Of a stretch of DNA of 64,000 bases, positions 1 to 64,000 are shown one piece after another. A program made the position numbers and the translations under genes. Origin of the DNA: a virus (Duplodnaviria > Heunggongvirae > Uroviricota > Caudoviricetes); the IMG/VR virus record IMGVR_UViG_2740892439_000009. One strand, 5' to 3'. The number at the start of each line of letters is the position of its first letter. Within the stretch, counting starts at the first letter, position 1. The notes under the pieces were generated by a model. It worked only from the letters and a program-made list of their open reading frames with translations, did no database searches and was not told where the DNA came from.

Positions 1-3000
1 GCCGGCAGTTACGTGATCGCGCATTACAAAGCCTTCGTGAAAGTCAATGCTGATACCACCATCACTATGGCACCAGGGTCTCGTGTTTTTGATGATACGG
101 GCGCCGTGTACGTGAACGGTGTTAGGGTTGCCTTTGGTAATGCGAGCTGGAATACGGTTAGCTTTGATCTGAAAGCTGGCTGGAGCACGGTTGAGTTCTT
201 GGTGAACCAATGGACTGGTCAGGCTTACATTAACCTCGGCTTTAAACTGTCCGAGAAGGTAGCCCAGCTGAATTCTGCTCTTGGGATGAACGCGCTTTCG
301 AATGCCATTAGCGCCGTCACCTCAAACGTCAGCACCGTAGGTGATCGCGTCACGAGCACCTCACAGAGCGTTACTGACCTGCGAAATAGCCTCGAACAGA
401 CCAACGCAAATCTAGCGAATAAGGCAGATGCACAGGCGCTGTCTACGCTGCAAAATACGGTCTCCAAGCAGGGGGATACGATTTCCAGCCAGGGTAACAG
501 CATCACGAACCTGAATAACACCCTGACCGCTGCCAGAAACGCCGGTGACAACCTGATCCCGAACTACGATTTCCTGCAGGGTGCAACTGCGTGGGATATC
601 CAGTATCCGGCGGGCGTCGCTTTTGGCAACTTCGGTGATGGTAAGGCTGGGGTTAAGCTGAACCGGACGACCACGACCAGCCCAGGCATCTTCTCCAACA
701 ACAACAAGCCGCTGCCGCTTAATGGTCAGCGCAAATATCGTGTTGTGGTTAAAGCCAAGGGCGTGTCCGGGGCGATGAACATGTTGATCCGGCGCCAGAA
801 CAAAATCGGCCAGACCGACAGCAATTATGAAGATAAAAACGTCACACTCACCAGTGAGTGGCAGACCATTACCTGGGAAACTGGGCTTACTGCCTCTAAC
901 GCTGATGGTCAGAACTTTAAGCTTTACGCGCACCCGGCTAATGCCGAAATCTGGGTTGATACCTTTAAGGTCTTTGATATCACGGATGAGGTGAAGATCA
1001 AGGCTAATAGCGATGCGCTGTCTACGTTGTCGAGCACGGTGACGCAGCAGGGTGACAAGATCACCAGTCAGGGCAACAGCATCACTAAGTTGACCAATGA
1101 CCTCGAAGTCGCTGACGCAAACATCGCGAAAAAGGCCGATCAGTCGGCAGTCACTACGCTGACAGGTCGGGTAGAGAAGACGGAGTCCGGTCTGACGGCG
1201 GCGAACAGCAACATTACGTCGCTCAGCAGCTCTCTGAACCAGCAATCCAAACGCGGCGCCAATCTGCTTCCTGATGGCACTTTTGAAAGCTACGCGGTTG
1301 GCCATAATCTATCAAATAATCGCGTTATCGTGACCACTGATGACTCGCATGGCGGTAGTAAGTGCATCCGTGTGACGCGTCCGAATGATTACAACGCTAA
1401 CGCAACTGATAACAGCGATAATCACATTTTCAGCGGGTTCCAGGTTCGCGATAACGCAGTCTTCTATATGGAATGCTGGGTTAAGCTGGATGCCAAGAGC
1501 ACCGCTATGGCCGAGAATGCGCAGATCTCCATTGGCTTGTCGCTCCAGTATCAGGATAACTCCTGGCAGTGGCCAGCAGTAACCAAAGCGGCGAAAGATC
1601 TGTCTACAGCTCAATGGACGAAGGTTTCTGGTTACCTGAAATCAACGAAGAGCGGTATTAAGCAGGCAATGGTGAGGATTTCTATTCCTAACGTTAGCAG
1701 CGTTAAGGCGGGAAACTCATTCCTCATTGATGACCTGGTCATTACCGAAGTGACTGATGCCTACAATGCGCAAAGTACAGCAGACGCTAATGCCAATGCG
1801 ATTTCGACACTGGACTCGACCGTCTCCCAACAGGGTGACCAGATCACCAGTCAGGGTAACAGCATCACCAAACTGACAAATGACCTGGCAACGACCAATA
1901 ACAACGTCAGTAAAAAAGCGGATCAGAGCGCTTTAAGCGTGTTGTCCGGGCGCGTCGATCAAACAGAATCGGGCTTATCCTCTGCGAATAGCAGTATCAC
2001 TGCGCTTAATTCATCTGTACGCGCAGGGAATGCGACAAGTGGCGATTTGATTAGCAACCCGACATTTGACCCAGAGTTTAGTCAGATGGGCTTCACTGTG
2101 GTTTCCAGCTCGTCTGAGGGCGTGCCAGCCAATTGCCCATACGCTTATGTTGCACGCATTGCGGCTCGCGACCATCACCCCAATTTTGCTGCTATTCCGG
2201 CGACATTGGGGGATGTCTATGAAATGTCTGCTCTCGTCGCGTGTGGCACCGGCTCCGCTGATTTCAACCTGTATCTCGGAACCGCAACACGGCCAAGCGG
2301 CAGCGTGGGCGCGCCTCTGTCATCCGGCGGCAACCGCAAGGCGTCGGCCACATGGCAGCGAGTAACCTGGCGATTCAAAATTACTCAGGGGATTGTCGAT
2401 CGCGGCTTCTTCCGTCCATTCCTGCAAATTAACCAGTCCAGCCCATTCGGCACCGTCTGGTATGTGACTGACTGGCATCTGCGGAACGTGACCGACTCCT
2501 CCAAAGTCCAGGATTCCCTCGACGCCACGGCGAAAGCGGTTGATTCGCTGACCTCTACGGTAAATCAGCAGGGGGAGAATATCTCCAGCATTGGTACACG
2601 TACTACCAATCTTGAGAATAATTTGAGAACAACAAATGCAAACGTTGCTCAAAAAGCGGACGCCAATGCTCTGACGGCACTGACCAACCGTGTTACCCAG
2701 ACCGAAAAAGACATTAACTCAACGAGTTCTTCTGTCACGAATCTGAACAACAAGGTTGATGCCATTTCTGTTGGCGGTACAAACCTGATTAAGAACTCTG
2801 GCGATATGACCGGCTGGTCGAACGTTACCAGCGACACGTATCGTGGTAACGCGGTAATTGGCGCAACTGTAAAAGCCGGCTCCGGCTACAAGGATCTGCG
2901 GGAAATCACGCTTGAGTCGCCGGTCGATGCAGGTGAGTACGTTTACAGCTTCTATGCAAAAGGCGGTGTTGCTGGCCAGATTATGACGGCGTTCTTCTAC

Positions 3001-5424
3001 AATCCGAACACTACAACGTCTATCGAGACCAGCCAGGGTGCGAAAGGTAACAACAGTGATGGCCGTGCGCAGTTCACGCTGACCACTTCATGGTCCCGCT
3101 ATTGGGTTAAGTGGAAACAGACACCTACCACGAGTACCAAGCGCCTGATTCTGTGTCGTATCGAGAGCAATACCTCCAAAGACCAGACGGTGTACATCAA
3201 CAGTCCGAAGTTTGAGGTAGGTAACGTTGTTTCCGACTGGAACGAGTCTCCGTCTGATAGTGCCAGTGCGTCGGCTGTGGACTCGCTGACAACGAAAGTG
3301 AATCAGCAGGGCACTTCCATTAGCTCTATCGGAAATCGCACCACATCGTTGGAAAACGGGTTATCGACAGCTCAAAACAATATTGCCAAGAAGGCTGATG
3401 CTTCTGCATTGCAGGATCTCCGGAACACGGTGACATCTCAGGGTGATGATTTAACTGCGGCGAACAGCAGCATTACCAGCCTGCATGCCTCGATGAACCG
3501 TCGCACTGTGTTTACTGTCACTGCACGGGGTAATGGCAACAGCGTTACCCATGGGGTGTTTGATGAAAGCGGCAAGAATCTGTTTACCCCTGGTCGCAGC
3601 TGGGCGCTGGTCACTTTTGCAAAACACAGCGACGGATCAACGGTGATTGCGACCTCCAAAACATACGATGTCTTTGGCAGCGCGAATAATGGCGCCACGA
3701 TGTCGGCTGATATCGAGGCACTGGCCAGTGGGACTTACGTTTGCGTCCTGACATTCGATGAGCCAACTGGCAACCGAGGTAAGGTGTTGTCTGCCCTGGA
3801 ATCTCTTGGTGGCACTTCCGAAGTCGTTAACTCTCTGCCGTATCGTGGCGCCTACATTCTCCTTGGCCGCAAAGGTATGAAGCCGGGCGATGGTCTGGAA
3901 CTGCGTGCGCCAACCGGTGGCGACGGCACCGCCCACATTTCGACCTCAGTCGAGTTTGTGAACGGGGTAATGATGGGGCTGGGCGCCGCTGGTGGTGTGA
4001 TGATGAAGGCTGATGCGAACGCATCTGCAATTACCACGCTCCAGAATACAGTGAAGACCCAAGGGGATAATATTGACTCCCTGAGCTCCTCGACAACAGC
4101 GCTGGAAAACAGCCTTGCGTCCAGTAACGTCAGCGTGGATGCAGCAAGCCAGATCCCCGGTAACCTGATCGTAAACCCGTCTTTTGAGCGTGGTACGGAG
4201 GGCTACACTGGTTGGAGCGGTATTGCCACGGTGGCAACGCTGCAGGTTCCACATCTTGGCACCAAAGCCGCCAAACTAGCGGCGGGTGGTTCTGCAGGCG
4301 TGGGCCAGAAGATCTCCTTCAAAAAGGATCGGTCGTACAAAATTGGTATTTGGGCAAAGCAGGACCCTAATACCACCATTCAGTCGACCGACAACACAAA
4401 ATTCCGTGTGGCTGACGGTACTGGCCTGATTGCAAGTAAGGTTTATGGTCCGTTCACCTCGAACTGGCAGGAGGTGTCATGGACATGGAAGGCGACAAAG
4501 GATGTCCTTGCTGACGTTCAGTTCACTGCTTTCTTGTCAGCCGGCGCGATGTACTTTGATGATTTTTACGTCGTCGATGTGACCGACTCAGTTGAAACTC
4601 AGGCGAACTCGAGTGCGATCACGAAGCTCGATAGTCGTGTGACCAAGACAGAGAATGACATCACCAGCCAGGGCAGCCAGGTTACGCAACTTAAGAATGA
4701 CCTTGCTACCACAAACACAAATGTTTCGAAGAAAGCGGATGCAGCTGCGTTAACGGCATTAACGAACCGCGTCACGCAGAATGAGAAAGAAATTGGAACC
4801 CAGAGCAGCCAGACAACTTCGCTCAAAAACTCTTTGAGCACTGTTCAGGCAATGGGAAGCAACCCGTGGTTTGATGGTTCTCTGGAGACGTACTCCGAAA
4901 ACCAGCAGATCAGCGGCTCGCGCGCGGTCGTCGTCAGCTCTCAGAAACGAAGCGGAACGAAGTCGTTGCGTGTTTCCCGCGGCGCCGGTGAGGGCGGAAA
5001 CAGCGATAAAACCATCGGTAAGTGGATTGCTCTGCGTGAAAATGCGGTATTCCGCATTGAACTCTGGGCGATGATGCCGGCAGATCAGTCGCCATCATCC
5101 GGGTGGTCAACGCTCGTTGGTTTGCAGACCCAAAACGCTGCCAACAACAATAACTGGCCGACGGCAATCACTATCAATGAAGCCGCATTGGGTGCAAGAG
5201 GCGCATGGAAGAAATTCACCGGTACGCTCCGTGTAGCCGCTGGCCACACTCGCGGCGCATTTTGGGTATCTACCGCGGCACAACTGGCACTGGTACACCG
5301 GGGTATGATCTGTATATCGATGACGTTGTTGTCACCGATATCACCGACGCAAAAGAGGCTCAAGATTCGGCTAATTCGAACGCATCCGCGCTCACCAGCC
5401 TTACCTCACGTGTTACCAATGTAG
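1..5424 (+). CDS. Lateral (L-shaped) tail fibre protein, LtfA-like; 5'-partial upstream segment, frame lost near 5270
   Basis: Frame open from base 1. About 8 diverged tandem modules, each with a coiled-coil stretch (QQGDxITSQGNSITKLTNDL..KKADQSAL) followed by a beta-rich domain ending in (F/Y)xDDxxVxDVTD. The last ~50 codons of this frame look like nonsense. Confidence 0.75.
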   Translation, partial: AGSYVIAHYKAFVKVNADTTITMAPGSRVFDDTGAVYVNGVRVAFGNASWNTVSFDLKAGWSTVEFLVNQWTGQAYINLGFKLSEKVAQLNSALGMNALSNAISAVTSNVSTVGDRVTSTSQSVTDLRNSLEQTNANLANKADAQALSTLQNTVSKQGDTISSQGNSITNLNNTLTAARNAGDNLIPNYDFLQGATAWDIQYPAGVAFGNFGDGKAGVKLNRTTTTSPGIFSNNNKPLPLNGQRKYRVVVKAKGVSGAMNMLIRRQNKIGQTDSNYEDKNVTLTSEWQTITWETGLTASNADGQNFKLYAHPANAEIWVDTFKVFDITDEVKIKANSDALSTLSSTVTQQGDKITSQGNSITKLTNDLEVADANIAKKADQSAVTTLTGRVEKTESGLTAANSNITSLSSSLNQQSKRGANLLPDGTFESYAVGHNLSNNRVIVTTDDSHGGSKCIRVTRPNDYNANATDNSDNHIFSGFQVRDNAVFYMECWVKLDAKSTAMAENAQISIGLSLQYQDNSWQWPAVTKAAKDLSTAQWTKVSGYLKSTKSGIKQAMVRISIPNVSSVKAGNSFLIDDLVITEVTDAYNAQSTADANANAISTLDSTVSQQGDQITSQGNSITKLTNDLATTNNNVSKKADQSALSVLSGRVDQTESGLSSANSSITALNSSVRAGNATSGDLISNPTFDPEFSQMGFTVVSSSSEGVPANCPYAYVARIAARDHHPNFAAIPATLGDVYEMSALVACGTGSADFNLYLGTATRPSGSVGAPLSSGGNRKASATWQRVTWRFKITQGIVDRGFFRPFLQINQSSPFGTVWYVTDWHLRNVTDSSKVQDSLDATAKAVDSLTSTVNQQGENISSIGTRTTNLENNLRTTNANVAQKADANALTALTNRVTQTEKDINSTSSSVTNLNNKVDAISVGGTNLIKNSGDMTGWSNVTSDTYRGNAVIGATVKAGSGYKDLREITLESPVDAGEYVYSFYAKGGVAGQIMTAFFYNPNTTTSIETSQGAKGNNSDGRAQFTLTTSWSRYWVKWKQTPTTSTKRLILCRIESNTSKDQTVYINSPKFEVGNVVSDWNESPSDSASASAVDSLTTKVNQQGTSISSIGNRTTSLENGLSTAQNNIAKKADASALQDLRNTVTSQGDDLTAANSSITSLHASMNRRTVFTVTARGNGNSVTHGVFDESGKNLFTPGRSWALVTFAKHSDGSTVIATSKTYDVFGSANNGATMSADIEALASGTYVCVLTFDEPTGNRGKVLSALESLGGTSEVVNSLPYRGAYILLGRKGMKPGDGLELRAPTGGDGTAHISTSVEFVNGVMMGLGAAGGVMMKADANASAITTLQNTVKTQGDNIDSLSSSTTALENSLASSNVSVDAASQIPGNLIVNPSFERGTEGYTGWSGIATVATLQVPHLGTKAAKLAAGGSAGVGQKISFKKDRSYKIGIWAKQDPNTTIQSTDNTKFRVADGTGLIASKVYGPFTSNWQEVSWTWKATKDVLADVQFTAFLSAGAMYFDDFYVVDVTDSVETQANSSAITKLDSRVTKTENDITSQGSQVTQLKNDLATTNTNVSKKADAAALTALTNRVTQNEKEIGTQSSQTTSLKNSLSTVQAMGSNPWFDGSLETYSENQQISGSRAVVVSSQKRSGTKSLRVSRGAGEGGNSDKTIGKWIALRENAVFRIELWAMMPADQSPSSGWSTLVGLQTQNAANNNNWPTAITINEAALGARGAWKKFTGTLRVAAGHTRGAFWVSTAAQLALVHRGMICISMTLLSPISPTQKRLKIRLIRTHPRSPALPHVLPM

Positions 5425-6581
5425 AAGGGCAGGTGACATCCCAGGCGTCTCAGCTGTCCTCTTTGACGTCCCAGGTGAATGATGCGTCTTCGAAGGTTGA
5501 TCAGATGGCGCAAACCATCACCAACAACGAGAAAACGCAGTCGTCGCTGAATACCAGCTTGCAGTCGCAAATTGATGCGCAGGCATCGGCAAACATCAAG
5601 AACCAGACGGAGTTGAATAACGCCACCACTTCGATGGCGGCAATTAAATCAACTCAGCAGACTCAGGCCACAACGATTAGTGCACTGTCTCAGCAGCAAA
5701 CGAATTTAACGGCCCAGGTAGGAGGCCAGTCAGCCGAGCTGCAGGAGCTGAAGAAAACGGTTGTTGAAAACGGCAACGTTAACAGCACCTGGATGGTCAA
5801 AATGGAAACCAACAGCAACGGTAAAAAGTATGCTGCTGGTATAGCTTTAGGTATCGATGGCAAAAATTTGCAGAGCCAGTTTCTGGTTCAGGCTGATCGC
5901 TTCGGCTTAATCAACACCTCTAACGGGAATACGACTACACCTTTCGTTATCGAAAATGGCGTTGCGTATATTAATGCCGCTGTCATTAAAGATGGCTCGA
6001 TCACCAATGCGAAAATTGGAGGCGAAATCCGTTCTGACAATTTCGTTAATGGTTCAAATGGCTGGAGAATTGGAAAAGACGGTAGTTCACAGTTCAACAA
6101 TGCGATATTCAGAGGTCATATTGAAGCGCGCAGTGGTACGTTCAAAGGAACCCTGGAAGCTCAAAACTTTATTGGTGATATCGCTGTAGCTCGGCGTTAT
6201 GCGGATTTATCGTTCCGTCGTAACAACACCGTACAGCGTGATGGTCGTTACCAGAACCGCGGATACGGTATGACTATTGTGCTAAGTTGTACCCTGATAT
6301 ATCAGGTTACTGGGGGGAATGAGGATCGTAACGGTTATATTGTTGAAATGACATTTAACGTTGGCGGTCAGGAGGTAACTCGCCGTTTCCCGATCAACCC
6401 GCGAATGAATATGGGCTCCTACTCGATGGAGTTTCGTTTTGCAGCGGATATTCCAGGCAACTATGACAACGTCCCGTTCTTTGTAAGAGCACGTGGTCGG
6501 GATGCTACTTGGGACTACCAGTGTTATGTAGAAAACATCACTGCCACTGCTTTCCGTACAAACAGCAACTCATTCAGCTAA
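5205..6581 (+). CDS. LtfA continuation in the -1 frame (C-terminal coiled-coil and distal tip domain)
   Basis: This frame carries the expected module end TGTGTPGYDLYIDDVVVTDITDA, then a further coiled-coil repeat and a beta-rich C-terminal domain. A hairpin GGCGCCCC..GGGGCGCC follows the stop. Confidence 0.7.
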   Translation: MEEIHRYAPCSRWPHSRRILGIYRGTTGTGTPGYDLYIDDVVVTDITDAKEAQDSANSNASALTSLTSRVTNVEGQVTSQASQLSSLTSQVNDASSKVDQMAQTITNNEKTQSSLNTSLQSQIDAQASANIKNQTELNNATTSMAAIKSTQQTQATTISALSQQQTNLTAQVGGQSAELQELKKTVVENGNVNSTWMVKMETNSNGKKYAAGIALGIDGKNLQSQFLVQADRFGLINTSNGNTTTPFVIENGVAYINAAVIKDGSITNAKIGGEIRSDNFVNGSNGWRIGKDGSSQFNNAIFRGHIEARSGTFKGTLEAQNFIGDIAVARRYADLSFRRNNTVQRDGRYQNRGYGMTIVLSCTLIYQVTGGNEDRNGYIVEMTFNVGGQEVTRRFPINPRMNMGSYSMEFRFAADIPGNYDNVPFFVRARGRDATWDYQCYVENITATAFRTNSNSFS

Positions 6582-6637
6582 CATGGCGCCCCTTTGGGGC
6601 GCCCACTAAACCGTATTAACTCAAGGAAGAGTAAATT

Positions 6638-6708
6638 ATGGCAATGTATGAAGTTGGCACCATAACGGGTGCTGCAAACCAGGCAAAGGTTACAGGTATT
6701 TCCACTAA
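6638..6708 (+). CDS. N-terminal segment of second tail fibre (LtfB-like), separated from the body by a -1 frame change
   Basis: ATG preceded by AAGGAAG; encodes MAMYEVGTITGAANQAKVTGISTK, a fibre-like N-terminus. The downstream ORF in the -1 frame opens exactly here. Confidence 0.45.
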
Positions 6709-8076
6709 GTGTCGGAGACCGCCCTGGGTATTCAAGAGGGTTCGATTCTTGTCATTTATCGCAATGGAAGTGCCGATCTGTATGCCATCAAATCCGTTAA
6801 TAACGACACTCAACTGACCCTGACGAGAAACATTACAACAGCTTTTTCTGGTGCGAAATATGGAATTATCACATCAGAAACAGCCAGCACATCGTCTTTT
6901 GCTAATCAACTCGCCAGTGCATTCACTCTGTGGCGTAATGTTGTCCAGGGGTGGTCTACAGCACTAACAGGTAGTGGCAATATTACAATAACAGACCCTT
7001 TAACGGGTGTATCTGTGACTGTTCCAGCAATTTCAGGAATGGCGAAAGCGTCCGATCTCACAGCACTTAGCAACTCGCTGAAAGATGTAGCGAAGACTAC
7101 AACGGCAAACACATGGACGCAGGCGCAGACGTGGAACGCAGCATCTACGTTTAAAAATAACCTTACGGTGAACGGCACTTTTACAGTAAATGGGAATTTC
7201 TACGGCAAGCAGCTTGCTGGAGGCCACATAGAGTTAACAGGGGCGACCCCTTATATCGACTTTCACCACGGCAACACCACAACAGACTACACACATCGAA
7301 TTATTACTGAGAATGGGGCATTGGCTGTTTATCCGGGCTTACGCGTCCGTGGTGGATTGGGGATTTATGGTGTAGCTACGCAATACGGAGATCAGTACGG
7401 GCAGGGATTTATCACCCGTCTTAACACAGATCCAGGTAACGTAGCTAACGGCACAATCATTGCCTCTCCACGCGTCACAACTAGGTTCAACACTCGCGGC
7501 AGTGACACAAATGTTGACGGCGGACAGGGGGCCATGTGGTTTGAGGAGCAGGTGGGGACGAACCATAGGCTGGTATTCATGCTTGGTGGTTTCAGTCAGC
7601 CTGTCCAATATTGGCAACACTTGCCTGATGGGCGGATCTATAGTAGTTCTCGCGGCGATGTTGCATTTAACGGGACGTCCGACGAACGGTTGAAACATAG
7701 TATAGAACCGACTGACGGCCATTTGTCAGTCGATCGCATTCGTCAGCTTGAGCTGGTGACGTTCGTCTATAACGATGACGAGCAGGAACGAGTACGCCGC
7801 GGGATTATTGCGCAGCAGGCTCAGCTGGTCGACAAACAGTATGTTAAGCAGATTAACACATCGTATATTCTCAACGGTGAGAAAGTGGACGATGACCGTC
7901 TGCAACTCGATAATAACGTTATTCTAATGGATACATTGGCGGCGGTTAAAGTACTGATTCAGCGAGTTGAAGAACTTGAGAATAAACTTAACTCATCAGA
8001 AGGGAGCGACGCCATAAATACAAACCAGAATACCTTCGATACAGGCGTGGCCATGAGAAGTGAGCAATCAAATTAA
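6709..8076 (+). CDS. Tail fibre protein with C-terminal intramolecular chaperone (peptidase S74-type) domain
   Basis: C-terminal SDERLKHSIEP..IRQLELVTFVYNDDEQERVRRGIIAQQAQ matches the autoproteolytic chaperone signature of phage fibres and endosialidases; glycine-rich beta region upstream. Confidence 0.8.
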   Translation: MSETALGIQEGSILVIYRNGSADLYAIKSVNNDTQLTLTRNITTAFSGAKYGIITSETASTSSFANQLASAFTLWRNVVQGWSTALTGSGNITITDPLTGVSVTVPAISGMAKASDLTALSNSLKDVAKTTTANTWTQAQTWNAASTFKNNLTVNGTFTVNGNFYGKQLAGGHIELTGATPYIDFHHGNTTTDYTHRIITENGALAVYPGLRVRGGLGIYGVATQYGDQYGQGFITRLNTDPGNVANGTIIASPRVTTRFNTRGSDTNVDGGQGAMWFEEQVGTNHRLVFMLGGFSQPVQYWQHLPDGRIYSSSRGDVAFNGTSDERLKHSIEPTDGHLSVDRIRQLELVTFVYNDDEQERVRRGIIAQQAQLVDKQYVKQINTSYILNGEKVDDDRLQLDNNVILMDTLAAVKVLIQRVEELENKLNSSEGSDAINTNQNTFDTGVAMRSEQSN

Positions 8077-8154
8077 TTCAATTCGTATGTAAGTGCTTAC
8101 CTACAATTAGTTTCTAATTTATGATATAAATCTGCCATCCGATTTGACTTATTC

Positions 8155-8490
8155 ATGGAGGAAGACATGTCAAACGAGATGGCAGGCGTGACGCCAGAGC
8201 AGGTGGAGCGCATTGCCGCAATTGTTGCGCGAGAAGTCGTAGGAAAATTAAGTAAGGAGCTTCGCGATGATATTGGCCAGGAGGTCAACGATCAGCTGCG
8301 AACCTACTTTGGCGATATGACTCCGGCGCAACATAGCATTCAGCATTCCAACCTGGACAAACTTCTTAATCGGCTCGACACGATTTCAAGCGGGTTCTTT
8401 GGAGGCATTATTTCCAAGATTACCTCGTTCCTGATCACCGTGCTGCTTTTGGGTTTGGCCGCTTATGGCGTGAAAAATGGACTGCAATAA
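8155..8490 (+). CDS. Small protein with one C-terminal TM helix; candidate holin or lysis-associated protein
   Basis: 111-aa ORF immediately upstream of the endolysin-like gene; hydrophobic C-terminus FFGGIISKITSFLITVLLLGLAAYG. Role inferred from position only. Confidence 0.35.
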   Translation: MEEDMSNEMAGVTPEQVERIAAIVAREVVGKLSKELRDDIGQEVNDQLRTYFGDMTPAQHSIQHSNLDKLLNRLDTISSGFFGGIISKITSFLITVLLLGLAAYGVKNGLQ

Positions 8491-8503
8491 CAGGAGAACA
8501 AGG

Positions 8504-9196
8504 ATGAGTACTCCAAGAGGCATTCGTAACAACAACCCTGGCAACCTGGATAAAGGGTCGCCGTGGCAAGGGTTAGTAAACAACCCGTCGGAACCGCGGT
8601 TCTGTACTTTTAAAGACCCCGTATGGGGGATTCGAGCACTGACAGTAACGCTCATCACCTACCATGATAAGCGCCGTGCAAAAGATGGCTCCAGCATCGA
8701 TACGATCCGCGAAGTCATCGAGCGTTGGGCGCCGCCACACGAAAACAACACCGCCGCCTATATCAATGAGGTTTCTAAAGCCGTTGGCGTGACGCCGGAC
8801 ATGATCATCGATCTGCATGACTACAATACTATGCGGCCGCTGGTGGAGGCGATTATTCGTCATGAGAACGGTCGTGGCCCTTTGAAAACACTCAACAGCT
8901 GGTATTCGGCCGAAGTTATTGACGAAGGTATGCGTCGCGCCGGCGTCGTTAAACCGGTAACTGCAGTGAAAGCCGTACCTGTCACGAAAGAAACTGCAGG
9001 CGCAACGGTGACTGCAGGTATCGGTATTGCGCAGCTGGCGGACGTAATGCCGCAGATCTCCGTTGCGATGGATAAGGCCCAGGGACATATTACCAGCGGT
9101 GATACCGTTCGCATTATCTTCGGTATTGCGACCATTGTTGTCGCCGGCTTTATTGCCTGGTCGCAAGTTCGTAAGCATCAGGCAGGAGTGGTGTAA
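8504..9196 (+). CDS. Endolysin-like peptidoglycan hydrolase (NNNPGN motif) with C-terminal hydrophobic segment
   Basis: ATG with AGGAG upstream; N-terminal GIRNNNPGNL motif as recalled from phage muramidase/lysozyme-like families; sits between candidate holin and spanins. Confidence 0.45.
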   Translation: MSTPRGIRNNNPGNLDKGSPWQGLVNNPSEPRFCTFKDPVWGIRALTVTLITYHDKRRAKDGSSIDTIREVIERWAPPHENNTAAYINEVSKAVGVTPDMIIDLHDYNTMRPLVEAIIRHENGRGPLKTLNSWYSAEVIDEGMRRAGVVKPVTAVKAVPVTKETAGATVTAGIGIAQLADVMPQISVAMDKAQGHITSGDTVRIIFGIATIVVAGFIAWSQVRKHQAGVV

Positions 9197-9198
9197 CC

Positions 9199-9450
9199 AT
9201 GAACGGCAGCCTGCTTTCAAAAGTCAAATCGACCATCATGACTTTGGCTGCCGTCTTCTCTGTGCTCGTTGGGGCGTACACCTGGGGTGGACGAGCTGCC
9301 CGGCGGGCCATGGAAGAAAAGGCGCAGAGAGAAACCAACAAACGGCTTCAAGGCACAGTGGATGTGAAAAATGAGACGATTAATGAAGTCAGGACTAAGG
9401 ATGCTTCTGCCGTTCATCGCGAGCTTCGCGATAAGTGGATGCGTGATTAA
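9199..9450 (+). CDS. i-spanin (Rz-like)
   Basis: N-terminal TM helix followed by a charged, coiled-coil-prone periplasmic region; the next gene is embedded in its 3' end. Confidence 0.55.
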   Translation: MNGSLLSKVKSTIMTLAAVFSVLVGAYTWGGRAARRAMEEKAQRETNKRLQGTVDVKNETINEVRTKDASAVHRELRDKWMRD

Positions 9451-9598
9451 ACCCCAGACCGTGGGCGTACAATTCTGCGATGGGGCTAACCCTATCTACA
9501 TCAGCAAGGACGACGCCCTGACAGAAGAAACTGAGAGGGAAATCCTGATCCACAACACGCTGGGTGAGCGAATCTGTGATTGGGGGAAAGGTACATAA
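9371..9598 (+). CDS. o-spanin lipoprotein (Rz1-like), overlapping the i-spanin gene
   Basis: Signal peptide with lipobox AISGC; short product; typical overlapped Rz/Rz1 arrangement. Confidence 0.55.
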   Translation: MRRLMKSGLRMLLPFIASFAISGCVIKPQTVGVQFCDGANPIYISKDDALTEETEREILIHNTLGERICDWGKGT

Positions 9599-9611
9599 GG
9601 AACTGACGTAA

Positions 9612-9650
9612 GATGCGCTTGCGTTGATGTGAGGCGCATCTGTTTCTTCT
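9612..9650 (+). terminator. Rho-independent terminator after the lysis cassette
   Basis: Hairpin GATGCGC..GCGCATC followed by a T-rich tract. Confidence 0.5.
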
Positions 9651-9841
9651 ATCTGTAATCGAGTAAATGCCGTCATCCAAGTTCACCGAACTTGATTATT
9701 CTTCACCGAACTTCACTCAAGGTAATCTTGAATCATCCTGCTTAATGATGTAGATTTAACCAACAGCTGACGATGTCGTCAGCCGTTAGACCTGAAAAGG
9801 TGCCGCAATGACATTCAATTGTTAACGGCTAAGGTGGAAAC

Positions 9842-10234
9842 ATGCACAACGCACTGAACGCATCCCGTTCTATACAAACGATCCGTGATTGCACGAGCGT
9901 TATTGAGACTCATGTGCTGGCTCAGCACAAGATTGAAGTCCGTAAGCTCAACAATGACGCGGTTGATCTAAAAGACACTCGCTTCATCATCACCTTTAAA
10001 AATGATGTTGAGAAGCCGTGTGCCAGCGTAAAGCCGTTAGCGGAAGCAATCTTCCTGAACGGACGTGTACGTTTTGTCGTAAAACCTGATAAGCAATACC
10101 CTGAATTTTTGCGTCATTTAAAAGAGTTTTCTGAGGTGATAGAACATTCTATTCGTCGCTTCGTACTTGGTCATGGTAGCATTAGTAGTCATGTAAAGGC
10201 TGATAGATCTGCTACCAAATGGCTCCTACACTAG
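9842..10234 (+). CDS. Hypothetical protein
   Basis: ORF with SD-like GGTGGAAACATG; no recognisable motifs. Confidence 0.45.
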   Translation: MHNALNASRSIQTIRDCTSVIETHVLAQHKIEVRKLNNDAVDLKDTRFIITFKNDVEKPCASVKPLAEAIFLNGRVRFVVKPDKQYPEFLRHLKEFSEVIEHSIRRFVLGHGSISSHVKADRSATKWLLH

Positions 10235-10971
10235 ATAGCTCATACTCTAAAGATCTTAGCGAGTTTCCTCATAAAGGGGAGACTCTTGTATCTCGTTTCG
10301 GTTACATAATCAACGAAGCCTCTCTCTTCAAAATTTCTGAAATCACCATTGTTGATCCCGAAGATGATATAGTTTTGTACACCCGGATAGAACGGGTTGG
10401 TGCGCTTGATCAGGATCAGTTGATGGAGTTCATCTTGGACAAGGCTGATGACGATATTCCTGAAGAGGATATCATCAGAGAACTTCTTCGCTCCGGTATA
10501 ATCGATGAAAGCAAAAATTCTATAGTAGGCAGAATTGCCTTGCGAGAATACAGCTTCGTTGAAGATGGAAATGAGGTTGAATGCTACCAAGTGGCAGGTG
10601 TTGAGACTGTGAAAGCTATTCGTCAGAGAGGGCTGTGCCATCGCACATACCTGTTCTTGCTTCACTGGTACGAACATCTAGTTTGTGACGATATGCAGAC
10701 AATCCCTGGTGCTAAGATCTGGGCAGGGCCTCTCATGCGAACCGGCGATGTGCGTATATACAATGCCAAAACAGAAACGTTCGAGGATGTGTTAGGTGAG
10801 TACGGGATGGGGAAAGAAACCGGATTTTTGCCGTGGAACAGAGGATTGTTGCTTGATGCAGAGTTAAGCTCTTGGCTCCCAAACAAAGTGCAAGTTAACG
10901 TTCAGAAATTTATCGTACTTATCATCTCCCGCAAAACAAGAACTCCAGTAGGTTTATACCTAAAAGATTAA
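10219..10971 (+). CDS. Hypothetical protein
   Basis: Overlaps the upstream ORF by 16 nt (probable operon); followed by a strong terminator. Confidence 0.5.
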   Translation: MAPTLDSSYSKDLSEFPHKGETLVSRFGYIINEASLFKISEITIVDPEDDIVLYTRIERVGALDQDQLMEFILDKADDDIPEEDIIRELLRSGIIDESKNSIVGRIALREYSFVEDGNEVECYQVAGVETVKAIRQRGLCHRTYLFLLHWYEHLVCDDMQTIPGAKIWAGPLMRTGDVRIYNAKTETFEDVLGEYGMGKETGFLPWNRGLLLDAELSSWLPNKVQVNVQKFIVLIISRKTRTPVGLYLKD

Positions 10972-10976
10972 AAATA

Positions 10977-11002
10977 AGGCGACTTTGGTCGCCTTTTTTG
11001 TT
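10977..11002 (+). terminator. Rho-independent terminator
   Basis: GGCGAC..GTCGCC hairpin followed by TTTTTT. Confidence 0.6.
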
Positions 11003-11147
11003 AACAGCCATTGATTCTCGCCTAAAAATTCTAAGGCAGCACCTACCATTTAACCTTTACACCACAGCCGTAGGCATTTAGGCTATATCACATATAAGAA
11101 AACAAGTTGTTTCAGACGATAATTATATACGCAAAGGGAACTCTCCA

Positions 11148-11816
11148 ATGACCAAGATCTTTGTGGTTGGCGGCACAAAGGGCGGGCCTGGCAAATCCAC
11201 CGTTGCCCAGCAAATTGCCGTTTGCCTGAAAGTCAAAAAGAAGAAGAAGGTTTATATCACCGATATAGATATTCAGCGCACGACAACGAGCTGGTGTGAA
11301 GACCGTCGACAGAACGAAGACCTTGAGCTGATTCCTTTTGCATACGTTCAGGATGACATCATTAAGCACCTAAAATCGCTTCAGGGTAGAGCTGAGTTTG
11401 TAGTGGTAGATGCTGGTGGCTTCGACTCCGAAATTCAGCGACAAGCGATGCTGATGGCTGACGTTATCATTATCCCGCTGCGTCCTAAGCGTCGTGATTT
11501 GAAATCTTTACGTGACATCGATCCTATTATCGACAATGTTCGCAATGTAAACGATAAAGTGAAGGTCCGCGCGGTCATGAACCAGTGCCCGGCTTTGCCA
11601 TCACAAGTGTCTCGCATTCTGGCGGCTAAAGAGATTGTCGAGACGTTTGGCATCGAGTCTGCGCCAGTCAATCTATATAACCGCAACGTCTACGATGATG
11701 CGGAAGAGTCTGGTCGTTCTATCTTCGAAATGACCGGTAGCGAGCGCGACAAAAAGGCGGAAGCCGAGTTTGAAGAATTTGTAGATTATCTGTTGAGTCT
11801 GGAGGAAGAAGAATAA
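11148..11816 (+). CDS. parA: ParA-family partition ATPase (small, type Ib)
   Basis: Deviant Walker A GGTKGGPGKST; size about 220 aa; followed by a small RHH-like gene. Confidence 0.8.
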   Translation: MTKIFVVGGTKGGPGKSTVAQQIAVCLKVKKKKKVYITDIDIQRTTTSWCEDRRQNEDLELIPFAYVQDDIIKHLKSLQGRAEFVVVDAGGFDSEIQRQAMLMADVIIIPLRPKRRDLKSLRDIDPIIDNVRNVNDKVKVRAVMNQCPALPSQVSRILAAKEIVETFGIESAPVNLYNRNVYDDAEESGRSIFEMTGSERDKKAEAEFEEFVDYLLSLEEEE

Positions 11817-12175
11817 TGTCCATGAAAATGGGTGACCTAGCAAAGCGCAAAGAGCCTGATGCACCGGCTAAGAACACAACTCCTTTGCGCCAACCAGTCA
11901 GACCACAAGGACGCCCGACTCGTGGCAAAGAGAAAATTAAAAGCCGCACCATGTCACTGGAAGACGAATACTTCGAGCTTCTGGAAATGATGAAGTTTAT
12001 CCCTCGTTTCGAGAAGTTCACCCGCTCTGATGTGATTCGTGCTGCTATTTTCCATCTGGCAGAGAAGTCGCCGCAGGAAATCGAGGATATCGTGAAACTT
12101 AACGAGGCGATCACTGCTGCCGACGTCACGATGCGTACCGATGAAATCAAACGCGAGTTGATGAAGAAAGGTTAA
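11816..12175 (+). CDS. ParG-like ribbon-helix-helix centromere-binding protein (candidate)
   Basis: Basic disordered N-terminus and C-terminal RHH-like segment; start overlaps the parA stop; terminator hairpin GAGGTGC..GCACCTC downstream. Confidence 0.5.
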   Translation: MSMKMGDLAKRKEPDAPAKNTTPLRQPVRPQGRPTRGKEKIKSRTMSLEDEYFELLEMMKFIPRFEKFTRSDVIRAAIFHLAEKSPQEIEDIVKLNEAITAADVTMRTDEIKRELMKKG

Positions 12176-12219
12176 TTTTATTGAGGTGCTGCTTGGCACC
12201 TCTTTCTATAGGTTCCCTA

Positions 12220-12939
12220 ATGCTCTACAAATATATTGGAAGTGAAGATTCGCAAAAAGTGTTACGTAACCTCAAACGGTTTGTAGAGGACGGCACTATC
12301 TCTGCTAGCGCACCTTCTTCATTCAACGACCCATCAGAGTTCAAAGTTTCGATAACGATGGGAGGTACAGAAGTGGAGCGCCGGAAACACTTTGAAGACA
12401 ATGGATGTAAGGATTTTTCCTTTGAAGACTGGGATGCTGTAGCTCCTGAAGCTGCAAAATCGTTGGCTGTGGATTTGCGGAAAGAATCATTAGGGGCTTT
12501 TGGTGTGGTGTGCTTGTCACCAAACGAAGATAACATCTTGATGTGGTCACATTACTCAGTGTCGCATAAAGGTTTCTGCATAGGCTTTGATGATGATTTT
12601 GTTACCTCTATTGAGGGGTATCACAGCTTTGATAATGTGAAATATATACCTTCTGTTCCCGTGTTCGATGAAGTTACAGATGAGTTTAAGGTACTTTTTG
12701 ATAAGCTCTTTTTCTACAAGCACGAATGCTGGAAATATGAGGAAGAACAAAGGGTTATTACTAAAAAAATAGGCGCTCAGGCATTTGATAAGAAATATAT
12801 TAGAGAGATCATTCTTGGACATAACGTTTCTCCTGAAGTAGAAGAATATGCCCGGACACAGCTAGACACGAGCATCGAGGTTTACAAAATGAGTACACCT
12901 GATGATGGTTATCTTCTTGTCAAAGAAAAGCTGAAGTAG
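12220..12939 (+). CDS. DUF2971-like protein
   Basis: N-terminal LYKY..FNDPSEF signature as recalled for DUF2971; AT-rich relative to flanking genes. Confidence 0.4.
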   Translation: MLYKYIGSEDSQKVLRNLKRFVEDGTISASAPSSFNDPSEFKVSITMGGTEVERRKHFEDNGCKDFSFEDWDAVAPEAAKSLAVDLRKESLGAFGVVCLSPNEDNILMWSHYSVSHKGFCIGFDDDFVTSIEGYHSFDNVKYIPSVPVFDEVTDEFKVLFDKLFFYKHECWKYEEEQRVITKKIGAQAFDKKYIREIILGHNVSPEVEEYARTQLDTSIEVYKMSTPDDGYLLVKEKLK

Positions 12940-13005
12940 CTCCAGACTTTCCTCAAATGATTATGTTGGGCGCTTTTCTTATTGAACTGGTTAGTGAGGC
13001 TAATA

Positions 13006-14178
13006 ATGGATTTGTTCTCAACCAAAATAGCAAAAAACAAGCTGCACGAATCTTTTAAACAGATTTATCAAGATAATACATATGCTCCAGTAAGAGAAGT
13101 GATACAGTCGTGGGGGCGTGGGTTACTGGAGCGTAGCGGTGAGCAGACTAAATTCGTTAAAGAGTTTCAGACAACCTTCAATTCCGCCTTATGGGAATTG
13201 TATCTGAACGAAATGTTTATTCGTCTCGATTATTCTGTCGACTACACAAAAGACAGTCCCGATTTCTGTGTTACTACACCGTCAGGCTACCAGTTTAACG
13301 TCGAAGCTGTGATATCAGATCGGCCACATAATCCACCTGCAGGTGCTCTTTTTAGCGAATCAAAATTCAAACATCAATCAACGCTAAAATTAATCGGAAA
13401 AATCAAAGACAAACATGATCTTTTTACAGGAGTTAATGGCAAAAAATTCCCGTACTCTACGATGTCTCATGTAGTTAATAAGCCGTTTGTTCTGGCGCTT
13501 GCACCCTTTGACTCCGATTTATCATTGTCTCAAAATAACACAATCATCAATCGAGTGTTGTTTGGCATTGAGGAACCTACCACCAGAAATTTGGTGACTG
13601 GCAGCCAAACTAAAGTTACCTCAATCAAAAAGAATGAAGACGTTGAAATTCCATTAGGTATATTTACTAACGACTCATATAAAGAAATAAGTGCGGTTAT
13701 TTTCTCCACCACCGGCACTTTTGGAAAAGCCGTGGTTCAAAGCGGTATCGGTAGATATGTAAGGTCAACACGATATCGAGCCATTGATGTGAATGATTTC
13801 ATCGCCAATGAAGGGATGAAAAACGAGGGAAAGCACACACAAAGGATAGGACCTGATCATTTCATCACTACATATCGGCATTTTTTAAATAACGAAGTCA
13901 CTGGTGCGGATATTGTAGTTTGCCATTCCACTGCTCATGAAGAGACGCACTTTGACGGCCTTCATATTTACTACAATCCTTTTGCGACAGTGCCACTGGA
14001 CAGAAATATTTTCTTCCCCCCAGAGATAACTCATAATTTTTACGATATGGAAAAAGAACAGTCTGTTCAGAATCATCCTGATGGAGCGCTGGTATCTAGA
14101 CAGGTTTTTGAACCAACTAGAGCACATTTTAGGTATATCATGAAACATTGGTTTCCAGGCTTTCTAAAAGATGTTTAA
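13006..14178 (+). CDS. Hypothetical protein (about 390 aa) in AT-rich island
   Basis: ATG with GAGG upstream; no recognisable motifs; low GC. Confidence 0.5.
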   Translation: MDLFSTKIAKNKLHESFKQIYQDNTYAPVREVIQSWGRGLLERSGEQTKFVKEFQTTFNSALWELYLNEMFIRLDYSVDYTKDSPDFCVTTPSGYQFNVEAVISDRPHNPPAGALFSESKFKHQSTLKLIGKIKDKHDLFTGVNGKKFPYSTMSHVVNKPFVLALAPFDSDLSLSQNNTIINRVLFGIEEPTTRNLVTGSQTKVTSIKKNEDVEIPLGIFTNDSYKEISAVIFSTTGTFGKAVVQSGIGRYVRSTRYRAIDVNDFIANEGMKNEGKHTQRIGPDHFITTYRHFLNNEVTGADIVVCHSTAHEETHFDGLHIYYNPFATVPLDRNIFFPPEITHNFYDMEKEQSVQNHPDGALVSRQVFEPTRAHFRYIMKHWFPGFLKDV

Positions 14179-14195
14179 GCATCCTGCTGGTTGAA

Positions 14196-14265
14196 TTTGG
14201 AACCTGCTTCTGTATATAAATACTAAGTTACTTATTATTATTTATACGGAAGCAGGTCTTTTTCT
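14196..14265. repeat. Palindromic element CTGCTTCTGTATATAAATA..TACGGAAGCAGG (second copy near 61041-61105)
   Basis: 9-bp inverted repeat arms around an AT-rich core containing TATAAATA; followed by a T tract. Confidence 0.6.
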
Positions 14266-14366
14266 ATGCCAACTTCCCAGACACATTCCCTTCCGTTTCC
14301 ACTTCCAAAAACTGCCACCAGTCGCTATCATCCGCTCATTGCAATAAGTAAGTAACTACCTATCGG

Positions 14367-15116
14367 GTGAGCCACATGAGCCAAATCTTTTTTGATACCA
14401 TTGACAACGACCAGTACGACTTCATGACAGAGTGGAATACCGCTGTTATGGACAAGTGGGTCGCTGAAAACATTGGTTTGTCGCGCTGCAAAGACGAGGC
14501 TGAACTCTTCGAGACGAAGTGGTTTGATTACCGCGATATGCATCCTCTCATGGCCACCTGTCTGTTTACGGAGGCGTACAAACGTCAGTACTCAAATATC
14601 ATGCTGACGCACGGTCGCGAACACTTTGAAACAGCTCCGTTCACCACCGGGTTAAAACGCCTGCCTTATCAGGAGTTGTCGACTGCCAATAAAACGTCGC
14701 TATGGAAAGCACGCCAGTTTGCTGATCGCTATTGCTGTTCATACGACTACTTTATCTCCACGGTTCTTTCCGCAGCTGCACGGCGTCTGTGGGACAAGTT
14801 GCCGCGCCCACAGCATTTATGGCAGCCAGAACTGATTGAGATATTCGAAGAGAAATTATCCAGACGCGCAACAACCCGTCTGGATGACTCTCTGGTTAGC
14901 TTTAAGCATATGGGAGACATGCAGTTCAACCCGATTCAGGAAAGCTATTTTGAGTGGATTCTGGAGCGTTTGCGCATCATCCCCCGCAGCAAGCGCATAC
15001 GCGCAATTTTCTCTGCTATCTGGCTAATGGAAATCGTTCCAGAGCGCCTTATTTCCGCCCACTTTCCAGAAGAACTGGAAGAAGCACGGCGGTTTATTGA
15101 TCCCCTATCTAATTAA
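14367..15116 (+). CDS. Hypothetical protein immediately upstream of the helicase
   Basis: ORF with GTG/ATG start following an intergenic inverted-repeat motif; no recognisable motifs. Confidence 0.5.
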   Translation: MSHMSQIFFDTIDNDQYDFMTEWNTAVMDKWVAENIGLSRCKDEAELFETKWFDYRDMHPLMATCLFTEAYKRQYSNIMLTHGREHFETAPFTTGLKRLPYQELSTANKTSLWKARQFADRYCCSYDYFISTVLSAAARRLWDKLPRPQHLWQPELIEIFEEKLSRRATTRLDDSLVSFKHMGDMQFNPIQESYFEWILERLRIIPRSKRIRAIFSAIWLMEIVPERLISAHFPEELEEARRFIDPLSN

Positions 15117-15159
15117 CTAATACTAGAAAACAATTTGTTTAAAAAACAAAGGAAAGCAC

Positions 15160-16098
15160 ATGACCGAACTTTGCCATACAGGACGCGGGCTGTCCGAAGA
15201 GTTTGATGAAGATTTCCAGAACAGACTGACGGCATATTTTTGTCGTGATCACGAGTTTCTTACTCGTGCGGGAGATCTGGTTGTGCCTAGCCAATTTGCC
15301 AATGCGGCCAATGCCATATTGGTTAATATGGTTTCGGGCTATTACCGTATGTACAAGAGCGCGCCTTCTTCATCTGCGATTCTGGATATGCTTAAGCGCG
15401 CGAAACGCGATAAGACCATCCGTGAGGAACTCTTCCCGGATGTTGTTGCTGCGTTTAAGCGCATCCTTGCAGAAAAATTGTCTGATACCTCGTACATGGT
15501 TGACCAGGTATCCACATTCGCAAAAAGTGTAGCGTTTGATGATGCTCTGATTAAAGCTGCTGAACTGAAAGAGAAGGGCGACTTTCAGGGGGCGATGGCA
15601 ATCATGGCCAAGGTTCAGCAGATAGGCTCGAACGAAGCGACCGGAATCTATGACTACTACACCTCCGCAAGTGAGCGATTGAAAGCGCGTGAATATGAGG
15701 CTTCAGAGGAGTATGTGCCAAACAGCATTACAACTGGACTCCCTCTGCTTGATAGATTGCTGTACCAAAAAGGCTGGGCGAAGCGTGAAATGGTGCTCTT
15801 CATGGGGTTCGCTAAATCCGGTAAATCGACCGCAATGGGTGAGTTTTCCATAAACGCAACACTTGCTGGCTACAATGTTCTGTATCTCTCGCTGGAGGTT
15901 CACACCACCATTTTATCCGACCGTTTTGATGCAAGATTGTCGGAGACAGAAATGTCCAGGCTGGTGGAACGGCGCGATGAGGTTCATCGTAAGTTGGCAG
16001 AGTTGGGAGCACGAAGGGGATTGGTAGTTTGTGGGTGGTTGAGCGTCCGTCAGGAAGTATGTCACCGGCAGATCTGGACCGTATGCTTAACAGCATGA
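15160..16098 (+). CDS. DnaB-like replicative helicase, N-terminal segment with Walker A (frame lost near 16020)
   Basis: ITTGLPLLDRLL..GFAKSGKST resembles the DnaB Walker A region; conserved start context AAAGGAAAGCACATG. Confidence 0.75.
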   Translation: MTELCHTGRGLSEEFDEDFQNRLTAYFCRDHEFLTRAGDLVVPSQFANAANAILVNMVSGYYRMYKSAPSSSAILDMLKRAKRDKTIREELFPDVVAAFKRILAEKLSDTSYMVDQVSTFAKSVAFDDALIKAAELKEKGDFQGAMAIMAKVQQIGSNEATGIYDYYTSASERLKAREYEASEEYVPNSITTGLPLLDRLLYQKGWAKREMVLFMGFAKSGKSTAMGEFSINATLAGYNVLYLSLEVHTTILSDRFDARLSETEMSRLVERRDEVHRKLAELGARRGLVVCGWLSVRQEVCHRQIWTVCLTA

Positions 16099-16499
16099 AA
16101 GCCAACGGCATGGTGCCTGATATGGTTGTTGTCGACTACGCAGATTTGATGCGTGCCAGTTATGACCTTCGTGATGATCGCGCCAACATTCGTAGTATCT
16201 ACACCGATTTACGTGCTCTTTATGACAAACATAACGTTGCTGGAATCACGGCATCGCAGACAAACCGTGAAGGTGGCGCGTCAGAAGTTGCCACAATGAT
16301 GCACGCCGCCGACAACATCGAAAAAGTACGTATTGCTGACCTGGTAATAACGATCAACAAAACCGAAGAAGAAGAAGCGAAAGGAGAGGCTCGTCTCTAC
16401 TTTGCTGGTTCACGTAACCAGCAGGGAGGGATCAGCATTCGTGTTAAACAAAACCTCGAACAAATGCGCTTCATTGAGCGAATCTTAGACGTTACCTAA
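16029..16499 (+). CDS. DnaB-like helicase C-terminal segment (-1 frame)
   Basis: DMVVVDYADLM and QTNREGG motifs typical of the DnaB C-terminal RecA-like domain. Confidence 0.7.
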   Translation: MWVVERPSGSMSPADLDRMLNSMKANGMVPDMVVVDYADLMRASYDLRDDRANIRSIYTDLRALYDKHNVAGITASQTNREGGASEVATMMHAADNIEKVRIADLVITINKTEEEEAKGEARLYFAGSRNQQGGISIRVKQNLEQMRFIERILDVT

Positions 16500-16504
16500 A
16501 AAAT

Positions 16505-16530
16505 AAGCGTGGAGAACACCTCCACGCTTG
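16505..16530 (+). terminator. Terminator hairpin after the helicase
   Basis: Perfect 9-bp inverted repeat AGCGTGGAG..CTCCACGCT with a 5-nt loop. Confidence 0.5.
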
Positions 16531-16577
16531 ATTCATTGGTGAAACAACTTTTCTTTTGCCAAACCACAAAAGAAAAA

Positions 16578-17762
16578 CACATGAACCTTTATATTATATC
16601 AACATTTAGGTTGGTCACAATATTGCCTGTTAAAAGTGGAATTATCGTGAGCGAGCTGAAAGAGCTAATTGCCGAATTAGATTTTGAACAATGGTTGGAT
16701 ACTGAAGGTATCGTTTATCGACGTGGAGGCGTGAGTGCTCGCGGTCGTGAAGTGAATATCAAAGAGTGTCCGGTATGCGGCAGCTCCAACTGGAAGGTAT
16801 ATTTCAATCTGACCAGTGGCGTCGGCAAATGCTTCGCTGGTGATCATCCCGAAGAGATTCAGTTCAATAAGCTGGTCTTCCTCAAGCACTACAGCAGTAA
16901 ATCACGACGACAGTTCGAGGAATATGTGCAGAACGCTCTTCTTTCCCAGGGGTGGGCACCAAAGAAAGAAGAGCTAGTGCTTGCAAGCACAGTCGAGTTA
17001 GAGGGGCCAGTTGCACTCCCTCGTCATTACGAACTTCCTATAGATGGCCGTCTTCCAGACTATCTGGTTGAACGAAACATATCACCTGAAATGGCAAAGT
17101 ATTTTGACCTACGATACTGCGTCGAAGGCAAGCACGCTTATGTAGATCCGTATACAGATCAGGTTAAAGGACAGATATTCGATATGCGAATACTGATACC
17201 GATTTACGATCTGGATGGGGTAATGAAGACATTTCAGGGACGAGACATTACCGGTACAGCAGAACGCCGCTACCTCTTTCCTATGCAGCTTCCAGCTTCA
17301 GGTAAATTTCTCTACAACGGCCATAATGCAGTCGGCAAACAGACTGTAGTTGTCTGTGAGGGTGCGTTCGATGTTATGGGGGTCAAACGAGCTATTTTCG
17401 ACGAAGAAACATTACGTGATTACGTGGAGCCAATAGGAACGTTCGGGATGCATCTATCTGGCAACACCACTCAGGATGCAGAAGATCAGTTGGGCGCGTT
17501 CCTGACGCTCAAGGCGCGTGGATTACGTAATGTGATCATGATGTGGGATAGTGAAAAGCAAGCTATACGCAACACTATGGCCGCAGCCAGGCGACTGACC
17601 AGTATCGGTCTTAATGTCAAAGTTGCGTGTTTGGGCGAGGAAGGACTCGACCCGGGCGGTGCAACGCCAGAACAAATTATCAAAGCCTATTATCGGGCAA
17701 AACCGTATACCAAACAGTTGGAGTTGCAAAGCAAGGTTTTGGGCATTAAGGCTCTATCGTAA
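16578..17762 (+). CDS. DnaG-like DNA primase (zinc-binding and TOPRIM domains)
   Basis: CPVCGSS..KCFAGDH zinc motif; TOPRIM-like VVVCEGAFDVMGV and MMWDSEKQ; conserved start context AAAGAAAAACACATG. Confidence 0.7.
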   Translation, partial: HMNLYIISTFRLVTILPVKSGIIVSELKELIAELDFEQWLDTEGIVYRRGGVSARGREVNIKECPVCGSSNWKVYFNLTSGVGKCFAGDHPEEIQFNKLVFLKHYSSKSRRQFEEYVQNALLSQGWAPKKEELVLASTVELEGPVALPRHYELPIDGRLPDYLVERNISPEMAKYFDLRYCVEGKHAYVDPYTDQVKGQIFDMRILIPIYDLDGVMKTFQGRDITGTAERRYLFPMQLPASGKFLYNGHNAVGKQTVVVCEGAFDVMGVKRAIFDEETLRDYVEPIGTFGMHLSGNTTQDAEDQLGAFLTLKARGLRNVIMMWDSEKQAIRNTMAAARRLTSIGLNVKVACLGEEGLDPGGATPEQIIKAYYRAKPYTKQLELQSKVLGIKALS

Positions 17763-17837
17763 CAAGTGCCGCCAAAATAAGTAGATGATTACTTATCTTT
17801 CTGTAAGAATACTTTCATCTGTTAGCTAGGAGTTGGT

Positions 17838-18620
17838 ATGAAAGACGAAATTCAGAAATTAGCCTGCGACATCATTGATAAAACTGGTTTAGAAATCAGC
17901 GAGAGCAATCGGCTAGACATCATTGAAAAAGCCGTAAAAACAGCAATGGATCATATCGCCACTCGTTTGGTCGAGATCCCGCTACCGGGGCTACCTTATC
18001 TGAAGGTTAAGTTACACGTATGGGGTGAACCTTCTTGTGCACGGCGTTCTGCATTAGTTGTTTTTATTAGCAAAGAAAACCCGATCAGTCTTAAAGTGCA
18101 GGTTGGGGCATGGATGGATGGCAAAGTGATCTACACAAATACCGTTTTTTGTGCGTCAAATGACAGTATTATTGAAGAGGCTATTCAAGAATCACTTCTA
18201 ACTATGCATAGCTTAGTTTTGCTGGAAGACAAGCAAAACTACGAAGAGTACTTACGGTCGATAAAAGGTGAGAGAACATTGTCACTTAAAGCAGATTTCG
18301 TTACCCCGACAAACCTGTTGGAAGTCTTGCTTAATAAAGGGGCTAATGATGCCGTAAATGTAATCAGAGAGAGTGAGTATGCGTCTCTTTGCGACATGTG
18401 CAAAAGCCAGTTGGATCTGGTGCATATCGTTATTGATGCTGGGAAGGCATGTGATGGCGTAATGGCGGAATTTGCTGGGAAGGTGGTCAGGATTGCTAAC
18501 GAATTACCGATGATAGAGCAAGAGGCTAAATCATACGCCACCAATCATGTCACAGAGCTTCTTGCCCCCTATCGCTTAGAAAGCAATCAGCGCAAGATGA
18601 TTAGCTGGGGAAGTTGGTAA
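17838..18620 (+). CDS. Hypothetical protein
   Basis: ORF with AGGAG upstream; no recognisable motifs. Confidence 0.5.
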   Translation: MKDEIQKLACDIIDKTGLEISESNRLDIIEKAVKTAMDHIATRLVEIPLPGLPYLKVKLHVWGEPSCARRSALVVFISKENPISLKVQVGAWMDGKVIYTNTVFCASNDSIIEEAIQESLLTMHSLVLLEDKQNYEEYLRSIKGERTLSLKADFVTPTNLLEVLLNKGANDAVNVIRESEYASLCDMCKSQLDLVHIVIDAGKACDGVMAEFAGKVVRIANELPMIEQEAKSYATNHVTELLAPYRLESNQRKMISWGSW

Positions 18621-18675
18621 TCTCTCAGTGTGTCGTTTTTTACGCAAAGAATGATAGGTAAGTACAAGATTATTT

Positions 18676-19158
18676 GTGGCGGTGGTTGTGAAAGCTGATT
18701 TGTCAAAAATCCCCTCTATTTCAGGAAATAATGGTTATTCACTTCGTTGTGAGGAAGTAAAGATAAACGGTGAGTCGGCATATTGCAGCTATTCCGTTTG
18801 CCAGCACACCATTCTTGCCTTCAAAGAAAACCGTCTTCCTCGAACTTCATTCCAGTCGTGCGCAACCGCTATCAAAGCAGGCAAATGCAAGGCGTTAAAA
18901 ATGATGGTTGAAGAGATTCGTAAAGGAGAATCTCTGTATTTCGAAGATATGACCGCACTCATTAAGGAGGTTGAAGAACGGAATAAACAAGCCAGAACTA
19001 TAAAACGAAAACGTGACAGTGTAACGATTAATAGCATGGTTAAGAAGAGCGCCATATCACAAACAGCGATCACTGACGTGTATGCGGCGTTGCTTGAAGA
19101 AACAACAAAAAAAACACATGAGCAAATCGATCAACATATGGAGGCAAAACAACAATGA
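18676..19158 (+). CDS. Hypothetical protein
   Basis: ORF from the track; start uncertain. Confidence 0.4.
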   Translation: MAVVVKADLSKIPSISGNNGYSLRCEEVKINGESAYCSYSVCQHTILAFKENRLPRTSFQSCATAIKAGKCKALKMMVEEIRKGESLYFEDMTALIKEVEERNKQARTIKRKRDSVTINSMVKKSAISQTAITDVYAALLEETTKKTHEQIDQHMEAKQQ

Positions 19159-27667: not shown

Positions 27668-29047
27668 ATGTCTAAAAAACGTTCCATCAAAGAGGTTCAG
27701 GACTTCCGTGACAGTGTAAAACGAGTAGTCGCTCTCCTTTCAGGTAAAAACATCCCTGTTGCAGAACGAGGGGACGACGCTTATGTACGCTATAACGATG
27801 ATGGAGAGCCAATTCTCGTAAACATCCCATCAATCCCGGATAACGCAACACCGGCATTGATGAATGCTGTGCGCGGATTTCTCGATCATGAGGTTGCTCA
27901 CATTTTGTTTACCGATATTCGTGTGTCCAACAAAATGAGAGAAAAAGGACGCGTTCCTTCCTGGTCGCTATGGAATGCCTTAGAAGACGTGTTCATCGAG
28001 CGAAAAATGGGGCAGGTCTTTAACGGAACAAGACGTAATCTGATGGCAACTCAGCGCCTTATAATCGAAAAAGTCTTTAAACCAAAGGCTTCAGAGGCTA
28101 TTGCTTATTGTGGCAAAGATCAGCGCGCGCTTTTTCTAAACTTCTTTCTCTGTCCGGTTGTAAGAGCCTGGGATGGCCAAGCACCGTTCGTAGATTTCAT
28201 GGATGAATATTGGCCTGTCATTGAGAAACCAATTTCATTATTAAAAGAACATGGTATCGATGTGGCCGTGCGTAACATGTCTTGCACCGAGGATTGTGTA
28301 AAGGTGGCTGCGACCATAGCTAAGATCCTCAAAGACACTGAAAGTGAAAGCAAAGGTAAGGAGTCAGCTCCGGGAAAAACTTCCGATCCTTCAGACGCTG
28401 ACCAGACGGATGCCTCTGGAGAAAACAATGAAGACAACGAAGATCATGAGACACCCTCATCGTTAGATAATCACAAATCTATCGAATCAGAATCACATAG
28501 TAAGCACAAACATGATAATAACGACAGCGATGATTCAGATAATTCTGAATCATCAGAAACAATATTCGATGATACAGAAAATGATAAAGAGGTATCAGAT
28601 TCTGATGCTTCTGATAACGCGGCGTCAGAATCATTAACCGCTGACCACGAAAAAAGAAAAACGACAGAAGACGGCTCTTCAGATATCCCAACTCCGTCAA
28701 AAATGAGTCTGGAAGAGGCTTTAGAGGAGCTGGATAGCATAGAAGATGAAGTCGGAGGCATGACAGAAGATGCTCTATCCGAAACGATTAAAAGCGAGTT
28801 AACAGAAAGCTCGAAAAGCGAATACAGGCCATACAATCGCTCATACGACTTCATCGGCTCGATTGATCAGGCAGAAGCCATATCAAACGGCTTATTAAAA
28901 CATTCTCCGATATTGATTTGGGAGGATATCCAATCAGCCGCTATCGCATCGTTCCTGAAGGCAACCAGCTCTTCGACAAATATATTGAAAAGCATCTTTC
29001 GTCAGGTGTTTCGTCGACGCTGGCAAAAGACCTGGAGCGAGCAATAG
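27668..29047 (+). CDS. CobT-like protein, N-terminal segment with acidic low-complexity linker (frame lost near 28915)
   Basis: Paired with a downstream vWA segment and a CobS-like AAA ATPase; highly acidic D/E/S-rich middle region. Confidence 0.5.
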   Translation: MSKKRSIKEVQDFRDSVKRVVALLSGKNIPVAERGDDAYVRYNDDGEPILVNIPSIPDNATPALMNAVRGFLDHEVAHILFTDIRVSNKMREKGRVPSWSLWNALEDVFIERKMGQVFNGTRRNLMATQRLIIEKVFKPKASEAIAYCGKDQRALFLNFFLCPVVRAWDGQAPFVDFMDEYWPVIEKPISLLKEHGIDVAVRNMSCTEDCVKVAATIAKILKDTESESKGKESAPGKTSDPSDADQTDASGENNEDNEDHETPSSLDNHKSIESESHSKHKHDNNDSDDSDNSESSETIFDDTENDKEVSDSDASDNAASESLTADHEKRKTTEDGSSDIPTPSKMSLEEALEELDSIEDEVGGMTEDALSETIKSELTESSKSEYRPYNRSYDFIGSIDQAEAISNGLLKHSPILIWEDIQSAAIASFLKATSSSTNILKSIFRQVFRRRWQKTWSEQ

Positions 29048-29775
29048 CAAGCAGAAACAGAGTTCAGTTTATACCGGGCCAGCGTCGGGGGCGCATTCAT
29101 GGTTCTAGTATCTACAGATTAGCAATGAATGATGATCGCGTGTTTCGTAAAAAAGAAGAATCTAAAGCCGTTAACGCCTGTGTTCAACAAGTGATTGATT
29201 TATCAGGTTCAATGAGTGGTATAACGATACAATTGGCTCTTGCAAGTGCATATACCATCGCCGATGCCCTTGATCGAATAAATGTTCCCAACATTATCAC
29301 CGGCTTCACTACATTTGGTAGTCATATGGCGGCAGGAGAACTTAAGGCTGTCAAGTATGAGTTCTCTCGCTTTGAATCTTTAATGCTACCTATCATCAAA
29401 AATTGGAATGAAAAGGTAAATTCTCGCGAAGTTCGCTCACGTATGGGGTGCGTAGGCTACACATTCCCACTTCTTAATAACGTGGATGGTGAAAGCATAG
29501 CCAGCCTTGCATCGTTATTTTCCGGTCGCATGGAGGACAGGAAGATCATGCTTGTTCTGAGTGACGGCGCGCCGTGGGCTGTTGGGAGAGGTTTTGACGC
29601 TCATTTGCGTTCGGTTGCGAAGCAAATTGAAACGCAGACTGACATTGATTTGATGGCAATTGGCATCATGACTGACGCACCGGAGAGATTTTACTCAAAT
29701 CATGCCCTGGTAACGAGCGTTGATAGTCTTGGTTCATCTGTAGTTACTGAACTATCTCGTATCATTTTGAAGTGA
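28918..29775 (+). CDS. von Willebrand factor A domain segment (CobT-like C-terminus, -1 frame)
   Basis: MIDAS motif VIDLSGSMSG. Confidence 0.65.
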   Translation: MGGYPISRYRIVPEGNQLFDKYIEKHLSSGVSSTLAKDLERAIASRNRVQFIPGQRRGRIHGSSIYRLAMNDDRVFRKKEESKAVNACVQQVIDLSGSMSGITIQLALASAYTIADALDRINVPNIITGFTTFGSHMAAGELKAVKYEFSRFESLMLPIIKNWNEKVNSREVRSRMGCVGYTFPLLNNVDGESIASLASLFSGRMEDRKIMLVLSDGAPWAVGRGFDAHLRSVAKQIETQTDIDLMAIGIMTDAPERFYSNHALVTSVDSLGSSVVTELSRIILK

Positions 29776-29870
29776 ATAAAACAGCCTTAATGATAAGTAA
29801 CCACTTACGATAGTTAATGGTATATTTATATAAGAAGTTGAACGCTCATTAGAGAACAAAGGAAAAACGC

Positions 29871-31106
29871 ATGACGACTACTGCACTGCAAAATGAAAAA
29901 AATCATTCTGATTACCTTGTTTGCAAGTGGTGCGGCAAATCATTTCACTATTTTAAGTCCCATGTAGCCAATGGTAATTGCGAGGGCATTCCTGAGTCAG
30001 TAAAAGATGCCGATCCTGACACCGTACTGAAAATGTACACAACGCAGTTTCCAGATGAACCAACGCTATCGAAAAAGGCACTTGATGCAATTCAAGCTAA
30101 ACGTGCCGAGCAAAAAAGCGAAATGGCCAAATCTTCTAGCTTGACCAGTAGCCCTGGCTACACAGGCACAGTTGAGTACAAGACAGATCTGGTCGCAGCT
30201 CACGAACTGCTAAACGTAACGGTGGAAGAACTCGGAACAAAACGTGGGACGCCGCTCATGGTTAGCGTCAACGTCAATACGCCGTATCCAGAGTTCGTTC
30301 CCGAAGTGAAGAAAGGCTACGTATATGGCGACTTCGAACTGATCAAAGATATTTTCATGATGCTTGAACTTGGCATACCTGGCTATTTGTGGGGTCATGC
30401 AGGAACAGGCAAATCGTCATTGCCTACACAGCTATGTGCTTTGCTCAATCGTCCGTTGATCCGTGCCCAACATACAGCATCAATGGAAGAGGCACATGTT
30501 ACGGGGCAAATTCTGGCGCGTGATGGCTCTACGTATTTCGAACCTGGCTTGCTTGCGCTCGCAATGAAGCATGGCTGGGTTTACCTCGCGGATGAATACG
30601 ACTTTGCGTTTCCACAAATTCTTGGCGTGTATCAGCCAGTGCTGGAAGGTGAAGCGTTAGTCATCAAAGAGGCGACTCCAGAATGGCGTCGCATTACTCC
30701 GCATGAACGGTTTGCTTTCATTGGCACTGGCAACACGAACGGATCTGGTGATGAAACCGGCTTGTACCAGGGTACAAACATCCAGAACGCCGCGAACTTT
30801 TCGCGTTTTGGCATCGTTTCGAATGTGAAATACATGAGCAAAGACGCAGAGATCAACATGTTGATAAATGCCGGTATCGTGGATGAATACGCAGAAAAGA
30901 TGGTTAAGTTTGCCGGTATCGTTCGCGATGGATACGAAGAACACCTTATCAGTCAGCCAATTGGCCCTCGTGAACTTTTGTTGTCGGCCAAGATTGGAAT
31001 GATGCGAGGCGACTTTGTGACAGGTATTGAGCGTTCTTTCATTAACAAACTCCCTTCAGCTTCTGCACAAGCGGCTCGTGAAGTTGTTCAAAAAATATTT
31101 GGTTGA
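29871..31106 (+). CDS. CobS/MoxR-like AAA+ ATPase
   Basis: Walker A GHAGTGKSS, Walker B VYLADEYD; conserved start context AAAGGAAAAACGCATG. Confidence 0.7.
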   Translation: MTTTALQNEKNHSDYLVCKWCGKSFHYFKSHVANGNCEGIPESVKDADPDTVLKMYTTQFPDEPTLSKKALDAIQAKRAEQKSEMAKSSSLTSSPGYTGTVEYKTDLVAAHELLNVTVEELGTKRGTPLMVSVNVNTPYPEFVPEVKKGYVYGDFELIKDIFMMLELGIPGYLWGHAGTGKSSLPTQLCALLNRPLIRAQHTASMEEAHVTGQILARDGSTYFEPGLLALAMKHGWVYLADEYDFAFPQILGVYQPVLEGEALVIKEATPEWRRITPHERFAFIGTGNTNGSGDETGLYQGTNIQNAANFSRFGIVSNVKYMSKDAEINMLINAGIVDEYAEKMVKFAGIVRDGYEEHLISQPIGPRELLLSAKIGMMRGDFVTGIERSFINKLPSASAQAAREVVQKIFG

Positions 31107-31285
31107 TCGTGCGTAAAGGATGTTTCGGCTCTCTTATCGCTGCTTCTGAAACTGGTAAGGCTTGTCTGGTGTGTCCAGACAAGCCCGATTGTCACCAATC
31201 AGCAAAAGAAGTTGCGATTTCGATGCATGGGAAGTTCGTAGCTTCCCCAATGACAAAATCAAAAAAACCAGAAAGGTAAAAACAC

Positions 31286-34200
31286 ATGAAGGCACTGATG
31301 GTTCGAACTGACTTCTCACTTGGGGAGTCGGCTTTAAAAGCAGAAAACGCGGTGAAGATTGCCAGAGAAGCTGGCTACACCGCTGTAATTTCAGCAGATA
31401 GCATGAATATTGCGAGCGTTATTCCACTACAACGTGCCGCTGGTGACGACATGGCGGTTATTTGTGGTGTGAAACTAAACATTGTTGATGATCCCACATA
31501 CGAGCACCGGGTTAAACTTGCTAAAGAATCTATGAGATGTATGGAATCATTAGAGCGGGGACGTAACTACTCGTTTACCGCTCTAATTAAAAATGAGCAA
31601 GGATATCGCGACATCTGCGAACTAATGACGGTGGCCAACACACGAGAACAGTTCTACTTTGTACCGCGTCTCTCGCTCGAACAGTTGGTTTCTACATATG
31701 CCAAAGGCAACATCATCCTGCTCACTTCCGACATCGGTAGCGTGTTCCAACGCAACGATTTTGCAAAAATCATAAGCTCACTGATTACAGCGGGCGGGAA
31801 AGACAACTTCTATAGCGTGGTTTATCCGCACCCTACCCCATTCTACGACCAGATTAACGTCCGGGCGATGAAAGTCGCCAGCGCATTGAAAATAGAGCCA
31901 GTGGCGTTCTATCCCGCTTATTACGAATCGATCGACGATGCAGACATTAAAGACATTGCGCACATGGTTACGAACAACATAAAAATCGACCAGCCGCATC
32001 GTCTGCGTATCCCCCACCAGCGAGATAACGCCATCAATGGTCGTCGCCATCTCCTTGAGGCGCTTAAAGCCTTCTCCGTTCGCATGGATGTGCCGGTAAC
32101 AGCTGCAATGGCCTCAACAACGCAGGACTCCATTATCGATGCCTGCACATGGCGCTGGCATGAATTGCCACCAGCACTGCCCAAGATGGCAGACGACGAA
32201 CCTGCAACGCTGATGAAACTGGCTGTTGCAGGGCTGCGTAAACGTCTTACCACAAAAGAGTTTGGATACACACCACCTGCTTCTGAGAACAGGGTTTATG
32301 TTGAGCGGCTAAAGTACGAAATGGACACGCTGACTCGCCTGGGATTCTGTGGTTACTTCCTGATGGTACGCGATCTGATGAATCACAGCCGTGAAACTGG
32401 CATTCCTGTCGGGCCTGGTCGTGGTTCCTCTGCCGGTTCTCTGGTGGCGTGGTGCATAGGCATAACCAACGTCGACCCAATCCGTCACGGTCTTCTGTTT
32501 GAGCGTTTCATCAACCCTGAGCGTCTCGACTTGCCGGATGCGGACTTGGACTTCAGCCAGGCACGTCGCCATGAGGTGATCGAGTATCTGAATGAACGCT
32601 ACGGCGAAGATTACGTTGCAGGCATTCCGAACTTCACCTATCTGGGCGCGGCATCTGCGCTGCGTGACACTGCACGTATTTACGGTGTCGATGCTGCGGA
32701 TATGGCGGTATCCAAAGAGTTCAAGAATATGGAGGACGACAGCCTGTCTCTGGAAGAGCTGCGCGAGCAACTGGCCAGCCTGGACAAATACGCCACGAAA
32801 AACCCGGAAGCGTTCAAAGCGGCGTGTAAGCTGCAAAGCCTGATGCGTGGTTTTGGTCGTCACGCTGCGGGGATGATCGTCGCTGGCGTTCCATTAGTAG
32901 AGCGCACGCCCGTCGAGCTGCGTGGCAATGCTCGATGTATTGCGTTCGATAAACGTTACTGCGAGGCGATGGGGCTGATTAAGTTGGACGTTCTCGGTCT
33001 GGCAACACTCGATCTTCTGGATAGCGCGAAACGCTACATCAAAGAGAGTACCGGTGAATACATCAATCTCGACGCTATCCCACTGGACGATCGCAAGGTT
33101 CTGGATGGGTTCGCTGCAGGGTACACGCAGGGCGTATTCCAGCTGGAGTCCGGCCCCATGCGTAAGCTGCTTAAAGATCTGGGCGGTGGCATCGAGCCAA
33201 TGAGTTTCAAAACCGTTGTCGCAACTACCGCCCTCTTCCGACCGGGACCGATTCAATCCGGCATGTTGGATGACTATGTTTCCGTTGCGAAAGGATTTAT
33301 GACGCCTACATCACTACATCCTGTCTTGGATGAACTGACCTCTGAAACAAATGGAGTGATTCTCTATCAGGAACAAACGATGAACGCAACAAGGCTTCTT
33401 GCTGGTTTCACAATGGCCGAGGCGGATGGTGTGCGTTCAGCAATCGGTAAGAAGAACATGGAAAAGATGAGGAGCATGGGTGAGAAATTTGTCATTCAGG
33501 CTCAAGCTGGGTGGATCGACGTAGAGCTTGAAAATGGCGCAATACAACGGATTCATCGCGCAGAACATTTTAAATGCGAGGACGGTACTCTGAGGACAGT
33601 TGAAGAGGCGTTGGAGCATGGAGTGAAGCTGCCAATGCCAGTTGTGCGCGTTACAACGTCACATCCAGGTCTGTCTGAGACGAAGGCAAAAGAGATATGG
33701 ACTGCATTTGAGAAAAACGGAGCCTATCAGTTCAATAAATCACACTCCGTTGCTTATTCTTTAATCAGTTATCAGTCTATGTGGCTAAAGACGCACTACC
33801 CTGCTGAGTTCTTCGCAGCTGCGCTCACCATTCTGGGCGAGGATAAGCATCAGGGGCTGGTGAAGGATGCGCTGACCTATGGCATTCGCGTATTGCCACC
33901 AGACGTTAATGTGTCATCTAACCGAATTGAGATCCGCACACTCGAAGACGGCAGTCAGGCACTGTATGCGCCATTCTCTGCTGTGAAAGGCTGTTCTGAA
34001 AATGGTTGTCAGGCAATTATGCGTGCGCGTGAGAAAGTTGGTGGCAAATTCGAGTCAGTGGCACAATTCGATGAAGCGGTCGAGAAGCGTGCATGTAACA
34101 GTCGTGTACGCGAGTCGCTTCATAAAGTAGGGGCTTTTGCGTCAATTGAGCCAGGCAGTCTGCCAGCAACTGATCCTGAACGACTGCGCGACCAGGCTGA

Positions 34201-34804
34201 GCTGATGGGCAATCTCATCATTGACGCTGTTAAAGCATCACGTCCGTTCGAAATGAATCCTAAGCGTTCTGCCGAAATCAACGTACTCATGACACGTATG
34301 GCGGCTGAAATGGGCTTGGGTGAGGAGTTGATACGCCCGACTATTGGTATTAAACCCAAAATCATGATCATTCTGGACAATGCGAACGGCAATGACGCTC
34401 GTACCGGCTACTTCATGGAGAACGGATACGACGACTTTAAGGCAAAACTACTGACAGTTGGAGATCTGCGCATGGGCGATCTTTATGTCACGGGTGTTTG
34501 TAAGAAGGTTAAGGACAAAGAGAAAGACTATACCAAAGACGAGATAGGCCAGTTCACAGACTTTATGCGGGAAGAAATTAATCTTGTACGACCAACCTAC
34601 ATTTTGACGTGTGGTAGTCGTTCAACCGCACTATTTAACAATAAGAGTAAACCATCAGATCTGATTGGTCGTAAGGAGTACTTCCCAGAGCTTGATGCAA
34701 CCGTCTTCTACGGATTTAACCCGAATATCCTGTACTTCCGACCGGAAGAAGGAGAGCGACTGGAGGCCATTCTGGCTGATATCGCGGAGACAATAAATAA
34801 GTAA
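31286..34804 (+). CDS. dnaE: DNA polymerase III alpha subunit (DnaE-type, family C) with extra internal and C-terminal segments
   Basis: PHP N-terminus; core motifs GFCGYFLMVRDL, GPGRGSSAGSLVAWCIGIT, ATTALFRPGP, AYQFNKSHSVAYSL; 1172 aa. Confidence 0.9.
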   Translation: MKALMVRTDFSLGESALKAENAVKIAREAGYTAVISADSMNIASVIPLQRAAGDDMAVICGVKLNIVDDPTYEHRVKLAKESMRCMESLERGRNYSFTALIKNEQGYRDICELMTVANTREQFYFVPRLSLEQLVSTYAKGNIILLTSDIGSVFQRNDFAKIISSLITAGGKDNFYSVVYPHPTPFYDQINVRAMKVASALKIEPVAFYPAYYESIDDADIKDIAHMVTNNIKIDQPHRLRIPHQRDNAINGRRHLLEALKAFSVRMDVPVTAAMASTTQDSIIDACTWRWHELPPALPKMADDEPATLMKLAVAGLRKRLTTKEFGYTPPASENRVYVERLKYEMDTLTRLGFCGYFLMVRDLMNHSRETGIPVGPGRGSSAGSLVAWCIGITNVDPIRHGLLFERFINPERLDLPDADLDFSQARRHEVIEYLNERYGEDYVAGIPNFTYLGAASALRDTARIYGVDAADMAVSKEFKNMEDDSLSLEELREQLASLDKYATKNPEAFKAACKLQSLMRGFGRHAAGMIVAGVPLVERTPVELRGNARCIAFDKRYCEAMGLIKLDVLGLATLDLLDSAKRYIKESTGEYINLDAIPLDDRKVLDGFAAGYTQGVFQLESGPMRKLLKDLGGGIEPMSFKTVVATTALFRPGPIQSGMLDDYVSVAKGFMTPTSLHPVLDELTSETNGVILYQEQTMNATRLLAGFTMAEADGVRSAIGKKNMEKMRSMGEKFVIQAQAGWIDVELENGAIQRIHRAEHFKCEDGTLRTVEEALEHGVKLPMPVVRVTTSHPGLSETKAKEIWTAFEKNGAYQFNKSHSVAYSLISYQSMWLKTHYPAEFFAAALTILGEDKHQGLVKDALTYGIRVLPPDVNVSSNRIEIRTLEDGSQALYAPFSAVKGCSENGCQAIMRAREKVGGKFESVAQFDEAVEKRACNSRVRESLHKVGAFASIEPGSLPATDPERLRDQAELMGNLIIDAVKASRPFEMNPKRSAEINVLMTRMAAEMGLGEELIRPTIGIKPKIMIILDNANGNDARTGYFMENGYDDFKAKLLTVGDLRMGDLYVTGVCKKVKDKEKDYTKDEIGQFTDFMREEINLVRPTYILTCGSRSTALFNNKSKPSDLIGRKEYFPELDATVFYGFNPNILYFRPEEGERLEAILADIAETINK

Positions 34805-34807
34805 TAA

Positions 34808-34836
34808 AGAAAACCCGCCTGTTGGCGGGTTTATAA
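34808..34836 (+). terminator. Rho-independent terminator
   Basis: AAACCCGCC..GGCGGGTTT hairpin. Confidence 0.6.
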
Positions 34837-35107
34837 AGAATTATGGCGCTTGTTGAGGAAGTCACTCCTCTTACGCACTTTGTTTTGCCATGCCGGCAGT
34901 TAGCTTCTGCCTTTGACTATTCATGCGGCAACCCCGCATTTCGCCACAATGGGCAATTCACTTTTATGGAATAAACTGGCCGTTGTGTCGATTTAATTAG
35001 CATGGCCTTACCATGCTAATTTATTCAACTTGTACAATCCTACAAATCTATCCACTCAGGCTTACACCGTCTTCGTTATTGTAGAAATGAGGATCATCAG
35101 CGTTGAA

Positions 35108-35323
35108 TCAGCTTAGAGCAACGACATTTGCTGCTGCTGGGCCTTTAGCCCCATTCTCGATAGAGAATTCGACCTGCTGGCCTTCTTCCAAAGTGCGGAA
35201 ATTATTACTCTGAATTGCCGAAAAATGTACAAAAACATCTTTACTGCCATCAGCAGGAGAAATAAAGCCAAAGCCTTTATCAGAGTTAAACCATTTTACT
35301 AAACCAGTCATTTTATTAGACAT
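35108..35323 (-). CDS. cspA: Cold-shock protein, CspA family
   Basis: [38 protein letters not shown] is near-identical in pattern to E. coli CspA; SD AAGAAGG; long upstream leader; terminator-like hairpin near 34995-35020. Confidence 0.85.
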
Positions 35324-35652
35324 AGATATTACCTTCTTAATTTTGTGAGCCACATAGTGCGGCGAGAATTTGATCTGTATAGATTGGGACTTACTTAGGC
35401 ACTTAAGGAGGAGACTCACGAAGAAGGGAAATCAGAAGATAACACTGAACTGAGACTGCTTTACTAAAACTGCTTACATAAGGTCTGTCTTGCAAACCAA
35501 CGATGCTATTAACGCATACCCCTTCTTTTCATGCAACCTTTATTTTTCAAAGATAACTAATTTTTGTCACCATTGGTTTAGTAAACGTTAACGAACCAGA
35601 CGATGCCAGACACCTTTACAGAGAACAGATGCCCGCCAATTGGCGGGCATCA

Positions 35653-36216
35653 TTATGCGCATTTCGCAATATCTTTGCGGCGTTTAATCAGTTTCTCCGC
35701 AATTTGCTCTATTTCGTTGAAATCTTTCGAGACGCTGTTTCGAAGCGCCAGATTCCATTTACTCAAAGTTCGGGCATTTTGGACAATTTGATCGCCCTCT
35801 TTAAGTCGTCCGTTATTCATGAGCCATTCAGCCACATCAGCCCAATCCCAGAGAGGAGACTGGCCTTTTATGCGTTGTACAGGGCAAGGGAAGTCGCCGC
35901 TTCCGCGCTTACCGTCTTTGAGCAACGCCACTGCCTGGCGAGACAGGTCTGTCAGTTCCGCGATATCGCTTAAGCCCACAAGAGCCGAGTCGACGGATTC
36001 AACAATTGCACCGATACCGGCTGATTCAATATTGTCGACCGCAGATGCGATAGCTGCATCAAGTGATTGTGCTTCGCGGTCAAATTCTACATAGACGGAG
36101 TTTCCATATGCGCAAATTAGCGCATCGTCACAGCCGTTTTGGTACAGCGCGTCTTCCAGTCCTTCCGTCTCATACGATACGCCTGAGAGCGTCAGAGTGA
36201 AGTTATAAAGCGCCAT
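35653..36216 (-). CDS. Hypothetical DNA-binding protein (C-terminal HTH-like region)
   Basis: ATG at 36216 with AAAGGAA SD; C-terminal segment LSRQAVALL..LWDWADVAEW resembles small phage HTH regulators. Confidence 0.4.
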   Translation of the reverse strand: MALYNFTLTLSGVSYETEGLEDALYQNGCDDALICAYGNSVYVEFDREAQSLDAAIASAVDNIESAGIGAIVESVDSALVGLSDIAELTDLSRQAVALLKDGKRGSGDFPCPVQRIKGQSPLWDWADVAEWLMNNGRLKEGDQIVQNARTLSKWNLALRNSVSKDFNEIEQIAEKLIKRRKDIAKCA

Positions 36217-36276
36217 AGTTTTCCTTTGAAGATAGTTGGACAGTTTCTGCAAAAGGCGGCTAATGCCGCCTTGAAA

Positions 36277-36501
36277 TCATTTACAACGATCAACCATTCG
36301 TTTGATCTGTTTGGCATGGTTTTCGGGATTACCCGGAGTCGACCATACGCTCATTTGGTGAGTTTTGTGTTCACCTTCTGGATTACCGCATCGCAGTCTG
36401 CAAAAACAATGTGCAGCACCACCAGCTGCTACCCAGATCCAGCCTTTACTTAATGCATAGTCAATGGCTGCTTGAATATGCTTATTCGGATGTTGCTTCA
36501 T
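36277..36501 (-). CDS. Hypothetical Cys/His-rich small protein
   Basis: 74-aa ORF with GGAGG SD. Confidence 0.45.
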   Translation of the reverse strand: MKQHPNKHIQAAIDYALSKGWIWVAAGGAAHCFCRLRCGNPEGEHKTHQMSVWSTPGNPENHAKQIKRMVDRCK

Positions 36502-36755
36502 TCGCCTCCGATAATAGTATTCTATTCACAGTGTTGACATCTGTCAACGGCGACTGAATTTCATCCGTTCATGCCACACCCCCATCCATCTCATGTATGT
36601 GACCTAAAGATGGTCAGCACAGCTTACCAAAATAAGACAACTAATTATCTTCGGTGATCTCAACATTTTCCCCTGAACAAAGTTGACATGACGCCATAAA
36701 CCCGTTCTCTGTTTGATATAATTGATACAGATTTTATAAGTAGGAACTTATTAGA

Positions 36756-37187
36756 ATGAACACTGATATTTTTTCTAAAATCATGGCTGATCTGGAGTTC
36801 GACCGCGACAACCTTGAGGAAGTATGGCGTAAGCAGCCACGGCTTTTAATGGAGTATGGGTCAAAACTAGCGCTGGCAGATCGAGATGTCGCAGAGGCAA
36901 AACTTAACCTTGAAGCTGTTGAAGCAAAGCTATACGACACAGAGCGTAAGAACTTGAGTATGAACGGCATTAAGTTCAACGAGTCTGTACTGGACGCTAA
37001 GGTTAAAACAAACCCACAGTATCTGTCTAAACGGCAGAAGTTGGATGAAGCACGGCACATCGCAGACATATACAAACATGCTGTCGCCGCCTTTTCGCAT
37101 CGCCGAGACATGATCGTTCAGGCGTCGAAGATGGCTATCGTTGAATTAGAGCGATTAGGCTCTGAACGCTTTATTTCTCCCCGTTGA
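36756..37187 (+). CDS. Hypothetical protein; possible UvsY-like recombination mediator (weak)
   Basis: About 140 aa, helical, sits next to the SSB and RecA-like genes; suggestion rests on size and context only. Confidence 0.3.
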   Translation: MNTDIFSKIMADLEFDRDNLEEVWRKQPRLLMEYGSKLALADRDVAEAKLNLEAVEAKLYDTERKNLSMNGIKFNESVLDAKVKTNPQYLSKRQKLDEARHIADIYKHAVAAFSHRRDMIVQASKMAIVELERLGSERFISPR

Positions 37188-37304
37188 TTTTTGATAGATA
37201 ATAAGTAAGTACTGATCTATCATTTAACAGCTCGAAAGAGCCACGAATGAACGAAAGCCCAACGCGCATAGCGCCATCGGCCAAATCACAACAAGGAGAA
37301 ACAC

Positions 37305-38333
37305 ATGTCTAAGACATTACTTGATTTGCTTAACAAAACTCGTGAAGACATTGCCGCCAAACGTGGCAACAACGTTGATCTGACTCGCTTAAAAGACGGC
37401 GTCAACTATATCCGCATCTTCCCGAATAAAGACGACCCAAACGGTAAGTTCTTCCAGACTTTCGGTATGCACTACGTTAAGTATCAGAACGAGGAAGGTA
37501 AAGAAGCAACCAACGCTTATATTTGTGAGCAACATACTCACGGTCGCGCTTGTCAGCTATGCGAAATGGTGATGGAAGGTCGCGCTCGTCACAAGGGTAA
37601 CAAAGCAATGGAAGAACGCATCGGTCAAATGCGTGCCACTCCTCGCTACCTGGTCAACGGCATTCTTTCTGCTCGTGAGGATTTCGCAGATGCTGAGAAA
37701 TGCCAGTTAATCGAGCTGCCGTCTACTGTATTCGATGATATCTGCAAAGCAATCACCGAAGACATCGCTGATGATATCGGCAATCCACTGAGCAAAGAGG
37801 AAGGCTACGCATTCCTGATTAAACGTACTGGCTCTGGTCGCGATACCAAATATGACGTCTCGCCTAAGCGTAAAGTCTACAAAGGCGATATCGAAGATAA
37901 ATTCTGGAACACCCAGCATGATCTGATCGCATACGCAAATCAGGCTGATGAAACTCGTCTTCTGTCGACAGTTCGCACTATGGGTCGTCTGATTGGCATC
38001 GCTGCACCAACTGCCGCAGCATCTGCACCAGCAATTTCCTCAACCGCGAAAACATCGGCTGCGGCACTACCTGGATTTGGCTCTGTCACTGGTCATACAG
38101 AAGGAGCGACGGCTGTAGCAACCGCGCACACACCGGCTTCTGAACCAACCAGTCTGGTTGATGAAGAAATCCTCCGTGCCGTTGAAACTGAATTTAAACC
38201 AGAGGCAAGTTCCGCTGCCGTTGCCGTATCAGTCAAAGAGTCTGAAGCAGTCGCAGCGACATCTGTAGCAACCGCATCTGCGACGGAAGATGAAGGTCTG
38301 GATGACCTACTGAGAGAACTGGACTCTCTGTAA
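37305..38333 (+). CDS. gp32-like single-stranded DNA-binding protein
   Basis: N-terminal IRIFPNKDDPNGKFF, Cys/His cluster CEQHTHGRACQLCE, acidic C-terminal tail DDLLRELDSL; layout as in T4 gp32. Confidence 0.7.
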   Translation: MSKTLLDLLNKTREDIAAKRGNNVDLTRLKDGVNYIRIFPNKDDPNGKFFQTFGMHYVKYQNEEGKEATNAYICEQHTHGRACQLCEMVMEGRARHKGNKAMEERIGQMRATPRYLVNGILSAREDFADAEKCQLIELPSTVFDDICKAITEDIADDIGNPLSKEEGYAFLIKRTGSGRDTKYDVSPKRKVYKGDIEDKFWNTQHDLIAYANQADETRLLSTVRTMGRLIGIAAPTAAASAPAISSTAKTSAAALPGFGSVTGHTEGATAVATAHTPASEPTSLVDEEILRAVETEFKPEASSAAVAVSVKESEAVAATSVATASATEDEGLDDLLRELDSL

Positions 38334-38350
38334 TCCCATTACGTGACCAG

Positions 38351-38378
38351 TAAGGCGTCTACGGACGCCTTACTTTTT
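38351..38378 (+). terminator. Rho-independent terminator
   Basis: GTAAGGCGTC..GACGCCTTAC hairpin followed by TTTTT. Confidence 0.6.
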
Positions 38379-38452
38379 GGAAGGAGTGTACCGGTGAATT
38401 ATCTCTTCGTAGATGGCAATAGCTGGGTTATTACCACCAACAATCTGACAAA

Positions 38453-39337
38453 TTGCACAACGGCGAAATGGAAGTACAGGCTGCTTTCGGCTTTGTTAAG
38501 AACGTCCGTCGTTATGCCTCCATCCTCCATGCCCGACCTATGATTCTTTGGGATGGATTTAGTGACAAGCGTCGCGACTTTTACCCGGACTACAAAGCAA
38601 ATCGCGACGACGATCCTGATATGAAAAAGATGAAGGAAGGCTTTGCTATCCAGAAGCCATACATCCTCAAAATGATGACCGCGCTTGGAGTTACCCAACT
38701 CATTGCAAAAGATGCAGAAGCGGATGATCTGGCCGGGCTGCTGGTATCCCGCATGGCACCGCAGCCAACCGTTGAACACATCTATCTGTTAACAGGCGAT
38801 AGCGACTGGCTTCAGTTAGTTCGCGAAAACGTAAGCTGGGTAAGCCTGCGCGAAGACGCCAAAAACAAGCAGGTTAATTTTGAGCAATTTGCGGAGCTGA
38901 CAGGATTCGCTACTCCTCGCGCATTTTTGGAAGCAAAAGCATTACAAGGCGATAAATCGGACAACATTAGCGGTGTTGGTGGCATTGGTGCTGGCGGTGC
39001 GAAAGAGCTGCTGCATGAATGGGGAAGTGTCGCAACGATGGTACGCGGCATCAACGACGGCTCAATCGTGGTTGACAAAGGACGCCATAAGACCGCCTTC
39101 AACAAACTAGCGAAGAATGCCTTCAACGAGAAAACAGGCTGTCGAATGCTCGAAGCGTTCAAGAGAAACATCACGCTAATGAACCTGATTGAGACGAAGT
39201 TTCCGCCTACCGAAATCGAAACAATCAAAGGCAATCGTGACGTGAAAGCATTCGAGCAACTGTGCTACGAGCTGAATTTCCGTTCGTTCCTTGAAGACCT
39301 TGAAGTGTTTGTTCTTCCATTCGAAAGGTATTGCTAA
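38453..39337 (+). CDS. 5'-3' exonuclease / flap endonuclease (FEN); N-terminal about 20 codons lie in another frame starting at GTG about 38394
   Basis: Matches the Pol I 5'-exonuclease domain pattern; the upstream frame encodes NYLFVDGNSW (FEN N-terminal motif) with AAGGAG SD. Confidence 0.8.
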   Translation: MHNGEMEVQAAFGFVKNVRRYASILHARPMILWDGFSDKRRDFYPDYKANRDDDPDMKKMKEGFAIQKPYILKMMTALGVTQLIAKDAEADDLAGLLVSRMAPQPTVEHIYLLTGDSDWLQLVRENVSWVSLREDAKNKQVNFEQFAELTGFATPRAFLEAKALQGDKSDNISGVGGIGAGGAKELLHEWGSVATMVRGINDGSIVVDKGRHKTAFNKLAKNAFNEKTGCRMLEAFKRNITLMNLIETKFPPTEIETIKGNRDVKAFEQLCYELNFRSFLEDLEVFVLPFERYC

Positions 39338-39603
39338 TGCTTAAATCGATTATTAATGGCGCTACAACCACCCCTACCCAACTGGCAAAAGAGATTGTCT
39401 TTTATCACGGTGAATACGCTGTCATCGCACTGCCGTCAATTCTGGGCGCTGCCGGAATGAAAGCGACAGATCGCGAGTTTGGATTAGTCAGCGAGCAGGT
39501 CGTAAAAATCCTCGCTCGTGTATCCAGACTCCTTAATCACGATGCGATTGTATTCGACGAATCCGCCGCTTTAAAACGAATCAACGAAACAAAAGGAGCC
39601 TGA
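39331..39603 (+). CDS. Hypothetical protein
   Basis: 90-aa ORF overlapping the FEN stop. Confidence 0.45.
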   Translation: MLMLKSIINGATTTPTQLAKEIVFYHGEYAVIALPSILGAAGMKATDREFGLVSEQVVKILARVSRLLNHDAIVFDESAALKRINETKGA

Positions 39604-39605
39604 TC

Positions 39606-40679
39606 ATGGCAAAAGGAAAATCCGCACTGGCACTTGCTCTGAAAAAGAAAATCGGTAGCAACGACGAAATTCAGAAAGTAACTCATTGGATTGACACAGG
39701 CTTTCCTCCGTTAAACAAAGCTATTTCTGGTCGTTACGATGGCGGCTTCCCATGTGGTCGTATCGTCGAAGTATTCGGTCCTCCAAGCGCGGGGAAAACG
39801 TTCCTTGCAACAGCAGCGATGATCTCCGCTCAAAAACAAGATGGTCTGGCGGTATTCCTCGATCATGAAAACAGTTTTGACGTTGGCCTGGCTGTAGCCA
39901 ATGGCCTGAACGCAGATGAGGATGACGGTCAGTGGGTATACAAGCAGCCAGATACCTTCGAAGACTCTGTAGAGTTGATCGGCACAATACTTAAATTGGT
40001 TCGTGATGAAGAGCTTATCCCCGAATCAGCACCTATCTGTATCGTGGCTGACTCTCTTGCGTCTATGGTTCCGAACTCCAAAGCCGAGAAGTTCGAAAAG
40101 ATGGCTGAAGGCACTGCCAAAGACAAAGATCAGCTAAACATGAACGACAATACGGCACTGGCTCGTGCGACGAGTGCGAACTTCCCTACTCTGGCTTTGT
40201 GGGCACGCAAATACAACGCCTGCATCATCTTCTTGAATCAGGTTCGCACAAAAATCGGTGTAATGTTTGGCGACCCTACTACGTCGCCAGGTGGAGATTC
40301 ACCGAAGTTCTACGCTTCTGTACGTATCCGTCTTGGTGCATCGGTGATGAAGGATGGTAAAGAGAAGATCGGCCAGGACGTAGGCGCAGAATGCATCAAA
40401 AACAAAGTTGCACCACCGTATGGCAAATGCACCTGGAAATTCTACTTCGATCCTACTCGTGGCCTCGACGTTATCGAATCGCTCGTCGAGTACATGCTGG
40501 AAGAAGGATACCTGCCAAAGAACGCCAGCGGGCGAGTTGAAATTGGTGACAAGAAATACACAAAATCGCAGATCGTCGAGATGTATCGGGAGAAGCCACT
40601 GGCTGAAATCATTGCGGCTTTGCAGGCAATCGACGACCGAAGAGCAAAAGACAACCCCACCGAGTCAGTAGAAGAGTAA
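39606..40679 (+). CDS. RecA/UvsX-like recombinase
   Basis: Walker A GPPSAGKT, RecA-like FLNQVR loop region; AAGGAG SD. Confidence 0.85.
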   Translation: MAKGKSALALALKKKIGSNDEIQKVTHWIDTGFPPLNKAISGRYDGGFPCGRIVEVFGPPSAGKTFLATAAMISAQKQDGLAVFLDHENSFDVGLAVANGLNADEDDGQWVYKQPDTFEDSVELIGTILKLVRDEELIPESAPICIVADSLASMVPNSKAEKFEKMAEGTAKDKDQLNMNDNTALARATSANFPTLALWARKYNACIIFLNQVRTKIGVMFGDPTTSPGGDSPKFYASVRIRLGASVMKDGKEKIGQDVGAECIKNKVAPPYGKCTWKFYFDPTRGLDVIESLVEYMLEEGYLPKNASGRVEIGDKKYTKSQIVEMYREKPLAEIIAALQAIDDRRAKDNPTESVEE

Positions 40680-40684
40680 ACACA

Positions 40685-40711
40685 AGGCGTCCACATGACG
40701 CCTTTTTTATC
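40685..40711 (+). terminator. Rho-independent terminator
   Basis: AGGCGTC..GACGCCT hairpin followed by TTTTTTAT. Confidence 0.6.
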
Positions 40712-40771
40712 TCTTGAAAATACATAAGTACTTACTTATTATTTTCGCATAACAACCACATAGGAAAACAC

Positions 40772-40972
40772 ATGATCAAAATCTATCTATTGGCAGTAGC
40801 CACAGGCCTTTCAGTGGCTCTCATCTACGGTTTACTGGTTCCATCGCTGATTTCTACCAAGAGTGATTTAGCCGTCATGTTTGGAGTTGTCGTTGGTTTT
40901 GGCGCTCCAGTAATCGGTCTTATTGGTGGTCGTAAGTTTATTAACTCATTAATCAAAGCAAAGGGGAAATAA
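40772..40972 (+). CDS. Small membrane protein
   Basis: Two hydrophobic segments; conserved start context. Confidence 0.45.
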   Translation: MIKIYLLAVATGLSVALIYGLLVPSLISTKSDLAVMFGVVVGFGAPVIGLIGGRKFINSLIKAKGK

Positions 40973-40975
40973 GTA

Positions 40976-41074
40976 ATGAAGAAAGGTTTACTTGCAGTTG
41001 CTCTGGCGGCTATTTGCACAATGGGTCTTACTGGCTGTGATCGCGTGGAGCTGGATACGTTGGCATCAAAGTAA
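40976..41074 (+). CDS. Lipoprotein signal-peptide segment, probably the true N-terminus of the SPFH protein
   Basis: MKKGLLAVALAAICTMGLTGC lipobox; the SPFH frame opens immediately downstream in the -1 frame. Confidence 0.4.
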   Translation: MKKGLLAVALAAICTMGLTGCDRVELDTLASK

Positions 41075-41106
41075 ACAAATTAGGTGAAGACAAAGGGATT
41101 GGTGAA

Positions 41107-41805
41107 GTGGTTGGCGTTGGTCGCCAATGGACAGGTCTTAACACCGAACTTTACGTATTCCCAACCTTCAAACAAATGAAGACCTACGACGAGCCGTTCA
41201 CATTCCAGATGAGTGACGGTACTGCTATTGGTCACAAAATTGGCGTTGCGTATCTGGTTAATCGTGACAAGGTAACGACGGTGTTCCAGACCTATCGCAA
41301 AGGCGTAGACGATATCACCGAATCAGATCTGCGTCAGAAAATTGCCGACTCTCTAAACCGTTTGGCCAGCCGTATGACCACTGATTCATTTATCGACGGT
41401 GGTAAGGCGCAATTGCTGGACAACGCACTTAAAGATATTCAGAAAGAGATGTCTCCGGTTGGTATTGAGGTACTGAGCCTGTCATGGGTTGGAAAACCTG
41501 ATTACCCAAAAACCGTCATTGAATCTATCAACGCCAAAGTAACGGCTAACCAGCGTACTCTGCAACGTCAGCAGGAAGTTGAACAGCGTAAAGCTGAGGC
41601 GAATATGCTACGTGAACAGGCTAATGGTGAAGCTGATGCTATCCGTGCTCGTGCGCAAGCAGAAGCAGACGCCATTCGTCTGCGCGGTGAAGCTCTGCGT
41701 CAAAACCCGAACGTTATGGAGCTGGAAGCCATCAATAAATGGAATGGCCAGTTACCGCAGTACATGACTCAAGGGGCTAACACTCCTTTCATTACAGTGA
41801 AATAA
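41107..41805 (+). CDS. SPFH/band-7 (stomatin/prohibitin-like) domain protein
   Basis: In-frame upstream GYVGIKVNKLGEDKGIGEVVGVGRQW is the canonical SPFH N-terminus; coiled-coil C-terminus. Confidence 0.7.
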   Translation: MVGVGRQWTGLNTELYVFPTFKQMKTYDEPFTFQMSDGTAIGHKIGVAYLVNRDKVTTVFQTYRKGVDDITESDLRQKIADSLNRLASRMTTDSFIDGGKAQLLDNALKDIQKEMSPVGIEVLSLSWVGKPDYPKTVIESINAKVTANQRTLQRQQEVEQRKAEANMLREQANGEADAIRARAQAEADAIRLRGEALRQNPNVMELEAINKWNGQLPQYMTQGANTPFITVK

Positions 41806-41821
41806 CTCCCCTTAAAAGTTC

Positions 41822-41848
41822 AGGCGTCCAGTTGGACGCCTTTTTTAT
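41822..41848 (+). terminator. Rho-independent terminator
   Basis: AGGCGTCC..GGACGCCT hairpin followed by TTTTTTAT. Confidence 0.6.
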
Positions 41849-41896
41849 CGCAATTATCTTATTAAGAAAACAATTTGTTTAAAGGGTCAAGAAAAT

Positions 41897-42322
41897 ATGA
41901 CAGCTATTAAGAAACTCTACGATGCTGCAAACGCGGCTCTGGATGTTATTGATGATGAAGTATCAAAAGGCTTTCCTGAACCTGATTGGGCGCATCAGCT
42001 ACGAAACGCTATCGCCGAAATGAATCCACCAGATCCAACCCCCGACGAGACAGACTGGCAGCGATTCATCCGTATGTACGCTCAGGAAATAGGTCCAACG
42101 CCAACGGCAGAGCAGGCAATGCTGCTGAAATACTTCAAAGAGGCGGGAGAGGATTTACCAATTGATGACTCAGCATATTGGTTCCACTGCGCATGGCGTA
42201 AGTATGACGTGATATTCACACAAGGCATGGGAAGCAAAGATATGGTTGTGTGGCATCTACTCCATATAGACACAGCCGTTGACAGAGTTATTGAACAGTT
42301 TTTACCTAAACAAGAAGATTGA
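41897..42322 (+). CDS. Hypothetical protein
   Basis: 141-aa ORF preceded by a TTGTTTAAA motif. Confidence 0.5.
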   Translation: MTAIKKLYDAANAALDVIDDEVSKGFPEPDWAHQLRNAIAEMNPPDPTPDETDWQRFIRMYAQEIGPTPTAEQAMLLKYFKEAGEDLPIDDSAYWFHCAWRKYDVIFTQGMGSKDMVVWHLLHIDTAVDRVIEQFLPKQED

Positions 42323-42377
42323 TCGCCTATTCATAACTAACAAAATAAGTAAACACTAACCACAAAAGGAAAAACAC

Positions 42378-42653
42378 ATGAGAGTTTTAGTTCGAATCGT
42401 TACCAGCACTGTCTATGACGTGTTTCCGCTTTTTATGGTCAAAGCCGATGGCCTTAACGACGAAGAAACTGACGCGCTGATCCAGCGTATTCTCGTTGAA
42501 TATACAGGTCATGACGCTGATTCAGTGATGGTTGATGATGATGGTGTTTGTTGGCATAACGGCAACTGTTGGTACGTAGAAGAGACTCAACAAATCAGTG
42601 ATGAAGATGCCGCACATCTTGAGCGTATTTTAAGCATCAGCACTTTTGAGTGA
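42378..42653 (+). CDS. Hypothetical protein
   Basis: Conserved start context AAAGGAAAAACACATG. Confidence 0.5.
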   Translation: MRVLVRIVTSTVYDVFPLFMVKADGLNDEETDALIQRILVEYTGHDADSVMVDDDGVCWHNGNCWYVEETQQISDEDAAHLERILSISTFE

Positions 42654-42692
42654 GTTTACAGTAAAATTTATATAAGTTAGTATCTACCTATC

Positions 42693-42872
42693 ATGAAGAT
42701 TTTTATTGAATACTTGTTACTCATCGTTTCAATAGCTTTTGTCATCGACTGCATTTTCACTGGTGTCATTCGTAAAGTCTTTTCCCCGGTGAACGACGTA
42801 GTCATAAACGCTTTGGCTATCGTGCTCGTATTTAATTCAGCATTTGATGTAATCAAAGAGGTGGCAGCATGA
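42693..42872 (+). CDS. Small membrane protein
   Basis: 59-aa ORF with two hydrophobic segments. Confidence 0.35.
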   Translation: MKIFIEYLLLIVSIAFVIDCIFTGVIRKVFSPVNDVVINALAIVLVFNSAFDVIKEVAA

Positions 42873-43204
42873 AGGCCATCCCATTCGCGCTGTTGTTCCT
42901 TTCTTCGATCGTTGTGGCCGACACCACTGTTTATCAGTGTGAAATGTCTGTAGCCGACGTTAAGAATGGCGCTCTTACCGACGTCATAAAAGCACCATAT
43001 GGAGCGATGGTCGTAGACAGCGGCGACCAGTTCTATGTTGTGCGTGACGATCGAGTATTGTCATCCCCATATCTCACAAACCGTAATGGCAAATTAACCG
43101 GCGTCGGAGAAGACCACTTCGTATACAATAAATACAAGGGCTTCTATGGCGTTCACGCTTCTCAGCAAAGCTACCTTTTCGATGACTGCAAGGAGGTTGG
43201 ATAA
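42869..43204 (+). CDS. Secreted/periplasmic protein, hypothetical
   Basis: N-terminal signal peptide MKAIPFALLFLSSIVVA. Confidence 0.5.
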   Translation: MKAIPFALLFLSSIVVADTTVYQCEMSVADVKNGALTDVIKAPYGAMVVDSGDQFYVVRDDRVLSSPYLTNRNGKLTGVGEDHFVYNKYKGFYGVHASQQSYLFDDCKEVG

Positions 43205-43461
43205 TGGCATTAACACTGGCAGGTCTGGAAATCGAGAAAACAAGCGGCTACTGGCGTGCTAAGGGTTTCAAGCAGCCTGGCATTCTTGAGCGTCTGGAAC
43301 GTGAAGATGGGTATATCGTCCACCAGCGGCGTGAATGGCGTATGTACGATCCAGAAACAGGAAACTGACTACAAAAGCCGGAACACTTTGGGGTCTGTTA
43401 AAGAAAATACACTAAATGCAAACTGACTGCGGCACGTTCCGCAGTCATATTTCATAGTCGT

Positions 43462-43996
43462 CACCGCTGACAGCATACACAATCAACTACCGCTGATAGC
43501 ATATCGAGAGTCTATCTCACCGCTCACAGCATACTTTACTCGATTTTTTACCGCTGACAGCATACTTAAGACATTGCATGAATAATGTGTACCGGTATGG
43601 GTATAACCAGAACAAAATTACCGCTGGCAGCATACGAAGGTCTGACATATGCCATTAATTACCGCTGATAGCATATCCAAACAAAAATTCCTCAATAAAA
43701 CACCGCTGACAGCATACATTCTATCAGAGAGTAGCAGGCAATAAATGCCTTTCACTACAAGCAATCAGCGCAATAGCAATAGAATGTTAGTGAGCGCAAA
43801 CCTATATGGAATGCACTCTTCGAGGTTAGTAACCACTGGGGAGGTATGACAGAGCATTGAGTGGTGATAGATGATTTACCGCTCACAGCATACGTTCATC
43901 TCACTATACCGCTGGTAGCATATCTTTAACCGTTCACAGCATACTTTTCAGAAAAATAGCCGCTGATAGCATACATTTCACCGCTGACAGCATATC
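43462..43996. repeat. Iteron array downstream of repA (incA-like): about 12 copies of ACCGCTGACAGCATAC
   Basis: Direct repeats with variants (CTGATAGCATAT, CTCACAGCATAC, CTGGCAGCATAC) at irregular 20-45 bp spacing, interrupted by a 150-bp repeat-free gap. Confidence 0.85.
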
Positions 43997-45089
43997 AAAG
44001 CAGTTTGAGACTATTGGAAAGGATCTCAATCATCTTGATATTTTCAGGCGTCAAATTCTGCGAAAGTTCAGTTATCTTGTTGATAATGTTCTGTTTGGCA
44101 TCAATTTCCCCGGCTTTCTCATCTGGTTTTTTGGGTTCGATGTCTTCAGGTTTTGGCGGTGCGACTTTGAGTTTTGGATTGCGGCTGTGAATCTGGATAT
44201 AGATCGACCGCCCACGCTTAATCTCGCTGTATTCGAGATAGCCCAAATCTTGGAGAGCTTTTAAGCCGTTACGTATAGTCTGATTCTGCGAGCTGACATT
44301 CCTGCTACTCAAATTGAGTCGCGCACGCAATCGAGCAAGCGATACCGGCGCAGGCTTGGTTGGAAGACTTTCGATGAAGGTGTACAGAGCCTGTGCTGTT
44401 TCTTTGCGTGGTAGCTTATTGATAACCTTTAACTGCAAAAGAACCTTATGGTCAAAGCGATATAGTTCGGCCAGCTTCGGTTCTGCATAGAACACCACCG
44501 TATCTTTCTGCTCGTTGTAGTCCACGCTATTGATGAGGTGCACCATCAGAAGCGAGATCTTGTTAGAGCCGTCGACGTTCTTTTCTTCATACGTTCTCTG
44601 GAAAGACAGAGTTGTACGCATGATCTTCAAAAGACTGTTTGTAAGCCGGTCGCGGAGTGTTTTGCGGATCTGTGACGATGGATAGCCACAAAACTTCGCA
44701 AATTTCGTGATGCTTAACTCGACACGACCATTAGGTTCGCCGTATTCTGCCAGCGAACGCACAACGCCCACCCACGTTTTGAAATCATGATCCATGTCCA
44801 GGCGAGGACCGGTTATCTTGATATCGGAATAGCCTTCAGAACGGGCTACTTCGAGCTGGACAAGCTCCTTTGAAGCATCGATCTCATTTGGCTTGTTACG
44901 TTTACTGTATTTTGTTCCCTTAAGCGTGGGGACGAACAACCCCAGTCGCATCAACGCAATTGGTTGGACTGTATTGTTGCTATTAGGGACAAGTTCCCCT
45001 GTGTACAATTCAAGGGAACCTTCTTCAAAGTTGTCGATGTTATCTTCTACTTCTTTGTTATTTTTACCTTTTTTATTTTTTGTGGACAT
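43995..45089 (-). CDS. repA: Iteron-binding replication initiator RepA (P1/RepFIB family)
   Basis: NSNNTVQPIALMRLGLFVP, GYSDIKITGPRLDMDHDFKTW and IHSRNPKLK match the P1 RepA pattern as recalled; flanked by iterons on both sides. Start placed at the internal ATG because the longer ORF would run across the origin iterons. Confidence 0.85.
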   Translation of the reverse strand: MSTKNKKGKNNKEVEDNIDNFEEGSLELYTGELVPNSNNTVQPIALMRLGLFVPTLKGTKYSKRNKPNEIDASKELVQLEVARSEGYSDIKITGPRLDMDHDFKTWVGVVRSLAEYGEPNGRVELSITKFAKFCGYPSSQIRKTLRDRLTNSLLKIMRTTLSFQRTYEEKNVDGSNKISLLMVHLINSVDYNEQKDTVVFYAEPKLAELYRFDHKVLLQLKVINKLPRKETAQALYTFIESLPTKPAPVSLARLRARLNLSSRNVSSQNQTIRNGLKALQDLGYLEYSEIKRGRSIYIQIHSRNPKLKVAPPKPEDIEPKKPDEKAGEIDAKQNIINKITELSQNLTPENIKMIEILSNSLKLL

Positions 45090-45109
45090 GTGGACACCTT
45101 TGTCATTCA

Positions 45110-45211
45110 ACCGCTGACAGCATACTTGATTTGCCGCTGACAGAATACCAAAAACAGTTGGCAGCATACGGTGAACCGCTGACAGACTATCAATTACCGC
45201 TGACAGCATAC
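45110..45211. repeat. Origin iterons upstream of repA (incC-like): 4-5 copies of ACCGCTGACAGCATAC
   Basis: Same 16-bp repeat family as the downstream array. Confidence 0.8.
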
Positions 45212-45249
45212 ATGAACATGGCTTCAGACCAGTCGTGGCGCGGCTTACA

Positions 45250-45325
45250 GCGATCGGGGATCTTATTTGATCTATACAAGGATCTATCTATGGATCTCTT
45301 TATTAGGATCTATCCTGTGGATATG
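45250..45325. other. Origin-associated region: six GATC sites within about 60 bp plus a DnaA-box-like TGTGGATAT
   Basis: GATC at about 45252, 45259, 45269, 45281, 45293 and 45307; layout resembles the P1 oriR arrangement. Confidence 0.6.
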
Positions 45326-45410
45326 TGAATAATTAAAACAGGCATTTACTACCTTCGGCGCACCTGGTGGGTTATCGTTGCCTCGGCTAACAATCACAGA
45401 AAAATGACAT

Positions 45411-46055
45411 ATGGATCTAAAACGCACGCGCTGGGTTCGTCGTCTTGAAGACGGCTCCTACACTATCGAATCAAATTCCAACCTGAATAAGCAGAAGTTG
45501 CTTTGTGACATCTGCGGTATAGCGGCGAAGTGCCCGATCTACGAAACCAGAATTAAACTTGATAAGGCTGGTGTGAATTTTCATTTAAACAGTTGCATCA
45601 GGTACGTTCCATTACTCGCATTTCGTAAACCGATCATCGGATTGGATGCTCCCTACTTCAACACACTCCGTTCAGGTGTGACGTGGCGAGATCGTTTATC
45701 ACCAGACAAGCTGATTTGCCTTGTATCCGCAGACACAGGGAAAATCATCCGTTTTGGGAAAGTAGACAAGGTTTACTCAGGTCCAGTAGACGAAATGTTA
45801 CGGAAACACAGCCGGTTTAATCATCTCTGTATGGGTGGTGAGAAAATCGAAAAGGTGGAAGAAGTGATCCGCAAATCCTACGGACACTTCCTGACCAAAG
45901 ATAGCCTGCTCACCGCAATCTACATCAGACATGTAAAACGTGAGTTCGACCTCGAATACCACAGTGAAGAAGAGCTTAACCTTGTTGACCCACGTCCAAA
46001 AGCTGGCGTCATAAGCATAAACGCAGCGCGTAAAAAGCCCACTGACGCGCTGTAA
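45411..46055 (+). CDS. Hypothetical protein
   Basis: 214-aa ORF next to the origin. Confidence 0.5.
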   Translation: MDLKRTRWVRRLEDGSYTIESNSNLNKQKLLCDICGIAAKCPIYETRIKLDKAGVNFHLNSCIRYVPLLAFRKPIIGLDAPYFNTLRSGVTWRDRLSPDKLICLVSADTGKIIRFGKVDKVYSGPVDEMLRKHSRFNHLCMGGEKIEKVEEVIRKSYGHFLTKDSLLTAIYIRHVKREFDLEYHSEEELNLVDPRPKAGVISINAARKKPTDAL

Positions 46056-46309
46056 CCCTCCAGATCGCATATTGGCGTAGATAAAATCTACGCCTCCTCA
46101 AAATAGCTCTCATAGCGTTCTACAGTGATCCTGTCTTATTTTTAGTCATACAGACAAGCAAAGTTGCACCACAACAAATAGGTATATACTTACTTATAAA
46201 TTTTGTATATTAAGTCGCTCGTTTCATTCCTAACATACCGTTATGCATAGTTGTTTACCTTCTCATTGCTCTTAGAATTTGTATCAAAATAACCACAAAG
46301 GAAAAACAC

Positions 46310-47395
46310 ATGACTTTGCCATACGGCGTCATTTCTGACTGCCACTACCACAAATGGGATGCGTTCTCCACGACGAACGCTGAGGGGCTTAACTCCAGAC
46401 TTGAAATACAGTTGGAAGCAACGAAAGAAGCAGCCATCGCCATGAAGAAGGCCGGTTGTAAGTACATGTTGGTTGCCGGTGATACATTTCACGTCCGAGG
46501 AACTGTGTCCCCTTCTGTTTTGCATTACGTAACTGAAACGTACAAGTGGATTATCAACGAGCTTGATCTGACAGTAGTAATGCTGGCCGGTAATCACGAT
46601 CTTGAAACCAACGATTCAGTATATAGCGCCAACGCAGCAGCATCGCTGAGTTCTATCGGCGTGGTAATCGTATGTGGTAAGCGCCCACACTCAATAAAAA
46701 TTGGTGATGTGACTGTCCACCTGATTAGCTGGCGTAACAATCATGCGGAGCTTATCAGCGATCTGAAAACATTACGTAAGAGCGTAGAAGGTGATAATCA
46801 TGACGTTGTTATCCATACATCCATTAACAAAGCCATTCCAACAATGCCTGACGTCGGTATCGATGCGCAGGAGTTAAAGGATATCGGCTTTCGTCTCGTG
46901 CTTAGTGGGCATTACCACAACCACAAAGAGGTCATTCCTGGAGTTATCAGTGTCGGTGCACTGACTCATCAAAATTGGGGAGATGTTGGATCTCTGGCTG
47001 GCTACATGATCGTAAACCCGGACGGCAGTTTCAGTCACTACGAAACCAGTGCGCCTAAATTCATTAACCTGGAAGATGATGTTGCTGATGACCAAATTCG
47101 CGGCAACTACGTGCGTTTCCGCGCCGTAATTGAGAACGATGAAGAAGGCATTAAGTACCAGAACATCCTCAAAACAATGGGTGCAAAAGGTGTCGTGTGC
47201 AACTTCATCCGTAAGTCATCAATGATGGAAGGGACAGCCAGCACAACTGAAACCAGCAAAATCGATAGCCTGGGAGAGTCGGTATCTGCTTATTGCAAGA
47301 TTGTCCACGATACTGACGGCGGATTTGATCTGAGCAAATTGGATATTTTGTGTCAGGAAATCCTCACCGAAGCGGAGAGTTCGGAGGCTGTGTGA
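46310..47395 (+). CDS. SbcD/Mre11-like nuclease (T4 gp47-like)
   Basis: Metallophosphoesterase motifs SDCHY, GDTFH, GNHD, GHYH; conserved start context. Confidence 0.8.
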   Translation: MTLPYGVISDCHYHKWDAFSTTNAEGLNSRLEIQLEATKEAAIAMKKAGCKYMLVAGDTFHVRGTVSPSVLHYVTETYKWIINELDLTVVMLAGNHDLETNDSVYSANAAASLSSIGVVIVCGKRPHSIKIGDVTVHLISWRNNHAELISDLKTLRKSVEGDNHDVVIHTSINKAIPTMPDVGIDAQELKDIGFRLVLSGHYHNHKEVIPGVISVGALTHQNWGDVGSLAGYMIVNPDGSFSHYETSAPKFINLEDDVADDQIRGNYVRFRAVIENDEEGIKYQNILKTMGAKGVVCNFIRKSSMMEGTASTTETSKIDSLGESVSAYCKIVHDTDGGFDLSKLDILCQEILTEAESSEAV

Positions 47396-47624
47396 AGCAA
47401 AGTCGTTATGGGAGCTTTCGAGACTTTGCCATCACGATGAAAAGACTTGAACGAGGCCAGACGGTGATGTTTCACAAGCCCTACCCGCCACAAGGAAATC
47501 CCGTAGCGTTTTATCTTGGAAGGTTAACCAGAAAAGGCGTATTGAGGCGCAGATCCTTCCCGGCGCATACGGAGTTCAGATTGAAAGAAGGCCAAAAGCT
47601 AACACACGGTATCAGAGGTGTTAT

Positions 47625-49541
47625 ATGAAGTTTTTAAAGCTCCAGGTTGAGAATTTTATGGCTATCGCCAGCGCGGAGGTCGAGTTAGATCAGCGTGGTT
47701 TAGTGCTTATTCAGGGTGTTAATAGTGATGATAGTTCCGCATCAAGTAATGGCTCTGGAAAGTCAACGCTAATGAATAGCCTGATGTGGTGTCTTTATGG
47801 CGAAACAGCTCATGGTGTGAAGGGTGACGATGTGTTGTCTACCGACCATGAAAAGAACTGTCGTGTTGCAGTAACCATCGAGGATGAAGGCAAGAGATAT
47901 GCGATCATTCGTCACCGTAAACACAAAGAGTTCAAAAATCGTCTTATCGTTCGTGGTGAAGATGGCGATATGACGAAAGGCAAAGATGCGCTGACGCAGG
48001 AGTTCGTCGAGCGTCTGATCGGTGCATCTAAAGAGGTTTTCATGGCTTCCATCTATGCGAGCCAAGAAGCTATGCCAGATCTACCTGGAATGTCCGACAA
48101 AAACCTCAAAACCATCGTAGAAGAAGCCGCTGGCGTTGACAGACTGACACGCGCCTACGCTATTGCTCGTGAACGAGCTAACGCAGCTGCCGCACGCATG
48201 GACGTGGTTAAAACCAAATTGGAGTCGACAATCTCGACCATTGAGGCAACACAGTCAGAAATTGAGTCCGCGAAAGCCTCCTCTGAATCATGGGAACAAG
48301 AGCGTTCTAAACGTTATGACGATGCCCTGGCTGGGCTGGCAAGTGCCGAAGTTGAGTTAACGGAAGTTGAACTTGAGATCCGCACTCTTCCCGAACAGAT
48401 CTGTGATACCGAGAAGGCAATCGAAAGTGAGCGCAAAAAGTTAGCCTCAAAAGAAGAACATAACGCCAAGTTGCTCAAAGTTCGTGGTGCGATAACTGAT
48501 ATTCGGGCAAGCATCAAAGCTACAGAAAATAGTCAGGCTGATGCAATGAACCGCGCGCGTAATTTTAAGACCAAAGCAGAAGAGGTTGGTACTAAAGTGG
48601 GATCACCATGCCCTACTTGTGGCAAAGCCTACTGCGAAGAAGATCTATCAACGGTGAAGGAGAATTTCATTGAACAAGCACGTCAGGAAATTGGTCAGGC
48701 GAAGACACTTGCAGAGGCAATGGCTAAACACAAAACGAATCTTGAGAAAGCGTTAAGCATTGAGTCTGCCCTTGTTAAAACGACACCTGATGTAACGGCT
48801 ATCATTGCCCGGATTGAAGAGCTTACGAAACAACTCTCATCTTTGCGTCATCGTGAGAAGGAGGTTGTTGCTATTGAGTCTCTTGTGACTCGTGCTCGTA
48901 CTGAGGTCGATCGTATATCAAAAGAGATTAATCCGTTTATTGCTCTTATCGCCAGACACGAAGATAACCTGGTATCCAGTAAGTCTACCTTCAAGTCCTT
49001 AAAAGATGAGTTGAAGGCTATTCAGGAACAAACGTTGCTATTGGAAAAAGCTCGTCAGGTCTACTCTCCTGCCGGGGTGCGTTCTCATATTTTGACGTCT
49101 GTTACGCCTTTCCTGAATACACGCACTGCCGAGTATCTCAATACGTTGTCTGACGGGAATATTACTGCTGAGTGGTCGACGATGGATGTCACTAAAAAAG
49201 GTGAGTATCGCGACAAATTCAACATTAGTGTGCAGAAGAAAGGTTCAAGTAAGTCGTTCCAAACCCTCTCTGGTGGTGAGAAGCGGAAGGTTCGCATTGC
49301 GTGTTCTTTGGCATTGCAGGATCTGGTTAGTAACCGGGCGAGTAAAAACATCGATTTGTTTATCGGCGACGAAATTGACGATGCACTCGATACAGCCGGT
49401 CTTGAACGCCTCATGGGTATTCTGGAGTCCAAAGCTCGCGAGCGAGGTACTGTGCTGATTATCTCCCATAAAGAGATGAAGTCATGGTTCCGGGAAACTA
49501 TTACGCTGGAAGTTAAAGAGGGGCGCAGCTATGTCGTTTAA
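47625..49541 (+). CDS. SbcC/Rad50-like ATPase (T4 gp46-like)
   Basis: Walker A GSGKST, zinc hook CPTCGK, ABC signature LSGGEKRKV, Walker B LFIGDEID. Confidence 0.85.
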   Translation: MKFLKLQVENFMAIASAEVELDQRGLVLIQGVNSDDSSASSNGSGKSTLMNSLMWCLYGETAHGVKGDDVLSTDHEKNCRVAVTIEDEGKRYAIIRHRKHKEFKNRLIVRGEDGDMTKGKDALTQEFVERLIGASKEVFMASIYASQEAMPDLPGMSDKNLKTIVEEAAGVDRLTRAYAIARERANAAAARMDVVKTKLESTISTIEATQSEIESAKASSESWEQERSKRYDDALAGLASAEVELTEVELEIRTLPEQICDTEKAIESERKKLASKEEHNAKLLKVRGAITDIRASIKATENSQADAMNRARNFKTKAEEVGTKVGSPCPTCGKAYCEEDLSTVKENFIEQARQEIGQAKTLAEAMAKHKTNLEKALSIESALVKTTPDVTAIIARIEELTKQLSSLRHREKEVVAIESLVTRARTEVDRISKEINPFIALIARHEDNLVSSKSTFKSLKDELKAIQEQTLLLEKARQVYSPAGVRSHILTSVTPFLNTRTAEYLNTLSDGNITAEWSTMDVTKKGEYRDKFNISVQKKGSSKSFQTLSGGEKRKVRIACSLALQDLVSNRASKNIDLFIGDEIDDALDTAGLERLMGILESKARERGTVLIISHKEMKSWFRETITLEVKEGRSYVV

Positions 49542-50274
49542 ATTAAGCCGCTCGCAGTTTTTGCAGGTATTTGCAGTGATGCAGTCGATAAAACTGATCA
49601 ATGGGCATACTTCCAATGGTGCGGCTCCACGTATTCTGTGGGGCAGCAACAATATTGACGGAGTACAATTCGCCGCGTTGCTTGGTCTAATATCCGAGAC
49701 ACCATTGATGCAAAGTTTGAAATCACTACCACCTGGATGTATTGCGCCGATCCTGATTAATCCTTTTGTTGAGGGGGGATATCTTCCCAACGTCGGGCCT
49801 GGGTTTATTGCATCTCATGAAACTGAAGATCTTAACATTAATAGCGAAGGGTTCTTTGGGGGAATGGGTGCGCATCACTGTATGGCTTTCACGAACCTTA
49901 TTCGACTTGCCAATAAGCGAGCGGATAGTTTGGCATCGCCAGGTGATGCTTTTACTGGTTTCCTTATCCAAAGGAGGGACAAAAAGTACAGTGCGGACAA
50001 ACTACAGTTTATTGGTAAGTATGGAGAAATGGTAGAAATCGAACTTCAGCTCCCTCATGTTTTAGCAAACGATAGTGCAGACAGTCGGAGGCTGTTGGGC
50101 ATCATGCGTCATTTCATAGCAAGTGGCGTTAAACATGCCGTAGATAAACGTGTCACGCAGGAAAATGAGTATTCAGACTTTGCAAACTATCCCCAACCAA
50201 CGTTGCAAACGGCAATAGTAACCAATTCGTTGGAGGCGAGATTATTGGAAAACCCTATATGGGGAACATGGTAA
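49531..50274 (+). CDS. Hypothetical protein
   Basis: 247-aa ORF overlapping the sbcC stop. Confidence 0.5.
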   Translation: MSFKLSRSQFLQVFAVMQSIKLINGHTSNGAAPRILWGSNNIDGVQFAALLGLISETPLMQSLKSLPPGCIAPILINPFVEGGYLPNVGPGFIASHETEDLNINSEGFFGGMGAHHCMAFTNLIRLANKRADSLASPGDAFTGFLIQRRDKKYSADKLQFIGKYGEMVEIELQLPHVLANDSADSRRLLGIMRHFIASGVKHAVDKRVTQENEYSDFANYPQPTLQTAIVTNSLEARLLENPIWGTW

Positions 50275-50283
50275 GGAGACTAT

Positions 50284-50853
50284 ATGAGTAAAAAAATCAG
50301 CGTAGTTGGTGTTGATCCCTCTATGAGCAACTTTGGGCTTGCTGTGGGCACTTTAGACCTTGAAACGGACGAACTTGAGATTCACGGCCTTACTCTTGTT
50401 GAGACTAAAGCGGGGAGTAACAAAAAGACCGTTCGTGTGAACAGTGACGATCTGCGCCGTGCCAGTGAAATATGGCGTGTTGCGAAGCCAATCATTGATA
50501 AGGCGAATATGGTTTTTTGTGAGCTACCGGTTGGGAGCCAAAACTCTCGTTCGCAGACGTCTTACGGTATTTGTATCGGTGTACTTGCGTGTGTGGATAA
50601 GCCATTGATCCAGGTTACTCCAAACGAAATTAAGCATTTTGTCGGCAATAAACTTACTACATCGAAAGAAGAGATTATCCAGTGGGCTACGAAAAAACAC
50701 CCTAAAGCACCGTGGCTGCGTCGTAAGCAATCTGGACAGGATGTTCTCGTGAACAAAAACGAACATTTGGCTGATGCGGTGGCTGCCATCCATACCGGTA
50801 TGCAAACAGATCAGTTCCGCCAGGTGCGCGATGTTCTTAAGTCTCTCATTTGA
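50284..50853 (+). CDS. RuvC-like Holliday junction resolvase (candidate)
   Basis: Acidic catalytic-type positions VGVDPS, ELP and EHLADA in an RNase H-like fold pattern. Confidence 0.55.
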   Translation: MSKKISVVGVDPSMSNFGLAVGTLDLETDELEIHGLTLVETKAGSNKKTVRVNSDDLRRASEIWRVAKPIIDKANMVFCELPVGSQNSRSQTSYGICIGVLACVDKPLIQVTPNEIKHFVGNKLTTSKEEIIQWATKKHPKAPWLRRKQSGQDVLVNKNEHLADAVAAIHTGMQTDQFRQVRDVLKSLI

Positions 50854-50926
50854 TTTCATTGATAGGTAAGTGCTTATCTATTAACATGGGCCACTATATT
50901 TAGTGGCCCTCTTTATTTGGTGATAC

Positions 50927-52135
50927 ATGATAAGCATCGTAAAACGTAACGGCCAAACAGAGCCGTTATCCGAAGAAAAATACAACCGCGTCGTAATGTA
51001 TGGCGTAGAAGGCATTCGTGGCGTAAGCGCATCCGCTGTAGCAATGGGAGCTGTGGCCAGCATTTTTGATGGGATGACCACCAGCCAGTTGCATGAGGCT
51101 TTGGTTAAATCTGCCGCTGATTTGATCTCACCAGAAGCACCAAATTACTCACAGGTGGCTGCCCGCCTGAACATTTTTAAAATCCGCAAAGATGCCTTCG
51201 GTCGTTACGACTATCCGAACTTCTACCAACACATTGTCAAGAACGTTAACAAGGGCGTTTATGACAAGGATTTGCTGACACATTATTCATTTGAAGAGAT
51301 CGAAGAACTCGGCAATTACATTAAGCCTAAACGTGACGATCTTTTTGGCTATGCGGCTACGGTGCAATTGCAAAGCAAATACCTCGTTCAAAACCGTGTT
51401 ACTGGTGAGATTCATGAGGGGCCGCAACATATCTATATGCTGGTGGGCATGTGTCTGTTCCAGAATTGGGAAGACGACTGCGCTGGCAAAACACGTATGG
51501 AGATGGTCAAAGGTTTCTATGACGTTACAAGTACGTTCAAACTGTCTCTGCCCACACCAATCATGGCCGGCGTCCGTACTCCAACCCGTCAGTTCTCCAG
51601 TTGTGTGCTGATTGAGTCTGGCGATAGTCTGAAAGGGATTAGTGCAGCTTCAGCCGCAATTATCGACTACGTTTCACGTCGTGCTGGAATTGGTATTGGT
51701 TTTGGCCGTATCCGTGCGCTGGGCAGCGAGATCCGCAATGGTGAAGCCACCCATACCGGAGTTATTCCATTCCTGAAGCATTTCCAGACTGCTGTTAAAT
51801 CTTGCTCGCAAGGTGGTGTCCGTGGTGGCGCAGCAACAGCGTTTTACCCGATCTGGCATCTTGAAGTTGAAAGTCTGCTGGTGGTGAAAAATAACCGTGG
51901 TATCGATGAAAACCGCGTTCGCCATCTTGATTACGGCGTCATGAGTAACCGTCTGATGTACCGTCGACTCGTCAGAAGCGAGAACATCACTCTGTTCAGC
52001 CGCATGATGTGCCTGATATGTACGAAGCCTTCTTCACAGACCAGGATCTGTTTGAAAAGCTGTACCATAAATACGAAGCCGATGATTCAATTCGCAAGAA
52101 GTCAGTACCTGCCATTGAGCTGTTCTCATCTCTGA
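50927..52135 (+). CDS. nrdA: Ribonucleotide reductase class Ia alpha subunit NrdA, N-terminal segment (frame lost near 51990)
   Basis: High similarity in pattern to E. coli NrdA through ENITLFS, then nonsense. Confidence 0.85.
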   Translation: MISIVKRNGQTEPLSEEKYNRVVMYGVEGIRGVSASAVAMGAVASIFDGMTTSQLHEALVKSAADLISPEAPNYSQVAARLNIFKIRKDAFGRYDYPNFYQHIVKNVNKGVYDKDLLTHYSFEEIEELGNYIKPKRDDLFGYAATVQLQSKYLVQNRVTGEIHEGPQHIYMLVGMCLFQNWEDDCAGKTRMEMVKGFYDVTSTFKLSLPTPIMAGVRTPTRQFSSCVLIESGDSLKGISAASAAIIDYVSRRAGIGIGFGRIRALGSEIRNGEATHTGVIPFLKHFQTAVKSCSQGGVRGGAATAFYPIWHLEVESLLVVKNNRGIDENRVRHLDYGVMSNRLMYRRLVRSENITLFSRMMCLICTKPSSQTRICLKSCTINTKPMIQFARSQYLPLSCSHL

Positions 52136-53241
52136 TGCAGGAACGAGCGTCCACGGGCCGAATTTATATTGCGAACGTCGATCATATTAACGAGCATGGC
52201 GCTTTCATTCCTGCTCTTGCACCTGTTCGCCAGTCAAACCTGTGTATGGAGATCACTTTACCTACTCGTCCACTGACATTTACCGACGACCCGAACGGTG
52301 AGATCGCGCTGTGCACTTTATCCGCTTTTAACCTCGGAGCCATTCGTTCACTGGAGTCTCTTAAAGAGGTGGCATTCTATGCCGTTGCTGCACTGGATTC
52401 GTTACTGGATTATCAAGACTATCCGATGGAGGCAGCCGAAGTGCCTGCCAAAGCTCGTCGTAGCTTGGGAATTGGTGTAACCAACTTTGCTTATTACCTG
52501 GCAAAGAATGGCGTTCGTTATTCTGATACCGCTGGCAATAAACTGGTGCATGAAACGTTCGAAGCTATCCAGTATTACCTTCTTGATGCCAGCTGCCGAC
52601 TTGCTGAAGCAAAAGGTGAGTGTGACTGGTTTGAGCAGACCAAGTACGCAATTGGTCAGTTGCCGATCGACCATTACCGTTCTTCATTAGACGAAAGTGG
52701 CGAAACCAACTTTGAGTTAAAGATGCCGTGGGAAGAACTGCGTGAACGTATTGCAAAATACGGCCTTCGCAACTCCACACTGACGGCACAAATGCCATGC
52801 GAGACTTCCAGCCAGATCACTAATTCCACCAACGGCATCGAACCGCCTCGTGGCCCGGTGTCGGTGAAATCTTCTAAGGACGGCATCGTTAAGATGGTCG
52901 TGCCTGAGTTTGAAAAACTGAAGGAACAGTATGAATACCTGTGGGATATGCCGGACAACCGCGGCTATCTGACAAAGGTGGCGATCATCCAGAAGTTCTT
53001 TGACCAGGCTATTTCAGCCAATACCAACTATGACCCTTCTCGCTTTGAAGGCGATAAAGTCCCAATGATGACGCTACTGTCAGATTTGCTTCTCGCCTAC
53101 AAGATGGGAGTTAAAACGCTTTACTACCACAACACCAGAGATGGGGCAGGAAAGCGTGATGACGACGAACCGCAAAATCCACTGACGCAAGCTGTAGCCG
53201 TCGAGCCAGAAGATGAGTGCGACGGAGCCTGCAAAATCTGA
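52009..53241 (+). CDS. nrdA: NrdA C-terminal segment (-1 frame)
   Basis: Continues the E. coli NrdA pattern from DVPDMYEAFF to the C-terminal CDGACKI. Confidence 0.85.
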   Translation: MPDMYEAFFTDQDLFEKLYHKYEADDSIRKKSVPAIELFSSLMQERASTGRIYIANVDHINEHGAFIPALAPVRQSNLCMEITLPTRPLTFTDDPNGEIALCTLSAFNLGAIRSLESLKEVAFYAVAALDSLLDYQDYPMEAAEVPAKARRSLGIGVTNFAYYLAKNGVRYSDTAGNKLVHETFEAIQYYLLDASCRLAEAKGECDWFEQTKYAIGQLPIDHYRSSLDESGETNFELKMPWEELRERIAKYGLRNSTLTAQMPCETSSQITNSTNGIEPPRGPVSVKSSKDGIVKMVVPEFEKLKEQYEYLWDMPDNRGYLTKVAIIQKFFDQAISANTNYDPSRFEGDKVPMMTLLSDLLLAYKMGVKTLYYHNTRDGAGKRDDDEPQNPLTQAVAVEPEDECDGACKI

Positions 53242-53346
53242 CATATGGTGGGGTGTATCCCCACCTTCTCTTTGATTTGTAAGCCTTGTTTAAACAAATA
53301 AGATAACAACTTGTTTAAACACATCAAAAAGCAAAAGGAAAAACAC

Positions 53347-54489
53347 ATGTCATATTCAACGTTCCGTTTGGGTGCTAATGATGCAACCAAAGAGCCTATG
53401 TTCCTCGGACAATCTGTCAACGTGGCACGTTACGATCAGCAAAAATACCGTGATTTTGAAAAGTTGATTGAACGTCAATTGTCTTTCTTCTGGCGGCCGG
53501 AAGAAGTTGATATTTCGAGCGATCGTATCGACTTCAACACGAAGCTGCGGGACCACGAACGTCACATTTTTCTGAGCAATCTCCGTTATCAAACGTTACT
53601 CGATTCAGTTCAGGGACGTAGCCCAAATGCAACGCTGCTGCCGCTTATCTCTATTCCTGAACTGGAAACGTGGGTTGAAACATGGTCTTTCTCTGAGACT
53701 ATCCATAGCCGCAGCTACACCCACATTATTCGTGGCATGGTGGACGATCCGAGCATTGTTTTTGACGGTATTGTTACGGATGAAGAAATCATCAACCGAG
53801 CGATCAGTATCTCTGCTGAATATGACAGGCTTTATGGGATGACCTGCGAGCGCCAGTCGTTAGGTGAGAAAGAGTTTGAACGTCTGTACGTAAATGAATA
53901 TGGCTGGGAGCCATACCCTTTGCACCGTCAGCTTTTCCGCACGTTGGTGTCCATTAATGCGCTTGAGGCGATCCGTTTCTATGTAAGTTTTGCATGTACG
54001 TTTGCCTTTGGCGAACGGAAGTTGCTTGAGGGTAACACCAAAATTATGCGCTTTATTGCCCGTGATGAAGCTCTGCATTGCGAAGGAACTGAACGCATGA
54101 TCCGTTTCATGCGTACCGGTCGCGAAGGTTTATTGTGGAAAGAGATTGCTGCTGATGAAGAAAACGTCATTTACGACACCATGAAATCAGTCGCCGAACA
54201 AGAAATGAACTGGGCAGACTATCTCTTCAAAGACGGTTCGATGATTGGTTTAAACGCGGATATTCTGAAGACCTATGTAAAATACCGAACCAATCTGGCT
54301 ATGAATCGTCTTGGCCTGAAGGCTTTATTTCCAGAAGTTACCACAGATCCGCTGGTCTGGATGAACAAGTGGTTGTTAACCGACACACTGCAAATTGCAC
54401 CACAAGAGGCAGAGCAAAGCACATATCTGGTAGGTCAGATCGATTCTACCGTGGACAAGGCTTCTCTAAGCCAGTTTGCAGACCTGTAA
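53347..54489 (+). CDS. nrdB: Ribonucleotide reductase beta subunit NrdB
   Basis: Near-colinear with E. coli NrdB, including the iron-centre/tyrosyl-radical region [30 protein letters not shown]. Confidence 0.9.
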
Positions 54490-54566
54490 ACCGATACAAA
54501 GCATTATGTGGCCTGGCAACGCTGGGCCACAATGGATCACAAGAATTAAGAAGGAACAAAACTAGC

Positions 54567-55436
54567 ATGAACTTTACCAAACTGACTGACCACCTGAAAC
54601 TTGCCACCGATCGCCTCATTGGATTTAAGCCAGAACCATATGAGTTGCATGAAGGTCATGGTGTAGCTACTGAAAGTATTTACAAGATGGTCGATCAGTT
54701 TCATGAACTCTTCCAGCATCCGAGACGCGTTGTGCCGACACCAGAGCTGCTTCGTCTCCGTGCAAGCCTGATTCATGAAGAAGCTGTAGTGGAAGGTATT
54801 CCAGCTGCAATGAATGGGGATATTGAGCAACTGCTGGATGCAATGGCCGACTTTTTATACGTTGGTGTTGGTACGATGGTCGCCATCAAAGGTGGTATTT
54901 CTACCGGCATGACCTATTACACGCAGGAACAGAGCATTGATCGCTTTATGCAGACAATTTTTGTGCCTGGTAACACTGTTTTCGATGATATGGCAATGCC
55001 ATTTCAGGAAGCTCGTGAGGCGTCATGTATGCTCGAAGAGCTGGCAGATAAACTTGAGAACAAGACTGTTAAGGATTCTGAGCTGATTCAGGAACTGCGC
55101 CGTGTAATGAACAAAATCTATGTGGCGTGCATGATGACCTATCGACTGGCTGATTTCCTCGGTATCAATGTTGTCGAGCTGGTTGGCGAAATTCATCGGT
55201 CCAACATGACAAAATTATGGCCTGCAGATGCCGAAGAGCGTCGCCATGCTGTGGCCAACTGCAAATACGACTCTTCTGACCTGGGATTTCGCCATGCTGA
55301 TGGCACCGATAAGATGATCGGTTTTCGAATTTCCGATGGAAAGATTCTGAAGTCTCCAACCTATAGTGATGTCGATTTATCCTCCTTTGTTGAGCAAGCT
55401 AAAGCCTCAGCAATGTACGGAATGATCAAAAAATAA
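54567..55436 (+). CDS. Putative all-alpha nucleotide pyrophosphohydrolase (MazG-like) (tentative)
   Basis: IHEEAVVEG..DIEQLLDAMADF resembles the acidic EExxE..D motifs of MazG-type NTP-PPases; lies between nrdB and thyA. Confidence 0.3.
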   Translation: MNFTKLTDHLKLATDRLIGFKPEPYELHEGHGVATESIYKMVDQFHELFQHPRRVVPTPELLRLRASLIHEEAVVEGIPAAMNGDIEQLLDAMADFLYVGVGTMVAIKGGISTGMTYYTQEQSIDRFMQTIFVPGNTVFDDMAMPFQEAREASCMLEELADKLENKTVKDSELIQELRRVMNKIYVACMMTYRLADFLGINVVELVGEIHRSNMTKLWPADAEERRHAVANCKYDSSDLGFRHADGTDKMIGFRISDGKILKSPTYSDVDLSSFVEQAKASAMYGMIKK

Positions 55437-55607
55437 TTGTAGGTAGTTGTCTATCTGTGTATATTGCATTTGCGCGTTAAATTTCTGAAACAACTATTCG
55501 TTTTTGGTGGCCTATGGCCACCATTTTTTTATCTATCTGGTCTTGTTCTCTCAATAAATGTAAACTCAAACAATGAATAAGTGGTTACTTATCTTTGTGA
55601 GGTTTTT

Positions 55608-56711
55608 GTGTCACTCCTTTTGAATCGTGAGCATACGAACGGTCAGGTAACAAACGCATCGTATGCAAAAGTTATTGAGACGGTGCTTAAAAGCGGCGTG
55701 CAGGCTGATGATCGCACAGGCACTGGTACTTTAAGCACCTGCTACGTTCCCTCTTACTACATGCTTACTGGTGGGACTGTGCCGCTTATTTCTGGAAAGG
55801 CGGTAAATCTTAAGCCACTACTTGTCGAACTTGAGTGGTATCTGAAAGGCACGGGCAACATCCAATTTCTCAAGGATAACGGCGTTAAGATTTGGGATGC
55901 ATGGGCCGATGAGAATGGCGATTTGGGGCCGGTTTACGGTAAGCAGTGGCGTCGATGGGAAGATACCCGCATCGTGAGCCATAGTGAATATCTGAGCAAG
56001 ATCGATACTTTCCGTGAACGCGGGTACAAAGTCGAGGGATACCTGGATATCAGTGAAGATCGCGTAGTGCTGTCCCGTGAAATCGATCAGCTACAGCGTA
56101 TTGTCGATACACTGCGCACGAACCCTACCGATCGTCGCATCATGCTTAACGCATGGAACGTAGGCGAGCTTGAGGATATGAAACTGCCACCTTGCCACTT
56201 TGTCTTCTCTTTGTGGAGTCGTGAGCTTGATTTTGAAACCCGTTTAACGATGGCAACTGACATTGGTCTTCAACACAGTCGCCTCGGTTATGAGTCTATC
56301 TACACCAAGATGCTATACGATCTGGAGATGGACGGCAGTGTTACTGAAACTGAACTGGATGAACTTGGAATCCCCAAACGCATCCTCAACTCCTGCCTCG
56401 TACAGCGTAGCGTAGACACTTTTGTTGGTATGCCATTCAATATTGCTGGCTATGGCATTCTCACTCATTTTCTCGCGAAGATTACGGGTCACATGGCCGG
56501 TGCATTTGTACATTTTGGCTTTGACGTGCATTTGTACAACAACCACATGGAAGGTGTGTGTGAGCTAATGAAACGACAGGCTCCAGAGCATTCAGATCCG
56601 GTCGTTATTTTCCCTCATGAATGGTCTGAGCTGGATGATTTCAAATGGGACGATATTCTGATTCTTGGCTATGACCCTCTACCGTGGATCAAGGTTCCAG
56701 TGGCGGTGTGA
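55608..56711 (+). CDS. thyA: Thymidylate synthase ThyA with insertions relative to E. coli
   Basis: DRTGTGTLS, WADENGDLGPVYGKQWR, PPCH, LGMPFNIA; GTG start with GAGG SD chosen. Confidence 0.85.
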   Translation: MSLLLNREHTNGQVTNASYAKVIETVLKSGVQADDRTGTGTLSTCYVPSYYMLTGGTVPLISGKAVNLKPLLVELEWYLKGTGNIQFLKDNGVKIWDAWADENGDLGPVYGKQWRRWEDTRIVSHSEYLSKIDTFRERGYKVEGYLDISEDRVVLSREIDQLQRIVDTLRTNPTDRRIMLNAWNVGELEDMKLPPCHFVFSLWSRELDFETRLTMATDIGLQHSRLGYESIYTKMLYDLEMDGSVTETELDELGIPKRILNSCLVQRSVDTFVGMPFNIAGYGILTHFLAKITGHMAGAFVHFGFDVHLYNNHMEGVCELMKRQAPEHSDPVVIFPHEWSELDDFKWDDILILGYDPLPWIKVPVAV

Positions 56712-56712
56712 T

Positions 56713-57126
56713 ATGGCAAGAGGTATGTATGTCTTATGCGAAATTGAAGGTGTGCTGGCAAATACCAGCCATCGTAAATCTGTATCTGACGCGGATGCAG
56801 GCCAGCTCATTGCCGGTGATGAACTCATTTTCCCCACCAGCCGTATGTTGCGTGGTTTTGCTCGCTCAGGGGCTGAAGTGGTGCTTATCAGTAGCCGCTC
56901 TGAAACTCTTGAAGCGCCCACTAAACGATGGCTGAAAGATTTTGGCGTTGATTACGACTGGCTTCATCTCGTACCGAATAGCACCAGTTATGAGAAGCAT
57001 ATTAAGCGCACATTAGCGGAGCATAAAGGCGATCTGCTTATCGCTGCGCTGGTGCACGATCCTCGACTCCGTGCCGCTTTAGCTGACTCTCATCATAGAC
57101 CGGTCATCTATGAGGTGAGCAAATGA
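56713..57126 (+). CDS. Hypothetical protein
   Basis: 137-aa ORF starting 2 nt after the thyA stop. Confidence 0.4.
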   Translation: MARGMYVLCEIEGVLANTSHRKSVSDADAGQLIAGDELIFPTSRMLRGFARSGAEVVLISSRSETLEAPTKRWLKDFGVDYDWLHLVPNSTSYEKHIKRTLAEHKGDLLIAALVHDPRLRAALADSHHRPVIYEVSK

Positions 57127-57599
57127 AGATGATAGCTGCTGTTGGCCGTAACTATGAGATCGGCATAGCGAACGAACTGCCCTGGCGTTGTTCTACCGAT
57201 CTGAAGCTATTTAAGAGACTCACCAAAAACGCCACTGTCGTTATGGGGCGTAAAACGATGGAAAGTCTCAAACGCCCTCTTCCAGAGCGTCATAACCTCG
57301 TTTTGACGCGCTCTCATGGCTTTGTACCAAATGGATTCTACCCTGCTGGTGTGGATGATGTGTTGCGATTACCAGAGCCTGTGTGGGTGATTGGCGGGGA
57401 ACAAATTTACTCGCTATTCATGCCGCATGTTGAAGAGATTTGGCTCTCCCACATCGGCGTTGATGTACCAAACGCCGATGCATTCTTCCCGGCAAGCATG
57501 ATGCGTAACTTAGGCTTTGTGCCTGTTGAAACAGCTTATACCCAACGAGCCAGCGAGGAAGAGCCTGGCTTTTCGCAGATCGTATACAGAAGGTCGTAA
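57123..57599 (+). CDS. folA: Dihydrofolate reductase
   Basis: IAAVGRNYEIG..LPW, VMGRKT, VIGG pattern of FolA. Confidence 0.85.
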   Translation: MKMIAAVGRNYEIGIANELPWRCSTDLKLFKRLTKNATVVMGRKTMESLKRPLPERHNLVLTRSHGFVPNGFYPAGVDDVLRLPEPVWVIGGEQIYSLFMPHVEEIWLSHIGVDVPNADAFFPASMMRNLGFVPVETAYTQRASEEEPGFSQIVYRRS

Positions 57600-58243
57600 T
57601 GGATTACCGGATTGGGATCACTGGTGCTCAGGGCAGTGGGAAAACAACCCTGGCTAAATATATCGACAAACATTACGGAATCCCTTACGTGGATGCTGGT
57701 GTCGGAAGTTTGATGAGCCGCCTCGGTGTTCGAGTAGGTGAGTCTATGCCTCTATATGAGCGGCTTCAGATTCAAATGGAAATAGCAAAGCATATAGAGC
57801 TACTTACACGTGGTGTTGAAGGCTTTGTTATCGATCGCACACCTGCTGATGTTATGGCCTACACGTTGGATTTGGTCGGCCATACAAATGAAGATCGGTG
57901 TATTGAGTTAGCCCTCGATATCGAAAAGTTTTGCCACAAAACTGCTATTTCAAACTTTAACGCCATTGCTGGCCTACGCCCGGGGGTCGCTCTCTCAGAG
58001 CGAGATTACTTGCGATCACAACGAGCATCATTAGACCGTCTGTATGTCGCTCGTATTGATGCGTTGATGTGCGGGGAACTGACAAAAATTCACCTGCATC
58101 CGCAAAGGGGAGATCTGCAAACCTTCGTCGTTTCCAACCGATATCGCACGGTTGAAGCAAGAGCCAGATCAGTGATGAGAATGCTAGATAACGCTGTAGA
58201 AAAGATAGAAAACCGGTTCTGTGGCCGAGTAACCGTTCATTAG
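57599..58243 (+). CDS. P-loop nucleotide/nucleoside kinase (candidate dNMP kinase)
   Basis: Walker A GAQGSGKTT; within the nucleotide-metabolism cluster. Confidence 0.5.
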   Translation: MDYRIGITGAQGSGKTTLAKYIDKHYGIPYVDAGVGSLMSRLGVRVGESMPLYERLQIQMEIAKHIELLTRGVEGFVIDRTPADVMAYTLDLVGHTNEDRCIELALDIEKFCHKTAISNFNAIAGLRPGVALSERDYLRSQRASLDRLYVARIDALMCGELTKIHLHPQRGDLQTFVVSNRYRTVEARARSVMRMLDNAVEKIENRFCGRVTVH

Positions 58244-58304
58244 AAATTGTTCGCCTCTTCGACATTGCGACAATAAAACTCTCAAAATGGGTTAAGGATA
58301 AAAA

Positions 58305-58724
58305 ATGTTTAGTGAAATGTTACTTGAAGATGAACTGGATCGGAAAACAACAGAGGCTTTGATTCGTGTAGCGGACGAACATTCCCGGTCGCTTATGAGC
58401 GATCGAGAGGCTCGTCTGGCTATTCGTACCGTATTCGAAATTGCGCAAGGGCTTGTTGGCGCACAAGTAGGTGAAGCCATTAACATCGCCATGTCTCAGT
58501 TCAGTGAAGACAGTAAAAAGCCTCTGTTTCCTATGCATTTGATGCTGGCTGGTGGCACGGTGCTTTATATCTCTGTTTGTCTGGATAGCAACCAAATCAA
58601 TATTCTCAACACTGCGTCAGGTAAGTGGAAAGATCCGATTGTCTGTGAAACCAGTGAAGAAACTTTGAAAAAAGCGGCTCAATTTGTACGTAGCGCACTA
58701 CTTAAGGGCGCTAAGAAGTTGTAA
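58305..58724 (+). CDS. Hypothetical protein
   Basis: 139-aa ORF. Confidence 0.45.
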   Translation: MFSEMLLEDELDRKTTEALIRVADEHSRSLMSDREARLAIRTVFEIAQGLVGAQVGEAINIAMSQFSEDSKKPLFPMHLMLAGGTVLYISVCLDSNQINILNTASGKWKDPIVCETSEETLKKAAQFVRSALLKGAKKL

Positions 58725-58733
58725 GGAGTTCTG

Positions 58734-59288
58734 ATGACAACGATTGTTGCAGGCATCGATATCGAGTCTACGGGACTGGATTTCCTTGCTGGTCATAAAA
58801 TTATTGAAATCGCAATTACCCGCTATGAACTGGAGACACAGACAATGGTTGATAGTTTTGTAATGCGGTTCAACCCGCGTCGCAGTATCGATCCGAAAGC
58901 GCAAGCGGTACACGGCATCAGTCTTGAAGATTTAGCCGCCGAGCCGTTACTAGCCGATCACGCTTCATCTGTCGCTTCGTACCTCTCTTCTTCCGATATT
59001 TGGATAGCCCACAACGGCGAAGCGTTCGATATTCCGTTTATTAGGCATGAGCTGAAAAGTTACGGTTTTTCGCTTCCAGACATCCCATTGATTGACACTC
59101 TATTTTCCCTGTGGGCCACAGAAGACGGTAAACGTCCTCGCCTTGAAGAATTGGCCTTCTCTCTTGGCTTTATATACGATCATGCCAAAGCACATAGTGC
59201 CTTATATGACACAAACTTAATGATGCAATGCTTCTTTAAGGCACGTAATAAATACGGATTTTTTAAATTACCCTCTGAAATTGTGTAA
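58734..59288 (+). CDS. DnaQ-like 3'-5' exonuclease (DEDDh)
   Basis: Exo I IDIESTGL, Exo II HNGEAFDIPFI, Exo III HSALYD. Confidence 0.75.
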   Translation: MTTIVAGIDIESTGLDFLAGHKIIEIAITRYELETQTMVDSFVMRFNPRRSIDPKAQAVHGISLEDLAAEPLLADHASSVASYLSSSDIWIAHNGEAFDIPFIRHELKSYGFSLPDIPLIDTLFSLWATEDGKRPRLEELAFSLGFIYDHAKAHSALYDTNLMMQCFFKARNKYGFFKLPSEIV

Positions 59289-59448
59289 AACAAAAGCCTG
59301 CTTTAAAGAGAGTTTGAAGCAGGCTTTCTTTTAAAGAACAGTCGCCTTTCAATCATTTCCTGCCTGTATTTAATACTTTTCCGCCTGATAGGTTTAGTCA
59401 AAATGTAGCCATCGAAACGCAAATGCAACTAAACAGAAGGAGACTTAC

Positions 59449-60258
59449 ATGAGTTCGGTTGAAAATGTAATGACAAATGATGATCTGGATGAGCTGACAG
59501 CCATGTTGCAATCACTTGATGAACCAGTAAAAAAAGCTGCACAGGTTGAAAATACTGATGATATTGACGATCTGCTGCTCGGCCTCGATGCTGGCGTAGC
59601 CATGAGTTCTGATGATGTTGCCGAAGAACTGTTCAATGAAGAAAAAGCAGGTGATTTCAGCTCTGCTTTAAATGAGTTGGAGTTAGCGCATGAGCCTATA
59701 AACGTAATTAACGCTGAAAGTGTTGAAGCTGCCGAAAACGAGCCAGAACAATTGGGATTGATTGAGGTTGAAGAGTGTGTTGATGTTAATGATGAATTAA
59801 AAGTTCAACAGTCAAATGATAGCAACACAAATAAAAAAGCGCGTACTGCAAGAGGTCCTCGTTTTACTTTAAGTGATAAAGATGATTCGTTTTTCAATAA
59901 CGCAGGCTTAGAAACAGATATTTTCTTAGACGCTTACGAAAACGCGCCTGTCAAAGCAAAGGATAAGATATTAAACCTTCTTAATTGGTTTAGCGGAGGT
60001 CCAGATATTAGTGTTTACACGGTAATTTCCATGAGACACCTTCTCACAGAAAAGAAGGCTACAAGTAATAGTATTAAGATTGCTTTAATGAGCAATCCAG
60101 AAAAACCGTATCCGCTTAACACTGCGTCAACTCAGGCTGGGCAAATGATGGCAGTATTTCCAGCTACAGGAATTGCCGTTAGAGACGGTGGAAATCTAAC
60201 ATTGAACGAAGAATCACCGATCGTTAAGAAGTTTGTCGCGGAGTACACTATTGGATGA
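59449..60258 (+). CDS. Acidic hypothetical protein
   Basis: 269 aa, D/E-rich N-terminal half; terminator hairpin downstream. Confidence 0.45.
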   Translation: MSSVENVMTNDDLDELTAMLQSLDEPVKKAAQVENTDDIDDLLLGLDAGVAMSSDDVAEELFNEEKAGDFSSALNELELAHEPINVINAESVEAAENEPEQLGLIEVEECVDVNDELKVQQSNDSNTNKKARTARGPRFTLSDKDDSFFNNAGLETDIFLDAYENAPVKAKDKILNLLNWFSGGPDISVYTVISMRHLLTEKKATSNSIKIALMSNPEKPYPLNTASTQAGQMMAVFPATGIAVRDGGNLTLNEESPIVKKFVAEYTIG

Positions 60259-60440
60259 CGTTCCCCTACTTAAAATAAAGCCCATAGAGAGCTTTATAGT
60301 GCTGGGTAAGCTAACCCATACCCAGCACCACAAAAACGCGCCAGAGAGCTTCTTGTTCGCATTTCTGGCGCGTTTTATTTGATTGCCATACATAAAATCA
60401 AATGCAAAAATAGGTAATCACTTACCTATCGAGAAAGAAG

Positions 60441-61034
60441 ATGATTGCAGCCGAAAAAATCAAACAGCGAAAGCGCGACAACTCTCTTCGTGACCTCTGG
60501 AGAACACCTGATTGGCTGTTTTCTGCCATTCAACGTTATCTTGGAGTGACATTTGATGTTGACGTTGCCTGCAACAAGGACAATGCAAAGCTGCCTAATT
60601 TCATAGGCGTTGAGCGCGATGCTTTGAAATCTGAATGGGGACAGCCAGGTACAATTGCCTTCCTCAATCCACCCTACTCCAAAATCTCCCCCTGGATTGA
60701 TGCTGCTATACGTGAGCAGGCTCGCGGAGTTACAACAGTGATGCTAATTCCTCAATCCCTCGATACAAAGTGGTATGAGCGTGCAACAGAGTATGCGAAT
60801 GAGACGATTATTCTGTCTGGTGGCCGCGTAGCGTTTGTCGAGCCTGACGTCAATTTGGGTCAGGTAGAAGTAAACATCAACCCCGGTGGCAGTATGCTCG
60901 TTGTTTTTCGAGGGTTTTGTCAGGACGCTGGGCACTCTATAAGCAAGATCCCTTTGGACGTCATGAAAAGTCTGGGAGGGTATGACCCTGCGAATGTGAT
61001 CAGGAAAAAAAGACCATCAAAGAAGGCTGCTTAG
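60441..61034 (+). CDS. DNA N6-adenine methyltransferase, phage Dam family
   Basis: WRTPDWLF and NPPYS motifs. Confidence 0.7.
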   Translation: MIAAEKIKQRKRDNSLRDLWRTPDWLFSAIQRYLGVTFDVDVACNKDNAKLPNFIGVERDALKSEWGQPGTIAFLNPPYSKISPWIDAAIREQARGVTTVMLIPQSLDTKWYERATEYANETIILSGGRVAFVEPDVNLGQVEVNINPGGSMLVVFRGFCQDAGHSISKIPLDVMKSLGGYDPANVIRKKRPSKKAA

Positions 61035-61219
61035 TTTGCTCTGGCGTCTGTAATTAGCTGCTTCTGTATATATAAATAACTACATATTAATTATTAATAT
61101 ACGGAAGCAGGCTGTTTTGTATCAGAGACTCCCAGACCTGAACATCACTACAGAATCCACTAGAACCCCTTCCCAGACGCTTTAAAATCGATTTTATGAA
61201 CCACTTTAAGGAAACCAAC

Positions 61220-61450
61220 ATGTCATACCCGACTAATGTCGTTGCGCTCGTAGAGAGCGATTTTCTGGCCCAGGCTCGTGAAATGATGAAAGATCGTGAG
61301 CAGGCTTTCAACTTGTACGAGTGGGCAATTAAGTGCTTGCATCTTGGCGAGCATCGCGAACTTGTTGAACAGCTTTTAGGTGAGTTGATCAATGAGGTGT
61401 TTGCCTTGAATGTTCAACTACATGGTCGAGAAAATAATCAATCACAATGA
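61220..61450 (+). CDS. Hypothetical small protein
   Basis: 77-aa ORF with AAGGAAACCAACATG context. Confidence 0.4.
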   Translation: MSYPTNVVALVESDFLAQAREMMKDREQAFNLYEWAIKCLHLGEHRELVEQLLGELINEVFALNVQLHGRENNQSQ

Positions 61451-62029
61451 TAGATAAGTACAAACTATTCATAAAGTGAATTGTAAGTGCTAAGATCTGA
61501 TAGTTTCCAGTCGTAGACTGGAGGCTCGACCTGATGGGTGGGGGTAAGCGTCACTGGCGTCAGGTTTAAAAAAGCTCACTACCAGCGTAGAACCGGTGCC
61601 GTATAGGTGTCGGGGAAGGGGGAACCAAAGTGAGCAGAGACAAGGGTCACTTTATGATTGTCGAGTCTGGGGTGTTTCGAGAGGTTGAATCCAGTACTCC
61701 CCTTCATAAAGTGTGGGAAGATCTCGGTTCTGGGGTGCTGTCATCCATAACTTCCCAAGTCTAAGCTGGCAGTAGACTTAGACCATAGCTTTTCAGGTTA
61801 TGAAACGACCAGGTTGGTGAGGAATTTTATACTCACCTCCCTGGGAGAGTATTACCTGAAAAGACAACCTCTCACTTCGTTCGAGGTGAACTTCACTCAC
61901 TTCGTTCGTTCAGTTCAGGTTTATAAAAACCTGTTCTGGGAAGTAATTTGTTTATTTTAATAATTATTAACACGCACGCGTGTGCGCACGCGCGAGGAAA
62001 AATCGGCGCGGCGCTTGATTCAGGAGTTT

Positions 62030-62622
62030 ATATGACGACGAAGACACCAGCCCGATCGCAAGCAAAAACTCGCAAAAAAGACAAAAACAAAAATTCTCCC
62101 CGCACCAATCCCACAACGTCTGTCGTAGAGTTCAATCCCCAGCTTAAAACCGTGAAAATCTTTAGTGATGGCTCTTGCCTTAAAAATCCGGGTGGCCCGG
62201 GCGGTTACGGTATCGTTCTCCAGTATCGTGGTGAGGAACGCGAGTTCTCAGATGGTTTTCATAGCACCACCAATAACCGCATGGAGATGATGGGGGCACT
62301 TATCGGGCTGGAGCGTTTGAAATATCCATGCAACGTTATTTTGCACTCTGATAGCCAGTATCTGAAAAACGGCATGACACAGTGGATGAAATGGTGGAAA
62401 CGCAATGGATGGATGACTTCTGACAAAAAACCGGTAAAGAATGTTGATCTGTGGAAGCGTCTGGATGAGGCCGCAAGTCGACATAATGTTCGCTGGAAGT
62501 GGGTTAAAGGTCACGCCGGGCATCGTGAAAATGAAATATGTGATCGACTCGCGAAGATCGCAGCTTTTTCAGCAGCAGATATGCCTCACAAGAAAGATAT
62601 TGGTTTTGTTTATAACAAATAG
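62030..62622 (+). CDS. rnhA: Ribonuclease HI
   Basis: [52 protein letters not shown]; CAGGAG SD. Confidence 0.85.
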
Positions 62623-62770
62623 TAAGTAAGTGTTTACCTATCATTTTAAATCATGTATCTTATCGGCGTCAGGATGACAATGTGTCGGTAAGACACAGTT
62701 CCAGGATGGAACGAGAAAGGCGGCTGGCGATTGCCAGCCGCAACTCTTTCTGACACTGGATGGAGTCCAC

Positions 62771-63265
62771 ATGGCACGTCAAACCTATTTCACTTCTGCA
62801 ACTAAACGTCCTCGTTCTTTACGTCAAATTTTGGCCGAATTATTTAGCGGTCGTGTTATGTCACGTCTTGATGAACTAGAGACTACCGTTCGGTTGCTGA
62901 ATGAACGTTTAGATAATCAAGCGTCAGTTGTTGCGAACGTGGGGGCGATTGTTGCCTCTGGTTCTTCACGCGAAGCGAAAAATGCACGGCCTTTAGTGAA
63001 GGAGAAAAACAACAAGGACAGTTCGAATGGAAAATTTTCAAAGAAAGAGGCTGAAACCAATGGCCTACGTTCTCATTATAGTTTCACTGGCGACGGTAGC
63101 CGTTCCAGCCGGTCAGAGCCTTTTGATGCCGGATTCATCCATCACCACACCTTCGTCGACGACAATTACCACCACTCCAGTGGAGCGTCCTGTCACTCTG
63201 GATGGGATGGCGGTGGATGCGATACCTCAAGTTCATCCAGTTACTCAGGATCATGCTGTGACTAA
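62771..63265 (+). CDS. Hypothetical protein; C-terminal third is low-complexity and overlaps another ORF
   Basis: Plausible coiled-coil N-terminus; 3' portion overlaps the more protein-like 63027-63278 frame. Confidence 0.3.
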   Translation: MARQTYFTSATKRPRSLRQILAELFSGRVMSRLDELETTVRLLNERLDNQASVVANVGAIVASGSSREAKNARPLVKEKNNKDSSNGKFSKKEAETNGLRSHYSFTGDGSRSSRSEPFDAGFIHHHTFVDDNYHHSSGASCHSGWDGGGCDTSSSSSYSGSCCD

Positions 63266-63274
63266 GGCGGTTGT

Positions 63275-63463
63275 ATGAACTGGTTTTCAAATCACTTTGG
63301 AAAAATTTGGCTGGCAATTCTTGCCCTCATGGCCGCCGGTTGGGTATCGAACATTATAAAACTTGTTTGCTCTGGCGATCTCCAGTTTCAGGCTGGTATG
63401 ACCTTGGCTCGTGTAGTTGGGATTTTTATTTTTCCAGTCGGTTCGGTACTTGGTTATTTCTGA
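63275..63463 (+). CDS. Small membrane protein
   Basis: 62-aa ORF with two hydrophobic segments. Confidence 0.4.
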   Translation: MNWFSNHFGKIWLAILALMAAGWVSNIIKLVCSGDLQFQAGMTLARVVGIFIFPVGSVLGYF

Positions 63464-63556
63464 CGGTTGTTAGTGCATATGCATTGACCGTCTTTGCGTA
63501 AGCAATTTGTTTAACTAGAAAACAACTTGTTTTGACAAATAACAAAAGGAAAACAC

Positions 63557-63982
63557 ATGTTAGGTTTCTTCAAAAAGAAAACTCGTAAAGCAGTTATCGA
63601 AGTCAAAAAAATGGAGAACCGTGATGCGGTTGAGGCCACCGTGTGGGGCGCGTACATGATCTCCTATGCCGACGGCACATGTGACGCAAAAGAAATTGCC
63701 ATTCTTGAGAAGACAATTGCAGCTCTGCCTGCGTTTTCTCCGTTTGCTGGTGAAATTGCCCAAATGAGCGCCAATATCCGTGCTCGTTACGAAGCGTCCC
63801 CTCGTTCTGCTAATGCACAGGCTATTCGTGAGCTGTCTGATATTGCGGGTACTCCAGAGGCGGTCGATGTTCTGTGTCTGTGCCTTGATATTGCCGATCA
63901 GGATGGCATTGGTGAACAAGAAGAGCAGGCACTGAAAAAGATCGCCCAGGCGCTTCAGTTGTCACTGGATGCTTATCTCTAA
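63557..63982 (+). CDS. TerB-like protein
   Basis: Resembles TerB-domain proteins (helical bundle); conserved start context AAAGGAAAACACATG preceded by TTGTTT palindromes. Confidence 0.45.
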   Translation: MLGFFKKKTRKAVIEVKKMENRDAVEATVWGAYMISYADGTCDAKEIAILEKTIAALPAFSPFAGEIAQMSANIRARYEASPRSANAQAIRELSDIAGTPEAVDVLCLCLDIADQDGIGEQEEQALKKIAQALQLSLDAYL

Positions 63983-64000
63983 TGCTTGAGAGATTCCGGC

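Follow-up and report, generated by a model that had tools for sequence, protein, structure and literature searches.

We find that an SSU5-type phage-plasmid of Escherichia coli carries, at a variable cargo site between dnaE and a gp32-like gene, a cassette of ~745 bp (about 34805–35548, minus strand) that contains a cold-shock protein gene (csp) of host type. It is likely that csp is a cold-induced RNA-chaperone accessory gene (a 'moron'), with both the cold induction and any benefit inferred from homology. The window, by which we mean the whole 64,000-nucleotide stretch of DNA that was analysed, is ~99.9% identical to Escherichia phage Cyrano/pLF82, and the initial sequence-only reading was thus right to place the gene on a phage-plasmid. 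In the literature searched we found no paper linking SSU5-like phage-plasmids to a cold-shock gene. The csp gene carries no annotation in the Cyrano record, and for this reason is absent from the scoring of the LF82 transcriptome (PMC9928086).

The Csp protein matches the Pfam cold-shock domain (CSD; PF00313) over residues 5–69 of 71 (E 1.4e-33; 115 bits against a threshold of 27), has intact RNP1 (KGFGFI, residues 16–21) and RNP2 (VFVHF, residues 30–34) motifs, matches PHROG 729, and has E. coli CspA (2L15 and 1MJC; E ~1e-32) as its closest solved structures. The products of E. coli cspA, cspB, cspG and cspI are likewise single-domain proteins of 70–71 aa with RNP1 and RNP2. The protein is colinear with K-12 CspA, as the first reading had described it, at 72% identity; the kinship to CspA stands at the level of the family, and the subgroup is CspB/G/I (CspB 82%, CspG 82%, CspI 80%), not CspA proper. 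Scores against NCBIfam models are 140.2 bits for the CspA subfamily (cut-off 130) and 146.6 bits for the CspG equivalog NF007378 (cut-off 144), the latter a marginal pass. RefSeq plasmid records already name the gene cspG, and its novelty is therefore low. Orthology with chromosomal cspG was considered and rejected: the gene lies in a dnaE / hicBA-like context, not in cspH-cspG-ymcF-ymcE-gnsA, and its leader is only ~55–60% identical to the cspG leader. Judged by sequence, the gene is best named a member of the CspB/G/I subgroup, not cspG itself. Binding of single-stranded RNA and DNA, and melting of secondary structure, are predicted from sequence identity only.

Alignment with K-12 cspA, cspB, cspG and cspI identifies, upstream of csp, a putative cspA-type promoter comprising a UP-like A-tract, a TTGCAT −35 element and an extended −10 element, with a −35 to −10 spacer of 17 nt (Table 1). 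A generic sigma-70 scan did not report this site, giving only a weak upstream site (35570–35542), and the promoter assignment is therefore by homology only. The segment from 35501 to 35083 on the minus strand matches the Rfam cspA thermoregulator family, RF01766, over model positions 1–428 with a score of 185.7 bits (gathering score 78; E 2e-50), the terminator part of the model (positions 398–421) being absent from the match; the leader alone scores 28.4 bits (E 7e-6). Promoter and leader together (35324–35545) are 82% identical to the Klebsiella copies, though synonymous sites in the gene are saturated. We conclude that the resemblance of the leader to host csp leaders is real and not due to chance. 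The proposal of a long leader, about 150 nt before the Shine-Dalgarno (SD) sequence, therefore holds for the presence of the leader and errs on its length, which is ~165 nt to the SD and ~178 nt to the AUG. The extent first given for the feature, 35108–35480, has its coding-sequence boundary in the right place and its other boundary too far downstream: the leader begins near 35501 and the promoter extends to ~35548, so that an end at 35480 leaves out the cold box.

Table 1. Features of the csp cassette and its flanks (positions in the window)
Feature	Position	Strand	Sequence	Remarks
Terminator-like hairpin after upstream hicB-like gene	35628–35651	−		Terminator scan; separates hicB-like gene from csp promoter
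UP-element-like AT-rich tract	35537–35548	−	GAAAAATAAAGG	Abuts −35 upstream; AAAATAA core invariant in K-12 cspA, cspB, cspG, cspI and the Klebsiella copy
−35 hexamer	35531–35536	−	TTGCAT	Aligns with cspA −35 TTGCAT; TTGC invariant in 7/7 sequences
Extended −10	35508–35516	−	TGcGTTAAT	Aligns with cspA TGgCTTAAT; TTAAT invariant
5' untranslated leader	35324–35501	−		~178 nt; RF01766 model position 1 = 35501
Cold-box hairpin	35482–35498	−	GGUUUG-CAAGA-CAGACC	First helix of RF01766; kept in 109/109 unique related leaders (in part ascertainment)
Cold box	35494–35484	−	TGCAAGACAGA	8/11 positions identical to cspA cold box TGACGTACAGA
Long-range helix, 5' strand	35454–35473	−	GCAGUUUUAGUAAAGCAGUC	Pairs with CDS codons 5–11; the [[ ]] pairs of RF01766
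Internal anti-SD	35405–35413	−	CUCCUCCUU	Predicted to pair with SD in large 37°C stem-loop (RF01766 alignment; MFE fold of leader + 45 nt)
'Upstream box' hairpin	35349–35363	−	GCC-N9-GGC	GCC/GGC pairs invariant
Shine-Dalgarno region	35332–35338	−	AAGAAGG	8 nt before AUG; from sequence and alignment
csp CDS	35108–35323	−		71 aa; CspB/G/I subgroup; ATG 35323–35321, TGA 35110–35108
Downstream-box region	35291–35309	−	GACUGGUUUAGUAAAAUGG	Long-range helix, 3' strand
Perfect AT-rich hairpin	34995–35021	−		No U-tract; specific to E. coli phage-plasmid version
Conserved multi-helix RNA domain	34838–34953	−		116 nt; between csp stop codon and terminator
Intrinsic terminator	34806–34832	−	AAACCCGCC-AACA-GGCGGGUUUUCUUU	Terminator scan; homologous to terminator after Qin cspB
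dnaE	31286–34804	+		Convergent with csp
gp32-like SSB	37305–38333	+

In alignment with K-12 cspA, cspB, cspG and cspI, the window shows counterparts of the cold box, the upstream-box hairpin, the SD and the downstream box. The suggested likeness to the host cspA leader is borne out by the RF01766 match and by homologous counterparts of the cold box, the anti-SD:SD pairing and the helix between leader and downstream box; in the direct comparison with the host cspA cold box, the cold-box hairpin is preserved along with the sequence identity given in Table 1. The long-range leader:CDS helix comprises ~21 bp, is paired in essentially all rows of RNAalifold alignments of 10 and 109 sequences, and is kept in 109/109 unique related sequences, a degree of conservation that is partly ascertainment given that the 109 relatives were gathered via a leader 20-mer. 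The 109 leaders vary little in sequence, so that covariation among them is weak and adds little independent support beyond the Rfam score. Minimum-free-energy (MFE) folds of the window leader and of K-12 cspG and cspB each give a large stem-loop that sequesters the ribosome-binding site and a shorter stem-loop within the leader alone, and the same two architectures have been reported for the cspG, cspB and cspI 5' untranslated regions (PMC13271884). An equilibrium scan from 10 to 42°C (ViennaRNA) gives a flat profile of SD/AUG accessibility for the window; the profiles of cspB, cspG and cspI, used as validated controls, are flat too, and the scan is therefore without power.

E. coli cspA, cspB, cspG and cspI likewise have a cspA-type promoter and a leader (145–178 nt across the set) with cold box, anti-SD:SD pairing, upstream box and leader-paired downstream box. 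The window leader differs from those of the E. coli paralogues in being ~20 nt longer and in having an enlarged upstream-box loop: the chromosomal cspA, cspB and cspG form is GCC-GAAA-GGC, whereas the enlarged loop is common to the window and to the Klebsiella, Buttiauxella, E. albertii IncF and Providencia plasmid or phage-plasmid copies. The leader is ~55–60% identical to that of K-12 cspB, as to that of cspG, and resembles csp leaders of other Enterobacterales and plasmids; identity with other plasmid and phage-plasmid csp copies is 82–95%, including E. albertii IncF and Providencia copies in unrelated plasmid backbones. The window csp also differs from its E. coli paralogues in its location, on a phage-plasmid as against a cspH-cspG-ymcE-gnsA or Qin context, and in having no terminator directly after its coding sequence.

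Transcription probably continues as far as the intrinsic terminator at 34832–34806; between the csp stop codon and 34832 the terminator scan finds no other terminator-like site. This terminator is bidirectional and common to csp and the convergent dnaE. On the other flank, homology with the csp-less element SSU5 resumes at the hairpin after the hicB-like gene, which therefore marks the upstream edge of the cassette. Terminators on either side thus insulate the cassette, which has a GC content of 41% (window, 46%) and lies inside a block of replication and recombination genes. The gene was correctly described as lying on the strand opposite to the replication genes: dnaE, the gp32-like SSB, exonuclease and recA-like genes are all on the plus strand, and csp and a hicBA-like pair are on the minus strand. 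By its own promoter (as assigned by homology), its flanking terminators and its presence or absence among close relatives, csp can be classed as a moron.

The distribution of the cassette is that of cargo. SSU5-type elements are found in ~4.5% of complete E. coli genomes. An SSU5-like dnaE plasmid is found in 244 complete E. coli genomes, of which 90 have the cassette at ≥99% identity, and more than half of E. coli SSU5-like plasmids lack it, as do most related phage records. The cassette is also found in SSU5-like relatives from Klebsiella and Buttiauxella: the same site next to dnaE holds csp in Klebsiella pJN2-26 and Buttiauxella p1WJP83, is empty in PhiR41_1, and is filled by other genes in SSU5 and ST13-OXA48phi12.3. 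Relative to the Klebsiella copy, the window gene differs by 5 changes over 163 nonsynonymous sites and by 34 over 44 synonymous sites. Despite this saturation at synonymous positions, the pJN2-26 protein is 93% identical to the window Csp and the leader 82% identical, which requires long-term purifying selection. We conclude that the csp cassette is a patchily spread, syntenic cargo gene and not a core gene of the element, and that protein and leader are both under purifying selection.

That prophages carry csp genes, Qin cspB and cspI among them, has long been known. The Qin-type cspB genes (K-12 Qin, Tritos, 2H10, HannyBb) are, like the window csp, phage-carried, with their own promoter and leader and with the same 3' domain and terminator; identity between the cassettes is 71% over 717 bp. 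The two differ in the sequence type of the leader and in location: Qin-type cspB belongs to an integrated lambdoid phage, where Q and the lysis genes flank it and cspF is often its neighbour, whereas the window csp lies between dnaE and the hicBA-like pair of an extrachromosomal element. The csp copies of Tritos, a prophage of the same strain as Cyrano, have been scored as expressed morons in lysogens, with transcription of CspB and CspI 59–93 fold over prophage background (PMC9928086).

The stretch from the csp stop codon to the terminator contains a conserved multi-helix RNA domain, with a 9-bp closing stem, three well-supported hairpins and one weak hairpin. A structure predicted from K-12 only, applied to the window copy (20 substitutions), is accompanied by 4 compensatory changes and 1 broken pair (randomisation P ~4e-4). 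The proportion of paired cells over 36 distinct sequences is 97.4%, as against 21–59% in slid controls; 8 pairs show covariation, and RNAalifold recovers helices 1, 2, 3 and 5. No Rfam family matches 34838–34953, and in the literature searched we found no description of an RNA in the cspB 3' region; the domain is unannotated in ~1,640 E. coli chromosomes, K-12 included (between ynfU and cspB). In almost every case a csp gene precedes the domain; 100 chromosomal csp loci from other Enterobacterales do not have it. The pJN2-26 and Buttiauxella cassettes are without it, and some Klebsiella-type viral contigs (L143 and others) have it. The AT-rich hairpin upstream of the domain has no counterpart in Qin-type or Klebsiella copies, and is missing from pJN2-26 and Buttiauxella, unlike the window.

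Four other accounts of this 3' block were set aside. A coding function fails because the 43-aa plus-strand ORF (34843–34974) is out of frame in Qin-type copies, and the block that the copies have in common does not include K-12 ynfU. A separate or late (pR') promoter for the block finds no support, the window having no promoter-like site and the sequence upstream of the closing stem no conservation. A tRNA or tmRNA identity for the cloverleaf-like domain finds nothing in ARAGORN or Rfam. Spread of the domain by mobile elements only is at odds with AT-rich PHB10-type variants, found on metagenome contigs of up to 750 kb beside chromosomal sRNA genes; these variants have no megablast match in E. 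coli. A tentative proposal, to which we give appreciably less than an even chance, is that an undescribed structured RNA ends the csp unit and travels with the cspB-type genes of prophages, phage-plasmids and some genomic islands, where it could set mRNA lifetime or be released as a 3'-UTR-derived regulatory RNA, such that the cassette escapes or rewires the host's post-acclimation shut-off. As a 3'-end element, the domain might, for example, block the 3' exonucleases on which the normal shut-off of csp expression depends.

According to the hypothesis that csp is a cold-induced accessory gene, transcription would start near 35501 from the cspA-type promoter, as its homology implies. At 37°C, the 178-nt leader would fold together with ~40 nt from the start of the coding sequence into one large stem-loop, in which the SD pairs with the internal anti-SD and the downstream box pairs with leader nt 29–48, and csp mRNA would be poorly translated and unstable. 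Upon a temperature downshift, a register-shifted stem-loop within the leader alone would free the SD and AUG, and Csp would accumulate. Csp would then bind single-stranded RNA and DNA via RNP1 and RNP2, melt cold-stabilised structures and, like CspA-family proteins, could work as a transcription antiterminator. The idea of the first reading, that the chaperone could modulate mRNAs of the host or phage, likewise stands as a hypothesis. Carriage on a multicopy plasmid (~5 per cell) would give the lysogen, and thereby the gene expression of the element itself, a higher dosage of cold-shock protein at the time when enteric hosts leave the warm gut. The extra copy may be redundant, because E. coli already has four cold-inducible paralogues.

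An alternative hypothesis, which we consider unlikely but credible, is that the chaperone serves the life cycle of the element and not host fitness, either by keeping its transcripts for replication, partition or late functions open to translation in the cold or by antiterminating them, with the possibility of tying the lysis-lysogeny decision to temperature. The position of the cassette inside the replication and recombination block speaks for this, as does that of homologous lambdoid cspB cassettes between the Q antiterminator and the lysis genes, and CspA-family proteins are known transcription antiterminators, a property reflected also in NCBIfam family names. However, SSU5, PhiR41_1 and most related phage records lack the cassette and still replicate and form virions, csp has its own host-type promoter and stands outside any phage operon, and no target site has been identified.

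It is improbable that the cassette is a recent neutral passenger with no selected function, taken up through recombination with csp loci of the chromosome or of resident prophages. The cassette is indeed mosaic, with a leader of plasmid/phage-plasmid type and a 3' region (34810–34952) 82% identical to the Qin cspB 3' region, and its patchy distribution and low GC content are those expected of a passenger. This reading is nevertheless hard to reconcile with the shared location of the cassette in elements of Escherichia, Klebsiella and Buttiauxella, with saturated synonymous sites alongside conserved protein and leader, and with the integrity of every regulatory element of csp. Frequent inactivating mutations, which a passenger might have shown among the ~90 E. 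coli and 76 Klebsiella plasmid copies, are absent, the copies seen being intact and 99–100% identical.

Slightly more doubtful still is a main effect from RNA and not from protein, in which the host cold-shock response would change because multicopy cold-box leaders, or a released 3' domain, titrate or regulate factors of the host. When the cspA cold box is over-expressed, the csp genes of the host are derepressed, an effect that would fit the conserved cold box and hairpin of the window, and the conserved, covarying domain that precedes the terminator would be a further candidate effector. Copy number would favour titration as well, Cyrano being present at ~5.5 copies per cell (PMC9928086). 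Against this, the Csp protein is itself under strong purifying selection, Klebsiella pJN2-26 and Buttiauxella keep the gene without the 3' domain, and neither processing, nor a separate promoter (promoter scan), nor a target is in evidence. A role in anti-phage defence, either as a retron-type effector or as third gene of an adjacent PDC-M06 candidate system (the two genes directly upstream match PDC-M06A and PDC-M06B), is highly improbable and was rejected: PADLOC CSD_V is matched only weakly (55.5 bits), as is the NCBIfam retron Se72 effector (NF038236; 53.6 bits, below the cut-off of 82), the latter match being one of generic CSD similarity, no reverse transcriptase is found among the csp neighbours, the distributions are independent (SSU5 has a PDC-M06-like pair without csp, and pJN2-26 has csp without the pair), and csp has its own cold-shock promoter and leader.

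Taken alone, the csp cassette adds modestly to well-known biology, being an accessory gene of an ordinary, already known kind. The covariation-supported 3' RNA domain of mobile cspB-type genes is a more useful by-product than the csp gene and, if functional, would mean a further level of control in a post-transcriptional stress circuit that is among the best studied. For SSU5-type phage-plasmids, the results mean that these elements carry more than toxin-antitoxin and resistance cargo: a large sub-lineage has a complete host-style RNA-chaperone gene that, by homology, would be temperature-gated, which suggests that selection acts on SSU5-type elements in the cold, out-of-host phase of enteric bacteria.

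Protein comparisons bear out the designation of csp, the cold-shock-protein gene, as a CspA homologue in the sequence-only reading: the product consists of one cold-shock domain (Pfam CSD, 115 bits) with both nucleic-acid motifs intact (RNP1, KGFGFI; RNP2, VFVHF), exceeds the NCBIfam CspA subfamily cut-off, and has E. coli CspA as its nearest solved structures. The product is 82% identical to each of E. coli K-12 CspB and CspG, 80% to CspI, 72% to CspA, and ~50% to CspF and CspH, and narrowly exceeds the cut-off of the NCBIfam CspG equivalog (146.6 vs. 144). Judged by sequence, the protein is a member of the cold-inducible CspB/G/I subgroup, a sharper assignment than 'CspA homologue'. The name cspG has already been given to the gene in RefSeq plasmid records. 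The CDS is unannotated in the record of Escherichia phage Cyrano (OV696614.1); in that of Klebsiella phage pJN2-26 (MZ779062.1) it is labelled 'putative portal protein' (L003 3072-3287), and a 41-aa ORF is called within the leader.

RF01766, the Rfam cspA thermoregulator, matches 35083-35501 on the minus strand with 185.7 bits (gathering score, 78), and the 5' UTR by itself matches with an E value of 7e-6. Alignment to the upstream regions of K-12 cspA, cspB, cspG, and cspI assigns the promoter and leader elements, whose coordinates, with the inferred transcription start, give a leader of ~178 nt. The long leader claimed previously is thus present, but the end assigned to it, 35480, misses the first 21 nt, including the cold box, which the proposed comparison with the host cspA leader locates.

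Features of the csp cassette (csp with its promoter, leader, and 3' region) and its bounds
Feature	Coordinates	Strand	Basis or remark
Terminator-like hairpin	35651-35628		one bound of cassette
AT-rich UP-like tract	35548-35537	-	K-12 csp alignment
-35 element, TTGCAT	35536-35531	-	K-12 csp alignment
TGn-extended -10 element, TGcGTTAAT	35516-35508	-	K-12 csp alignment
Inferred transcription start	~35501	-	
Cold box, TGCAAGACAGA	35494-35484	-	K-12 csp alignment; within conserved hairpin
Internal anti-SD	35413-35405	-	
'Upstream box' hairpin	35363-35349	-	K-12 csp alignment
Shine-Dalgarno sequence (SD)	35338-35332	-	K-12 csp alignment
csp CDS	35108-35323	-	71-aa product
Downstream-box region	35309-35291	-	K-12 csp alignment
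Conserved multi-helix RNA domain	34838-34953	-	compensatory changes; terminator follows
Terminator	34832-34806		its terminator-like hairpin, 34832-34811, is other bound of cassette

RNAalifold, applied to two sets of related leaders (10 and 109 sequences), recovers in essentially all rows of both sets the cold-box hairpin, a ~21-bp helix pairing leader nt 29-48 with codons 5-11, and the anti-SD:SD pairing. Because the positions of these features are near-invariant and the larger set was gathered through a leader 20-mer, this agreement reflects conservation, not covariation. The leaders of cspG, cspB, and cspI have been reported to be RNA thermometers with two folds, a large stem-loop that buries the ribosome-binding site and, at 10 °C, a shorter, register-shifted stem-loop wholly inside the leader (2025 study; PMC13271884). 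Exactly these two architectures emerge from MFE predictions, not only for the window leader but also for the copies in Klebsiella and Buttiauxella and for cspG and cspB of K-12. An equilibrium temperature scan gave no switch in the window leader and is uninformative, because the validated controls show none either. Rho-dependent attenuation, reported for cspB and cspG (PMC7815308), may by analogy extend to the phage-plasmid csp.

From the csp stop codon (35108) to the terminator there is no terminator-like site, and the 303-nt 3' stretch is much more stable than shuffled controls (z = -5.25). Positions 34810-34952 share 82% identity with sequence that follows cspB in ~1,640 E. coli chromosomes; the K-12 counterpart lies between ynfU and cspB, where nothing is annotated. 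A coding reading of the block was rejected, because reading frames differ among copies. A perfect 12-bp AT-rich hairpin without a U-tract, AAUUAGCAUGGU-AAG-GCCAUGCUAAUU (34995-35021, minus strand), is restricted to the E. coli phage-plasmid version.

For this region, prediction from the K-12 sequence alone gives a closing stem of 9 bp and internal hairpins, followed by the terminator. When this structure is compared with the window copy, the 20 substitutions include four compensatory double changes, two wobble-compatible changes, and one disruption, and randomised substitutions attain four compensatory pairs at P ~4e-4. With a third variant, from phage PHB10, 98.8% are paired and compensatory changes occur in 7 of 28 pairs overall, where slid controls give 0-1. 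A covariance model (R1), together with pattern scans of contigs from viruses and metagenomes, yielded 36 distinct sequences, in which 97.4% of cells are paired (slid controls, 21-59%) and both-sided changes occur in eight pairs. Two sequence motifs of the domain served as search patterns and are therefore bound to be invariant in the large set; the covarying helices fall outside both. RNAalifold independently finds helices 1, 2, 3, and 5, and the G-U pairs favour the csp-sense strand. The domain matches no Rfam family, and a literature search found no paper describing it.

The domain tracks cold-shock genes. Of 282 instances, 265 have a CSD ORF no more than 700 nt upstream in the same orientation, and an RF01766 match lies directly upstream in 13 of 14 tested loci, the fourteenth (L318) having the domain at a contig edge. 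The domain also follows the Qin-type prophage cspB (K-12 locus L005, 5060-5175) and occurs on some Klebsiella-type phage-plasmid contigs and in PHB10. Neither the pJN2-26 and Buttiauxella cassettes nor K-12 cspA, cspG, and cspI have it, and 100 csp loci on chromosomes of other Enterobacterales lack it as well. Its confinement to mobile elements is not strict, because a group of AT-rich variants is carried by long contigs that are probably chromosomal. The flanks of the PHB10 csp region (L258; MK524177.1 42870-45950) hold umuC, a gene for an SOS-response peptidase, and a match to the STnc100 sRNA. Megablast of this csp region against 5,426 complete E. coli genomes gave no match; this 'Escherichia phage' record may include DNA from a different enterobacterial host of higher AT content.

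The csp region is 99.9-100% identical between the window and Cyrano (pLF82), a virion-forming phage-plasmid of the SSU5 type kept at ~5.5 copies per cell (PMC9928086), and equally identical in dozens of ~100-114 kb plasmids of E. coli, E. albertii, and E. fergusonii. The cassette, flanked by convergent dnaE and a hicBA-like pair, occupies a variable cargo site (~34805-36700) extending from dnaE to a 143-aa ORF (at 36756) and a gp32-like gene. The site is empty in PhiR41_1 and contains a 141-aa ORF and hicBA-like pair in SSU5, other genes in ST13-OXA48phi12.3, the 141-aa ORF and csp in pJN2-26, and csp in Buttiauxella p1WJP83; it is a hot-spot of SSU5-like elements, with csp there in several lineages. 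The Cyrano record names the two genes upstream of csp (35653-36252 and 36277-36501, minus strand) HicB and HicA and gives them as expressed in lysogens. In PADLOC their products match PDC-M06B and PDC-M06A (110.8 and 68.5 bits), a candidate defence system; a further match of the larger one is to PHROG 2620, 'excisionase and transcriptional regulator', and neither has a Pfam or NCBIfam match. Elsewhere in the window, four tRNA genes (Asn-GTT, Tyr-GTA, Thr-TGT, Ser-TGA) cluster at 22080-22636 on the plus strand, three confirmed by Rfam at gathering threshold.

CSD genes are rare among phage records (85/50,697), and csp is present in only 2 of 12 SSU5-like records of the phage collection. An SSU5-like dnaE plasmid is present in 244 of 5,426 complete E. 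coli genomes, and 90 of the 244 carry the cassette at ≥99% identity. The 20-mer GCAGTTTTAGTAAAGCAGTC defines the leader type, which is found in 33 IMG/VR contigs and is widespread beside chromosomal csp genes of many Enterobacterales; the closest chromosomal relatives have ~87% protein and ~80% leader identity. Two plasmids that are not phage-related, a conjugative IncF plasmid of E. albertii (L008) and a non-mobilizable plasmid of Providencia rettgeri (L009), also carry cspA-type genes with full cold-shock leaders, next to fimbrial or toxin-antitoxin genes; these leaders share the 'plasmid type', with its enlarged upstream-box hairpin. Comparison of 34810-35548 with K-12 Qin, pJN2-26, and L007 indicates that the cassette is a mosaic: the promoter and leader are ~95% like Buttiauxella and other plasmid-type copies, only the Qin-type cspB locus matches the 3' region, and at synonymous sites parts of the CDS are nearer to cspB. 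This mosaicism suggests recombination of the phage-plasmid with lambdoid prophage csp loci in E. coli.

Between the window and the phage-plasmid copy of Klebsiella, changes have accumulated at 34 of 44 synonymous sites (saturation) but at just 5 of 163 nonsynonymous sites, and the promoter and leader are still 82% identical. These values point to purifying selection on both protein and non-coding leader in the phage-plasmid lineage. By analogy, csp is most likely a cold-induced RNA-chaperone accessory gene (moron): a cold-shock promoter would drive transcription, a thermosensing leader would gate csp post-transcriptionally, and the lysogen would gain extra Csp dosage in the cold. While identity and anatomy are established here, we infer expression, cold induction, the structural switch, and any benefit from homology. 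We also weighed the alternatives that csp serves the phage-plasmid's own life cycle specifically and that the locus acts by RNA titration; a third, that csp is a neutral passenger, is opposed by the purifying selection. A role as a defence-system component is rejected, because the retron-effector score is under its cut-off, the neighbourhood has no reverse transcriptase, and csp and the adjacent PDC-M06-like pair are each found without the other.

We conclude that the feature and, in essence, its original interpretation hold, and that csp is a further, modest case of a well-known kind of gene, already annotated publicly. What adds somewhat to the find is the undescribed conserved 3' RNA domain in the csp transcription unit, which, we hypothesize, could be a 3'-end element stabilising the cold-shock mRNA or could instead be a 3'-UTR-derived small RNA.

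Follow-up and report, generated by a model that had tools for sequence, protein, structure and literature searches.

Two adjacent genes in the window (the whole 64,000-nucleotide stretch of Caudoviricetes DNA that was analysed) encode a small membrane protein and a lipoprotein with an SPFH (band 7) domain, the second gene being split between two frames (Table 1). The first ORF of the SPFH gene, 40976..41074, is translated as MKKGLLAVALAAICTMGLTGC followed by DRVELDTLASK and a stop codon. The lipobox signal peptide described in the first-pass annotation is recognisable by its basic n-region, a hydrophobic core of 13 residues and the lipobox LTGC, which fits the pattern [LVI][ASTVI][GAS]C. The second frame is open from 41041 to a TAA at 41803-41805; in the mechanical ORF list its start is placed at GTG 41107 (232-aa ORF). 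Upon restoration of one base the parts join into a single SPFH ORF of 276 codons (40976..41805) and not into two unrelated genes, the outcome against which the first-pass annotation had wanted the corrected sequence checked.

Table 1. Features of the two-gene unit and its immediate surroundings (positions in the window).
Feature	Position	Strand	Description
Intrinsic-terminator-like hairpin with T-run	40684..40704	+	8-bp stem, 5 G-C pairs, tail TTTTATCTCT; ends upstream recA unit
Sigma-70-type promoter-like site	40714..40742	+	TTGAAA-17 nt-TATTAT, 10/12 matches, 30 nt 5' of 2-TM gene
Partner gene, 66-aa small membrane protein	40772..40972	+	two hydrophobic helices, loop motif IYGLLVPSLISTKSD, basic C-terminal tail
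SPFH lipoprotein gene, 5' part in correct frame	40976..41050	+	signal peptide, lipobox LTGC (Cys21), D22-R-V-E25
Frame-break site	41051..41051	+	single C; CC in relatives, GAGCCTGG, Dcm CCTGG site
SPFH gene, remainder in shifted frame	41053..41805	+	G27 to K276, TAA; SPFH1/SPFH2, long helix, KWNGQLP...PF tail
Intrinsic-terminator-like hairpin with TTTTTT	41822..41841	+	8-bp stem, 6 G-C pairs; ends two-gene unit

The repaired product has the same sequence as WP_000715581.1 of SSU5-like elements (RefSeq "SPFH domain-containing protein", 276 aa), from which the window differs only by the 1-nt deletion at 41051. From G27 on, the window encodes the same amino-acid sequence as an intact relative (L001) and as the representative P0001. 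In relatives the intact gene is 831 nt long and labelled either SPFH domain-containing protein or stomatin-like protein. Identity of the window is 94-99.8% with SSU5-like E. coli plasmids and with the phages Cyrano, PhiR41_1 and CMS-2020a; annotations of the gene exist in hundreds of SSU5-like plasmids, and the repaired protein matches PHROG 200 "lipoprotein" (phrog_200, 3e-108). Judged by sequence, the gene is an ordinary one that had been annotated before, the SPFH (band 7) lipoprotein gene found in SSU5-like E. coli phage-plasmids.

For analysis of the frame break, the window was aligned with two relatives, against which it lacks exactly one C of GAGCCTGG; the 1-nt break noted earlier is thereby placed at 41051. 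Across 28 related loci, an extra C was present at this site in 26 and an extra T in one, one locus was unalignable, and the deletion was found in 0 of 27. All 40 listed E. coli matches span 352 nt against 351 nt of the query. At least four gene-breaking 1-nt deletions are present in the window, namely in the exonuclease gene (38422), the SPFH gene, a Cra-like ORF (43361) and nrdA (52001). The other three are likewise private and lie in short homopolymers, and two of the four sit in CCTGG Dcm sites (P ~0.02 to 0.001). Since the deletion at 41051 is private and one among several of its kind, an error in sequencing or assembly, and not biology, is the most likely origin of the break.

It is unlikely that the break is genuine and the gene a pseudogene of a decaying phage-plasmid, in which case nothing but a lipopeptide of 12 residues and perhaps a cytoplasmic SPFH fragment would be made. 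The deletion is present in the sequence as given, the broken nrdA, exonuclease and Cra-like ORF would suit a defective element, and relatives are damaged as well (a frameshift in recA of NZ_CP083480; P0018, a deletion chimera). However, all lesions are 1-nt deletions in homopolymers of 2-4 nt, two of them within the Dcm sites, and none is common to any relative. Nonsense substitutions, larger deletions and IS insertions are absent from these broken genes, and the remaining SPFH coding sequence matches the intact relative exactly at the protein level. A programmed ribosomal frameshift joining both frames is practically impossible: the ORFs overlap such that a -1 shift near 41047-41051 would connect them, but every relative examined has one uninterrupted frame and a slippery heptamer is absent at GTGGAGCTGG, and this candidate was rejected. 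For the window, the main value of these results lies in quality control. The breaks in the SPFH gene, nrdA, exonuclease and Cra-like ORF signal indel errors, and other apparent pseudogenes and frameshifts in the window should be read with such errors in mind.

The protein encoded directly upstream matches phrog_1130 'membrane protein' (1.7e-24), and no match to it was found in Pfam or NCBIfam. Only 3 nt separate the partner's stop codon from the start codon of the SPFH gene, and the two genes are translationally coupled. The first-pass annotation had overlooked this conserved partner gene. Homologues of the partner are located directly upstream of the SPFH gene in phiP27, the N4-type phage VEc25, the jumbo phage Munch and the P2-like P88, and the same arrangement occurs in Shigella and other prophages. 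In Seu621, the partner homologue is found one gene further upstream, with one gene intervening. By motif search, the partner motif was found upstream in 62 of the 80 best IMG/VR loci; seven of the 18 motif-negative loci were inspected, of which six had a variant motif and one was cut off at its end. The pair of PHROG 1130 and PHROG 200 recurs in unrelated temperate and virulent phages, and its parts are sometimes fused.

Among the closest described counterparts is the Cyrano locus, which is 94% identical to the window in DNA, shares its neighbours and likewise has the 66-aa gene upstream. The phiP27 L05 'lipoprotein' (NP_543057), the 'serine protease' of Stx2 phages and the P88 lipoprotein (PHROG 200 with PHROG 1130) show 77-79% protein identity to the product of the window, have the same lipobox and then CDRVEPG, and are preceded by a 2-TM ORF that overlaps the start codon. 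They differ in that their carriers are lambdoid or P2-like prophages, the genes lying either in the early region, close to xis/int, or between cox and gene A.

Among phages, SPFH proteins are no rarity, and PHROG 200, to which the gene belongs, is a large phage family. Relatives were found in 418 of 50,697 phage records, virulent phages included, and on at least 502 IMG/VR contigs; the earlier statement that such proteins are not standard phage equipment was therefore too strong. The module is carried by sipho-, myo- and podoviruses of many hosts, and the virulent carriers comprise N4-type, rV5-like, jumbo and phiCbK-like phages. The family is an accessory module, consisting of a conserved pair of 2-TM protein and SPFH lipoprotein, in hundreds of very different phages. 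A literature search on the function of phage SPFH proteins returned only Pfam listings and a study of Pasteurella PM0222.

For domain analysis, Pfam Band_7 (PF01145; gathering cut-off 23.6) was applied to both versions of the protein. It scored 91.6 bits (7.8e-26) on the 232-aa ORF of the window and 106.2 bits (2.6e-30) on the repaired protein, in line with the SPFH domain assigned before. The single-chain AlphaFold2 model of the repaired protein (mean pLDDT 89) has beta-rich and alpha/beta SPFH lobes, an unbroken 65-residue helix (179-243) and a short helix (245-255); the coiled-coil C-terminus proposed earlier is matched by this helical C-terminus. Top full-length Foldseek matches were cage subunits of prohibitin, HflK/HflC, erlin, stomatin, flotillin and QmcA (E 4e-14 to 1e-7), with E from 4e-14 to 2e-8 for those other than QmcA. 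As modelled, the fold fits full-length cage-forming SPFH proteins. Membership in two of these families was rejected: for HflK/HflC, TIGR01933, TIGR01932 and NF008259 gave 18.7, 30.2 and 16.8 bits against cut-offs of 159.4, 134.4 and 427, and for flotillin, Pfam Flot (PF15975) gave 19.9 bits against 27 and the FloT equivalog 16 bits against 700. The labels 'serine protease', 'peptidyl-tRNA hydrolase', 'putative transposase' and 'RIIB lysis inhibitor' on phage homologues had no backing from domain searches and were treated as noise.

E. coli HflK/HflC, the cage that encloses FtsH, resemble the phage protein in their SPFH1/SPFH2 lobes, long wall helix and C-terminal cap segment, and in the placement, predicted for the phage protein, of most of the chain on the periplasmic face of the inner membrane. 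HflK/HflC chains were among the best structural matches (7vhq, 7wi3, 9cz2) and were the sole PDB sequence match. They differ from the phage protein by an N-terminal TM helix in place of the lipid anchor and by forming a hetero-pair, whereas the phage has a single SPFH gene. The phage protein, at 30 and 19 bits, falls far under the equivalog cut-offs of 134 and 159, so that the link to FtsH is one of family analogy only. The best overall full-length Foldseek matches were obtained with prohibitin, erlin and stomatin cages (8rrh, 9o9z, 9vvj, 9z7u), and some phage homologues carry the name 'prohibitin family protein'; these cages differ in being eukaryotic, with 14-19% identity and TM or hairpin anchors. 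QmcA-YbbJ and other SPFH-NfeD operons also combine an SPFH gene with a small membrane-protein gene, and QmcA was a structural match (8z5g). However, their partner has an NfeD/OB-fold, neither of which is found in the phage partner, and gene order and membrane orientation differ as well. QmcA faces the cytoplasm. An SPFH-NfeD operon was rejected for the window, the partner being only 66 aa long, without NfeD domain and without Pfam match.

The placement of the protein was examined from its anchor. Two alignments (A2 and A4) show no variation at the lipobox Cys. A lipobox-like site is present in 100 of 137 full-length representatives, and in 118 of the 137 a Cys precedes the SPFH start by at most 14 residues; in about 10% of representatives a plain N-terminal TM anchor is found instead. 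Natural fusions of the order 2TM-linker-TM3-lipobox-SPFH number at least 13 to 19 among the listed representatives, and in the AlphaFold model of one of them (P0021) three N-terminal helices precede the SPFH body. The plain TM anchor and the 2TM fusion variants force an inner-membrane, outward-facing placement. At position +2, Asp (CDRVEPG) is found in 80 of the 80 best viral loci. The rule for inner-membrane retention wants Asp at +2 without an adjacent basic residue, but +3 is Arg here; a strong Lol-avoidance signal has been described as being without adjacent basic residues (PMC6469965). The basic Arg at +3 weakens Lol avoidance, and outer-membrane sorting in E. coli is therefore possible.

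The best explanation, to which a probability of roughly 0.55 is given, is that the locus holds a standard two-gene accessory module of SSU5-like phage-plasmids, broken by a sequence error, whose SPFH protein would form a ring or cage facing the periplasm. The module comprises the 66-aa two-helix inner-membrane protein and the coupled 276-aa SPFH lipoprotein (Table 1), with a promoter-like site of its own and bracketed by putative terminators. The SPFH precursor would be exported, lipidated at Cys21 and cleaved, and the SPFH body would remain on the periplasmic face of the inner membrane beside its 2-TM partner. Like HflK/C, prohibitin and stomatin, it may oligomerise via its long helix and its C-terminal tail, the resulting ring or cage fencing off a membrane patch. 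Such a cage might control a host inner-membrane component or membrane integrity during infection or envelope stress; this purpose is a guess by analogy, with an FtsH-type protease as precedent. The target of the pair, once found, would reveal how phages use SPFH cages, a modest advance and not a major one.

A bolder version is put forward tentatively. The pair could be a widespread phage membrane organelle, a periplasmic lipid-anchored SPFH cage around its own 2-TM subunit, with which temperate and virulent phages would capture a host inner-membrane machine or shield it, for example FtsH/HflKC or a component for DNA entry or stress sensing. Fused precursors would then be processed internally by signal peptidase II. 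If true, it would be the first case of a virus employing the SPFH cage principle on a defined target.

Superinfection exclusion, in which the periplasmic SPFH lipoprotein and its 2-TM partner would block adsorption or DNA entry of incoming phages, is a doubtful alternative to the two-gene cage module. On the role in membrane remodelling or superinfection exclusion suggested in the first-pass annotation, the results speak neither for nor against. An envelope-located accessory product encoded in early or accessory regions, the typical site of exclusion genes, would be in keeping with it. The pair is found in temperate and virulent phages alike, and can be likened to the T4 exclusion genes imm and sp for its presence in virulent phage. 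The PHROG of the partner is placed in the category 'moron, auxiliary metabolic gene and host takeover', and in the N4-type VEc25 and the Vi01-like PhiSH19 the SPFH pair adjoins a gene annotated 'superinfection exclusion'. However, this neighbour in VEc25 is Pfam GP17, which we take to be a P22 function that helps the phage to escape exclusion, so that the association says little. Moreover, the SPFH protein resembles no known exclusion or defence family in Pfam, PHROGs or PADLOC. Pfam and PHROGs gave only Band_7, 'lipoprotein' and 'membrane protein' for the pair, and no PADLOC defence match was obtained for the SPFH protein, the partner or five neighbours, on which ground an anti-phage defence system was rejected. 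Carriers span sipho-, myo- and podoviruses with differing hosts, receptors and entry routes, a diversity that favours a general target over a specific injection block, and a cage over small membrane patches would be an odd means of blocking entry.

For expression, the promoter-like site at 40714..40742 is the best in the region; since the promoter-like count is not above shuffle expectation, it is a consensus match only. Indirect support for it comes from the independent expression of the Cyrano homologues. In the Cyrano RNA-seq table (unit log2(FPKM+5)), CYRAN_56 and CYRAN_57 are at 2.3-4.3 in LB versus 7.3-7.7 at 6 h inside macrophages, while the flanking genes stay low (recA ~4, exonuclease 2.4-2.9, CYRAN_58 ~4). 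The homologous pair of Cyrano is thus expressed independently of its neighbours and in a condition-dependent manner, being switched on inside macrophages in the phage-plasmid of one E. coli pathobiont. In LB-grown LF82 it is at background, and it is not among the morons listed by the RNA-seq authors. At 6 h in macrophages some Cyrano structural genes are raised too, and the pair is thus not alone in being induced.

This induction bears on the idea of a lysogenic-conversion or virulence lipoprotein, which would be sorted to the outer membrane and vesicles and would act on the bacterial surface or the animal host in the manner of PM0222. We regard this as improbable. The precedent is PM0222 (OAZ06802.1) of Pasteurella multocida, the sole experimentally studied prophage SPFH protein found in the literature search. 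This prophage-encoded HflK/C-like protein is found in OMVs and activates TLR1/2, and its deletion attenuates virulence and alters capsule, adhesion and biofilm (PMC9872710). By description, PM0222 is like the phage protein in being prophage-borne, ~25-35 kDa in size and envelope- or OMV-associated. Besides the induction of the Cyrano pair inside macrophages, the promoter-like site and terminators of the unit, a classic moron layout, would suit such a role, and Arg at +3 may permit Lol export. However, strictly virulent phages (N4-type, rV5-like, jumbo, phiCbK-like) have this module as well, and in them a role in host virulence makes no sense; nor can the role reported for PM0222 explain these copies. 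In addition, the partner is an integral inner-membrane protein, and the natural fusions bind the SPFH part to it.

A part in lysis timing, with the 2-TM partner as a holin- or antiholin-like protein whose oligomerisation is held back by the SPFH cage, is very improbable. The partner has the layout of a generic class II holin (~65 aa, two TM helices, basic C-terminal tail), but this layout is very unspecific; one homologue is labelled 'RIIB lysis inhibitor' in a Klebsiella phage record, a database name without support. The module is never located in a lysis cassette but in early or recombination regions, and in Cyrano the holin, endolysin and Rz/Rz1 genes lie elsewhere.

The genes from 40772 to 43204 had been described as a group of small membrane and secreted proteins, which holds in part. 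Membrane or secretion features were not seen in 41897..42322 (DUF7238) and 42378..42653, for which the description falls away; the ORFs 40772..40972, 42693..42872 and 42869..43204 do have a membrane-bound or secreted look.

On the + strand, the first frame of the SPFH gene encodes MKKGLLAVALAAICTMGLTGC, then DRVELDTLASK and a stop codon, and its N-terminus reads as a textbook lipoprotein signal peptide with the lipobox LTGC. The second frame stays open between 41041 and the stop codon at 41803-41805; in the mechanical ORF list it begins at GTG 41107 (232 aa). When the window was aligned with two relatives, one base differed at the break (GAGCCTGG in the relatives, GAG-CTGG in the window), leaving a single C at 41051. 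With the missing C put back, one continuous 276-codon ORF was obtained and not two unrelated genes. From G27 on, the SPFH translation matched the intact relative and the homologous representative P0001 without a single difference, and the repaired product had the same sequence as an annotated RefSeq protein.

The window belongs to an SSU5-like E. coli phage-plasmid. The 1.2-kb region of the gene shared 94-98% identity with phages Cyrano, PhiR41_1 and CMS-2020a and up to 99.8% with ~110-kb non-mobilizable E. coli plasmids, in all of which the gene is intact and annotated as SPFH or stomatin-like. All 40 matches listed among complete E. coli genomes were 352 nt long against a query of 351 nt. 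At 41051, an additional C was seen in 26 of 28 related loci and an additional T in one (one was unalignable); the deletion was found in none of the alignable loci. Relative to CP056250, the closest relative, the window carried five deletions, all clean, of 1 nt and within homopolymers of 2-4 nt (see table). An extra C at 38422 was present in 15/15 and an extra A at 43361 in 16/16 alignable relatives, and nrdA (ribonucleotide reductase alpha) was split into two overlapping ORFs. Two deletions were located in CCTGG Dcm sites, above expectation (P ~0.02 conditioned on C/G runs, 0.001 by position). Deletions of 1 nt in Dcm sites are a known nanopore base-calling pattern. The genome otherwise shares ~99% identity with intact relatives, and in each of the four broken genes the only disrupting change is one base missing from a homopolymer; the breaks are therefore attributed to sequencing or assembly error with a probability of roughly 75-80%, and the frame break in the SPFH gene is most likely an artefact. 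The alternative, a genuine break in a decaying element, is clearly less probable. Programmed frameshifting was excluded because relatives encode the protein in a single frame.

Features of the window (window coordinates)
Feature	Position	Remarks
1-nt deletion	38422	CC, CCTGG site; breaks 5'-3' exonuclease gene near start
5'-3' exonuclease gene	38343..39337
RecA gene	39606..40679	357 aa
Terminator-like hairpin	40684-40704	upstream bracket of pair
Sigma-70-type promoter-like site	40714-40742	good, TTGAAA-17-TATTAT; ahead of pair
2-TM partner gene	40772..40972	66 aa
SPFH gene, first frame	40976..41074
1-nt deletion	41051	CC; SPFH gene
Terminator-like hairpin	41822-41841	downstream bracket of pair
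CYRAN_60-62 homologues	42693..43368
Cra-like small ORF	43204..43368
1-nt deletion	43361	AAAA to AAA; shortens Cra-like ORF
Short 'MLSAV...' ORFs	~43500..44100	upstream of repA
repA	43995..45209	- strand
nrdA	50927..53241	ORFs 50927..52135 and 52009..53241
1-nt deletion	52001	CCC to CC; nrdA split
1-nt deletion	61058	CC; intergenic

The repaired protein matched Pfam Band_7 (2.6e-30) and the PHROGs family phrog_200 'lipoprotein' (3e-108). Flot, HflC, HflK and FloT models gave sub-threshold matches only, and in the tests run the protein was placed neither with HflK/HflC nor with flotillins on these scores, nor with NfeD operons. PADLOC returned no match for it. By sequence, the sole solved relative was HflK (E 0.007). 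An AlphaFold2 model calculated from a 41-sequence alignment (mean pLDDT 89) comprised an N-terminal helix (residues 2-18), a beta-rich lobe (21-95), an alpha/beta lobe (97-176), a single 65-residue helix (179-243) and a short helix (245-255) followed by a disordered tail. Best Foldseek matches in the PDB were full-length SPFH cage subunits, prohibitin, HflK/HflC, erlin, stomatin, flotillin and QmcA; viral models that matched were Band 7 proteins from phages and giant viruses. The first-pass annotation, which had described a lipobox signal peptide, a 1-nt frame break and an SPFH domain with a coiled-coil C-terminus, is correct in every descriptive point.

The gene belongs to the SPFH superfamily and to a phage pair, PHROG 200/1130. 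Its partner (phrog_1130) stops 3 bases before the SPFH start codon and combines a pair of hydrophobic helices with the loop motif IYGLLVPSLISTKSD and a basic tail. The pair is conserved, and the partner likewise precedes the SPFH gene in phages unrelated to one another: phiP27 (unannotated, ATGA overlap with the start codon), a Shigella lambdoid prophage, another prophage (51% identity), the virulent N4-type phage VEc25, the jumbo phage Munch, P2-like P88 and rV5-like Seu621 (one gene in between). A motif search of the best 80 IMG/VR loci detected the partner in 62, at -4 to +3 nt from the SPFH start. Seven of the 18 motif-negative loci were inspected by eye; in six the same small 2-TM ORF was present, its motif altered, and one was cut off at its end.

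Expression was taken from transcriptomes of E. coli LF82, host of the phage-plasmid Cyrano, in LB and after 6 h inside macrophages (log2(FPKM+5); PMC9928086 S1 Table). The partner gene CYRAN_56 rose from 2.3/2.3 to 7.6/7.7 and the SPFH gene CYRAN_57 from 4.3/3.0 to 7.25/7.4, whereas flanking recA (3.6/3.1 to ~4.1), exonuclease (3.0/2.3 to 2.4-2.9) and CYRAN_58 (2.7/2.3 to ~4) stayed low, which marks the pair as a separate, conditionally expressed unit. Both genes were below the authors' moron threshold in LB, and a few Cyrano structural genes were likewise up at 6 h (PMC9928086). CYRAN_60-62 rose more strongly than the pair (log2 ~2.3-3.8 to 8.3-9.0); their homologues in the window are a 59-aa hydrophobic ORF, a 111-aa ORF whose start resembles a signal peptide, and the Cra-like ORF.

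SPFH proteins had been regarded as not standard phage equipment, which did not hold. The family comprised 2,816 clusters at E<=1e-3 and 192 at E<=1e-30 in a library of 1.84 billion proteins, and relatives were present on at least 502 IMG/VR contigs and in 418 of the 50,697 phage records, among them N4-like, rV5-like, jumbo, Pseudomonas, Caulobacter, crAss-like and Lak phages. Phages thus commonly carry SPFH lipoproteins as an accessory, and their presence is no oddity. The plasmid allele was found in ~195 of 5,426 complete E. coli genomes, with ~90 chromosomal (prophage) copies. Usually the module occupies early or accessory regions: downstream of recombination genes (window and two prophages), in the region leading to xis/int (lambdoid prophages), between cox and gene A (P88) or downstream of RNAP2 (N4 type). 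The gene is already known as an object; the function of this widespread module is of moderate interest, to which the window adds nothing specific. One homologue, P0018, is a deletion variant of the locus in another isolate, a 303-aa chimera in which SPFH residues 1-226 run into the C-terminal portion of the DUF7238 protein encoded next to it.

The lipobox Cys was invariant in both alignments. Among 137 full-length representatives at 50% identity, a Cys preceded the SPFH start by at most 14 residues in 118, and 100 had a lipobox-like site; in ~10% the anchor was instead a simple N-terminal TM segment. An N-terminal extension of 60-100 residues was present in at least 13 to 19 of the representatives listed; it represents the 2-TM partner fused in frame and leads into a linker, a third hydrophobic helix and the lipobox, which is still conserved. 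An AlphaFold model of one fusion had three helices ahead of the SPFH body. The conserved lipobox points to cleavage inside the fusion by signal peptidase II, or to translation starting internally. Fusions in the alignment that included them (among them P0021, P0125 and P0136) kept the Cys invariant after the third helix. For TM-anchored and fused variants the inner membrane is the only possible site, with the SPFH body on its non-cytoplasmic side, and we therefore infer that the lipoprotein form is located there too. Mature N-termini in the enterobacterial group always read CDRVEPG. In E. coli, Asp at +2 keeps lipoproteins in the inner membrane. Combined with a basic Arg at +3 this signal is non-canonical (PMC6469965), so that the protein may be sorted to either membrane. 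In P0005 (175 contigs), a common Enterobacteriaceae allele, Tyr replaces the lipobox Cys (MGIIGYDRVEPG); lipidation of this protein is therefore impossible, and the variant would be secreted or held by its signal sequence as an anchor.

No experiments on the SPFH lipoprotein family in phages were found in the literature. Judging from fold and anchor variants, the precursor would be exported and lipidated, kept on the periplasmic inner-membrane face beside the 2-TM partner, and assembled into a ring or cage. Its purpose may, as a guess, be to control a component of the host inner membrane or the integrity of that membrane; the family precedent is protease control, by HflK/C acting on FtsH. The one studied prophage SPFH protein found, Pasteurella PM0222, a possible member of this family, is an OMV-associated TLR1/2 activator and virulence contributor (PMC9872710). 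An OMV or virulence lipoprotein is a less probable reading here: virulent phages carry the module too, which favours a role in the infection cycle over a purely host-directed one. Superinfection exclusion, proposed in the first-pass annotation, and a lysis-timing device are likewise less probable readings.

RecA of the window is intein-free; the point where relatives carry an insertion lies near 39797. In Cyrano and CP056250 RecA has 779 aa with a 421-aa insertion in the P-loop (Pfam Intein_splicing and LAGLIDADG_3; 17641..19980 in related locus L004), and recA of NZ_CP083480 is frameshifted by a 4-nt deletion at this spot. Upstream of repA, several short ORFs gave the same 'MLSAV...' peptides, which indicates repeated DNA, probably iterons of a RepA/RepB-type replicon.

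Follow-up and report, generated by a model that had tools for sequence, protein, structure and literature searches.

A P1/RepFIB-type plasmid replicon in a phage-plasmid of the SSU5 supergroup

How does a tailed phage persist in its host as a plasmid, and which of the known replicon families does it use? The question is raised by one locus in the stretch of phage DNA analysed here (64,000 nt, hereafter the window), in which a first-pass annotation had recognized the logic of a P1/RepFIB-type replicon. Positions 43463-45332 are, with high confidence, the prophage-plasmid replicon of an SSU5-supergroup (pSLy3-type) phage-plasmid, orthologous to the P1 oriR/incC-repA-incA replicon and to the RepFIB basic replicon. 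This assignment is based on RepA homology, DNA homology of the origin core, the arrangement of the iterons and the exclusive plasmid location of the replicon. The replicon is already known and catalogued, and is an ordinary member of its family; SSU5-supergroup phage-plasmids have been published as IncFIB.

A phage element located on plasmids

The window is 99.5% identical to the E. coli plasmid p09EL50, 99.2% identical to the isolated phage PhiR41_1 and 99.0% identical to pAnCo1/2 (NZ_KY515224/5), and more than 100 further plasmids are near-identical to it. It encodes tail proteins as well as replisome genes, namely, its own DnaE, a DnaB-like helicase, a ligase and RNase H. Near-identity and synteny with catalogued members, phage structural genes and a circular plasmid of ~110 kb place the element among the SSU5-supergroup (pSLy3-type) phage-plasmids; pAnCo1 and pAnCo2 have been assigned to the pSLy3 subgroup (bioRxiv 10.1101/2025.09.12.675607). 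The initial description of the DNA as that of a phage maintained as a plasmid holds on both counts, given the tail proteins and the identity to PhiR41_1, on the one hand, and the distribution of the replicon, on the other hand: of 5426 complete E. coli genomes, 120 carry it at an identity of at least 95%, in 185 places, all on plasmids and none chromosomal.

In p09EL50, described as an IncF plasmid in PMC3486847, typing detects one replicon cluster only, rep_cluster_488. Among typed phage-plasmids, 130 of 193 are IncFIB, mainly members of the SSU5 supercommunity, which are predicted to be Siphoviridae (PMC7969092), and the SSU5 (IncFIB) replication genes are included in typing tools (bioRxiv 10.1101/2025.09.12.675607). 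The replicon would explain the plasmid persistence of a phage-plasmid group that is widespread in E. coli and Shigella and is found in ~2% of complete E. coli genomes. Some members of this group carry blaCTX-M-15.

The initiator gene and the iteron arrays

The gene, its start signals and the two flanking arrays are located as follows.

43995..45089, minus strand: repA, 364 aa, by homology an initiator of the P1 RepA/RepFIB family (Rep_3 WH1-WH2 superfamily), predicted to bind iterons
45095..45099, minus strand: Shine-Dalgarno sequence AGGTG, read from the sequence; the flanking GTGTCCACA is a candidate DnaA box with 2 mismatches
45110..45211, minus strand: origin (incC-like) iterons, 5 copies, spacing 23/21/21/21 bp
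43878..43995, minus strand: downstream array, proximal block, 5 iterons, spacing 21-30 bp
43718..43877, no strand assigned: 160-bp spacer between the two blocks of the downstream array, with a conserved dyad-like element of ~60 nt
43781-43845, no strand assigned: the dyad-like element (~60 nt), its core conserved in relatives
43463..43717, minus strand: downstream (incA-like) array, distal block, 7 iterons, GTATGCTGTCAGCGGT in the repA sense, spacing 26-70 bp

The homology search on which the first-pass annotation had staked its reading returned not unrelated families but P1 RepA, with 46% identity over 278 aa (BLASTP, E 3e-86), and RepA of an IncFIB-typed conjugative E. coli plasmid, with 52% identity over 317 aa (BLASTP, E 2e-110); in tblastn, RepA matches P1, P7 and RepFIB-annotated genes. 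Identity is 48% to SSU5 RepA and reaches 85-87% with the Klebsiella pKPHS1-type RepA. The protein belongs to PHROG 775 (5e-133) and, of the two Pfam models of Rep_3 (PF01051/PF21205), matches Rep3_N (WH1; 3.9e-9, 37.5 bits versus a cutoff of 22.4). Rep3_C (WH2) is not detected in RepA at E values up to 0.01, and it is borderline or below threshold also in P1, SSU5 and IncFIB RepA (18.4-21.0 bits versus 21.1). Searches of RepA against NCBIfam and against PDB sequences yielded, respectively, no family and no match.

The best-supported translation start of repA is the ATG at 45089, with AGGTG located 5 nt upstream. The N-terminal MSTK is found also in Klebsiella pPMK1-B, and the start sequence ATGTCCACAAAA also in Salmonella pAnCo3; at the position of GTGTCCACA, the Klebsiella and Salmonella relatives carry GTATCCACA, one mismatch away from a DnaA box. 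The 404-aa ORF in RefSeq begins inside the first origin iteron, its extra codons being translated iterons, and the start given here corrects this over-extended call. No minus-strand promoter was detected by a standard scan. A relaxed scan detected a weak candidate repA promoter inside the origin iterons (TTGATA-19 nt-TATGCT, at -104) and recovered the annotated P1 PrepA at an equivalent distance, -102.

With up to 3 mismatches, ACCGCTGACAGCATAC occurs 18 times in the window versus 0.39 expected, a count that is reached in none of 100 shuffles. All copies but one (17 of 18) lie within 43463-45211, every one on the plus strand and in a single orientation, 12 downstream and 5 upstream of the minus-strand repA, in agreement with the about 12 and 4-5 copies originally reported around the RepA-like gene. 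The five origin copies form a direct array with helical spacing of ~21 bp between the origin core and repA; the middle copy is degenerate, and it is degenerate in relatives as well. The second array, also with all copies direct, occupies the incA-type position immediately 3' of repA, its first iteron overlapping the repA stop codon; the same overlap exists in P1, with iteron 9 of incA lying directly against the repA stop.

The origin core and its relatives

Beyond the origin iterons lie the three components of the origin core.

45229..45244, minus strand: GC-rich spacer, GCCGCGCCACGACTGG in the repA sense
45252..45310, no strand assigned: six GATC (Dam) sites, starting at 45252, 45259, 45269, 45281, 45293 and 45307
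45316..45332, minus strand: two abutting DnaA-box-like 9-mers that share one base, TTATTCACA and ATATCCACA on the minus strand

The six GATC sites, which had been placed within about 60 bp beside the upstream iterons, span 59 bp. Five of them are embedded in AGATCC-type heptamers spaced by 10-14 bp, and one lies in CGATCG. The rest of the window contains at most two GATC sites per 60 bp and, when its 282 GATC sites are placed at random, a cluster of at least six arises in 2 of 2000 trials. The cluster is presumed to be the unwinding and SeqA-sequestration region. In the letters as given, the two 9-mers are TGTGGATAT (45316-45324), the DnaA-box-like sequence already noticed after the GATC cluster, and TGTGAATAA (45324-45332), a second box that had been overlooked; each differs from TTATCCACA by one mismatch. 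Because one-mismatch matches to TTATCCACA occur in the window at chance frequency (16 observed versus 15.4 expected), the support for these boxes comes from position and conservation rather than from counts, with closer matches present in relatives.

The P1 replicon, for which we rely on the model developed in the Chattoraj, Abeles and Austin laboratories and on the P1 GenBank annotation, has the identical order of parts: tandem DnaA boxes, GATC heptamers, GC-rich spacer, five iterons spaced by 21 bp, repA and a downstream array. Both elements, moreover, are phages kept as plasmids. Aligned with the annotated P1 oriR, the core (DnaA boxes, GATC heptamers and GC spacer) is identical in 92 of 124 columns (74%), with the same spacing, versus DNA identity of 58% for repA and 47% for the iteron block. 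Within the core, the GC-rich spacer shares 15 of 16 bases with the P1 spacer GCCGCGCCACGTCTGG and is retained in the Klebsiella, Salmonella and Cronobacter relatives, the five Dam sites annotated in P1 oriR have aligned counterparts at the same spacing among the GATC sites, and the boxes align with the P1 tandem DnaA site (62891-62908). Together with the homologous RepA, this match to the annotated oriR/incC-repA-incA layout bears out the replicon logic proposed at the outset.

The differences from P1 are, nevertheless, numerous. The five P1 origin iterons are spaced by 21/21/21/22 bp, and the P1 iteron is GATGTGTGCTGGAGGG rather than GTATGCTGTCAGCGGT, so that a different incompatibility is predicted. 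Downstream of repA, P1 has 9 iterons (3 direct and 6 inverted) compared to the 12 direct copies split by a 160-bp spacer here. P1 oriR has five GATC sites, not six, and between the last iteron and repA, P1 has a leader that includes TATCCACA, whereas only 20 nt separate the two here. P1 RepA consists of 286 aa and thus is shorter than the 364-aa protein encoded here, which has both N- and C-terminal extensions. In P1, parAB-parS adjoins incA, with a parA of 1197 bp (~398 aa), whereas the ParA of this element is a 222-aa protein encoded ~32 kb away. Finally, the P1 record is classified as Punavirus, unlike the predicted Siphoviridae of the SSU5 supercommunity.

Outside the phage-plasmids, the closest RepA relatives (52%) come from the RepFIB/IncFIB replicons of F-type conjugative plasmids (e.g., pEC-81009 and Klebsiella IncFIB). 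In these replicons, the core contains DnaA boxes and a GATC cluster (64-66% identity) and repeats flank repA, but their iterons have other sequences, a long leader separates the origin from repA, and the carriers are conjugative plasmids rather than phages. The IncFIB(pKPHS1) or 'IncpKPHS1' replicon of Klebsiella SSU5-like phage-plasmids (pPMK1-B, pKPHS1), typed IncFIB in PLSDB, has the same iteron consensus and five-iteron origin, with a core that is 78% identical; iterons downstream of its repA have been noted previously (PMC6735626). It differs in having 9 downstream iterons, a 71-bp spacer without the dyad, closer DnaA boxes and another host genus. The SSU5/pHCM2/pLF82 replicon (SSU5_pHCM2 group), from the same phage-plasmid supergroup, has syntenic neighbours, a core that is 71% identical and the dyad, but its iteron, AACCACTGTAGAGAGT, is unlike GTATGCTGTCAGCGGT, its distal iterons and dyad are inverted, and its origin core, together with the iteron set, is present twice upstream of repA, the repA-proximal copy being degenerate. 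In total, five relatives carry the core, and core and architecture are common to the Klebsiella, Salmonella, Cronobacter, SSU5 and IncFIB plasmids.

The iteron sequence, unlike those of P1 and SSU5/pHCM2, is the same in the Klebsiella pKPHS1 group, Salmonella pAnCo3 and a Cronobacter plasmid, and a separate, shared incompatibility specificity is therefore predicted. One iteron specificity and, probably, one incompatibility group are predicted for the pSLy3-type elements, those of the Klebsiella pKPHS1 type, pAnCo3 and some elements of Cronobacter, with SSU5/pHCM2 and P1 using others. The origin parts are now defined for vector building, curing of the element and measurement of copy number, although the practical value is modest.

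Proposed replicon function and alternative explanations

By analogy with P1, RepA monomers would bind the five origin iterons and host DnaA would bind the tandem boxes, whereupon the two proteins would open the adjacent GATC-heptamer region for loading of a DnaB-type helicase. Origin-bound RepA would repress its own promoter, and the 12 downstream iterons would limit the copy number in two ways, by titration of RepA and by handcuffing, that is, pairing with the origin iterons. Initiation would be licensed once Dam has methylated the six GATC sites, and immediate re-initiation would be blocked by SeqA on the hemimethylated origin. The low copy number, the control by Dam and SeqA and the capacity to replicate autonomously are, accordingly, properties that we attribute to this replicon by homology, with its exclusive location on plasmids in 120 genomes as indirect support. 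For lytic replication, the phage-plasmid presumably relies on the DnaE, the DnaB-like helicase and the accessory genes that it carries. Three genes elsewhere in the window may contribute to plasmid maintenance.

11148..11816, plus strand: small Walker-type ParA partition ATPase, 222 aa; Pfam MipZ, AAA_31, CbiA and ParA; PHROG 164 'ParA-like partition protein', 4.2e-51
11816..12175, plus strand: partner of ParA, 119 aa, presumed centromere-binding protein; PHROG 5111 (function unknown)
60441..61034, plus strand: phage-encoded Dam-family N6-adenine methyltransferase; Pfam PF05869 Dam, 2.2e-38

The small ParA module, ~32 kb distant from the replicon, would supply partition. This ParA is the only one found, and directly next to the downstream array there are small hypothetical genes and no par operon. 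The partner protein, a candidate RHH protein according to the first-pass annotation, has no Pfam match, a best E value of 0.85 against PDB sequences and no Foldseek match to its AF2 single-sequence model (pLDDT 67), in which a disordered basic N-terminus is followed by helices 48-59, 70-82 and 86-118. The Dam-family gene, annotated in p09EL50 as 'phage N-6-adenine-methyltransferase', could encode a methylator of the origin GATC cluster.

Might the replicon behave like that of a conjugative RepFIB plasmid rather than like P1, with Dam and SeqA dispensable and the downstream array acting by titration only? RepA is closer to IncFIB RepA than to P1 RepA (52% and 46%, respectively) and shares with the former part of a C-terminal tail that P1 RepA lacks, and the downstream iterons are all direct, in contrast to the mixed orientations in P1. 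We nonetheless consider this explanation quite unlikely: repA itself is less conserved with P1 than are the GC spacer and the GATC heptamers with their spacing, and the IncFIB origins contain the same GATC cluster, so that RepFIB and P1 differ in degree within one family. An alternative of still lower probability, in our estimate very small, is that RepA and the origin serve lytic (vegetative) replication as well, or even primarily. A separate lytic origin is not identified here, and the initiator could recruit the DnaE, DnaB-like helicase, ligase and RNase H that the element encodes. Yet P1, the closest characterized relative, uses oriR and RepA for plasmid maintenance only, according to its annotation and to established knowledge, a negative control array of 12 iterons would make no sense for runaway lytic replication, and thousands of non-phage IncFIB plasmids are maintained by the same type of replicon. 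That the region is a decayed, non-functional remnant, with the plasmid maintained by another replicon, is almost certainly incorrect. Nothing speaks for it directly, apart from the weak promoter prediction, whereas repA is intact, the architecture is retained across Escherichia, Klebsiella, Salmonella and Cronobacter, p09EL50 contains no other typed replicon, and the replicon is plasmid-borne in all 120 E. coli genomes that carry it.

The prophage-plasmid replicon of the P1/RepFIB family, as preferred here, includes one further conserved part, the dyad-like element in the downstream spacer. Its core is kept in Salmonella pAnCo3, Cronobacter pCsaC105731a and SSU5, inverted in the latter, and the element is absent from Klebsiella pPMK1-B. 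An RNA hairpin is unsupported, with 13 predicted pairs, no compensatory change and a weak energy, and an Rfam scan of 43000-46000 at E values up to 1 detected no known antisense or other regulatory RNA. An inverted-repeat search of the spacer at seed 6 found none. When the two arm motifs were searched across the window, one had no matches at up to 3 mismatches and the other gave partial hits at chance level; without further close copies in the window, a phage operator family is not supported. By eye, the spacer showed poor matches to a cer/dif-like (Xer) site and to an IHF site. The dyad is retained across lineages with differing iteron specificities, and SSU5 inverts it together with the distal iterons.

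It is conceivable, if rather improbable, that the downstream array does more than a P1-style incA: the dyad could bind a host or phage regulator that couples copy number to the lysis-lysogeny state and, separately, recombination between identical iterons could provide a reversible, naturally occurring way to tune the copy number of cargo, such as resistance genes. The number of downstream iterons is polymorphic among near-identical elements, which have 9, 12 or 13: PhiR41_1 lacks the three iterons at 43463-43534, with 87 bp deleted between identical iterons, and p4_0.2 is longer by one 26-bp unit.

The RepA initiator and the phage-plasmid that carries it

The replicon at 43463-45332 encodes, on the minus strand between two iteron arrays, a RepA initiator of the P1/RepFIB type, as the first-pass annotation had proposed from the sequence alone. 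The protein passes the Pfam threshold for Rep3_N (WH1) (37.5 bits vs a cutoff of 22.4), matches PHROG 775 (5e-133) and is homologous to P1 RepA (46% identity over 278 residues, E 3e-86), to its counterpart in a conjugative E. coli plasmid typed as IncFIB (52%, E 2e-110), to SSU5 RepA (48%) and, most closely, to Klebsiella pKPHS1-type RepA (85-87%); relatives are encoded by more than 5000 plasmid records. RepA searches of NCBIfam and of PDB sequences returned nothing. Compared with P1 RepA, the protein is longer at both ends: a Lys-rich stretch of about 30 aa is added at the N-terminus, and about 55 aa are added at the C-terminus, where part of the extension recurs in IncFIB RepA.

The mechanical ORF and the identical RefSeq call comprise 404 aa and start within the first origin iteron (45209), such that codons 1-40 (45090-45209) translate iterons. 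The ATG at 45089, with AGGTG located 5 nt upstream, yields a 364-aa product beginning with MSTKNKK. This shorter form is supported as the probable gene product by the annotation of phage PhiR41_1, which uses the equivalent start, and by conservation in relatives: RepA of Klebsiella pPMK1-B begins with MSTK at the equivalent place, the start sequence is identical in Salmonella pAnCo3, and a Cronobacter plasmid has an ATG there. The sequence GTGTCCACA overlaps the SD and the ATG, and reads GTATCCACA in Klebsiella and Salmonella.

Over the 2-kb replicon region, identity is 99.5% to p09EL50 of E. coli O104:H4 and 99.2% to the isolated phage PhiR41_1, and 122 plasmid records match at 95% or more. 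Among 5426 complete E. coli genomes, the region is present in 120, in 185 places, none of which is chromosomal, in agreement with maintenance as a plasmid. Typing of p09EL50 finds a single replicon cluster; this plasmid encodes tail genes and a large set of replication and nucleotide metabolism genes, including dnaE, a DnaB-like helicase, ligase, RNase H, nrdAB, thymidylate synthase and a Dam-family methylase. The other part of the maintenance claim, a ParA/RHH module, holds for the 222-aa ParA; the RHH fold of its 119-aa partner was not confirmed. The predicted model of the partner (a disordered basic N-terminus, then two short helices and a long one) is compatible with an RHH fold, without proving one. 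Partition is assigned to these two genes, about 32 kb from the replicon, rather than to a parAB-parS adjoining it as in P1.

The observation is real and its reading as a P1/RepFIB-type replicon is supported; the replicon is a member of an already known, catalogued family in a known group of phage-plasmids. Such elements are assigned in the literature to the SSU5 supercommunity (pSLy3 group); 130 of 193 typed phage-plasmids are IncFIB, mainly members of this supercommunity (PMC7969092), and the SSU5 (IncFIB) replication genes are included in typing tools (bioRxiv 10.1101/2025.09.12.675607). p09EL50 has been described as an IncF plasmid (PMC3486847), pECOH89 encodes a RepA identical to that of p09EL50 (PMC3999498), and iterons downstream of repA have been noted in the Klebsiella group (PMC6735626). 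In the literature searched, we found no published account of the oriR-like fine structure for the pSLy3 subgroup, a structure that follows directly from family membership.

Iteron arrays and the origin core

Sequence features of the replicon
43463-43717, + strand: downstream iterons, distal block, 7 matches of ACCGCTGACAGCATAC
43878-43995, + strand: downstream iterons, proximal block, 5 matches of ACCGCTGACAGCATAC
45110-45211, + strand: upstream (origin) iterons, 5 matches of ACCGCTGACAGCATAC, spacing 23/21/21/21 bp
45252-45310: GATC cluster beyond the upstream iterons, six sites in 59 bp
45316-45324, minus strand: DnaA-box-like 9-mer ATATCCACA
45324-45332, minus strand: DnaA-box-like 9-mer TTATTCACA

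At up to 3 mismatches, the 64-kb window holds 18 copies of the 16-mer iteron vs 0.39 expected, with no shuffle coming near 18, and 17 of these copies, all on the + strand, lie within 43463-45211. The arrays thus flank repA as proposed, and the approximate numbers first given become exactly 12 downstream, in two blocks parted by a 160-bp gap, and 5 upstream. The middle origin iteron (45154-45169, ACAGTTGGCAGCATAC) is degenerate, with 3 mismatches. Its counterparts in the Klebsiella, Salmonella and Cronobacter relatives show the same degeneracy, and in P1, too, the middle incC iteron ranks among the most divergent copies, which suggests a conserved weak site.

The GATC cluster stands out from the rest of the window, where no 60-bp stretch exceeds two sites; with random placement, six were reached in only 2 trials out of 2000. 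The window as a whole has 282 GATC sites vs 260 expected and thus shows no depletion of the motif. A Dam-family N6-adenine methyltransferase is encoded at 60441-61034 (+) (Pfam PF05869, 2.2e-38) and could methylate the origin cluster independently of host Dam. The DnaA-box-like site noticed initially is accompanied by a second box that had been missed, the two abutting and sharing one base. One-mismatch DnaA boxes occur window-wide at chance frequency (16 vs 15.4 expected), and the support for these boxes therefore rests on position and conservation.

The P1 GenBank record lists a tandem DnaA site, five Dam sites, five incC iterons enclosing PrepA, then repA and, from its stop codon on, nine incA iterons. 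The order of parts is the same here, and direct alignment with P1 oriR demonstrates homology of the origin core at the DNA level, bearing out the predicted oriR/incC-repA-incA layout. The core is identical in 92 of 124 columns (74%), compared with 58% for the homologous part of repA DNA and only 47% for the iteron block. The DnaA boxes and first heptamer read TTATTCACA-TATCCACAGGATAGATCC vs TTATCCACATTATCCACTGGATAGATCC in P1, and the proximal GATC sites with the GC spacer GATCCCCGATCGCTGTAAGCCGCGCCACGACTGG vs GATCCCTGATCGTTGCAGGCCGCGCCACGTCTGG. GATC spacing is 7/10/12/12/14 bp vs 7/10/11/23 in P1, where the 23-bp interval contains a heptamer whose GATC decayed to GGTC. The same core lies upstream of repA in all relatives examined (pPMK1-B, pAnCo3, the Cronobacter plasmid, SSU5, and E. 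coli and Klebsiella IncFIB plasmids), several of which carry DnaA boxes nearer to consensus. By sequence comparison, this origin is an orthologue of P1 oriR.

The iterons differ, reading GTATGCTGTCAGCGGT here, GATGTGTGCTGGAGGG in P1 and AACCACTGTAGAGAGT in SSU5; the replicon family retains its origin core while switching initiator-iteron specificity. Because the iteron is common to the window element, the Klebsiella pKPHS1 group, pAnCo3 and the Cronobacter plasmid, a common incompatibility specificity is predicted for them. The 12 downstream iterons are all direct and are split by the spacer, unlike the 3 direct and 6 inverted iterons of P1 incA. The last origin iteron is 20 nt from the repA ATG, whereas the P1 leader is longer and contains TATCCACA. 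In SSU5 (L004, 2260-2500 and 2640-2900), the origin core and iteron set are present in two tandem copies upstream of repA, and the repA-proximal core copy has lost most GATC sites (AGATCC to AGAACC or AGACCC).

Proposed initiation and copy control

Beyond the observed initiator and origin-core homology, iteron architecture and plasmid state, a mechanism can be inferred from P1, namely, from its GenBank annotation and from established work on that phage. RepA monomers bound to the five origin iterons would act with DnaA at the tandem boxes to open the GATC-heptamer region, with initiation presumably timed by Dam methylation and SeqA sequestration. RepA would repress its own promoter, located in the iterons, and titration and handcuffing by the downstream array would limit copy number. 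The weakest link is the candidate repA promoter: a relaxed scan yields only TTGATA-19 nt-TATGCT, at -104, and the same settings find the annotated PrepA of P1 at -102.

Iteron number, spacer element and flanking features

The polymorphism of iteron number and an element in the spacer are the only parts of the replicon that may be worth an experiment. In elements sharing more than 98% identity, the downstream count is 13 in plasmid p4_0.2, 12 in the window and p09EL50, and 9 in PhiR41_1. The last results from an 87-bp deletion between identical iterons at window 43463 and 43550 (L002, 5063), and p4_0.2 carries an extra 26-bp unit (L013, 364-390). By analogy with P1 incA, such changes could shift copy number.

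The downstream array is split by a dyad-like element of about 60 nt (43781-43845) inside the spacer at 43718-43877. Its invariant blocks, GTTAGTG...CAAAC...GAGGTTAGT...CACTGGG (N19 between CAAAC and GAGGTTAGT), are shared by pAnCo3, the Cronobacter plasmid and SSU5, showing conservation of the element; the SSU5 copy is inverted along with the majority of the distal iterons. The Klebsiella group (pPMK1-B) lacks the element. Rfam contains no match to it, covariation gives no support to an RNA structure, and its arm motifs have no second copy or other close match within the window.

Just beyond the DnaA boxes, a divergent 214-aa ORF (45411-46055, +) belongs to PHROG 2105 (function unknown) and has no Pfam match; an ORF of equal length occupies the same position in the SSU5, Klebsiella, Salmonella and Cronobacter relatives, and its product could be a replicon accessory. 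At the other end, a strong, bidirectional terminator-like hairpin of 9 pairs (43424-43447, TGACTGCGG...CCGCAGTCA) separates the convergent + strand genes from the end of the iteron array, marking the outer boundary of the replicon.

Follow-up and report, generated by a model that had tools for sequence, protein, structure and literature searches.

The gap upstream of rnhA in the phage-plasmid studied here very probably harbors a stand-alone gene whose product is a large, highly structured noncoding RNA (ncRNA) of about 450 nt, made as a discrete transcript. Our verdict is that this RNA constitutes a new family of large structured ncRNA. It is neither an rnhA leader nor a protein gene, and it is probably not a replication origin or a packaging site.

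The window, that is, the whole 64,000-nt stretch of DNA analyzed, is an SSU5-like, pECOH89-like phage-plasmid. Between a small ORF and rnhA lies a gap (61451-62031) that holds no conserved ORF and only ORFs of 48 aa or less, in agreement with the gene-free region of about 550 bp described in the initial annotation. This gap upstream of rnhA is present in every relative compared. The features of the locus are as follows.

61220..61450, + strand: small ORF (phrog_5343), 76 aa from a conserved ATG; acidic, three-helix
61450..61467, no strand: half-degenerate copy, ATAGATAAGTACAAACTA, of the dispersed palindromic box ATAGGTAAGTnCTTACCTAT
61468..61496, + strand: sigma-70-like promoter, -35 TTCATA (61468-73), 17-nt spacer, -10 TAAGAT (61491-96)
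61503..61950, + strand: structured ncRNA, about 450 nt, from conservation, fold z-score, covariation and RNA-seq of the Cyrano homologue
61946..61969, + strand: AT/U-rich tract, variable in sequence and length, probable termination zone of the RNA
61970..62002, + strand: GC block, a 25-nt alternating run with the hairpin CGCGUG-UGCG-CACGCG, then GAGGAAAAA
62032..62622, + strand: rnhA, ATG start at 62032; RNase HI whose N-terminal tail is basic and variable

To call the region "upstream of rnhA", as was done initially, is misleading: the RNA travels with its 5' neighbor and not with rnhA, the small ORF always being found immediately 5' of the RNA gene. The small ORF has neither a Pfam hit nor a PDB fold match, and a Rop-like protein was rejected on these grounds. 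Since its product is acidic and silent in lysogeny, it is unlikely to be an RNA-binding partner of the ncRNA. A tRNA/tmRNA scan detected nothing at the gap region, and PADLOC found no defense-system hits among the neighboring genes. The locus lies where a conserved module gives way to variable cargo.

In the relatives, the core of the region (approximately 61503-61950) is more conserved than either flanking gene, with mean pairwise identities of 0.9-1.0 as compared with about 0.75-0.9 in both flanking ORFs. The + strand folds with a minimum free energy (MFE) of -170 kcal/mol (z = -5.8 against dinucleotide shuffles), and folding of the - strand is weaker. Together with the retention of the gap in all relatives, these values indicate that the region is not a product of chance. 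For covariation analysis, we used an alignment of 23 diverse relatives comprising 104 pairs and 2355 cells, 92.9% of which pair. Compensatory double changes were detected in 46 of the 104 pairs versus 17.4 +/- 3.0 in shuffles, a count reached by none of 500 shuffles. When the partner was shifted by 1-3 columns as a control, only 37-48% of the cells paired, with 12-29 double-changed pairs; compensatory pairs thus go beyond what relatedness gives, as expected of a structured ncRNA gene. The covariation score was 0.208 versus at most 0.078. Because the central 300 nt are near-invariant among close relatives, the covariation signal in that part comes from about six divergent sequences (L083, L085, L147, L154, L155, and L156). 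Several G-U pairs on the + strand are invariant, and the opposite strand would have A-C mismatches in their place.

The fold has at least 13 helices and one long-range pseudoknot, all on the + strand.

61504..61524, + strand: P1, 5'-terminal hairpin, UUUCCAGUC / GACUGGAGG
61528..61566, + strand: P2, with invariant loop motifs GGGUGGnGG and CUGG
61574..61635, + strand: P3, GCUCAC / GUGAGC; contains invariant ACCAGCG, the P4 hairpin and purine-rich GGGGAAGGGGGAACC
61593-61613, + strand: P4 hairpin, inside P3
61648..61713, + strand: P5, CACUUUAUGA / UCAUAAAGUG; contains P6
61663-70 / 61691-99, + strand: P6, inside P5
61679..61687, + strand: pseudoknot 5' strand, GAGAGGUUG, apical loop of P6
61714..61757, + strand: P7, UGGGAAG / CUUCCCA, with conserved internal loop AUCUCGGUUCUG and apical P8
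61733-46, + strand: P8, apical to P7
61759..61783, + strand: P9 hairpin, GUCUAAG / CUUAGAC, with conserved loop CUGGCAGUAGA
61789..61863, + strand: P10/P11, long bipartite hairpin (covariation helices 11-13)
61865..61873, + strand: pseudoknot 3' strand, CAACCUCUC, linker after P10
61882..61937, + strand: P12 and P13, 3' hairpins; P12 CGAGGUGA / UCACUUCG, P13 CAGGUUU / AAACCUG

At the P1 site, relatives carry at least six different self-complementary sequences. P2 (covariation helix 1) has all 9 pairs in 12 of 14 representatives and lacks a single one in each of the remaining two, with seven different stem sequences; it is 99.3% paired in the alignment, and both sides are changed in 8 of its 13 pairs. 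Changes on both sides also affect three of the five pairs in P3 (helix 2) and six of the ten in P5 (helix 4). P7 (helix 8) and P9 (helix 10) are both 100% paired, the former with four stem versions and the latter with at least eight and with both sides changed in 6 of 7 pairs. P8 (helix 9) covaries as well, and so does P13, although its alignment is poor in distant relatives (P12 and P13 correspond to helices 14-16). Perfect complementarity of 8-10 nt is retained at the pseudoknot in 12 of 14 representatives, and the two strands covary in four versions (GAGAGGUUG/CAACCUCUC, UGAGAGUUU/AAACUCUCA, UUUGGGUUU/AAACCCAAA, and GAGAGGUGU/ACACCUCUC), each of which is matched by 0.9% of shuffles or fewer. 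A pairing of GAGA (61638) with UCUC (61871) proposed by RNAalifold was dropped in favor of this covarying pseudoknot. A terminal long-range helix from the single-sequence MFE structure (ACUUCCC/GGGAAGU) was likewise rejected, because the covariation of P7 involves the nearer UGGGAAG copy and the alternative is not retained in L155 and L156.

The internal repeats and the GC-rich palindromic block are as initially described. The 13-mer CTCACTTCGTTCG occurs in two exact copies (61871-61883 and 61896-61908), for which we estimate a chance probability of about 0.003 in 600 nt, and TCGAGTCTGGGGTG (61661) is 86% alike to TCGGTTCTGGGGTG (61724). Of the two copies of CACTTCGTTCG noted earlier, the second is the 3' strand of P12, and the first begins in the final bases of the pseudoknot 3' strand and continues into the linker that precedes P12. 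The GC block, of which the window has a single copy, consists of a perfect alternating purine/pyrimidine run (61970-61994) placed after the AT-rich spacer and enclosing the palindrome CGCGTG-TGCG-CACGCG (61977-61992). It is missing in L154, where rnhA is missing, and retained in L147 beside an rnhA stub. The block is thus probably part of the rnhA cassette, and on the evidence of these two loci we rejected it as a component of the RNA module.

The RNA gene has a promoter of its own. The pattern TTnAnn, 16-17 nt, TAnnnT is found at the promoter site in 14 of 14 representatives despite differing spacers; the match to consensus is 8 of 12 positions in the window, which is below the scan threshold, and up to 9 of 12 in relatives. 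The 5' end of the RNA is predicted from the promoter position, with transcription starting at about 61502-61503. The 3' end is placed approximately, at the U-rich tract that follows the final hairpin and conserved CUGGGAAG; our scan of the + strand there found no canonical intrinsic terminator. Expression data are available for the Cyrano phage-plasmid in LF82, which was analyzed by RNA-seq with strand-resolved coverage (PMC9928086 Table 1 and S1 Table). At the RNA locus, Cyrano is 98.4% identical to the window. In LB, its gene-level counts were 117 fpkm for CYRAN_81, the ORF called inside the RNA, about 9.5 for the small ORF CYRAN_80, and 8.4 for RNase H, and in macrophages CYRAN_81 rose by 6 h to about 1300 fpkm (PMC9928086). 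By gene-level counts in this one relative, the RNA segment is therefore transcribed in lysogens at 12-40 times the level of either neighbor, CYRAN_80 being silent, and the RNA level falls 12-40-fold ahead of rnhA. The conserved promoter and this excess over the neighbors indicate a discrete transcript with the predicted ends given above. With covariation and +-only G-U pairs added to the promoter and to the published RNA-seq of a 98%-identical element, the structured ncRNA that the initial annotation had offered as one option is strongly supported.

We consider it unlikely, by contrast, that the region is an R-loop primer or lytic origin resembling ColE1 RNA II or T4 oriF. Here the transcript would cross the AT-rich spacer and form a persistent RNA-DNA hybrid at the GC/GAGGAAAAA block, which the adjacent RNase HI would trim so that leading-strand synthesis is primed. 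ColE1 RNA II is about 555 nt long, and the distance from promoter to A-run at our locus is similar, about 500 nt. Both are multi-hairpin RNAs with G-rich segments (conserved G-rich tracts in our RNA), possible alternative pairings, an A-run after a GC-rich stretch and an adjoining RNase H function, and CGCGCGAGGAAAAA, which follows the AT-rich spacer, resembles what we take to be the ColE1 switch region, ACGCGCAGAAAAAAAGG. Moreover, rnhA and the GAGGAAAAA block adjoin the RNA in most relatives, and the window encodes T4-like gp32, RecA/UvsX-like and primase functions, with UvsY annotated in Cyrano. However, cumulative GC skew, an indirect indicator of where DNA synthesis starts, climbs steadily over 57-64 kb and shows neither an extremum nor a switch. 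A consensus scan detected no - strand promoter inside the RNA, the sole one (61509-61480) pointing away, so that our RNA differs from ColE1 RNA II in having no antisense RNA I gene over its 5' part by promoter scan; it also differs in that the neighboring small protein is without a Rop-like fold. The RNA is expressed in lysogens, where plasmid replication is served by a Rep3-type initiator gene situated elsewhere (43995-45206), and its level appears to fall before the GC block. It is kept without rnhA in several lineages, including L155 and L156, which also lack the A-run, and without either rnhA or the GC block in L154. In addition, the "type B" loci (such as L086 and L153), where a different RNA may fill the same slot, finish with an ordinary terminator. 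The lytic origin suggested initially thus has little in its favor. Host RNase HI could stand in for a missing rnhA, and a search for iterons near the Rep3 gene, aimed at locating the plasmid origin, gave nothing clear.

It is very improbable that the RNA is instead a long cis-regulatory 5' leader of rnhA, acting as an attenuator or riboswitch. As such a leader would, the RNA sits just 5' of rnhA in the same orientation, and an attenuator in the off state would give the observed 12-40-fold fall in abundance; the repeated words would also allow alternative pairings. A cis leader would be followed by a constant gene, but the genes downstream of this RNA vary. In at least seven lineages, the downstream gene is different or opposite in direction and the RNA is retained: rnhA is replaced or lost in L066, L055, L067, L147, L154, L155, and L156, its replacements being a lipoprotein-like gene (- strand), a UvrD-like helicase (- strand), a Tad2-like gene, or an unknown protein of 200 or 183 aa. 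In some relatives, the RNA is followed directly by the next operon. rnhA therefore behaves as an exchangeable cassette, a neighbor without obligatory partnership. Furthermore, about 450 nt with a pseudoknot is far above the size of known leaders, and rnhA already has a separate conserved GC hairpin and Shine-Dalgarno sequence.

The chance that the locus is a small protein gene is negligible. CYRAN_81 (61630-61764; 44 aa, GTG start) is the sole called ORF and is listed as a "moron" in Cyrano (PMC9928086). Both the E. coli and the SSU5 clade carry it intact, and the region is transcribed. The reading frame is nonetheless disrupted in 12 of 23 relatives by -1 or -2 indels (Klebsiella clade, L040, L149, and L147) or by loss of the start codon (L083, L085, L154, L155, and L156). 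Its variable columns are distributed evenly over the codon positions (32/34/31), without a third-position excess, and sequence conservation spreads well beyond both ends of the ORF, about 130 nt upstream and 190 nt downstream. CYRAN_81 is a mis-called ORF, and the RNA is otherwise left out of annotation. Equally remote is a site acting as DNA, whether pac/cos, a recombination site (packaging and recombination having been raised initially) or iterons bound by a protein: direct and inverted repeats and the position at the module border would suit one, but pairing-preserving changes, a conserved promoter and an abundant transcript are properties of RNA, strand-specific G-U pairing and 46 compensatory base pairs are unexpected of a DNA site, the terminase genes are elsewhere in Cyrano (CYRAN_1 and CYRAN_2), the locus has no iteron-like array, and no evidence for packaging or recombination was found here.

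A covariance-model scan of 61350-62100 against Rfam 15 matched no family at gathering thresholds, and relaxing the E value to 10 gave only chance matches (an HCV stem-loop and miRNAs). The divergent loci L083, L085, and L086 matched no Rfam family either. The negative result covers RNase P, tmRNA, 6S, group I/II introns, OLE, ROOL, GOLLD, raiA, and HEARO. We found no ncRNA described in SSU5 or pHCM2 elements in the literature, and the type B loci do not match a covariance model of the RNA's central domain. Large ncRNAs with intricate folds are rare in bacteria and phages: to our knowledge, no more than about a dozen classes have been described, each of which does, or is expected to do, sophisticated biochemistry. 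Like OLE, raiA, ROOL, and GOLLD, our RNA is several hundred nucleotides long and is carried by mobile elements; it has many helices and a pseudoknot, its joining regions hardly vary, its pairs covary strongly, and it is highly expressed. ROOL and GOLLD are carried on prophages and form cages. It differs from these in its hosts, which are Enterobacteriaceae phage-plasmids, and in showing no sequence or structure match to them (cmscan to E = 10). The C4 RNA of P1/P7 and the CI RNA of P4 are antisense RNAs of 70-80 nt processed from longer transcripts. Our RNA resembles them in being produced in the prophage state, seemingly within the phage's own regulatory circuit, but is six times larger and has a tertiary fold.

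Under the stand-alone gene model, a conserved sigma-70-type promoter (-35 at 61468, -10 at 61491) is available to host RNA polymerase. From the predicted start, the transcript opens directly with hairpin P1; its helices are locked by the long-range pseudoknot that joins the P6 loop to the linker following P10, and its level drops sharply ahead of rnhA. The RNA would not act as a DNA site, an mRNA, or an rnhA leader. We tentatively propose that it could work in trans through its three-dimensional fold, either binding or scaffolding a protein or ligand or acting as a catalyst. The box ATAGGTAAGTnCTTACCTAT occurs 12 times in the window versus 1.5 expected and stands before the RNA promoter in the relatives examined; we infer that it is a repressor operator. 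Because the RNA promoter shares this palindromic box with silent lytic operons, the gene would be part of the regulatory circuit of the phage-plasmid itself. The box is half-degenerate in the E. coli clade, where the RNA appears to be about as abundant in lysogens as the repressor and RepA transcripts. The SSU5 "DNA-metabolism module" would accordingly include an RNA gene wired into a regulon of dispersed operators. With moderate confidence, we regard the RNA as defining a new class of large functional RNAs with a pseudoknot, specific to SSU5-type phage-plasmids, which, like OLE, ROOL, GOLLD or raiA, would act in the plasmid-prophage state as an RNP, an oligomeric assembly or a ribozyme, with the type B RNA as a non-homologous analogue in the same slot of some relatives. 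If so, possible targets are the lysis-lysogeny decision, copy number, or the host.

SSU5-like phage-plasmids spread ESBL and carbapenemase genes, which gives the RNA a clinical link, and in their annotation it is absent or labelled a hypothetical protein "moron". It resides in the best-studied bacteria, with E. coli genetics and two available systems, LF82/Cyrano and pECOH89, to draw on. When IMG/VR was scanned for exact matches to three conserved 19-20-mers and to a gapped pattern, only close SSU5-group relatives came up, plus chance matches (L080, L151, and L152), and protein-guided alignment of the small ORF against genome and metagenome contigs returned only relatives with at least 79% identity; divergent homologues of the locus were obtained by exact-protein look-ups. 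The structured RNA is present in 232 of 5,426 complete E. coli genomes, in one case on an O104:H4 plasmid, and in 687 PLSDB plasmids from Klebsiella, Escherichia, Enterobacter, Salmonella, and others.

The gap between a small open reading frame (ORF) of family phrog_5343 and rnhA encodes an RNA on the + strand (approximately 61503-61950). This RNA (hereafter the RNA) belongs to a new family of large, pseudoknotted noncoding RNAs (ncRNAs) from SSU5-type phage-plasmids and is made as a discrete transcript. The initial annotation had listed a structured ncRNA among several candidates for this gap, and covariation, the + strand fold, a conserved promoter and published RNA-Seq data of the phage-plasmid Cyrano bear that candidate out. 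The relevant features of the window are as follows.

43995-45206, - strand: Rep3-type plasmid initiator
61220..61450, + strand: small ORF, 5′ border of the gap
61450-61467: degenerate copy of a palindromic box, ahead of the RNA promoter
61468-61496, + strand: sigma-70-like promoter of the RNA (TTCATA, 17 nt, TAAGAT)
61970-62002: GC block, with a 25-nt perfect alternating purine/pyrimidine run and a hairpin (CGCGUG-UGCG-CACGCG), then GAGGAAAAA
62032, + strand: start ATG of rnhA, 3′ border of the gap

Over the 1.7 kb around the RNA, identity is 98-99% with Escherichia phages CMS-2020a, Cyrano and PhiR41_1, 81% with Salmonella phage SSU5 and 77% with Klebsiella phage-plasmids, and the gap itself (61451-62031) matches that of E. 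coli plasmid pECOH89 (NC_023916.1) at 100% identity. These identities place the stretch with the SSU5-group phage-plasmids. The locus sits in a + strand DNA-metabolism module with the gene order nrdAB, thymidylate synthase, DHFR, DnaQ-like exonuclease, Dam, small ORF, gap and rnhA; elsewhere, the window encodes a DnaG-like primase, DNA ligase, tyrosine recombinase, Pol III alpha, a gp32-like SSB and a RecA-like protein.

As the initial annotation had noted, the gap holds no plausible ORF: all are ≤48 aa. It is present but unannotated in SSU5, PhiR41_1 and the Klebsiella phage, while a 44-aa ORF, CYRAN_81, has been called within it in Cyrano. Indels of -1 or -2 break the CYRAN_81 frame in the related loci L040, L149/L075 and L147 and throughout the Klebsiella clade, its start codon is lost in L083, L085, L154, L155 and L156, and its variable columns number 32, 34 and 31 at the three codon positions. 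Most relatives have no intact version of another local ORF (61814..61960). By this comparison, the locus is not a protein gene.

The promoter matches the consensus at 8 of 12 positions, under the threshold of a generic promoter scan. Nonetheless, TTnAnn and TAnnnT, 16-17 nt apart, occur at the same place in 14/14 representatives, with unrelated spacers and up to 9/12 matches. The P1 hairpin, for which relatives carry at least six different self-complementary sequences, directly follows the predicted start (~61502/3), and a U-rich tract 3′ of the last hairpin and of the conserved CUGGGAAG is a candidate 3′ end. The promoter region of the E. coli clade (TTCATAAAGTG...GTGCTAAGATCT, 61468-61498) resembles a partial copy of a segment inside the RNA (TTCATAAAGTG-TGGGAAGATCT, 61703-61724), and the 5′ strand of P5 (61647-61657) is complementary to this upstream copy as well.

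Expression was assessed from RNA-Seq of E. coli LF82, in which Cyrano is the plasmid called pLF82; strand-resolved coverage profiles are available for this strain (PMC9928086). CYRAN_81 (Cyrano 78657-78791) corresponds to window 61630-61764, within the RNA core, and is listed as a "moron" expressed 12-fold over Cyrano background (PMC9928086). Its log2 values were 6.8/6.9 (LB stationary), 9.3/9.0, 6.9/6.9, 9.0/8.2 and 10.35/10.3 (macrophages, 6 h), compared with 3.4/3.1 up to 5.2/5.0 for the small ORF (CYRAN_80) and 2.6/3.4 up to 5.0/4.8 for RNase H (CYRAN_82) (PMC9928086 S1 Table). From these values, CYRAN_81 reached 117 fpkm in LB against 9.5 and 8.4 for CYRAN_80 and CYRAN_82, and was roughly 40-fold above its neighbors in macrophages. 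Because CYRAN_81 lies far above both neighbors in lysogens, the transcript is discrete and not co-extensive with rnhA mRNA; gene-level counts in this relative thus establish that the RNA is made in the lysogenic state. In level and condition profile it is akin to three other Cyrano genes, namely the putative repressor (CYRAN_45), the integrase (CYRAN_44) and RepA.

Folding energy is -170.1 kcal/mol for the + strand (z = -5.8), compared with -137.9 kcal/mol for the - strand (z = -4.3). With 45 distinct close relatives as input, RNAalifold predicted 126 pairs, of which only 7 had double changes, because the center of the RNA barely varies. We therefore sought divergent homologues through the co-located small ORF and exact-protein look-ups, obtaining L085, L155, L156, L083 and L154 (nhmmer scores of 361, 161, 169, 50 and 9 bits). 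Across 23 aligned representatives, a structure curated by hand (16 helices, 104 pairs) keeps pairing in 92.9% of cells. Both sides have changed in 46 of the 104 pairs, compared with 17.4 +/- 3.0 in shuffles (0/500 as high). When partners were slid by 1-3 columns, 37-48% of cells paired and 12-29 pairs were doubly changed, and the covariation score was ≤0.078 as opposed to 0.208. P2 has seven different stem sequences and retains 9/9 pairs in 12 of 14 representatives and 8/9 in the remaining pair of representatives; P7 and P9 both keep 7/7 pairs, in four and at least eight stem versions, respectively. Several invariant G-U pairs are possible on the + strand only.

Between the P6 apical loop (GAGAGGUUG, 61679-87) and the linker that follows P10 (CAACCUCUC, 61865-73), complementarity is perfect. 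The two strands of this pseudoknot change in coordination in L085 (UGAGAGUUU / AAACUCUCA), L083 (UUUGGGUUU / AAACCCAAA) and L156 (GAGAGGUGU / ACACCUCUC), each version is equalled by ≤0.9% of shuffled linkers, and the complementarity spans at least 8 nt in 12/14 representatives. The RNAalifold pairing of the 3′ strand, which is lost in L083, was dropped in favor of the pseudoknot. As for the repeats reported initially, CTCACTTCGTTCG does occur twice exactly (61871, 61896), and TCGAGTCTGGGGTG and TCGGTTCTGGGGTG are 86% alike. The first copy of CACUUCGUUCG begins within the final bases of the pseudoknot strand and extends into the linker that precedes P12, and the second is the P12 3′ strand; CUGGGGUG is found once in P6 and once in P8. 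Such repeated words would permit alternative pairings, for example of either CACUUCG copy with CGAGGUG and of either UGGGAAG copy with CUUCCCA.

In an alignment of 16 diverse relatives, mean pairwise identity is 0.88-1.0 over the core (61517-61932), reaching 1.0 at 61874-61903, compared with 0.72-0.90 for the small ORF and 0.45-0.90 for rnhA; variable stretches (61458-61516 and 61933-61977) flank the core. A noncoding core that is more conserved than the adjoining genes must be under selection of its own. The RNA occurs in 687 PLSDB plasmids, 677 of them non-mobilisable (hosts: Klebsiella 310, Escherichia 195, Enterobacter 88, Salmonella 49, Citrobacter 24, Cronobacter 10, and others), in ~80 IMG/VR contigs, at 54 metagenome loci and in 232 of 5,426 complete E. 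coli genomes; in 15 sampled matches from the latter, RefSeq annotates no feature under it.

The RNA does lie upstream of rnhA in the window, as first described, but is not tied to that gene. A lipoprotein-like gene on the other strand replaces rnhA in L066, rnhA is missing from L055 and L067, and it is a stub adjoining a UvrD-like helicase in Buttiauxella plasmid L147. L154, L155 and L156 lack rnhA, and unknown proteins or Tad2-like genes come next instead. The region 3′ of the RNA is a variable cargo spot, with Tad2-like (anti-Thoeris) genes at L155 3605-3913 and L156 3098-3409. In L154 (2840-2980), the RNA is directly followed by a box, a promoter and a GGCGGCTGGC..GCCAGCCGC hairpin, the arrangement found after rnhA in the window (62625-62741), which makes rnhA plus the GC block look like an insertable or exchangeable cassette. 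Given such a cassette, the GC block would most simply be a leader or regulatory region of rnhA. The palindromic character first noted for this block holds: purines and pyrimidines alternate without exception over 61970-61994, a stretch that includes a palindrome and is a candidate for Z-DNA. The block is unique within the window and kept in rnhA-carrying relatives.

Could the RNA instead prime replication, as at origins of the ColE1 RNA II or T4 R-loop kind? The order of a ~500-nt structured RNA, an AT-rich stretch, GC followed by GAGGAAAAA, and RNase H is reminiscent of both, the GC block presumably resembles the ColE1 RNA/DNA switch region, and the element encodes T4-like replication and recombination proteins. 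However, neither a GC-skew extremum nor an antisense promoter was found, Cyrano lysogens express the RNA, relatives lacking rnhA or the GC block keep it, and L155 and L156 have lost the A-run. A primer is therefore an unlikely reading, to which we still give some weight because host RNase HI could substitute where rnhA is absent. As its mode of action, we favor that of a folded RNA that would act in trans by binding a protein or ligand.

A palindromic box, ATAGGTAAGTnCTTACCTAT, precedes or overlaps every RNA promoter examined. Its 14-nt core has 12 copies in the window (1.5 expected; 0/100 shuffles):

8088, 14347, 21298, 24954, 27137, 37204: box cores
37443, 40723, 46181, 50865, 60413, 62625: box cores, continued

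The copies are nearly all intergenic, their right half is often the -35 hexamer, and in the published RNA-Seq of the Cyrano lysogen, genes downstream of intact boxes are silent. The box is probably the operator of the element's repressor. C1 operators of phage P1 are dispersed, and the presumed operators here would be likewise. The box of the RNA is half-degenerate in the E. coli clade, which could explain expression in lysogeny. It is intact in the SSU5 and Klebsiella clades, where the RNA may therefore be transcribed early in the lytic cycle.

The same synteny of small ORF, gap (500-700 bp) and RNase H occurs in L086-L088 and L153. These gaps (type B; L086 4226-4937, L153 406-900, also L087 and L088) are 66% alike over 171 nt, with fold z-scores of -6.6 (L086) and -2.9 (L153). 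Neither nhmmer nor a covariance model of the central domain of the RNA detected kinship between them and the RNA, and the L086 gap had no Rfam match. The slot may thus hold a second, non-homologous RNA type. L086 also carries two RNase H genes in tandem.

Other RNAs were seen in the window. The cspA thermoregulator 5′ UTR (Rfam RF01766) is matched over its full length at 35083-35501 (- strand; 185.7 bits), which implies that the phage-plasmid carries a cold-shock-protein gene plus an RNA thermosensor. A four-tRNA cluster (Asn-GTT, Tyr-GTA, Thr-TGT, Ser-TGA) lies at 22080-22636 (+ strand); the Cyrano "ORF" that overlaps it, CYRAN_40, probably owes its listing as a moron to tRNA reads. The published LF82 RNA-Seq puts the "hypothetical protein" CYRAN_43 (Cyrano 40268-40822; approximately mapped to 23.2-23.8 kb of the window, - strand) far ahead of every other Cyrano transcript in lysogens, at ~7,000 fpkm and 723 times background; it lies where GC content is low (34%), adjoining the tRNA cluster and integrase.
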